Origin: Syncephalis fuscata S228 | Lineage: Eukaryota; Fungi; Zoopagomycota | Direction: 5' to 3' | NCBI GenBank assembly: GCA_025786725.1 | Contig: JAHLTZ010000077.1 | Location: 1-36,208 of the forward strand | Length of the DNA: 36,208 nucleotides | Part shown: piece by piece, positions 1-36,208 of the stretch | Numbering within the stretch: position 1 is the stretch's first letter | Layout of the letters: the number at the start of each line of letters is the position of its first letter | Notes under the pieces: generated by a model | Seen by the model: the letters and a program-made list of their open reading frames with translations, nothing else | Told to the model about the DNA's origin: nothing | The model's database searches: none | Translations under genes and position numbers: made by a program

Positions 1-33
1 CGTGTATTAATTAATTAATTATATTGTAATTAG

Positions 34-982
34 CCCATGGGTCTGTACAAAGGTGTTATGTCACCGTTGGCTGGCATTGGTATTTGTAATGCCGTTCTTT
101 TTACGGCCAATGGATACTTTAGATCAGTCATACGTGAACACCAGCCAGAATCGGAACGCTCACGACCATTTACAACCGGCGAACTTATGCTTGCTGGTGG
201 TCTATCCGGCCTGGCCATGGCCTTGGTCAATTGTCCAGTAGAATTGCTTAAAATCAAGCTACAAGTACAGTTTGGTTCAGCACCGGCCATTGGTTCAGAT
301 GGCAAGCCTATTCGACCAGTAAGTAGTTTGCAATTACAATCTACATGTATCATTACTAATATAAATTACAGTATTCTGGCGTTATTGATTGTGGTGTTCG
401 ATCATTTAAAGAGTCAGGATTACGCGGCCTATATCGCGGTATTGTACCAACATTTGTACGTGACTTTCCTAGTTATGCAGCCTATTTTGGTAAGTATTCG
501 ATGATATAAATAATTAATTTACTGATCAAAGCATTATATTTATACATCTATTTTTATATTATTATAGGTGGCTACGAATTATTAAAACGTAAACTATCCG
601 CTAATGGATCAGGTGAAGTAGGCCCACTAGGCATGATATTTGCCGGCGGTATGGCCGGTGTCTTTTGTTGGGTTGTGTGTTGGCCTCAAGATGTTATTAA
701 ATCTCGTATGCAAAGCGATCCAAGGTAACAAGTTAGCATGGCCATAGATTGTTTACTGATCTATCTATCTATCTATCTATGAATATTAGCTATCGATCAA
801 CGATTGAATGCATTCGTAGTCTCATTCGTCAAAATGGTAGTAATATTGGCAGCTACTTTAAAGGATTCGGCCCAACTATGGCCCGTGCTTTCCCTGCTAA
901 TGCAGCAACATTTATGGCCTATGAATACACCATGGGCTGGATGCGTGGAAACCAGGAGAAAATAGAAGATAACGATGACTGA
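34..982 (+). CDS. Mitochondrial carrier (SLC25) protein, carnitine/basic amino acid carrier-like; 5' end lies outside the window
   Basis: Exons 34-318, 372-489, 568-724, 790-982 joined by GT-AG introns. Carrier signatures P-VELLK and P-QDVIKSRMQ, plus GLYKG/GLYRG/YFKG and RDFPSYAAYF/RAFPANAATF repeats. Confidence 0.92.
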
Positions 983-1162
983 AAATGCTTTATTTGTTAA
1001 TGTGCTATACAATGTTCTAAACGGTCATAGACCATGACGATAATAGTGTGCGTGTATCATCTCTTCACGGCACTATTAGATAATAAATGACGCGATCTAC
1101 TATACTATACTTTGATATACATCAAATGTTAATTCAATTAAAGTTTATTACTGATATATCGA

Positions 1163-2467
1163 TTAAGAAGTAGCATGAATGGCCTTCTTGGCCGGAGCCG
1201 CCAATGATGACGGTGCTGGGTGTGCATGTCCTCGACGAGCATCAAATACGCGCAGTGCTTCATCGAGTCGTGCACGTTCTACATCACTCATAGGCAATGA
1301 GTGTTCGGGAGCAGGAAATGCCCGTTGTCTTGTCTCATCATGGTACTGTTTTAGTGCTGCGGTAATTGGTTCAGCCAATCGTGCATATTGTTTACAAAAG
1401 CTAGAATAATTATAATGTTAATTAATAAATACAAATCATTAATTTTATTTACTTACCGTGGACTAAACTTATCAAATAGACCAAGTACATCTGGGTAGAC
1501 TAGCACTTGACCGCTGCACCCAACACCTGCACCAATACCAATAGTAGGAATTTGAAGTCGCTGTGTTACGGCAGCTGCTACTTCATCTGGCACACACTCA
1601 ATAACAATGCCCCAGCAGCCGGCTTCTTGCAAGGCAAGTGCATCTTCAATAATGCTAATAGCCTATGCAGTGTTTCACAAATAGATCGTTCATTAGTAAG
1701 TAAAGGGTAAAAAACAGTCGGTGCTGGTCTTCATTGCGCCATTACTTACTTGATTGGCTTTTTTACCTTGGACTCGGAAGCCACCGTAGGTGTTCAGGTG
1801 CTGCGGTCGCAGTCCAATGTGGCCTAGCACAGGTATACCGGCCTGCACCATACGTTTAACACTATCAGCCATTTCACGGCCCGCTTCGAGTTTCACTGCC
1901 TCGACATTGCCTTCCTGCATCATACGGAAGCCATTGCGCACTGCTTGTTCGGCACTTTCTTGAAAACTACCGAAAGGCATGTCCCCAATTAGCATTGCAT
2001 GACGACACCCCCGTCGAGTGGCACGGCAATGGTGCAACATTTCCTGTAGAGTAACGGAGACGGTACTGTCGTAGCCGAGTGCCACCATGCCAAGTGAGTC
2101 ACCCACCAGGCAGACATCGACGCCAGACCGATCTACCAAAAGACCCGTTGGATAGTCGTAGGCCGTTAGCATTGTTATGGGTTTTTGGGTGTCATAGAGA
2201 CGACGAACGGTTTGTAAAGTTACTTTTTTTCTTGGCTGATCTATTGGCATCAAAATTTATACAATTAATAAACATTTATTACCACATTATACAGATGTGT
2301 GCATAATAGCATTTACCTTCGGTTGGAGTGGTTGGACGTGCACTGTAGTAGCGCAAAGGACAGACAGCCGCCAGCGGTAAATGACCTCGTACTCGAGCAA
2401 TACCAGTAGCAGCACTAGCACTACGGGCAACACCACTAAACATGTTGCAGGTTGTTCGTAGCCACAT
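1163..2467 (-). CDS. panB: Ketopantoate hydroxymethyltransferase (PanB/Ecm31) with probable mitochondrial presequence
   Basis: Exons 2467-2317, 2240-1750, 1662-1457, 1400-1163. Motifs [43 protein letters not shown]. The N-terminus is Arg/Ser/Ala-rich and lacks acidic residues. Confidence 0.96.
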
Positions 2468-3708
2468 GAATAAAATATTTGTCTGATGAATGTATTCAAA
2501 TGCAATTAGCAAAGTGTAAAGTTAAGGTAAAATACGCAAAAACATAAAAAAAGCTCTTTGCCAATAAATGAAACACAGGTGGTGAAATTCTCACGATAAC
2601 TTGAAGCTATAGCGACATTTATTTAAAACAATGAGGAGCCAATGCTTTACCAATACTGTATTCTATAATAATTGAGCTTGATATTAAACTACAGCCATTT
2701 TTATCATTACATTGACCATTTCGCTAATGAACGTGTTCTATGATAGTAACTTATTTTGGTGGTAGAATAATTTTATTTATTTATTTTATCTTTTTAATAT
2801 AACCTAATATTTTAAATTATTTATTAATAAAGATTTTAATTCATTTTCAATATTTTTATTCATATATTCCATTGTTGTATTGTGTTGTTACAATATCTAA
2901 TTACGGTATTATGGCCGCGTAGTTATCTACCATGCGATTGATCCATAACATTCATCATGAAGTCGAACAACATGATAACGATAACATGTGAATAGACACG
3001 ACAACAATATACTAAATACTAGGACTAACAATCATAAACAAACAGCTATCCAAGAACATAACTAGTAGATACTTGTTGTTTACTGACACATGATCAACCA
3101 TATGAACAAAGCTCAAGTTTTATTAACAATAGTATTTACTATACACTACTAGCTTTATTAGGACTATAATAAACATATCTATATTTCTAGTTTATATTAT
3201 TTTTTCTACTTTAGTTAAAAGTGTCATTTAGTTATTAAAAGCTTAACTATGGTAATAGATAATTAAAAAAGAATCATTTATTATTTATTTTATAATAGCA
3301 TCAGGCTCATGTTGTACTAAGGCAAGTAATTAATTAGTGGTCACTGATGCTTAGGTGATAGAAGTAGGCTTGGAAAAAATGTAACTATTCAGTTGCTAGT
3401 CGTTGCGATGTAGTGCTAGGTTGTTAACAATCAACAATTATTCTTATATCAATATCAGTACAACATCATTTCATTATATGATAGTGATAGATTTTTTACT
3501 ATCCATGGTATATTTACAAATAAACAGTCGATTTTATTGCCAATATATATAACTACAATATTCACATTAACATTGACATATTTATACCGGCCTATGCTTG
3601 TAGCTAATACAATATAATTGCACATGTTTTTTGTTAATACTATTACTTGATTAATAATTAAGAATTATTGAATACAAATAGAACACAATTATCAATATAG
3701 CAATTTGA

Positions 3709-4269
3709 TTGTTTTTTTTAAAATGGAACCATAAGTTTATTACAAGTTTGCACAGTTAAATAGGAACAACTAATTGCAAGCTTATTAGTAAAAGTGATTT
3801 TATTGACTAATGACTGGATAAACCGGAGCATTGGCCAAAACTTGATATATAAATAGACTGGACGGCGTAGTTGTCAAATGGTCTTGTTTTTCACCGAATA
3901 TATATCTAAAGTGTATTGAAATAGTGGCTTGATTACACTACCAATGCTAATGTCTTGAAACCATCGATTATGATTGACACTTGGGTTTGCATCGAATTTT
4001 GCAAAAAACCATGCATTCATGCATGCATTTTTGACATTCCGCACTATTACCACGACGAACCAAAGCTGGATTACCATCCATCGTAGCTGGTTTAGCATCC
4101 ACCACGGCTGTAGTGGCTATCAAAGCCACAACGACGGTGCAAACGACGGCAATAGAAAGCTTCATGGTGATATTAATTTGTTAAAACAAACAAATAAAAG
4201 AGATAGTAGAGTGTGGTTGGTATAGAGTGTATAGTAGTGCGTGTATAGCAAGAAGTAGAGTGTAATGAT
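3709..4269 (-). repeat. Palindrome 1, left arm (561 bp)
   Basis: Reverse complement of 4803-5363 (constant coordinate sum 9072). Two substitutions seen (3784/5288 and 3861/5211), both 3' of the CDS. Confidence 0.97.
3968..4165 (-). CDS. Small secreted cysteine-rich prepropeptide, copy A (65 aa)
   Basis: MK plus a hydrophobic signal ending VDA, a short propeptide ending LVRR, and a 27-aa tail with 6 Cys. Good Kozak context (CACCATG). Intronless and identical to copy B. Confidence 0.88.
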   Translation of the reverse strand: MKLSIAVVCTVVVALIATTAVVDAKPATMDGNPALVRRGNSAECQKCMHECMVFCKIRCKPKCQS

Positions 4270-4554
4270 CGCAACTGGCTATAATAAAAGTAAAGAATTA
4301 TATAAAAATACCATTTTGATACATTAAATTTGTTTTTACATCAAAGCTGTGTGCTATTCTGTATGCATGCAGATGTTGAGAACCGAATCGGTAGAAATGG
4401 CAACAAAGACATTATTATTATTTTTTACAAAGCCAAAACAATATACTTGTTTTTACCAAATAGTTAAATCATGTAACAGAAAATACAGGCGAATATGTCT
4501 ATTTTTATCGCATATGTACTGGATTATTATCATTGTTACATTATTCGTGCAAAT

Positions 4555-4623
4555 GACCGGGCAGGTTAAAAGAAAGACCAGGCAGGTTAAAAGAAAGACC
4601 AGGCAGGTTAAAATAAAGACTGG
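4555..4623 (+). repeat. 21-bp minisatellite, about 3.3 copies, in the palindrome 1 spacer
   Basis: GACCRGGCAGGTTAAAAKAAA at 4555, 4576 and 4597, plus a partial GACTGG at 4618. Confidence 0.95.
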
Positions 4624-4802
4624 AAGCATTCTATCCCGCCCTGAATCTATTGGTACATGTGCACCTCAAACCATTACCTGGATTGTTTTATTGGTTCATA
4701 TTACACACCAATGGTATATCTTGTATACTACAGTATACTAGCATCTCAGCATAACCATAAGTTTAAATAGCCCACAAAATATACACAACCAACTGCGATA
4801 TC

Positions 4803-5363
4803 ATCATTACACTCTACTTCTTGCTATACACGCACTACTATACACTCTATACCAACCACACTCTACTATCTCTTTTATTTGTTTGTTTTAACAAATTAAT
4901 ATCACCATGAAGCTTTCTATTGCCGTCGTTTGCACCGTCGTTGTGGCTTTGATAGCCACTACAGCCGTGGTGGATGCTAAACCAGCTACGATGGATGGTA
5001 ATCCAGCTTTGGTTCGTCGTGGTAATAGTGCGGAATGTCAAAAATGCATGCATGAATGCATGGTTTTTTGCAAAATTCGATGCAAACCCAAGTGTCAATC
5101 ATAATCGATGGTTTCAAGACATTAGCATTGGTAGTGTAATCAAGCCACTATTTCAATACACTTTAGATATATATTCGGTGAAAAACAAGACCATTTGACA
5201 ACTACGCCGTTCAGTCTATTTATATATCAAGTTTTGGCCAATGCTCCGGTTTATCCAGTCATTAGTCAATAAAATCACTTTTACTAACAAGCTTGCAATT
5301 AGTTGTTCCTATTTAACTGTGCAAACTTGTAATAAACTTATGGTTCCATTTTAAAAAAAACAA
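4803..5363 (+). repeat. Palindrome 1, right arm (561 bp)
   Basis: Inverted copy of 3709-4269. Confidence 0.97.
4907..5104 (+). CDS. Small secreted cysteine-rich prepropeptide, copy B (65 aa)
   Basis: Same protein as 3968-4165. AATAAA at 5268 and 5331 downstream. Confidence 0.88.
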   Translation: MKLSIAVVCTVVVALIATTAVVDAKPATMDGNPALVRRGNSAECQKCMHECMVFCKIRCKPKCQS

Positions 5364-8300
5364 GCCAGTTGTAATTCTTTAAATTATAGAGTGAGCTGTG
5401 ATTGGTACATGCATGCATTTCATTCAACACTATGCCCATTGTTATGGGGGGTAATCATTGTTTCGAATTTACAAATGCATCAAATCTAGGCATATCATGC
5501 TACATGCTGTGCAACTGCCATCATTCAAATGGTGGCTAATCTAAATCACCTGAAATTGATTCTACAATGAGTATTGTTTGTAGGATGATGTATCATGGCA
5601 TTTTAAGCAATGGGACATTCCAACAAGTCATTTTCGCCATCAGTTTTCTGTTGTAAACTGAAATACATCGGCTAAATTACACGCAATACAATATCCAGAC
5701 ACTAGACTAGATACAATAAAAAATTCTGCTCAAACATCAACAATTTTGAGTGCATAATGGCTGTGGATTGCATATAAATTGGTAATTATCCAAGGCCTAA
5801 CTGCTGCTTACATTTATAAAATCACTTCTGACAAGTTAAGCAAAATAGAATGTAGAAGAACAAGCCAAAGCAGAAACCAATGGAAAAACAACTGGCAGCT
5901 CAAAAGCTTACTGGTTTAACTTATAACAAATCATTATCGGCATACCATGTTAAGCTGCGTTTATCAACGATCTAACTACTGATAATACAGCTAGAACAAT
6001 AGCTTTAAACGAAAGTAACGCATGAAATTAAAAACATTGTACATAGCATTTAATAAAACTGCAAAATACACACATGCTGTTGTTACTGTTCTATAATTCC
6101 GCACAGGGTTTTGTGAAAGTGTGACCAAGAGATATGCCATGTGATTGGATCACCAGTTAAAGTCGCATGTGATTGATCACAAGAATAATATATTTATTGG
6201 ATATTAATACCGATTACTAGTAACAAATGTCTATTACAACAATATGACGTGTAGCTACTTGTTAGTTGTGAGCATATGAGCAGTCACCTGAACTAATATG
6301 CTGCACTAATGATGAAATACTACAAGGCATTCCAGTTCTATTATTAGTTGTGTTTACTATACAATGATAGCTTTATTCAATATAAATAAAGTAATAGTCA
6401 AGTTTCTAGTCCAATATTATTTCTACTTAGTGTCATACAAGTTATTCAATTTATTATAGTTAAACTGTGGTAATTAATGACCAATAAGGAATAATTTTAT
6501 TATAAAAGCAATACAACCAAACAACACATTGTATTCTGAGCGTTAATGTAAGCGTTAATAAGCATCAGAAATTAACGTTATAGGATAGCAACAGGACAAG
6601 GTGTTGCTTGGTCATCTAAGTTGTGATTCCTAAAACTAGAAGCGTAACAACATAATTAGTAAATAGTCATCTGATACACAACACAATTTATGAGCTATTA
6701 TAATCATTATTTATAATACTGTTAATAAATAGAGAAATTTTGAAAAATGTCTTGTTTTTAAAATTCAAAAATTTTAAATTCACTCCTCTTAATAAATTAT
6801 GATTTTAAATAAGCATAAATAAAATTATTAAATTATTAAACCCTTTTATTAAAAGAATATCGCTAAATATTTACCAAACTATTTAAAAAATTATATTTAC
6901 CAGCATCGAAGAAATGAGGATCGCTATTGACGAGTTTAAGCTCGCTAGCGATTGCAATTTTAAGAGGAAAAACAATCTAGCAAGATTATTGCTTATTTAT
7001 TTTGATAAAGACAATTCCAGCAAGAAATTTCAGTTTGTTTGGCTGCCAAAAAGCGGAAACTGGCCTAATAAAAATTGTCCAATGCAATCTTAACCATTTT
7101 AATGGTTGTCCATATAATTTTAGAAATAATATCATTAAATGTATTAATAAATATATTACAAATAATGTTGCTACATTTTTAAATATAAAACCAAAAGATG
7201 TACAAGTAAAATTATTAAGTACATATTTAATTATTAAATACACACTAACAATTGTAATAGCTTAACAGATGTTATTATTTTCATTATAAAACTTAATCTG
7301 CTTTTAATTCAATAAAAAATGACATTGTTACAACAACAGTAATAAAATTATGTAAATTTGACTAAACAATTAAAGAAAGAAAAAATAAAAGTAGCTTACT
7401 CAAATGTTTTAATACCAATTTAACAATAATAAAATATTATTAGTGTCAAACGGCTTTAACTTCTAACAATAGCTTAGATTAGCAGATTATAACAAAAGTT
7501 GTAATTGCATAAATTCCAACAATAAGCTAAAATGAATTGGGTTATAAAAAGGCACCTTATTATTTGAGTAACAATATTAGTTATTTATTATATTGCTGAA
7601 ACATAAACAAAAGTTATAAAGCTAAAAATCACTGATGGGAAAAAAGTTAATCGCAATTAATGCAACAATTTTAATTTAAGACCTTTTATTTACGTAATTT
7701 AGTTAATTGTAGCCATATTAACAGTAATGCCAATTGTGTTCTACTTGTTAAAGGGCTTCCAGCGATATACTTGTGGTAAATGCAACTCAAAAACACAGTA
7801 AAAAACATACTGTGTAAATATTAGCACTAATAGTGTTGAAGCAGTAGTTAATGTTGGAATAAAAGTTTACAACTATTTTTAGTCAATATAGTTAGACCAA
7901 AATAAGCTGAATATTAGTCAATTAACATTTATATGTTAAACATTAAAGCATAGAGAACACCAGAGGCTAACATGATAGCACAGCATCAAGATAGAGTGCT
8001 GTTTGCTCGTTTAATCCACGGCTTCTAAAACTAAAGCTATAGCACTAATGGCATTGCATTAATACTTTTAACATTTGAATCAAACAGCCATGTATATATA
8101 TGTCACTATTATTAATAGCTATTTGTGATGCTTATTGCAAATGATAGTTCGTTGCTGGTTCGCATTTAATTTATGCACCAAAAGCAATAAATCAAATACA
8201 GCTTTGTTAAGTTTATAATGTTTTTAAACTTTACCTAGATTAATTGCTTATAACATGCTAAAATCATTAAGCATACAAACAAACAATACACGCCAATATT

Positions 8301-8528
8301 GCCAACATCAACGGCAAACTCTTTTAAAACATATTAAATAGCCTGCTTGTATCGATACTAGCAGTGGCAATTTGTTAGATACAAACTGCTTAATCCGATC
8401 TAGCACTTGTAGGCAAATCAGTAAATCAAAGACAATAAATTGTAATAAGTTTTATTAATTAGCACTTTAGCGCTGATTCGGTTCTAGCGTTGTTCGTTAT
8501 TCTATCTTAGTCGTACGTCGCTGCTTGT

Positions 8529-9014
8529 TTAGCATTTTGGGAAGTTCTTTGGCAGTTTATCGTTACGGCCAAAGTCCTGTGTCCAGTAAGCTTTGCCTCC
8601 ACTGCCTACAGCCATGCCACTGCCGAAATGCGTGGCATCGCTTACTAAGTTTTGGAGATGAAGAGGTGAGCGAATCCAGCTGTCCATAACTTGCTCAATA
8701 GATGTCTGTCCGCCCGCAACATTTTCTCTTACGCTGTTCCATCCGCCACCGCTGATAGAGCAGCGTTCCATTAAAGCAGGTTCACCAGCGAAAGAATGAC
8801 TCATTTGGTTATTACGAGCTTGAAGTGCACTATGGGTCTGTGCAGCTTTGTTTAAACCGGCATCAATTGCAAGTGGTGGAAGCTTTCGTTCACCGCGGAA
8901 TTTGTTGACCAGACAAAGCATCTTTGTCGGATCGAAGCTAACTGGACCGGCAGTCACTTCAATTGTGCTAGCGGCAAATACGGTAATTGCGACGAGAGTG
9001 ATGAGAAATTTCAT
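8529..9014 (-). CDS. Secreted CAP/SCP (PR-1 superfamily) protein of bacterial YkwD-like type, copy A
   Basis: Signal peptide, then LVNKFR..LPPL, AAQTHS, MSH, ENVAGGQ, V.DSW..SPLH..N, G.G and YWTQDFG motifs. Intronless. Confidence 0.95.
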   Translation of the reverse strand: MKFLITLVAITVFAASTIEVTAGPVSFDPTKMLCLVNKFRGERKLPPLAIDAGLNKAAQTHSALQARNNQMSHSFAGEPALMERCSISGGGWNSVRENVAGGQTSIEQVMDSWIRSPLHLQNLVSDATHFGSGMAVGSGGKAYWTQDFGRNDKLPKNFPKC

Positions 9015-9719
9015 GATGATAGTGGTTGTAGGTTCAAAAGTCGTGCGTAGCAGTTGGTGCGTTTAGTCGATCTATCAGACTAGCTGTATAAATGATGTAA
9101 AAAGTGCTGGTTTATAGGTCGTTATAGAAGCTGTAGCTTTGTTGGGATGTTGAATCAATTATTGACCAAATAAACCGACGTGTATTTATATTCAATTTTG
9201 TATCTACTGCTTTAAGATATGTTTTATAATAATACCCATGAACAAAATCATTTTCATTGTTTAGGTCCTAAGTGGTGTAAAAGACAAACATACTTAGTTG
9301 CACCATGCTGAAACATGATTGTTCTTAGTGGCCCAGACTTTAAAGTTACAAGTAATAAGCCGGCTATTTCATTGTCATCAAACAGTATCTTTGTACATTG
9401 TATTGTTATAATTTGCCCGCCATGCTTGTATGTTATAGGCTTATTAACTATTTAGTAATATTAATATTTTGATACAACGTGCAATAGTTATGAACATTGT
9501 AAAGTGGCATGATCTGCTATTGTTATAGATATAGCCATCATAAAAATATGATATTTGTTATTCCAATAGCTATAGCTATTCTAGAATTTAATTATGTTTT
9601 ATTTGTAATAATCATGGCCGGCTTAAAAAGTATTTTTAACGTAATTATGTGGTAAAAATTAATGGAATGTGAATTAAAAAATAATAGCGATCAGCTAATT
9701 GGTATAGCGTTGTTAAAAT

Positions 9720-10695
9720 TATGTATAACTTTTCGTAAAATGAAGCAAATTGTTTGATGTTTTGCACAAGTATACATATGGCATATAAGTGACTATTAGC
9801 AAAGTATACCGTTATTATAGTGCATGATGGTGTAATGGTTGCAATAATACGCTGATAAATGTGCAAAAATAGCAGGTTTTAGTCATTTATGACTTGTATA
9901 AACAAAACACAGCAAAATGATTGCTAGATTCGAGTTCTCCATGCTTCGCTGATTAGATTGGTATAAGATTTAGAATAATGATTTTTGAAAAAATAATTAG
10001 TCAAAAAATGCGATTTACGTATTTTTAATCCACTCAATAAATATTGATAATAATACGTATAACTTTACTTAAAATAAAGCAAATGGCATAATATTTTGCA
10101 CAAGTATGTATATGATATACAGATAGCTACTGGCAAAGTATACCGTTATTGTATTGCGTGATGGTGTATTTATCATGGCAATACACTAATAAATGTGTAA
10201 AAATAGTGGTTTTTGGTCATTTATGACTTGTATAAACAAAATACAACAAAATGATTGCTAGATTCGAGTTTTTATGCTTTGCTGATCAGATTGGTATAAG
10301 CTTTAGAACAGCGATTTTTGAAAAAATAATTAGTCAAAAAATGCGATTTACGTATTTTTAATCCACTCAATAAATATTGATAATAATACGTATAACTTTA
10401 CTTAGAATAAAGCAAATGGCATAATATTTTGCACAAGTATGTATATGATATACAGATAGCTACTGGCAAAGTATACCGTTATTGTATTGCGTGATGGTGT
10501 ATTTATCATGGCAATACACTAATAAATGTGTAAAAATAGTGGTTTTTGGTCATTCATGGCTTATATAACTAAAATACAACAAAATGATTGCTAGATTCGA
10601 GTTCTCCATGCTAAGCTGTACCGTTTGGTATAAAATATAGAACAGCGATTTTGGCAACAAAAGTTAGCCGAAATTCAATTTGCGCGTATTTAGTT
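9720..10695. repeat. 333-334-bp tandem repeat array, left (~2.9 units, diverged at both ends)
   Basis: Marker ATGATTGCTAGATTCGAG recurs at 9917, 10251 and 10584. A diverged part-unit lies at ~9720-9916. Confidence 0.93.
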
Positions 10696-10875
10696 GTTAA
10701 CAAAACCTTAGTTATATGTATATTTGTGGCATAAATTGCCGCCATGTATCGGTATTTCTGCATAGCAACTTTATTATATTTGTTTAGCGCTATATAACAC
10801 TTTGAATTTACTATGGACCAAACTTTATTTTTGCATTAAAATTCTAAATTTTTTAAAATTAAATTACTTTTCATT

Positions 10876-12184
10876 AACTAAATACGTGCAAATTGAATTT
10901 TGGCTAACTTTTGTTGCAAAAATTGCTGTTCTATATTTTATATCAATCTGATCAGCAAAGCATGGAAAACTCGAATCTAGCAATTATTTTGCTGTATTTT
11001 AGTTATATAAGCCATGAATGACCAAAAACCACTATTTTTACACATTTATTAGTGTATTGCCATGATAAATACACCATCACGCAATACAATAACGGTATAC
11101 TTTGCCAGTAGCTATCTGTATATCATATACATACTTGTGCAAAATATTATGCCATTTGCTTTATTCTAAGTAAAGTTATACGTATTATTATCAATATTTA
11201 TTGAGTGGATTAAAAATACGTAAATCGCATTTTTTGACTAATTATTTTTTCAAAAATCGCTGTTCTAAAGCTTATACCAATCTGATCAGCAAAGCATAAA
11301 AACTCGAATCTAGCAATCATTTTGTTGTATTTTGTTTATACAAGTCATAAATGACCAAAAACCACTATTTTTACACATTTATTAGTGTATTGCCATGATA
11401 AATACACCATCACGCAATACAATAACGGTATACTTTGCCAGTAGCTATCTGTATATCATATACATACTTGTGCAAAATATTATGCCATTTGCTTTATTTT
11501 AAGTAAAGTTATACGTATTATTATCAATATTTATTGAGTGGATTAAAAATACGTAAATCGCATTTTTTGACTAATTATTTTTTCAAAAATCGCTGTTCTA
11601 AAGCTTATACCAATCTGATCAGCAAAGCATAAAAACTCGAATCTAGCAATCATTTTGTTGTATTTTGTTTATACAAGTCATAAATGACCAAAAACCACTA
11701 TTTTTACACATTTATTAGTGTATTGCCATGATAAATACACCATCACGCAATACAATAACGGTATACTTTGCCAGTAGCTATCTGTATATCATATACATAC
11801 TTGTGCAAAATATTATGCCATTTGCTTTATTTTAAGTAAAGTTATACGTATTATTATCAATATTTATTGAGTGGATTAAAAATACGTAAATCGCATTTTT
11901 TGACTAATTATTTTTTCAAAAATCATTATTCTAAATCTTATACCAATCTAATCAGCGAAGCATGGAGAACTCGAATCTAGCAATCATTTTGCTGTGTTTT
12001 GTTTATACAAGTCATAAATGACTAAAACCTGCTATTTTTGCACATTTATCAGCGTATTATTGCAACCATTACACCATCATGCACTATAATAACGGTATAC
12101 TTTGCTAATAGTCACTTATATGCCATATGTATACTTGTGCAAAACATCAAACAATTTGCTTCATTTTACGAAAAGTTATACATA
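10876..12184. repeat. 333-334-bp tandem repeat array, right (~3.9 units, inverted relative to the left array)
   Basis: Reverse marker TAGCAATYAT at 10978, 11311, 11644 and 11978. Confidence 0.93.
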
Positions 12185-12787
12185 ATTTTAACAACGCTAT
12201 ACCAATTAGCTGATCGCTATTATTTTTTAATTCACATTCCATTAATTTTTACCACATAATTACGTTAAAAATACTTTTTAAGCCGGCCATGATTATTACA
12301 AATAAAACATAATTAAATTCTAGAATAGCTATAGCTATTGGAATAACAAATATCATATTTTTATGATGGCTATATCTATAACAATAGCAGATCATGCCAC
12401 TTTACAATGTTCATAACTATTGCACGTTGTATCAAAATATTAATATTACTAAATAGTTAATAAGCCTATAACATACAAGCATGGCGGGCAAATTATAACA
12501 ATACAATGTACAAAGATACTGTTTGATGACAATGAAATAGCCGGCTTATTACTTGTAACTTTAAAGTCTGGGCCACTAAGAACAATCATGTTTCAGCATG
12601 GTGCAACTAAGTATGTTTGTCTTTTACACCACTTAGGACCTAAACAATGAAAATGATTTTGTTCATGGGTATTATTATAAAACATATCTTAAAGCAGTAG
12701 ATACAAAATTGAATATAAATACACGTCGGTTTATTTGGTCAATAATTGATTCAACATCCCAACAAAGCTACAGCTTCTATAACGACC

Positions 12788-12793
12788 TATAAA
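12788..12793 (+). promoter_or_regulatory. Candidate TATA box of CAP copy B (mirror at 9111-9116 for copy A)
   Basis: TATAAA about 100 bp upstream of the ATG at 12890. Confidence 0.5.
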
Positions 12794-12889
12794 CCAGCAC
12801 TTTTTACATCATTTATACAGCTAGTCTGATAGATCGACTAAACGCACCAACTGCTACGCACGACTTTTGAACCTACAACCACTATCATC

Positions 12890-13375
12890 ATGAAATTTCT
12901 CATCACTCTCGTCGCAATTACCGTATTTGCCGCTAGCACAATTGAAGTGACTGCCGGTCCAGTTAGCTTCGATCCGACAAAGATGCTTTGTCTGGTCAAC
13001 AAATTCCGCGGTGAACGAAAGCTTCCACCACTTGCAATTGATGCCGGTTTAAACAAAGCTGCACAGACCCATAGTGCACTTCAAGCTCGTAATAACCAAA
13101 TGAGTCATTCTTTCGCTGGTGAACCTGCTTTAATGGAACGCTGCTCTATCAGCGGTGGCGGATGGAACAGCGTAAGAGAAAATGTTGCGGGCGGACAGAC
13201 ATCTATTGAGCAAGTTATGGACAGCTGGATTCGCTCACCTCTTCATCTCCAAAACTTAGTAAGCGATGCCACGCATTTCGGCAGTGGCATGGCTGTAGGC
13301 AGTGGAGGCAAAGCTTACTGGACACAGGACTTTGGCCGTAACGATAAACTGCCAAAGAACTTCCCAAAATGCTAA
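12890..13375 (+). CDS. Secreted CAP/SCP protein, copy B
   Basis: 161-aa protein identical to 8529-9014. AATAAA at 13448. Confidence 0.95.
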   Translation: MKFLITLVAITVFAASTIEVTAGPVSFDPTKMLCLVNKFRGERKLPPLAIDAGLNKAAQTHSALQARNNQMSHSFAGEPALMERCSISGGGWNSVRENVAGGQTSIEQVMDSWIRSPLHLQNLVSDATHFGSGMAVGSGGKAYWTQDFGRNDKLPKNFPKC

Positions 13376-16300
13376 ACAAGCAGCGACGTACGACTAAGAT
13401 AGAATAACGAACAACGCTAGAACCGAATCAGCGCTAAAGTGCTAATTAATAAAACTTATTACAATTTATTGTCTTTGATTTACTGATTTGCCTACAAGTG
13501 CTAGATCGGATTAAGCAGTTTGTATCTAACAAATTGCCACTGCTAGTATCGATACAAGCAGGCTATTTAATATGTTTTAAAAGAGTTTGCCGTTGATGTT
13601 GGCAATATTGGCGTGTATTGTTTGTTTGTATGCTTAATGATTTTAGCATGTTATAAGCAATTAATCTAGGTAAAGTTTAAAAACATTATAAACTTAACAA
13701 AGCTGTATTTGATTTATTGCTTTTGGTGCATAAATTAAATGCGAACCAGCAACGAACTATCATTTGCAATAAGCATCACAAATAGCTATTAATAATAGTG
13801 ACATATATATACATGGCTGTTTGATTCAAATGTTAAAAGTATTAATGCAATGCCATTAGTGCTATAGCTTTAGTTTTAGAAGCCGTGGATTAAACGAGCA
13901 AACAGCACTCTATCTTGATGCTGTGCTATCATGTTAGCCTCTGGTGTTCTCTATGCTTTAATGTTTAACATATAAATGTTAATTGACTAATATTCAGCTT
14001 ATTTTGGTCTAACTATATTGACTAAAAATAGTTGTAAACTTTTATTCCAACATTAACTACTGCTTCAACACTATTAGTGCTAATATTTACACAGTATGTT
14101 TTTTACTGTGTTTTTGAGTTGCATTTACCACAAGTATATCGCTGGAAGCCCTTTAACAAGTAGAACACAATTGGCATTACTGTTAATATGGCTACAATTA
14201 ACTAAATTACGTAAATAAAAGGTCTTAAATTAAAATTGTTGCATTAATTGCGATTAACTTTTTTCCCATCAGTGATTTTTAGCTTTATAACTTTTGTTTA
14301 TGTTTCAGCAATATAATAAATAACTAATATTGTTACTCAAATATTTGAATGTATATATGCCGAACAATCTTTAAAAAATAACTTTTAGCACTATATTTAA
14401 ATCACGACGATATTATTATTGCTAATGCTTACACCTCATCATTAACAACTATATTTCCTAGTATGTCTATATTTTTATTAAAGCTATTTATCATAACTTT
14501 ATAACATAATGATGTGGGGCAGGCCAATAATTAGCTAATACTGGCCATCATTCTAAATAAAATCTATTATTATAAATGTTGGTTTGTGGTACAACGAATA
14601 CAATTATCGTATATTACTTATTATAGTGGAGCTATAGAAAGCTTTTATAGCTATTTGAACAAAAAAGAAGGCATAAAGGTATTGGCAATAGGCTTGTTGG
14701 TAATTATAGCATTTTACGATTATTTATTTGTTTTATTGTTTTTTTAACCTTATTACATAATATTAAAAATTTTATTGGTTATTTATTATTATTTAGTGGT
14801 CAAATGAAAATTTTAATAAAATTTGCGCAATTCAACAAGACATTTGTTTTATTAAACATCATGATGGGCGGTGAATGATATCAATCATCAAATACGCATC
14901 ATTATATATTTATTATCCAGTATGCATATATACTTTATTCACTTATATCATTAAATCATTGTATTCGCACATTACTGCGTTATTGCAATTGGCGCTACTT
15001 TTATTCCTGGCCTATTCCATTTTGAACTTTTTATTTTTATATATCCCCATCATTTGATTTTAATATCACAAAATTCATAACTAATTGGAATTAATTATTT
15101 TAATCATAATTAGTTCTTAACAAGTGGGCTAATAAATACTTTAATAAAGTAATAAATCTGCATATACTTGTATTATTTGTTCTATCAATATAGCTAAATA
15201 AGCAAAACGAATCAAAGTTTATTTTTTAAAAAGTTAGAATCAAGCAAACAACAATCCTGGATAGCTCGTAAATCATATATAATGTAATATATAAATATAT
15301 AGTGCATATGACCTAATGAATGTGTGGCAAAAAATTAGTTGCATTTTATTAATAATAAAGTTAGAGCAAAAACAGTTTTGGATAGAGGAAGGCTAGATGA
15401 GTATAAAATGATATATAAAATGATAAATGTACGGTAAGAAAGCATATAAAATAATGTTAAAGTTATAGTGCATATAGTGCAATGAGTGAGATGCATTGAA
15501 ACATATAAACAATAAATGTGCCTAGTATATCATTAAATGCTGTATAGTAGTGTGGGATATAATGGAAATGATATAAGTGAATTTAGTATATATGTGTACT
15601 GAATAATGAATCTATGGTGATAAGTATTTTGATTACTAACGTTACTCACCACCCACCATCATGCTCAATAGAAAAAAAGTAGTATTAAATTTGACTAATT
15701 ACAATATGTTGGTATTCACAATAAATCCCTCTTGTTTAATTAATAGAAAAATAACGTATAGCTGCAATAAGTAAGAATGTGTCAATATCTTGGCCCAATT
15801 TTCTTGCCAAATTATCAAAATTCATTATATTTTGGTTACATAGTTGCCATTTTATATCTAAAAAAATATAAAAATATTATCCAACCATGCCATACATACT
15901 CCATATACGAGCATGGAAAAGCTAAATAAAAACTTTGCTATTTAGTGATTATTTGCGATTAAAATCTAATGATATTGAAATGGCATATTGCAAATTGGCA
16001 AAATATTTAAACCCAAATAAATGTTTACAAAACACTAAATTATAAATTTAAATATAAAGTATGTAAAAGTATCAATAAATGATTTAGTATAATTAAGTAG
16101 TAAAATACATTGCTATATGAATTAAAAAACAATAGTAAAATCTAATTAATAAAATGCTAATAGTGCTATATATCACTTTGCGTAAAATACAGCAATTGTG
16201 GAGCCACATTAAGTACTTTCTTTTACTACATTATGAATTAATAAATGTGTGTCATTTTGTTTAATTATTAATATTGTTAATAATAATAATATTGTTATTA

Positions 16301-16737
16301 TTGTTGTTGTTATTATTATTGTTACTATTATTACTATTATTATTAACTGTTGTCTTCTATACAGCTTAAACGTAACATCCCCATTCACACATACACATAC
16401 GTGTATATATATGTATGTATAATAAACAGTTCTGGCAATAGGAAAGATAACATTATCGTATAATAACGTCCATCAAAGTCTTGTTCATTGCTAAGATATA
16501 TGCATGCTGACATGGATGAACATATCATCGAACGTGATAACACGAATACCGTGTCAATGGCTGAGTGATACGAGAAAGGAGATAGATAGATAGATAGATA
16601 GATAGAATAAAAGTAAAGAAAAAATAAATGGAGAAAAACAAGCGCCATGGAAATAAATCATGTATACGAATTGGCTAGTAAATGGTTAGTTATAATTTCA
16701 TAGGTTGGTCGCGCAATTAATTGTAGTGTGCTATTGC

Positions 16738-19700
16738 TTAAGCAAGTGTGCCGTCACCTTGAACGTTCATAAAACCTTTGCTCTTCAAGTCGAGTCGTTC
16801 AAGTAAATTGTGGTAAATAAACTTGTAACTCCAAATATTACCCTTCATACGACGAATATCGACAATGTAAAGATTTGTAAGGTTCTTAATCTTGCAAATT
16901 TCCACAACAAAGCGGACTTCATCACCAGCATCAATGCTGGGCTCTCCATAGACAGGCTGGACGACCGTTGTCTGAGTAGCTGAGCTAGCAAAGATAGACT
17001 CGCTATCTGGAATGGCTGCCGAGCCTGATGAGTTAGATGTAGTCCTTGTTGAACCAACAATAGATGCTGGATTGTCGTTACTGCTGCCGCTACCTGCACC
17101 GGGAATAGCATGTGGTACTGATAGACGTCTACCAAGTAGACCACGTAGCGTGCTGGTTCGTTTCCAAGTATTACTACCGCTAGACAGCGAGTCTTGCTGG
17201 CTGCCGGCGGATGACGAGGTGGCAGTCGTTGTGGTACGTTTTGGTGCATGGCGACTTGGACGAACGCACTTGAACTTGAATTCACTTTCACGTAATATTT
17301 CAAGACCCATTTCAAGAATAATTGCGCGAATCTCTGTGACCACTTCCTTCGGTGGACGTGATGTTAGGGCACCTTCATCAATGGCACCGCCATGTGTACG
17401 TAGCTTGACGTCATGACCCGGCAAAATGTTGGTAGGCGATGAACGACGTGGATGTTCGCCTCTGGGTATTGGTTTGCCTAATGAACGTTTACGGAACCAT
17501 TCCATTACCTTCTTGGCCGTACTTGTGCTGCTACCATCAACACGCGATTGCCCCTTATTTCTTCCAGAAGTGGCCGATATGTCAGTACCATTTTGCTCTT
17601 CAGAAGCAATAAGTGCCGCATTGGCTGCTGATTTAGATTCACCGTCGTGATGGAACAAATGGCTAAAGTTACCACTCATTACTTCGCTAAATGCCTTGCG
17701 TTTTGAATTGCCACTACGACCTGGTACAGAGCTCGAATTGCTGCCAGAACGACGGTCGAAAAGCATGCTTGTCAAGTTAGAACGACGTTCACGACCAGAG
17801 TCAGAATCATTGCCTCGACTACCGGTGGAGTGGATTGAGGCATTATCGGCGGTAATTGAGCGATGGCGTTCTGAGCGTGAATTATTTGAATGTGGTAGAT
17901 CCGCAATAACATCATCCTCTTCGGCCATTCGAGTATATGGCATCATTGTGGTGGGACGTGTTTTTGTAGGACGTGTTGGATGCTTCTTGCCTTGTTTACC
18001 AGCAGCCGATGCATCATCCAACGTTCCTTTGCCCCAATTAGGCTGAGGCGAAATGGGTGGTGATGGAAAGGCAGCCGCCGTTGCGTCACCATTCTGTTGC
18101 TCGCCAGAAAGTGAAGTAGATGAGCTGCCATCTGCTCCAAGTGCATGATCGTCGCGGAATCTAGCACCGATTTCTGTGCCATCTACCAATGGCTCCATTT
18201 CCATTGGATTGTTATTATACTCTAACTGAATTGTATGCCGCTTAGGATTGGAGGTAGATGGTGGAGCAAGTGATGCTGCAGGAATAGAGGCTAAATGCGT
18301 AGCCGATGCAGGTGGATGTTGATAGCTAATTTGAGCAGGTGCATGAGTAGCTGGATCGACCATCACAGATGGTAGAGCTTCAATATCATCGCCGTGGGTC
18401 TCTTCAAAGATATGAGCGTAAGCGGCAAGCCAGCGATGTTTCTTAATGACATCCATGGTGCAGCGACGGCGTGGATCGGGTACGAGCATTTTACGAAGAA
18501 GATCACGAGCATCTGGACTAATGTAATCAGGGAATACCAGTGAAGTAGCCAGAATGTATTTGTACAATAGATTGATGTTGTCGCCGTCAGGATTGGCTGG
18601 ATCGTCGTCGTATGGTAGATAGCCGGCAAGCATGGCGTATAAGATAACACCACATGACCAAATGTCCACAGCCGTGCCAACGTACATACCCTCGCTAACG
18701 ACCAATTCAGGAGCAGCATAGCAAGGTGAACCGCACGAAGTAGCCATTAAATCACCTTGTGAAATGTCAAACTGATTTGCAAATCCAAAATCTGTAATAA
18801 TAACATCACGATTACGATCTAACAAAAGATTTTCCTTTAAATAGTGGTATCGTGTCAGTAATCGTCTTTTTAAATCACTATTTATCATACTGTACATACC
18901 AGTTTTAAATCACGATGTACAATATTTTTAGAATGCATATAGCTAACACCTAAATACAAAAGCAGTAATATTAGCCATTGCTTACATTATCTTAGTATCT
19001 AATTAATTACTTACCGCTAATAAGCTGAGCAAACAAACGGCCTGCGTCTCTTTCTTTTAAATAACGATGTGCCAGAATATGGTCAAACAATTCACCACCT
19101 AATTATCATCATAATATCAATTAATTAAATAATTTCTACTACTAAACTAATCATCCTATTTACCAGAAGCGTATTCCATCACAATACCAATATATTTTTC
19201 TGTTTCAATAACATCAAATAATCGAACAACATTAGGATGTCGAACCGACTAATTAATAAAAATAAAATAAAAAGTTATTTTCTATAAATATTAAATACAG
19301 CTTTTACACAAATACTTACTCGAAGTACCATAATTTCACGCTTAATTTTTGCTAACCGCGTACTGCTATCAACGTTTTCTTTACGAATAAGCTTAATAGC
19401 CGCCTATAAGCAATTAATACCAGATTAATATTGTTAAACCGAATAGGAGCACTAATCGATAACTTACCTCTTCACCTGTATCGACGTGCATGCCCAGCTT
19501 TACTTTGGCAAACTCGCCTTCACCGACTGTCTGCAGCATAACATAAGGCCCAAGCATGTTGTGTTTTTTAGGATACAGTCTTGCAGAGGCAGAAGCACGA
19601 TAGCCATGCCCTCCACTGCCTGCCTGTGTGTTAGGCACTATTTGGTCTCCCGCCGCACTGGGTAGACTTGGCATAGGAGGCACCACATCGGCATCGTATG

Positions 19701-19758
19701 CATGCTGATAATTCATCGGCACAGGAGTAGACACGGGACGAGTTGAGCGGTCCGTCAT
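16738..19758 (-). CDS. AMPK-related Ser/Thr kinase, Kin4/Frk1/Ppk1-like, with C-terminal KA1-type domain
   Basis: Exons 19758-19468, 19403-19320, 19248-19164, 19098-19015, 18949-18900, 18834-16738. Motifs [60 protein letters not shown] and the C-terminal [16 protein letters not shown]. Confidence 0.94.
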
Positions 19759-22091
19759 TTTGTTTGTTTCTGTAATACCAACCAATATATAAGTATCATA
19801 CCGATAAAGATCAATAAGCCACGTTATTCCAAATACTACAGTACTTTAGCGTAGATGGCTGATGACCTGGTGAGACACATATAAACGCACACCATATACA
19901 GCCACACACAAACACACAAACACCCAAGTAAATAAACGCACCACAGTAGTTTGGCGTGCAATTATCGCCGTTAAATAAAAAGTAATAAGATAAAACTACT
20001 TTACGGCAAACAAACAATACAGTGCATATACCCTTGAGTATAAATAAGAGAGAGAGAGAGGAAAAGAATCAATAAGAGAAAAGGTGTGGATGAGTGTGAG
20101 TAGTATGTGATGACAGAGGAAACAAAAGAGACACAATAGCCAAGGTCATAGAACTGCGTGAGTGTGATGATATGTGTGCATGGGTGAATGATTGAATGAG
20201 TGAGTGAATGTGTATATGCAACGTTAATACAATTAATGTTGTTACTAATAATAATATAATTGTAACAATAACACCAATAATATACAACAAATACTTTTTA
20301 CTTATTAATATATTATATAGTATACCATATATATACTCTATACTATACATAATGTTCATTTGCCTTTTACAAGCATTTATATTTACTCACATTCACACAC
20401 ATACACACATACACACAATTATACACACATTCATCAATTCATCTAGAAAAGTCCGAGCATTGTAGGTGAACAAACAATTAAACCCCGATAACGGGCGCTA
20501 AACCGGAGTTCAATTATCGTTCAGCCAGTCAGTACATAAATACACAACCAGACACAAGAATGGTCTGAATAGATAAAACAAAAAACAGTGACGAAAATAG
20601 CTTAACGCAAGAAGAAAGCGTCACATTATATCAAGATATGGTACAAAGCTTTACATTACAAGTAGTATAAAGAGAGCAGTACCACTAACCACTCTCCTTT
20701 TCTGCTATCTGTATAACCAACCGCTACTACTACTATCTATACTCCCTCTACCACCATTACTATCGCTATTACTCCGACAGCTGAGTATCCTCCTCACCCT
20801 ACTGTCCCACCTACCTCCTAAATAAATAGCGTATACGATTACAAACCTTGAACAATGAGTAGACCCGTTTTAATGGGACAAACTAGATGAGTACAATAGT
20901 TGATAAGGAGAAGTGCTAAAGCTGTGCGCGCATACACACGTATACACACACACTCAAACGTACACACATAAGCACACACACAGAACGCGTGTGAAAAGGA
21001 GCAGTATCCGCTAGACGAAGAGAAGGAGAAGAAGGAGGAGGAAGAAGAGTAAAGATAAAGGGGTATGCACGCCACAGACCAACAAACAAATAAAAGAAAG
21101 CGAGAACGATGTGTGAAAGAAAGTGGCAGTAGTAATAGCGAGAGAAAAAGTTAACGTACTTTTATTACCACAATATAACCACCGTATTACGAGTAACAAT
21201 TGACGCAGTCGTGTGAATCTCAATGAATATTGGTCAAGTGGGTGGAGTCAGCGCGTGGAACAGAGAGAAATAGAAACGATGAAAGAATAAGAGAGAGAGA
21301 GAGAGAGAAGCGGAGCCAATTGTAGAGAAATGGGCCACTCTATAAAACAGTACAACGTGTACAGTGCACACACTATGATAGACTGACAGATTCGATACTC
21401 ACACCGTGATAGATAGAAAGAAGTAAGTAGGATAGTTAGTTAGCGGGTTTAGTTAGCAATTGAAGAGGGCTAGGTCACAAATGATATAATGATGAAGTAT
21501 TGTTGATCAGTTGATTACACTATGGATAACTATTCTATATAAAGTGAATGAATAGAGTAGTTACAGTATATAGTACTGGATGGAGTAGCCTGTCATGGGC
21601 GCAGTCACCAGTCAAGCGGTTTGTCGTTCACGGGACATGCAGTATGAACACGCGCTTCTTGTCAGGAGACCACGCGGCTCGCGAAACATAATGCTGTAAA
21701 GGCGATAAATGGCCAGAATCGCCTTGTGACTGAAACGGCCCATTAATACCTTTGAAAGTCAATTTGATATGGATATCGCGTGTTAACAACTACCTGTAAA
21801 TGGTGTATTACTTACCGGATTGTTTTAAAAAACTAATCTACTTTTAGACTAATTTCTATTTAACTATGCAGTTATATTGCTATAGTTACTAATGTTATTT
21901 CTGCAGCTTTGTATAAATATATATGAATAAACTATTTGTTAATTAAGGTCAATGCACATGGGTTGGCAAATAGCGGGGATGCATAATTGCTATTAAACTC
22001 TAATAGCCATTTATTTAACTACTGTAGCATGTTAATGTGCTAATGGCCATATCTATTAATACTATTCTATACTACGAACTAGCTTTTATTC

Positions 22092-22675
22092 TTAAGGAGC
22101 AAATAAAACACGGCTCCTGCCATTGAAAGTAACAAATGATGGGCGCGACTCAACTTCTTCCACCGTTCTAAATTGGTACACACTCAAGGTCAGTACTATT
22201 ATGGTAGCGAGGATAAACACCAAGCTGTAAACTTGCTCGTCAACTTACTGAGCGGCCATGGCATTCTCAAGTAGCGCCTCGTGCAAGGGACCCGACACAA
22301 ATGTGATACCGATCATCAGTAGTAGTGTAGCCGTTAAGCATTCGGTAATAATCTAGGATAGAACGTGGCGCAACAAGAGCAAGGTTAGTAGCTCGTGTGT
22401 TTATATAGAACGCGCTATTCCACATCGCACTAGCTTACATCAAACGGTAGACCATCGACTGGTCGTGCCACAGCCTTCAAATACGAGAGATCTAGCGTGG
22501 CATGAATAATACTGCAATAAAGCACTTGGCATCGCTTAGCGTGGCTGTGCATTCACTTACGTTCGTAGGTGGAATAGCCGGCATGAGTCAATAGTACGAG
22601 TCCAATCGTACATAGCACTCGTCCAAGAGGACTAGCACTTGACGGTGAAGCTTTCGAAGTGATTGGTACCGACAT
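22092..22675 (-). CDS. EMC5: ER membrane complex subunit 5 / MMgT family protein (115 aa), absent from the ORF track
   Basis: Exons 22675-22561, 22491-22439, 22352-22249, 22167-22092 with GTAAG donors and a TACTAAC branch point in intron 2. Spliced product: MSVPITSKASPSSASPLGRVLCTIGLVLLTHAGYSTYEHLSYLKAVARPVDGLPFDIITECLTATLLLMIGITFVSGPLHEALLENAMAAQTVEEVESRPSFVTFNGRSRVLFAP. It shows the HA.YS..EH, LP.DI and RPSF..FN.R motifs. Confidence 0.92.
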
Positions 22676-22993
22676 TGATGTACAGAGTCAAAAGTACCTG
22701 TAAGAATAACGTATACGTGTAGAATTAAAAGGGTTCTTTCCTAACTTCACCACTCATCCACACTGTTGTCTAGTATCAAAAAATACCAACTATATAACAG
22801 AGATATCAGTATGTCACACTCCGCTTTTCGCTATCTATTTCTTTGGCTTTGTTCAAGTATTCGTTATCACTTGACTACTACTATCAGCTCGCTAGGTTAC
22901 TCCTGTTCTCGTTCTATCTTTCTACTTTTTACTTTTAGTCACTTACTGACTGTCCCTCTGTTCTCCACGTACACTAGCGCTATTTTGATAAAT

Positions 22994-24025
22994 ATGGATT
23001 TACTTCATGTTAACTCGACTGGTTTGTCATTGGACAAAATGCGCAGTACACTTATTCGGCTTGAAGATACCATTATATTCGGTAGGTAGTACTGATATCT
23101 ATAGACTTGTAGCTTAGAGTAGGTTAGCGTTGATTGAACGGGCTCAATTTGCATGGAATCCACGTATCTATGAAAAGGGCTCTTTTAACTTTGGCGATGG
23201 CTATGATGGATCGTTTTTTGAGTACTTTTTACACGAAGTAGAATCAGTTCATGGTAGGCTGCATTAAATACTATATACATATATATATGTATATATGTAT
23301 ATTAAACATTTATTAACTATATAACATGACAATAGCACGCGTTCGTCGTTATCAAAGGTAAGATGTGATGATAGAACACGTCATCAGTCCATCTAATCCG
23401 ACTAGTCCCGACGAGTATCCATTTACCAAGAATCTACCGGAGCCAATTCTGCCACCGCTTGATTATCCACCTATGTTACATGCCAATAATGTTAATATCA
23501 ACGATAAAGTAATGCAAGCCTATTTAAATCGTATTGTACCAACACTGTGCAATGATACCGACGATCAAAACTATGGATCATCGGCTACACGCGATATTGA
23601 GTGTTTACAAGCACTGTCTCGCCGTATTCATTATGGTTAGTCTATTGTCAGCTATGTATGAATAGACTAATAATTATACTGAATTAACATTAGGTAAATT
23701 TATTGCGGAGGCCAAATTTGTAGCCGATCCTGAAGGTTACACCAAACTAATTCGTGCCAATGATCGTGTGGCTATTGAGACACTTTTGACGGCCCCTGAA
23801 GTGGAGGCACGTCTACTACGACGCCTTCGACGCAAGGCACTGGTCTATGGTCAAGATATTACCGAGGATAGTGCAGACACATGCAATATAACCATTGTAG
23901 CAAGTCCTACTGAACGGCCTGGTAAAATCAATTTGGATTTAGTGGTTGAGTTGTATGAAAAATTTGTTATTCCTCTTACAAAAGAGGTCGAGGTTGAGTA
24001 TTTGATGCAACGACTCGATAGTTAA
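22994..24025 (+). CDS. ARO7: Chorismate mutase, eukaryotic AroQ type
   Basis: Exons 22994-23081, 23128-23253, 23336-23357, 23406-23635, 23694-24025. Motifs LIRLEDTIIFALIERAQF, RVRRYQSPDEYPF, NYGSSAT.DI.CLQALSRRIHYGKFIAEAKF, VIPLTKEVEVEYL. Confidence 0.97.
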
Positions 24026-24108
24026 TTCATAGTTTATAATAAAAGAGCTAAAGCAGTATATCAAAGGCATAATAGGACAAATACGAACTTTATAAAACAA
24101 TCATATTA

Positions 24109-24132
24109 CTGCTGCTGCTGCTGCTGCTGCTG
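24109..24132. repeat. (CTG)8 microsatellite between two convergent 3' ends
   Basis: Eight perfect CTG units. Confidence 0.9.
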
Positions 24133-24135
24133 CTA

Positions 24136-24847
24136 CTACTCGCTATCAGTCCAGCGCACGGCAAATTGGCCAATGACTGGAACCATGAATCGATTCAATG
24201 AAGATCCATTTTTATAAGCTTGGAGCCTAATAGCCGTGTTATAATGATATTAACGCAATAAATAAACAGTACTTACATCAAGAATGCAATAAATACAAAG
24301 CTGGTAATGAGTAACAGTTTAGCAAGGAGTGATGAAATGAGTGCCAAAATCACGTAAAATAGCTAATATCAATTATTAATTATTAATTATTAATTAATAC
24401 AATAACTATTTATATAAATACATACCATGATAGGTGCGAATATAAGGCACGACTGCCAAGCGTGAAAGCGTACATAGTCATTCTTTTGTTCGCAAATCAA
24501 AAAGAAGACACCTAACAATAACAACATTATTGTCATGGTTACAAACAATGCCATAGTTAGTATTTGTAACTCATCTTATCGCTACACTTACCGCTGAAAC
24601 AGCCAAGTAGATAGGTCAAGGATGCCTCGACATCGACTCGGATTGGTAGAGAGGTTTCGTACTTGTTGATCCGTGTACCCGAATTACTTGGTTGATTTGG
24701 TGATTGGTAGGAAGCATTGGCAAATGGATTTGCACTAGAGCCTGCACGGTCACTGCTATTTACCGGTTGGTACTGGCCAGTAGGTGGCCGAGATGACTGG
24801 TAAGAATCAGTATATGGACTAAACGCTGCTGCAGCTTGGTGATCCAT
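24136..24847 (-). CDS. Small integral membrane protein, DUF4870/Tic20-like
   Basis: Exons 24847-24592, 24511-24426, 24362-24277, 24226-24136. A disordered N-terminus is followed by LTYLLGCFSGVFFLICEQKNDYVRFHAWQS, further hydrophobic segments and RFMVPVIGQFA. Confidence 0.8.
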
Positions 24848-25523
24848 GGATAAGTACGAGTGTAGGAAGGGGGCAACAACGGCGGCGGCAGCGGCGATAA
24901 CACCAAAATCAAATAGCACGGATAAGGCTACACAGTGAGATGCAGTATGCAAGTTATAGATGAGTTACTGGTCGCTACAGTTAAAGTAGATAAGGGATGG
25001 AGCGTAACGAAGTGATGGCAAGATAGAAAACGAAAGAAGAACAAGTTATGGTTGAAATGAAAGTGTTAACGCCAAGAGACTTTTCATAGAAATTGATAGA
25101 TTTCTATAGTAGCTGATGTGTGTGTGTGTGTGCAACATTTATGCTATTAACTACTTGTTTCATTTTGATTCATTTGATTCAAATAATTGCTTAATTTTTA
25201 TGCATAATTAATAGTGGCATAATACATATAACTTAGAGGCCTATTTTATAGAATGGACAAGACAGTATACAATATTTGTTCACGTAAAAATAATAAATTT
25301 ATATTACTTTTTAGATTGATCATATATTATATGTATTCTTAAAAAGTCTATATTAAATAGTAAAAACATATCAATTAAGCTTTTACCACTTTTATTCACA
25401 TTATAATCATTTGCTTCATATTAAATAAAATGACAATAGTATAGTAGACATTTACTCGCAATATAATTAAAAAAAGTATAACACAATTGGGTATAATACT
25501 TGTACTCGAGCAGGTATCTTTAG

Positions 25524-28372
25524 CTAACTAATCTCGCCATAATAAAAGTTGAAATCGGATGGTGGCTGAGTAGGCAAATCGCACCAACTTGGAATATCCA
25601 ACTTTTCGGCCGCTACATCAAGTAGGTGGACACGCGTTACAACTTCCGTTAAACTCATAATGAGTTCGGCCGTATCACGATTTGCTATATTACGATCAAG
25701 TAACATGTTAAATCCATCGGTCCATTCGGCAAAACGAGTAGCATCGGGTGCTACAAAATCAACCAGTGATAAATCATTACCGGTCATTAGAGAGAACGTC
25801 ATATACGTAGGCAATCGACTATTTGGATGGCCACTGCCACTGCCTGTATTTACCGCAAGGGAAATAGAAGTACGAGCACCGGCCGATGTTGAATTGGCAT
25901 GTCGATGTCGTTGTTGTGTAGGTGATGTGGCACCTGATACGCTATTACCAGTATTGCCCACTCCATTGCCACCAACTACATTGGCCATTGATGAACCATG
26001 ACCACCTACGCTGGCATGTGTAGCATGTCCTGGACCGCCTGGTCGACCCGTTACCGATCCAGTCATAACATGAGTTACTAGAGATAAATCAACTAGTATT
26101 GCTTATTAGTTTATATCTACTATTATTATGGCTAATAGCTACTTACTGCGTTCCGGTAAGTCTTCAAGTAATGGCCGATCATCCATTACTTCAGCAAATT
26201 CACCATAGTGCAAGTATTTCTTATTAGGTGAAAGGCGATAGTAACGATAGGCCATTTTACGTGATTTGCCATGAGGAACAGCAAGATTAACACCGCCAGC
26301 GCCGGTTGATGCACTGGCCACACCAGCCAATGCATTGCTAGTAGAGCCGCTGCCACCTGCACCGCCACTAATGTTACCGGTTACTGTCCAAGGTGCAGGG
26401 AACCAGGCACCACGTACTAGACAGTCAACACGTTGTTGTTTAACAAATTCATAACTTTCACGATAAAGTCGCTCACGCAAATTACTATTGTATTGTTCAA
26501 TTGGTTATTCAAACTAGCCAATCAGCGTTTGTTCAAACAACTTACCGAACAGCTAATTTAGTCAGTAAATCATCTTCATCTTCCAAGTCTTTAAGTTGAC
26601 GTGCTCTCATCGTTTCATAAGGCGTTTCTAGCATTGCGCGTTCATAGTCGAATAGCGATGTAATATCGCCTTCTTGAAGTGTATATTGTACATGAGATCG
26701 TACTAATGCTGCCACTTTGTCAAAATCTTCGGTCGTTGCTTCCATATGATTCCAGGCTCGGAAGAATGCCAACAATGTTGTAGTATGCACATCCTCCATG
26801 ACTAATTGTAACGGTTGGAATGCCGTCGCCGGTGCATCTAATCGCATCATTCGTATAATTAGTATCTACGTTATTAATAGCAATGTTTAATCCTACTTAC
26901 ATCCAGAACCAATATTCCATTGATCTGACAATAACTCGGTTACCTCAATCGATGCATGAGCATATGGGCATCGTCTACCGGCAGTCCGATTCAATTGCTC
27001 TATAATTAGCTATAATGGATAATCTATTAGATAAATATTCCTACTAATATTAAACGTTGAAATTACCTTGGCAAAATGATCAGCATCTGATTGCACATAA
27101 TGATACATCTGCTGTAAGCCTAATAGACCAACACGTTGCATTTCCTTCCAAGGATTTTCCGTCTATACAATAAAATAAATAAGTACCATTAATAATGCTC
27201 GACTGTCTATACGTACATCAAAGCCTAGTAGGCGCCACTGCACATCTCCCGTCCAGCCTGAAGCCTCAATCGCCACTCTCTTATCCGCCTCGGTAATACG
27301 TGCTGCTTGCCATATACCATCCAAAAGATCGGCTGCACCCGGTGTTTCTGATCCAATTTGCGTGTATTTCAACTGATGTTGCCGACGTAGAATCACTTGT
27401 TGGAAATCAAGTAGGTGCTTGCCCATTTCCTCGCCTGGATTCAATTGCATTAAACGCATCACTGATTTACGTGCCCCTTGTCGATCCAACTCTGCTTGAT
27501 ATTCATCGTTGTACTCGGGTGTTACATGTGTGCTCATCGCATTGACCAACGCCAAACTAAGCTGAGCCAATACATAGTCCGACGCGCTTAGACGACCCAC
27601 TAACGATGGCAAGAAATCCGATTCAGTTTCCATAGCTTGATGTAGCTTAGCATAGCCATAACATTGAATTGGCCCAATCGAAGTTGCATCAGCACATACT
27701 AACTTGATAAGCACAGCTGTAGCAGGACGTGATATATTTACAAGTGTTTCATGCACCACCAGTCGTGCAAGCATATGAATAAAATCATCTGTAATCTGAT
27801 CCCAACCAAAATCGTGTTCCATTAAATTGGCCAACGAATTTAAAGCATAGGCCAAACTATTACCCGTAGTGGATTGTACAGTATCCATGATAATCTGTAG
27901 ACCACCCATTCTACAGAATTCAGTAGCAAACTCTGATTCCTATTGATGAATTGTTGATTAAGTCAAATTTATATATCTACCCATTTCTACTCACTTTAAT
28001 TGCTTCTTTTAGTGTAAAAATCAGCTTTTTACGATCATTGGCCGTATTCGCTTGTAGTTGTTTGGCCATATCACGGGCTTCAGCCTGAGGTGACACTACT
28101 AAGCGGATACGTTCACCATAACTAATTTTGCGCCGGATATTCTATAGCAGTCCACTTGTTAATTGCTGTCCAATTGTTACACGTTTAACCTACATCATCG
28201 GTAATAAGTTCTAAACTAGATGCCAAGCGTAAAGCAAAGCGTCCGGTTCATCTTGCAAGTTCAACTGTTCCAGACACAAGTTACGCACAATATCAGCCAC
28301 AGGCAATGATAGATCAATAGAGCAGTGCAATTCTCTGGTCTCATAGACCAATTCCACTTGTGTAGGTAACAT
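25524..28372 (-). CDS. ELMO: ELMO/CED-12 family protein (N-terminal, ELMO and PH domains), with an apparent 1-bp frameshift in exon 1
   Basis: Exons 28372-28194, 28141-27995, 27939-27217, 27162-27067, 27009-26901, 26837-26546, 26484-26147, 26092-25524. Motifs FA.EF...GG, GN.LAYAL, LMEHDFGW, WRLLGF.TENP, CPYA.ASIEVT, W..M.AT.EDFDKV, QR..CL..GAWF, RLSPNKKYLHY, EWTDG.N.LL. Confidence 0.92.
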
Positions 28373-29112
28373 TGTATACTGCCAAACCAATAGCCCACCC
28401 AATAATACGAATCTTTGTACAGATTCAAGTAATAGCAACAACTAGCAATTAAACAATAATAAACAGTTAAGAGTATCTTAGATGATGACAGCTAAATAAG
28501 TGACGAGACAATGAGAAAGGTTGTGTCAGTGTACAACGCGTGTGTTATATGTGTGTGTTATAGAGAAGTCTCTATAATTCATGATTACTATAAAAGGCAA
28601 TCTAATATAGACAATTTAGACAGCCATCATTTATTCAACACAATAAATCCATTTTATTCAAATAAATAAAGGAGATTATTGATGAAACTCTATAACTACG
28701 AGTAGATGCATAAGACAATGAAGATCTGCAATCGACCCTGAGTGATACGAACAGACAAGGACCATGAATATCCAACATTTTAGTCTGCTTCTAGATTGCC
28801 TCTCTTGTCGCCTGTGCAGGCATGCTAATAGCTGTGCGTCAGTCCAGTTTCTCCCCTTTCATACCTATTCCATTACTATACTTGCAGTTACTATCTCGAC
28901 ACCTATGACTTGTTAAGTAACGGGCGGAGTATCGTGTTTAAAACGTAACCAGCGCTCCGCTTTAATAGTCGACAGGCATTCTTTCTAAATTCATACAACA
29001 CTTTTATTTACTCGCTTCGTTTTTCTTTGATTATACACTTGGTTATTATAGATTGGCGTGTAGTTAACTCATCCGTGGGATTTTATTATCAGAATTGCAT
29101 TCTACGACGATA

Positions 29113-32100
29113 ATGGCTACAACTGGACCTGTACTGGCGGCAACCAACGCCCTCTTGCGAGACCATAGCCATAACAGTAACAATAGCACCAACAGTAGCA
29201 GTAACAACAACAACAACAGCAGCAGCAGCAATAACCATAACACTAACAACAATAGCAATCAACAGCGCGAATGTAATAGCACAGCAACGTCTCCCGTTAT
29301 AAAAAGTATACCTGCTCGACGTTCTATAGCCATCAATGTAGCAGCAGCTAACATTTCCTCGTCTTCGTACTCTCTACCTTCGTTTGATCGATCTAGTCGC
29401 GAAAGTGACGACGACGACAACGACGACAATGATGATAGAGATCATACTTGGGCAACTGCACCAAATACACCACTAGTGCTTGAAGAAGATACATTAAAAC
29501 AATTACAAATGATGCTATCGAGCGATTCACCAACTAGTAGCTACGTTGGTAACGATGCAGCTGTCCCTTTGAATAGTAGCAATAGCAGTGATAATGGTGC
29601 CATGCCACACCATCGTTCACGCCGTGCCTACAGCGTTACTGACGACAATCAACATACCCTTTCAGCTGTAGAACTATGTGAAGAGTGTGCTGATCCATTC
29701 TCTGGTGTACCTCAGCCGTGTCTACGTCGTCCTCTTACTTCACCATTACCCGTACCAACAACAACAAACACGGCCAATATTAACATCCCGGCCACTACAC
29801 CTGTTCATATTGCGGTATTATCTGCTAAAGGTGCAGCTAAAATGGCGCCTATGCTCCAACATGTACCACAACGCGTTCAATCACTACCCACTGCCATTCA
29901 CATGGATAGTGCCTTACTTGGACGTACCCATGCTGCCACTTTAGCCGCCGCCGTATCATCCAATCAACATTCAGCGGAGTTACCAACATCTCCACGCCTA
30001 CGTCGGAGTAGCAGTCTTGATCAAGTGGATAAATTACAATTGGACCAATTACATCGTTGGATTATCGGGTTTTGTGTGGTTACATTTGATTTAGAATTAG
30101 GACATGGTAAATGACAAAGTGTTACAGTCATTCACTAATGATTAATTACCATTCATCATTTAGCTATGGAATTGGTTTATCCCCCCTTTGAATTGGATCC
30201 ATATCTTAAACAGAATATGTAAGTAGATAAATAGGAATAGTAACCACTTTGGTTAATCTGTATATATATACTTGTAGTTCTTTTTGTTCATTTCCCGACT
30301 CACACGCCGTTTCTCTAGGCGATACAGTGTATAGCTTTCGTGTACGGGTTGGCTTGGCTCAATCTACAGCATCAACAGCCGCACTAGGTCTTCTACACTA
30401 ACACGATCTCAATCATCGGGACCAGTCAAGCCTAAACTTGCTTTGCCTGGTATGTATGGATATAAATGTGCTTTTACATAGATATCTAATAAATCCAAGT
30501 AGATATTTCTGATCATGATGGATTTCTATATGGTTATGTACTATTTAGACAACGAAAAGATGCTCGACTTCGACGTGGCTATTTTCAGGTAATTACTTTA
30601 ACAATCATGCTAATCATAATTATAGCAAGTATTAACTTCAATTGTTACTCCTTTTATAATTGTAATAGAAATCACTTGTATTGTTGAGTAAACAACAGCT
30701 TCCAGGTTTATTTCTCGACATGGTACGTCGTGTTGGTGCAGCCTATTTCAATGAAGGACGTCAAATATTGGAACAAACATGTCAATCCATTGCTAGCTGG
30801 TAATTATTAACACTACCGTATAACTATATAATGACTAATATAATATAATAGGCCAAAACCATCTTTAGGCAAAACATTGATACTACCTTTGCTTAATACA
30901 AAATTACAAGTTGAATTGCCAGCACGTCATCGTGTTCAACTACTACCGCGAAGTGCTGCTCTTAATAATCCTGAACAATATGTAAGTAATTAATTGAATA
31001 ATCTATTTATTACAACTATTCATACTCATACTCATATGTATATTACATTTATCTGTTTAGTTATTGGCATCTATACCACCGGCTGCTTTATATACACATA
31101 CACGTGAATTTCTAAATGATCTATGGCTATGCTGGGAACTTGTTTTACTGGGAGAACCCATCATGGTATTGGCCAAAGGAACACGTGAATGTGCCGATTC
31201 AGTACTTGCACTTATTAATTTAATTGCACCAGTAAGTGATTAACGATCTAATTAACTATATAATAGGTTACTTAATAGATTATCTAGATCCCTTATGGTG
31301 GTGATTGGCGACCTTATTTCACGGTCCATGACTCAGATTTCAAGGCATACTCATCACGATTAAAGGTAAGTTTAGTCATAAATAATAATAATGACTTTAA
31401 TACTAACAATGTTAATAGACACCAGGCAGTGTTATTGTTGGTGTTACAAATCCATTCTTCAAGGATGCATTTGATCATTGGCCAAATATTCTACGTGTTA
31501 ATCAAGCTGATATGCCGTAAGTAATATTGTGATACCCTTATCATAGATCAATAGATTCTAATAGAATTAATATAAATGCTTATAATAATAGTTTATCAAC
31601 TAGTGCACCAACACGAACACCAAGTCCATTTGAACGACCATCATTAAAAAAGTTTGGCCGTCAAGGCTCTGGCTCATCATTTGACTTTATACCTGTAAGT
31701 TATTCATTTAAGCATTCTAATATTTTATTAAATCGATTAATAGGGTCTTACGAGCAAGCGTAAACGAGTCATCGACAAGGATACGGCACTTATTAAGGAG
31801 ATTACAACATTGACGCAACAACGTGTTAGTCGTAAGTCTATTGCTATTATAATAATAGCATTTTATTAATAATGAATAATTATTTATATTTAATAGCTCA
31901 TCTACTTAATGATACAATCCGTCGATACTTTGCCGATCTAACCGAACGTTTTCTCGAACCACTTGATCGATACTTTACAACGTTAATTCCCGCTCATAGG
32001 TATGTAATTACCCACTTATTATAATAATTGTACTTGTAATAATAATAACAATACTAGTGAATTAACTACATCTCACGCACCACCTACATTGAAATCATTC

Positions 32101-32633
32101 GTCAAGATGAATTTCTTAAATTTGTACAAGAAAAAGGTATTTATTATTATTATTATTATTACATTTAATGATATTTATTTAACTAAATACTCGTTTTATA
32201 TAGGTACTCGATTAAAATTTAAAACTGCTGCCTTTCAAGCAACAGCCTGTACCGATTTCTATGCCCAATTTCTACGCTGTCCCAACTTTGTACAATGGCT
32301 ACAAATGCGATCAGTGGCCGCTGAACGACGACTACGACAAACTCATTTACGCTTATTAACCGATGCCAATCTATCAGATTGGATGCAGCATCGCACCGAA
32401 GTTGAACTAGTCGACATGTTAATGCGTGTACGATTCCATTTAGTAAGTTTTTTAATGTATAAACTATAATATAATACTAATCACCATTTAATCAATAATA
32501 GAGATCGGATGTATCATCTAATGAGCAACGTCCTACCCAGGAACAAATAGAACAATTACGCTCACAGGCCGATTTAATTGTTGGTCGATTACCAGCCGAT
32601 CTTAAAACAATGCTTGTACCATCCTCACCTTAA
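29113..32633 (+). CDS. DENND6: DENN-domain protein DENND6-like (Rab GEF) with a long low-complexity N-terminus and an apparent 1-bp frameshift near 30389
   Basis: Multi-exon gene. Motifs [87 protein letters not shown]. The start codon is uncertain. Confidence 0.9.
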
Positions 32634-32928
32634 AGGAAAAGAATAGTAACAACAATGACAGTATATATATATATATATTATATATATTATACGGTCCATT
32701 TAATGCTGTACTGCTATTTAATCATCTACGCGGTCATTTTAGCAACTACGCTACATTGCCCCTCCTATCCTTATCATCTTTATTATAATTATATTTCTGC
32801 TATGCATGTACACTAGACAATGCGTCTAACCAACGACGACCATCATCATTACCATCATCATTACCATCATCATTGTCGCATTAAGCAATAAAGTGAACGA
32901 TAGTTTTATTAATAGCAATGTCAACACT

Positions 32929-36208
<3,280 letters not shown>

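What the first reader, a model, noticed from the sequence alone, without database searches (positions are those of the whole stretch)
3709..14343. Island of twin palindromes, each holding an identical head-to-head pair of secreted effector-like genes
Seen: two unrelated spaced palindromes lie 2.2 kb apart in a ~14-kb AT-rich island between dense, intron-rich housekeeping genes. Each duplicates exactly one intronless signal-peptide gene in divergent orientation. No transposase, reverse transcriptase or recombinase is visible. Inference: the same architecture twice in a row suggests a recurring mechanism rather than an accident. One possibility is palindrome-based dosage doubling with arm-to-arm gene conversion (analogous to mammalian Y-chromosome palindromes) applied to host-interaction genes. 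I know of no described fungal effector compartment of this form, but I cannot search the literature.
Basis: partly seen in the sequence, partly recalled or inferred. Interest (0 to 1): 0.85.

Follow-up and report, generated by a model that had tools for sequence, protein, structure and literature searches.

The report
Gene-bearing palindromes in a mould parasite
Two real mirror-image DNA duplications in the fungus-parasitising fungus Syncephalis fuscata each hold two copies of a secreted-protein gene. The copies are kept alike by copying between the arms, as in Y-chromosome palindromes, but the two palindromes arose in different ways and one has a promoter that lies flipped between the two chromosome copies.

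Summary
Palindrome A has arms 3709-4269 and 4803-5363 (2 mismatches) with a 533-bp spacer. Palindrome B has arms 7561-10603 and 11301-14343 (3043 bp, 100% identical). Each holds a divergent pair of identical signal-peptide genes: a 65-aa Cys-rich peptide in A and a 161-aa CAP/PR-1 protein in B.

The genome is Syncephalis fuscata. The window is a haplotig of contig C146, which carries both palindromes with the same boundaries, so they are not fold-back artefacts.

- **Arm-to-arm gene conversion is shown.** In B, 45 sites differ between the haplotypes but are shared by both arms, against 1 arm difference. A duplicated paralogous CAP palindrome on C2 gives 16 against 0.
- **Recombination between arms is shown.** The spacer of A is inverted between the haplotypes.
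- **The two palindromes have different origins.** In A, the right arm is a transcript-length copy inserted at the far end of the gene's own conserved promoter module. It is flanked by an 8-bp duplication that is single in paralogues, which looks like retroposition. B is centred on a dispersed foldback element made of head-to-head 333-bp arrays.
- **Only one copy in A faces the canonical promoter**, so simple dosage doubling does not hold there.
- **Secretome enrichment could not be tested.** Earlier notes of this scan report many other palindromes in this genome on other DNA, including non-secreted ones.

The parts
2883..3708 (.). Block D: the family-conserved region downstream of the peptide gene unit. 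It is contiguous with the left arm in paralogues.
   Evidence: At least 40 copies at about 80% identity end at 3708. Paralogue alignments run unbroken from 2900 across 3709 to 4269.
3709..4269 (-). Palindrome A, left arm. This is the parental transcription unit of the 65-aa secreted Cys-rich peptide gene (CDS 3968-4165, mirrored AATAAA at 3736-3741).
   Evidence: Continuity with D in paralogues. Very high word depth in the probable RNA run X4 over the arm, and none in the spacer or flanks.
4270..4802 (+). Palindrome A spacer. This is the single copy of the roughly 515-bp upstream (promoter) module conserved across the peptide gene family. In this haplotype it faces the right arm; in C146 it is inverted. 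It contains a 21-bp minisatellite at 4555-4620, and the reverse-complemented 8-bp duplicate lies at 4272-4279.
   Evidence: At least 60 copies, always about 105 bp upstream of a family gene in one orientation. Flipped between haplotypes: 94.9% identity when flipped, 49.6% in the same orientation. Minisatellite.
4803..5363 (+). Palindrome A, right arm. This is the inserted, transcript-length inverted copy of the gene (CDS 4907-5104; AATAAA at 5331-5336; it ends in A8-CAA).
   Evidence: Paralogues lack it and join the module directly to block X. Two mismatches to the left arm.
5364..5371 (+). The 8-bp direct duplication GCCAGTTG that flanks the inserted arm. Its partner lies at the far end of the module.
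   Evidence: Single copy at the module/X junction in six paralogous loci (L019, L021, L023, L024 and, more diverged, L017 and L022). Duplicated in both the window and C146.
5364..6081 (.). Block X: the family-conserved region that abuts the upstream end of the promoter module in paralogues.
   Evidence: copies at 82-84% identity covering 1-718 of the query.
6080..6658 (.). Young high-copy repeat of about 575 bp (at least 35 copies at 86-95% identity), probably a non-autonomous mobile element.
7561..10603 (-). Palindrome B, left arm. It holds the CAP gene (CDS 8529-9014), its flanks, and the left 333-bp array (9723-10652).
10696..10875 (.). Unique 180-bp core of the foldback element at the symmetry centre of palindrome B.
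   Evidence: pair I2. The core is conserved at other foldback loci at 88-98% identity. It has the same orientation in C146, but is flipped between C4/C113 and between C90/C348.
10898..12181 (+). Right 333-bp array (3.9 units), one unit longer than the left array.
   Evidence: The unit occurs at 127 or more places genome-wide, nearly always as (-)array/(+)array pairs.
11301..14343 (+). Palindrome B, right arm, with the CAP gene (CDS 12890-13375).
   Evidence: Four-way comparison with C146.
2742..2747 (.). Empty site of a 5.4-kb Ty3/gypsy-type LTR retrotransposon that is present only in the allelic contig C146.
   Evidence: Gap in the window/C146 alignment. Gag and pol ORFs. PR-RT-RNaseH-INT domains. 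Two identical 215-bp LTRs.

Best explanation
These are two genuine, independently formed inverted duplications in a repeat-rich secreted-protein gene island of Syncephalis fuscata. Intrachromosomal recombination between their arms keeps them alike.

**Shown**
- Both palindromes pre-date the split of the two assembled haplotypes (same boundaries in each).
- The arms evolve in concert by arm-to-arm gene conversion.
- A crossover between the arms of A has inverted its spacer in one haplotype.
- Foldback cores elsewhere also flip between haplotigs.

**Inferred origin of A**
- The left arm is the original gene.
- A copy of exactly its transcribed region was inserted in inverse orientation at the far end of its own roughly 515-bp promoter module, with two extra bases at the 5' junction.
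- The insertion made an 8-bp target duplication, most likely by reverse transcription of the very abundant mRNA.
- As a result one canonical promoter sits between two copies. It faces the parent copy in C146 and the inserted copy in the window.

**Inferred origin of B**
- This CAP subfamily carries a dispersed foldback element upstream of the gene: head-to-head 333-bp arrays around a 180-bp core.
- Template exchange or break-induced copying across those inverted arrays duplicated the CAP flank onto the other side.
- Whole palindromes were later copied as units (C2).

**Consequence**
- There are two identical CAP genes, each with its own upstream region. There are two peptide gene copies, of which probably only one is strongly driven at a time.
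For: **Reality of the palindromes**
- The window aligns end to end with C146 at 97-99% identity, and both palindromes are there with identical outer boundaries.
- The assembly keeps arm differences where they exist: 13 substitutions and 2 indels in A on C146, 98.9% on C2, 98.4% on C350. The 100% identity in B is therefore not a generic polishing effect.
- Contigs of public runs reproduce the C146-type CAP arm base for base.

**Conversion**
- B: 41 substitutions and 4 indels of pattern aabb against 1 arm-specific site in 2445 columns, and no abab sites.
- C2a/C2b: 16 aabb, 0 abab, 9 singletons.

**Crossover**
- The spacer of A is 94.9% identical when flipped and 49.6% in the same orientation.
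- Foldback cores are flipped between C4 and C113 and between C90b and C348.

**Origin of A**
- Paralogues have D, the transcription unit, the module and X contiguous, with one copy of the 8-mer. The window and C146 have the 561-bp unit inserted between two copies of it.
- The insert starts within about 10 nt of where X4 contigs end, and it ends 25 nt after an AATAAA.
- Reverse-transcriptase machinery is present. There are at least 75 RVT_1 matches, many in intact ORFs. Long ORFs pair RT with a weak endonuclease-domain match. A polymorphic LTR element with identical LTRs lies 1 kb away on C146.

**Origin of B**
- The 333-bp unit and the core form a dispersed family, arranged head to head at 25 or more loci.
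- The element sits 0.7-1.6 kb upstream of every sampled member of this CAP subfamily with at least 68% identity, including single-copy loci.
- C2b is a 7.2-kb segmental copy of C2a that clips 129 bp of one arm.
Against: - No long read spanning either palindrome was available. The laid runs are short contigs only.
- The inserted arm of A has no poly(A) tail beyond the genomic A8-CAA.
- The 8-mer resembles the parent's downstream flank at 5 of 8 positions. That would also fit a DNA-level template switch guided by microhomology.
- No intron difference can be used, because the parent gene is intronless.
- The transcript ends are known only to contig and 200-nt-bin resolution, and X4 is only guessed to be RNA.
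- For B, no empty site or outgroup shows which arm is original. Palindromic CAP loci are not each other's closest relatives (dS window-C2 0.78, C2-C147 0.35), so either several origins or several losses are needed.
- GC-biased conversion was not detected (20 AT>GC against 15 GC>AT).
Confidence: 0.7

Rival explanations
1. Assembly or polishing artefact. Under this reading the palindromes are fold-back chimeric reads, or the arms were made identical by consensus polishing.
For: The arms of B are 100% identical. No spanning long read could be examined, because the runs laid were short contigs. The window is a small 36-kb contig.
Against: Both palindromes occur, with the same boundaries but 1-3% sequence difference, on the independently assembled 449-kb contig C146. 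They are internal and have spacers. Related palindromes exist on C2 and C350. Arm differences are retained elsewhere in the same assembly. Public-run contigs match the C146 arm exactly.
Confidence: 0.04
2. Palindrome A arose at the DNA level, not through RNA. A replication template switch (a microhomology-mediated, FoSTeS/MMBIR-like templated insertion) copied the gene in reverse and returned 8 bp back on the original template.
For: There is no poly(A) tail at the insert's 3' end. The 8-mer matches the parent's downstream flank at 5 of 8 positions. The copy lies only 0.5 kb from its source and is inverted, as is typical of template switching. This genome is rich in inverted rearrangements.
Against: It does not explain why the copied segment begins within about 10 nt of the apparent transcript start and ends 25 nt after AATAAA. 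There is no microhomology at the 5' junction, where two unmatched bases are present. Intact RT-encoding elements are present and recently active.
Confidence: 0.3
3. One reading: a dedicated, recurring palindrome mechanism that doubles the dosage of host-interaction (secreted) genes, forming a special effector compartment.
For: At least four distinct secreted-gene palindromes exist (A, the B type on C347/C146 and on C2, and C350). Both genes appear expressed, the peptide gene at very high word depth. In B each copy has its own complete upstream region.
Against: A and B have different origins. In A only one copy faces the conserved promoter. Only about 2 of roughly 75 loci of the peptide family, and one CAP subfamily, are palindromic. 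Unchecked earlier notes report many palindromes around kinases, receptors, non-coding RNAs and gene-free DNA in the same genome.
Confidence: 0.12
4. Palindrome B is a composite foldback transposon that carries the CAP gene in its long inverted termini and moves as a unit.
For: The centre belongs to a dispersed foldback family with recent copies at 94-97% identity on other contigs. The whole C2 palindrome was copied 56 kb away. C4/C113 hold the complete foldback centre plus one CAP arm at a different locus.
Against: The C2b copy clips one arm by 129 bp and adds 726 bp of flank, so it looks like an ordinary segmental duplication and not an end-defined transposition. No target duplication or terminal motif was seen at the arm ends. 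Most foldback copies are not next to CAP genes. No transposase was identified.
Confidence: 0.12

Closest known systems
Ampliconic palindromes of mammalian sex chromosomes (Rozen et al. 2003, as cited in PMC5490193), and the palindromes of the asexual rotifer Adineta vaga and the springtail Folsomia candida (PMC5490193)
   Same: Long inverted arms sit around a short spacer and carry intact genes. Arm-to-arm identity far exceeds the divergence between homologous copies, which is concerted evolution by gene conversion. A spacer inversion polymorphism is present.
   Different: The arms are 0.56 and 3 kb, not tens to hundreds of kb or Mb. They lie on ordinary gene-rich DNA of a zygomycete fungus, not on a non-recombining chromosome. 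The cargo is secreted-protein genes. No GC bias of conversion was detected. One palindrome has an insertion-type origin.
Long inverted repeats of Candida albicans that drive inversions, LOH and CNV (Todd et al. 2019, PMC6591007)
   Same: This is a diploid fungus in which inverted repeats containing ORFs recombine. It has a heterozygous inversion of the sequence between the repeats, the 3.1-kb CEN4 core. That is the same kind of event as the flipped spacer of A and the flipped foldback cores here.
   Different: That work does not describe concerted evolution of gene pairs, secreted-gene palindromes, or a promoter as the inverted segment.
Processed retrocopies made by retrotransposon machinery (reviewed in PMC5470649)
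   Same: The copy is limited to the transcribed region, is flanked by a short target-site duplication, and derives from a very highly expressed gene. RT-encoding elements are present.
   Different: There is no poly(A) tail. The copy inserted 0.5 kb upstream of its own parent in inverse orientation, creating a palindrome, and afterwards exchanged sequence with the parent. Intron loss cannot be scored.
Foldback (FB-type) elements, whose long inverted termini are built of tandem subrepeats (my own knowledge of Drosophila FB elements), and replication template exchange at nearby inverted repeats in yeasts (my own knowledge)
   Same: The centre of B consists of head-to-head arrays of a 333-bp unit around a short core. 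The family is dispersed in many copies, and the core flips.
   Different: No transposase, terminal motif or target duplication was established. The element is stably linked upstream of one CAP gene subfamily.

Membership tests
Gene-conversion-maintained palindrome (Y-chromosome type) | Long inverted arms with a short unique spacer, carrying intact genes | tested here: met
Gene-conversion-maintained palindrome (Y-chromosome type) | Arm-to-arm divergence far below the divergence between homologous palindromes (concerted evolution) | tested here: met
   B: 45 aabb sites against 1 arm-specific site. C2a/C2b: 16 aabb, 0 abab. A: 2 arm differences in the window against 13 substitutions and 2 indels in C146, so homogenisation there is uneven.
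Gene-conversion-maintained palindrome (Y-chromosome type) | Recombination between arms that can invert the spacer | tested here: met
   The spacer of A is flipped between haplotypes. Foldback cores are flipped between C4/C113 and between C90b/C348. The core of B is not flipped between the window and C146.
Gene-conversion-maintained palindrome (Y-chromosome type) | GC-biased direction of conversion | tested here: inconclusive
   Polarised with C4/C113 as outgroup: 20 AT>GC against 15 GC>AT in 35% GC sequence.
Processed retrocopy | The copy coincides with the mature transcript (start site to cleavage site) | tested here: inconclusive
   Probable-RNA contigs reach to within about 10 nt of the inner arm end. 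The arm ends 25 nt after AATAAA. Resolution is only to contigs and 200-nt bins, and X4 is only guessed to be RNA.
Processed retrocopy | Target-site duplication, with an empty site in relatives | tested here: met
   The 8-bp GCCAGTTG lies on both sides of the insert and is single at the same junction in six paralogues.
Processed retrocopy | Poly(A) tail at the 3' end of the copy | tested here: not met
   The arm ends in A8-CAA, which the parent also has. No extra A run precedes the duplication.
Processed retrocopy | Loss of the parent's introns | not testable with these tools
   The parent and its close paralogues are intronless over this unit.
Processed retrocopy | Reverse-transcriptase machinery in the genome | tested here: met
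   At least 75 RVT_1 matches. Long ORFs of 1672-2168 aa pair RT with a weak endonuclease-domain match. An intact polymorphic Ty3/gypsy element is present.
Foldback (FB-like) element | Inverted termini made of tandem subrepeats around a central core; dispersed and multicopy | tested here: met
Foldback (FB-like) element | Evidence of transposition (target duplications, empty sites, transposase) | not tested
Only CAP-linked copies were in hand.
CAP / PR-1 superfamily (PF00188) | CAP domain above Pfam's gathering score, with an N-terminal signal-like segment | tested here: met
   63.9 bits against a cut-off of 21.1, residues 35-148. The signal peptide was judged by eye only.
Programmed invertible-promoter switch (Hin/Fim type; 2-micron FLP type) | A promoter between inverted repeats, found in both orientations | tested here: met
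   However, the two orientations were seen only as one per haplotig.
Programmed invertible-promoter switch (Hin/Fim type; 2-micron FLP type) | A dedicated site-specific recombinase, and switching within a clone that changes expression | not testable with these tools
   No recombinase ORF lies in the window. No raw reads were available.

The most novel reading that the evidence does not exclude
Palindrome A works as a eukaryotic flip-flop expression switch. A single strong promoter module is inverted by homologous recombination between two mirror copies of a secreted-peptide gene, so it drives one copy or the other. Where the copies have diverged, as on C146 (one arm S41R, the other V12F and V53I), flipping would change which peptide variant is secreted. 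Gene conversion would periodically reset the pair. The same logic could apply to other palindromes with invertible centres in this genome.
Probability: 0.08. Interest if true: 0.85.

Novelty: new variant of a known kind. Interest (0 to 1): 0.55.

Why it matters
This gives base-level evidence that small gene-bearing palindromes in an early-diverging fungus behave like sex-chromosome palindromes: they show concerted evolution and spacer inversion. Two routes to such palindromes are visible here side by side. One is a transcript-length insertion next to its own promoter. The other is a duplication seeded by a foldback element.

For students of fungal secreted-protein or effector evolution, it shows a way in which identical gene pairs are made and kept identical, and in which a promoter can be handed from a parent gene to its copy. 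It also marks Syncephalis fuscata as a genome in which recombination between inverted repeats is unusually easy to study, because the two haplotypes are assembled separately. I found no paper describing this in Syncephalis or in other fungal effector loci.

Tried and rejected
- **Reads.** The only runs found are short Logan contigs from small libraries. They did show very high word depth of a probable RNA run over the arms of A, modest depth over CAP, and an exact match to the C146 CAP allele.
- **Other foldback loci.** For the same reason I could not test whether they also have extended gene-bearing arms.
- **GC-biased conversion.** No signal.
- **Target duplications or microhomology at the outer ends of B and of the C2 palindromes.** None seen.
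- **Rfam on the whole window.** No match.
- **Exact-protein look-up of the CAP protein.** Not on record.
- **Homologue search for CAP.** It found only S. fuscata paralogues and one metagenome fragment. No sister-species locus was available for synteny, and the 'bacterial-type CAP' idea was not pursued.
- **Terminal inverted repeats on the inserted arm of A.** None by eye on the end sequences, so a cut-and-paste DNA transposon was rejected.
- **First self-BLAST of C2.** A coordinate filter of mine hid the symmetric hit. This was corrected.
- **Literature.** Searches found no description of such palindromes in Syncephalis or at fungal effector loci.

Full report
**1. What is there**

The repeat scan finds two inverted repeats in the stated interval.
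- Palindrome A: arms 3701-4269 / 4803-5371, 533 nt apart.
- Palindrome B: arms 7561-10603 / 11301-14343, 3043 nt, 100% complementary.

Self-BLAST refines A to 3709-4269 / 4803-5363 (561 bp, 2 mismatches). It extends B to 7561-10673 / 11232-14343 at 99.2%.

Each arm holds one uninterrupted ORF, in divergent orientation.
- A holds a 65-aa protein at 3968-4165(-) and 4907-5104(+). It has a hydrophobic N-terminus, a dibasic site and a 27-aa tail with six cysteines.
- B holds a 161-aa protein at 8529-9014(-) and 12890-13375(+). It matches the Pfam CAP domain PF00188 at E 3e-17.

The centre of B is not a plain spacer. Head-to-head arrays of a 333-bp unit (2.8 units on the left, 3.9 on the right) surround a 180-bp unique core at 10696-10875.

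The island is AT-rich, with GC 0.24-0.40. It lies between panB and a KA1-type kinase, with a mitochondrial-carrier exon, ELMO and Rpb2 further out.

**2. Organism and assembly context**

The window is a whole 36,208-bp contig (C347) of a 29.4-Mb, 371-contig assembly. Paralogues of the CAP protein lie on contigs whose lengths equal those of C2, C90, C35 and C257. NCBI names those paralogues as Syncephalis fuscata proteins, so the genome is S. fuscata, a zoopagalean parasite of other moulds. Earlier notes of this scan had suggested that name.

The window aligns along its length with C146:116001-146000 at 97-99% identity. It is therefore an alternative haplotype, or a very recent large duplicate, of that region. 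C146 carries both palindromes with the same outer boundaries.

**3. Are they artefacts?**

Several points argue against fold-back chimeras:
- There are two independently assembled copies that differ by 1-3%.
- They sit at internal positions and have spacers.
- Related palindromes exist on C2 and C350.

The same assembly preserves arm differences where they exist: 13 substitutions and 2 indels in A on C146, 98.9% on C2, 98.4% on C350. The perfect identity of B's arms is thus not a general polishing effect.

Contigs of public runs of the same species reproduce the C146-type CAP arm at every diagnostic site. Those runs are only short contigs, so they cannot supply spanning reads or copy depth.

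**4. Concerted evolution**

I aligned the four arms of B, two from the window and two from C146, over 2445 columns outside the arrays.
- 41 substitutions and 4 indels separate the haplotypes but are shared by both arms of each haplotype.
- Only 1 site differs between arms.
- No site shows an arm-specific state shared across haplotypes.

Because the boundaries are identical, the palindrome pre-dates the haplotype split. Each shared difference therefore needs a mutation followed by copying to the other arm.

An independent case gives the same answer. On C2, a 6.6-kb CAP palindrome (84% protein identity to the window's) was copied 56 kb away as a 7.2-kb segment. The four arms show 16 substitutions fixed per palindrome, none arm-specific and shared, and 9 singletons.

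In A the picture is uneven. The window arms differ at 2 sites, and the C146 arms at 13 substitutions and 2 indels. Three sites (two substitutions and one indel) are fixed per haplotype.

Polarising B's differences with the C4/C113 paralogue gave no clear GC bias.

**5. Crossing-over between arms**

The 533-bp spacer of A aligns to the C146 spacer at 94.9% only when reverse-complemented, and at 49.6% otherwise. The spacer is therefore inverted between the haplotypes.

The 180-bp cores of the foldback element are likewise inverted between C4 and C113 and between C90b and C348. The core of B is in the same orientation in both haplotypes. The number of 333-bp units also differs between the window and C146.

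**6. What the pieces of A are**

The peptide's signal region matches 150 or more places in the genome.

The spacer of A is not unique DNA. At least 60 copies at 73-85% identity lie about 105 bp upstream of family genes, always in one orientation. It is the family's conserved upstream (promoter) module.
- In the window it faces the right-hand gene.
- In C146 it faces the left-hand gene.
- In either haplotype only one copy has the canonical upstream region.

The flanks are family modules too:
- Block D (2883-3708) lies downstream of the gene in paralogues.
- Block X (5364-6081) abuts the far end of the module in paralogues.

The paralogous order is D, transcription unit, module, X. This matches the C146 orientation, except that the right arm is absent.

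At the module/X junction the paralogues have one copy of an 8-mer (GCCAGTTG or close variants). The window and C146 have it twice, on either side of the 561-bp right arm, plus two extra bases at the inner junction.

The conclusions from this are:
- The left arm is the parent.
- The right arm is an insertion with an 8-bp target duplication.
- The C146 orientation is ancestral, and the window's spacer has since flipped.

**7. How the insert of A was made (inferred)**

The insert begins within about 10 nt of where contigs of run X4 end. X4 is probably RNA: its word depth is 10^4-10^5 over both arms and about 0 in the spacer and flanks. The insert ends 25 nt after an AATAAA, at a CA following an A8 run. 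A segment bounded by the transcript's ends and flanked by a target duplication is what reverse transcription of the mRNA would give.

The machinery exists in this genome:
- There are at least 75 RT matches, many in intact ORFs.
- ORFs of 1672-2168 aa pair RT with a weak endonuclease-domain match.
- A 5.4-kb Ty3/gypsy element with identical LTRs is present only in C146, about 1 kb left of A.

Three points count against the RNA route:
- There is no poly(A) tail.
- The 8-mer resembles the parent's downstream flank at 5 of 8 positions. That would also suit a DNA template switch, or priming by partial complementarity.
- No intron test is possible.

I put the RNA route at about one half and the DNA template switch at about one third.

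**8. What the centre of B is**

The 333-bp unit has 127 or more matches, a lower bound. At about 25 loci it is arranged as a minus-strand array followed by a plus-strand array. The core is conserved at several of these loci at 88-98% identity. This is a dispersed foldback-type element with recent copies.

Every sampled member of this CAP subfamily with at least 68% identity has the element, or a pair of its units in inverted orientation, 0.7-1.6 kb upstream. That includes the single-copy loci C4/C113, C35, C257 and C348.

C90 has 5.6-kb inverted arms (99.5% identical) 24 kb apart, each with a CAP gene and a foldback element.

Synonymous divergence places the C2 palindrome nearer to the loci on C147 and C90 than to the window (dS 0.35 and 0.52 against 0.78). 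The palindromic state was therefore gained or lost more than once.

The simplest reading, which is inferred, is that template exchange or break-induced copying across the inverted arrays duplicates the CAP flank onto the other side. I found no junction signature at the arm ends.

**9. Function**

Both genes encode probable secreted proteins of a parasite of other fungi.
- The CAP gene is represented in the probable RNA run at modest word depth, by a contig of the C146 allele.
- The peptide gene is represented at very high word depth.
- In B each copy has the same long upstream region, so two active copies are plausible.
- In A this is doubtful, for the reason given in section 6.
- On C146 the two copies of A encode slightly different peptides: one arm has S41R, the other V12F and V53I.

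**10. Comparison with what is known, and novelty**

The behaviour matches gene-conversion-maintained palindromes of sex chromosomes and of asexual animals (PMC5490193 and the work it cites). It also matches the inversions between long inverted repeats in Candida albicans (PMC6591007).

I found nothing on palindromes in Syncephalis, on effector-type gene pairs in such palindromes, or on a palindrome born from a transcript-length copy beside its own promoter.

Earlier, mostly unchecked notes of this scan report many other palindromes on other DNA of this genome. They include kinase and receptor palindromes with conversion and with invertible centres. The phenomenon therefore seems genome-wide and not tied to the secretome.

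I class this as a new variant of a known kind.

**11. Limits**

- The signal peptides were judged by eye only.
- The enrichment test, spanning reads, exact transcript ends and sister-species synteny remain to be done.

Noticed in passing
L025:2336-7756 (C146:118336-123756); empty site at window 2742-2747: An intact 5.4-kb Ty3/gypsy-type LTR retrotransposon is present in the C146 haplotype only. It has a 450-aa gag, a 1178-aa pol with PR-RT-RNaseH-INT domains, and two 100% identical 215-bp LTRs, so it is a very recent, polymorphic insertion.
   Followed up: yes
window 2883-3708, 4270-4802, 5364-6081: The secreted-peptide gene family is copied as a unit of about 2.6 kb (X, promoter module, transcription unit, D). 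The non-coding parts are about 80% identical among 40-60 or more copies. The peptides themselves are only 59-70% identical among the six closest paralogous loci. Parts of the module (positions 20-320 and 81-320) are tandemly repeated at some loci.
   Followed up: partly
window 6080-6658: A repeat of about 575 bp has at least 35 copies at 86-95% identity. It is probably a young non-autonomous mobile element. No terminal inverted repeats were found in a quick scan.
   Followed up: partly
L042:3633-6480 (C350:118133-120980): A third secreted-peptide palindrome: 2.86 kb, 98.4% self-complementary through its centre. It holds a divergent pair of identical 72-aa ORFs whose mature peptide differs from the one in A.
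   Followed up: partly
L034:1-5581 and L035:2731-8324 (C90:1-5581 / 29731-35324): Inverted arms of 5.6 kb (99.5% identical) lie 24 kb apart, each with a CAP gene and a foldback element. The left arm is cut by the contig start.
   Followed up: partly
This could mean either window-specific changes or ectopic conversion between the two loci.
   Followed up: no
C2:578451-580283: Four consecutive CAP-domain matches lie in one 756-aa open frame, which may be a multi-CAP-domain protein. There are about 68 CAP matches genome-wide.
   Followed up: no
C24:317413-319539, C35:507681-509876, C177, C57, C223, C324: Long open frames of 1672-2168 aa pair an RT domain with a weak endonuclease-phosphatase-type match. 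They are candidate intact non-LTR (LINE-like) elements.
   Followed up: partly

Follow-up and report, generated by a model that had tools for sequence, protein, structure and literature searches.

The stretch of DNA analysed here, hereafter the window, comprises 36,208 nucleotides and represents the whole of contig C347 in the Syncephalis fuscata assembly (29.4 Mb, 371 contigs) in which the genome searches were performed. On its forward strand a 65-codon ORF runs without interruption from 4907 to 5104 and encodes a precursor that can be divided into three parts. Residues 1-24 (4907-4978) make up a predicted signal peptide, MKLSIAVVCT...VDA, which is near-invariant in the family described below and has its predicted cut after A24. 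Residues 25-38 (4979-5020) form the propeptide KPATMDGNPALVRR, composed of KPATMDG and NPALVRR and ending in a dibasic RR, while residues 39-65 (G39-S65; 5021-5101) constitute a 27-residue mature peptide that begins with GNSAEC and is followed by a TAA stop codon (5102-5104). The six cysteines lie at precursor positions 44, 47, 51, 55, 59 and 63, which corresponds to the spacing C-X2-C-X3-C-X3-C-X3-C-X3-C, and the mature peptide carries a net charge of +3 (four lysines and one arginine against two glutamates). A first-pass annotation had proposed this ORF with the same signal, pro and mature parts, six cysteines and charge, and the translation agrees with it. The promoter-proximal region or 5' UTR (4803-4906, forward strand) is matched at the DNA level by 70-82 paralogous loci. 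For the conserved 3' flank, a probable 3' UTR (5105-5371, forward strand), the number is about 50, with matches that reach to about 5354. This flank includes AATAAA at 5268-5273 and 5331-5336 and a run of eight A at 5353-5360.

An identical twin ORF, again of 65 amino acids, occupies 3968-4165 (stop codon included) on the reverse strand, so that the two genes are arranged head to head. Each is contained in one arm of a 569-nt inverted repeat whose arms are 99 % identical: the left arm (3701-4269, reverse strand) holds the twin gene, 104 nt of upstream sequence and a 3' flank of 267 nt, and the right arm (4803-5371, forward strand) includes the promoter-proximal region of the forward gene. The divergent genes are separated by a 533-nt spacer (4270-4802) that contains a 21-nt repeat in three copies (4552-4620). 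When compared with the canonical single loci L007 and L017, the forward copy retains the canonical upstream region of the family in its own orientation (4289-4802), the reverse copy retains the downstream flank (2883-3700), and positions 5362-6081 correspond to the canonical far-upstream segment, inverted. Such an arrangement would fit an inverted duplication of the segment from -104 to +465 followed by a flip of the spacer. Where shuffles predict 0.00 occurrences, the window has three of the codon pattern that spells the cysteine ladder: one in the forward ORF, one in its twin and one in a TGY run of low complexity (29192-29251). Neither Rfam nor tRNA scans of the whole window returned a match. 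The window also contains a second head-to-head pair, formed by CAP-domain genes at 8529-9014 and 12890-13375, beyond which lie ordinary genes for a ketopantoate hydroxymethyltransferase, a KA1 kinase and an ELMO/PH protein.

The leader is widespread in the genome. With up to two mismatches allowed, the first 19 nucleotides of the ORF are found at 267 genomic positions, while the control pattern yielded 1 and 0. When the precursor was searched for in six frames, 301 candidates emerged, of which 150 were scored as matches, for the most part over residues 1-30 or 1-40. The flanks are conserved as well: at 75-89 % identity, positions 4403-4906 have counterparts at about 55-80 loci and positions 5105-5354 at about 50. 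There thus appears to be a family of about 270 genes with this leader in common, and the gene at 4907-5104 shows both features of its members, the MKLSIAVVC leader and the matching flank. The 86 loci that were fetched yielded 77 distinct leader-bearing ORFs, all of which (77 of 77) keep a (V/A)-x-A motif. The cargo behind the leader is not always of the same type, and includes a lysine-rich sequence without cysteine (P0009), a proline-rich one (P0013) and one with a CCPCC motif (P0014). The reading frame is broken by a stop codon in at least one paralogue, L005.

A word-based search of 5.8 billion proteins found as sole relatives two hypothetical proteins of S. fuscata, and the annotated S. 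fuscata member P0001 matches the precursor with E = 1e-8. A profile built from an alignment of 24 family members, all single-exon precursors (A1), returned 15 proteins, and no plant protein, from 1.84 billion representatives. Ten of them were looked up and correspond to nine S. fuscata hypothetical proteins and one repetitive metagenomic ORF (P0016) that matches 26 profile positions only; of the remaining matches, P0001 belongs to S. fuscata and the other four start with the same leader. When metagenomes were scanned for the leader 19-mer, five matches came up, all attributable to chance, as MKLSIA is followed by unrelated sequence. Within the data reachable the family is thus, as far as sequence comparison can tell, restricted to this species. 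In the literature we found no account of the family, of secreted peptides from Syncephalis or of fungal six-cysteine alpha-hairpins. Moreover, the peptide and nine other single-exon paralogues are absent from a collection of 15 billion public proteins, and the gene at 4907-5104 is therefore unannotated.

The leader has the features of a secretion signal, as judged by sequence rules only, with MK as n-region, a hydrophobic core of 20 residues and V-D-A at positions -3 to -1. The propeptide had been described as a prodomain of the Kex2 type, and three lines of evidence now favour this description. First, a dibasic [KR]R stands at the end of the leader in 62 of the 77 distinct leader ORFs, in 55 as L[VIAT]RR; it is missing in the other 15, so that kexin processing is not universal in the family. 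Second, S. fuscata possesses a kexin-type convertase, as shown by contig C317, where a Peptidase_S8 ORF immediately precedes a P_proprotein domain that scores 60 bits and so exceeds the curated cut-off. Third, the RR site coincides both with the end of family conservation and with the start of intron 1 in those paralogues whose mature part is split into micro-exons, where the intron begins directly after RR(G). The propeptide at 4979-5020 includes an additional 7-residue unit, KPATMDG before NPALVRR, that is shared by some paralogues only and is triplicated in L022. The peptide is thus probably secreted and processed by kexin. Fungal Kex2-processed peptides provide a known counterpart, with which the S. 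fuscata precursor shares the signal peptide, a dibasic site with leucine at P4 (L-x-x-R, here L-V-R-R) and the presence of a kexin gene. Kex2-processed repeat proteins and precursors of the alpha-factor type contain repeats separated by KR sites, whereas the S. fuscata precursor bears a single cargo, which is a disulfide scaffold and belongs to a family found in one species.

The partition of the precursor matches a sharp boundary in conservation. Among the members of A1, pairwise comparison gives an amino-acid identity of 0.80 for the leader but 0.30 for the mature part, a value that falls to 0.14 when the cysteine columns are left aside. At the DNA level the similarity among paralogues extends at least from 2883 to 6081 in the window, but the matches drop over the mature codons, from about 82 loci at the leader to about 24-31. 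In the leader, dN/dS against paralogues is 0.097/0.433, 0.047/0.302 and 0.031/0.134, which indicates purifying selection on the leader. In the mature part the Nei-Gojobori values are 0.22/0.29, 0.54/0.50 and 0.56/0.19, with omega of about 2.6-2.9 in two pairs. As the mature part shows raised divergence at synonymous sites too, point-mutation selection by itself does not suffice as an explanation. The contrast is best seen in L010 and L015, tandem neighbours about 2.8 kb apart, which differ at 1 of 600 upstream bases, at no leader base and at 3 of about 480 downstream bases, while the roughly 115 nt of mature-coding DNA between these segments show about 24 substitutions and an 18-nt indel. The same sharp divergence, limited to the mature part, is present in the pairs L044/L048 and L014/L053. 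In the simplest scheme, gene conversion or unequal exchange would homogenise the leader and the flanks, while the diversity of the mature part would be retained or swapped as a cassette.

A similar situation is known from conopeptide superfamilies and frog-skin precursors, which likewise combine a conserved signal, a pro-region with a basic site and a hypervariable mature part built on a cysteine scaffold. In S. fuscata the divergence is concentrated in the mature-coding DNA, synonymous sites included, and elevated synonymous divergence is also a feature of conopeptide mature regions. The organisms, leader sequences and folds are unrelated, however. Further differences are that several hundred non-coding flank bases are near-identical between paralogue pairs in S. 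fuscata, and that many of its paralogues encode the mature part in 3-nt exons.

The distinct single-exon ORFs with cysteine-rich mature parts number 33. Once near-copies are excluded, the comparison of A1 leaves 21 paralogues with the pattern C-x2/3-C-x3/4-C, a loop of 8-17 residues and C-x3-6-C-x3/5-C; conservation in the mature part is limited to the six cysteine columns, each of them invariant or almost invariant. A loop of three residues occurs only in the gene at 4907-5104 and its near-copies. In the DNA alignment with L021, L044, L048 and L033 the cysteine codons are in register, and the difference amounts to one contiguous in-frame gap in the loop. The most plausible origin of the short loop is thus a deletion that kept the reading frame, in a family that maintains strong diversity in the mature part and uniformity in leader and flanks. 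It follows that the uninterrupted ladder, which the first-pass annotation had taken as a distinctive framework, does not represent a separate one: it is what remains when the loop of a two-helix scaffold, 8-17 residues long in the 21 other paralogues, shrinks to three.

Contig C146 bears the same head-to-head pair at 96-98 % DNA identity and also matches positions 16000-19000 of the window at about 100 %, so that C347 is either a haplotig of part of C146 or a copy of that part made very recently. In a genome-wide search the mature peptide was found in four places only, the two arms in the window and the two copies on C146. The four copies differ at five ORF positions, two of which are synonymous. 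This record can be read as that of a young, unexpressed or non-functional duplicate, in which the loop deletion would have disabled folding and the ORF would have stayed intact because the palindrome, or the assembly duplicate, is recent. In favour of such a view, look-ups of the exact products (this peptide, the two C146 variants and the annotated paralogue P0001) gave no record and thus no evidence of expression, three of the five ORF substitutions are non-synonymous, the canonical upstream region beyond -104 is present in cis at the forward copy only, and L005 provides an example of a paralogue with an in-frame stop. Nevertheless, the full ORF, the six cysteines and the RR site are kept in four of four copies, neither arm has lost the promoter-proximal 104 nt or the 3' flank, and the three replacements (V12F, S41R and V53I) are conservative and alter neither a cysteine nor a residue of the RR site. 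A defunct duplicate is thus unlikely in our view, and the locus at 4907-5104 reads as a real gene.

As to the fold, two AlphaFold2 runs on the monomer both gave a helix-turn-helix. With the full precursor and A1, the model consists of a signal helix (4-23), a disordered propeptide and two helices (42-50 and 53-63) separated by a two-residue break, at a mean pLDDT of 62. With residues 31-65 and a cysteine-registered alignment (A3; a further alignment, A2, was left out as its C-terminal cysteines were out of register), a helix at 42-50, the loop C51-M-V-F-C55 and a helix at 56-63 were obtained at a mean pLDDT of 70, with averages of 70-80 in the blocks over the two helices. A helix-loop-helix is thus predicted at moderate confidence. 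Of the three structural options named in the first-pass annotation, the disulfide-stapled hairpin is the one that both the family comparison and AlphaFold2 favour, and the six cysteines probably staple the two short helices together; hairpin geometry alone suggests the nested pairs C44-C63, C47-C59 and C51-C55 as the probable connectivity.

Database searches are in line with the earlier view that the peptide resembles neither defensins nor knottins, as a Pfam scan of the precursor at E <= 10 returned 0 families and a phmmer search of PDB sequences 0 hits; the 27-mer alone retrieved nothing relevant from the PDB sequences. The models are very small, and neither Foldseek against the PDB (both models) nor a wide VIA-align search (35-residue model) gave a meaningful match. 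Gallidermin, the best feature match in the atlas (0.78), was rejected because it fell under the stated noise level. With the family profile, the first PDB sequence was nigellin-1.1 (2NB2), at a non-significant E of 0.37 but with cysteine aligned to cysteine, and Ole e 6 was also listed. The same entry, 2NB2, was the sole PDB match of paralogue L081 (E 0.29, again not significant), with which it shares the pattern Y..C..EC...C.Y-PDY-GM-.C...C...C.

These matches point to the plant alpha-hairpinins. In plants, six-cysteine alpha-hairpinins follow the rule C-X3-C-X3-C-X4-20-C-X3-C-X3-C and adopt a helix-loop-helix fold (PMC11591084), and most alpha-hairpinins are antifungal (PMC7191063, PMC11591084). 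The paralogues L081 and L084 satisfy the plant six-cysteine motif exactly, while the peptide encoded at 4907-5104 deviates from it, with X2 at the first spacing and a 3-residue loop below the range of 4-20. The two groups have in common that they are small peptides of about 27-38 residues with six cysteines in two triplets, at spacings that would put them one helical turn apart on two antiparallel helices; the helix-loop-helix has been solved for nigellin and is predicted, at moderate confidence, for the S. fuscata peptide. They differ in their source, fungal rather than plant, and in their genes, as the S. fuscata precursor is made of a signal, a short propeptide and one peptide, whereas plant alpha-hairpinins may come from multi-module precursors (PMC7191063) or be buried in a vicilin precursor (bioRxiv 10.1101/2020.05.26.118075). 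The plant six-cysteine alpha-hairpinin is thus the closest known design, and the likeness is one of design and not of family membership. The proposal of a new family stands as far as relatives are concerned, none being found outside S. fuscata, but does not extend to the scaffold, which has a precedent in plants (PMC11591084). With its loop outside the alpha-hairpinin range, the 3-residue-loop member could be strained or folded differently.

Small Tims and Cox17-like proteins of the twin CX3C/CX9C type offer another comparison, as they also have CxxxC pairs, two antiparallel helices and nested disulfides. These helix-loop-helix proteins, however, reside inside the cell, in the mitochondrial intermembrane space, are oxidised by Mia40, have two disulfides and lack both signal peptide and propeptide. 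No sequence relation to them was found in the Pfam scan or in the PDB sequence search.

The possible strain of so tight a hairpin leads to a different proposal, in which the peptide would form one continuous amphipathic helix with all six cysteines on one face and would be linked through intermolecular disulfides into a dimer or oligomer. Indeed, on an ideal helix the i+3/i+4 spacing is calculated to place the six cysteines within an arc of about 160 degrees, and the loop is shorter than in all other paralogues and than the range of 4-20 (PMC11591084). On the other hand, both AlphaFold2 runs break the helix at C51-C55, Pro61 falls in its second half, and the Pro- and Gly-rich loops of 8-17 residues in the paralogues cannot continue a helix, so that the scaffold of the family is a hairpin; we regard the continuous helix as improbable. 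Binding of Cu or Zn, for which reduced cysteines would act jointly with Met and His of CMHECM, is very improbable: CxxC and CxxxC motifs with Met or His beside Cys do occur in copper-handling proteins, but the conserved signal peptide and pro-region lead to the oxidising secretory pathway, and the even number of cysteines in the family (six, sometimes eight), held in fixed register, along with the variability of the Met and His positions (M48 is replaced by V, I or L, and H49 by N, D or K), argue for a disulfide scaffold and not a metal site.

This kind of peptide is also encoded in the genome by genes of a very different architecture. In the micro-exon paralogue L030, exon 1 ends in ...PALVRRGG at a gtatg and is followed by a repeat of about 81 nt with units in which NNN is placed between ...aatag and gtaag... 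sequences. For decoded sequence we rely only on L024, read by hand, and on the initial residues of L012 and L023. L024 has an exon 1 of 94 nt (phase 1), to which ATC, CTG, GTGAAT, GCC, TTG, TGT, GTG, TTG, AAA, AAT, GCA and AGA are joined in turn; by hand decoding the product reads RR followed by DPGECLVCVEKCKK. Its opening, C-x2-C-x3-C, is that of ECQKCMHEC in the peptide encoded at 4907-5104, from which it can be derived that contiguous and micro-exon genes encode the same kind of peptide. The contiguous genes thus support the micro-exon reading independently, and the gene at 4907-5104 is itself one continuous ORF without this architecture.

The distribution of the two architectures was analysed by a quick maximum-likelihood tree of 82 sampled rows (29 single-exon, 28 micro-exon and 25 other), made from 350 nt of the 5' flank and the signal-peptide codons and without an outgroup. 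Single-exon genes cluster on this flank tree, with 9 state changes against about 24 when labels are shuffled. They do not form one clade, since well-supported branches force at least 6 state changes, and the forward copy is placed in a group of 17 rows, 14 of them single-exon, that is nested among micro-exon genes. A tree without an outgroup gives no direction for intron loss versus intron gain. The flanks are common to both architectures. One conceivable, though doubtful, origin of the intron-free gene is that the spliced product of a one-codon-per-exon paralogue was written back into the genome. According to such a scheme, the family would diversify its mature peptides as codon-sized exon modules, a processed transcript would occasionally recombine by way of the conserved leader and the 3' UTR and so create a contiguous gene, and the 3-residue loop would record a splice variant that skipped the loop codons. 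The nesting of single-exon genes among micro-exon genes, the shared flanks and the confinement of divergence to the mature-coding segment are the reasons for considering it. A simple retrocopy, that is, a bare cDNA at a new site, was rejected, as similarity within the family reaches well past the transcription unit, by at least 500 nt on the upstream side and a long way on the downstream side.

Whatever the origin of its contiguous form, we favour the interpretation of the gene at 4907-5104 as a functional single-exon member of a secreted peptide family specific to S. fuscata, and give this reading, with the pathway that follows, a probability of roughly 55 %. The 24 N-terminal residues would route the precursor to the ER, where signal peptidase would cut after V-D-A, and the six cysteines would then oxidise to three disulfides. 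Late in the secretory pathway, the kexin-type convertase would cut after L-V-R-R38 and release the 27-residue peptide of net charge +3 that starts with GNSAEC. The product would be a very tight alpha-hairpin, made of a helix, a 3-residue loop and a helix and probably held by three nested disulfides, in which the first helix would be acidic or neutral and the second basic. Outside the cell, the peptide may act on the host fungus as an antifungal peptide or as an effector that manipulates the host; this target we infer purely from lifestyle and analogy. Syncephalis species are obligate mycoparasites according to a passage of PMC13188720 that cites Benny et al. 2016.

The family is undescribed and restricted to one species, and what the locus contributes is an intron-free, directly testable member and the link to the alpha-hairpin, a design already known from plants. 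To our knowledge, the obligate mycoparasites of the Zoopagales have hardly been studied at the molecular level, and we know of no effector or toxin of theirs that has been characterised. Almost none of these genes are in public protein sets, and secretome surveys of the lineage therefore miss them. The locus represents a direct entry to a family of about 270 genes, since synthesis, expression and assay are all easy with a contiguous 65-codon ORF, and it also reveals what is encoded by the more difficult micro-exon paralogues. Should the three-disulfide alpha-hairpin prove true, a design of the plant antifungal type would be extended to a fungus that attacks fungi, and the peptide would be the tightest such hairpin known. 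Finally, the extreme split in the DNA, with hundreds of near-identical flank bases around some 115 highly diverged coding bases, bears on the way in which host-interaction peptides diversify.

Paralogous members of the leader family can be nearly identical around the gene and yet differ markedly in the mature peptide that it encodes. In particular, L010 (G000:C268:234798-234971) and L015 (G000:C268:232013-232156), two family loci of the Syncephalis fuscata genome, are near-identical in flank and leader across more than 1 kb, with one mismatch in the 600 nt upstream and none in the leader, whereas the DNA coding for the mature peptide (about 115 nt) carries approximately 24 substitutions and one indel. 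The same pattern, with a near-identical flank and leader as opposed to a diverged mature segment, is also present in the pairs L044/L048 and L014/L053. In the mature segment of these paralogues divergence is raised at synonymous sites as well, and selection alone is thus insufficient to account for it, which argues for a recombinational or mutational process in these pairs.

The whole window contig (1-36208) duplicates part of another contig of the same assembly (G000:C146, about 119.6-155.9 kb). The kinase region is approximately 100% identical between the two, whereas the peptide palindrome reaches only 96-98%; therefore, the assembly contains two versions of the locus, of which the palindrome is the most variable part. 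Comparison of window 2883-6081 with the family loci L007 and L017 delimits a conserved cassette, about 2.6-3.2 kb long, whose ends are fairly well defined. In the window, positions 4289-5354 run in the opposite orientation to the outer flanks, and this inversion fits a flip of the spacer that separates the two arms of the inverted repeat. The spacer separating the divergent peptide genes holds three repeats of a 21-nt unit (window 4552-4620), which fall within a region conserved upstream of family members.

Palindromic gene pairs recur within the leader family, as L049 (G000:C350:117977-121135) holds a further head-to-head couple of identical family genes, whose product is 64 aa long with the framework C3C8C1C. 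A few kb away from the peptide pair, the window carries two head-to-head CAP/PR-1-like ORFs (8529-9014, minus strand; 12890-13375, plus strand) with almost equal PF00188 scores, which constitute its second palindrome of genes for secreted proteins. A secretome survey counted the PF00188-like group among the Zoopagomycota indicator groups (PMC9391592). In the arrays of 3-nt exons, an insertion of about 370 nt with a higher GC content sits within one intron, with similar copies in the family loci L024 (about 2270-2660, plus strand) and L012 (minus strand, inside the micro-exon array), and looks like a short SINE- or MITE-like mobile element.

The mature peptide of L081 (locus coordinates 794-898, plus strand; G000:C362) and L084 (G000:C361), DYNNCMFECRMGCSYPDYGMICKTVCDREC..., exactly matches the plant six-Cys alpha-hairpinin motif. 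The sole PDB match of the L081 peptide is the plant alpha-hairpinin nigellin-1.1 (2NB2), with which it has a Y-PDY-GM loop in common in an alignment that is not significant (E 0.29). This likeness could reflect convergence or very distant kinship.

Two protein searches recovered only 15 public models, as opposed to roughly 270 genomic loci, and several of these run on into unrelated sequence past the leader. P0002, an NCBI hypothetical protein of S. fuscata on contig C311 whose locus is identical with L046, has the leader fused to translated intron sequence (...LYCILTDYALIACYLL...). In other S. fuscata protein records, the family signal and pro leader precedes a K-rich peptide with internal KR sites and no Cys (P0009), or is joined to a Pro-rich protein (P0013) or a CCPCC peptide (P0014). 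With these unrelated cargos, the family leader acts like a reusable secretion module.
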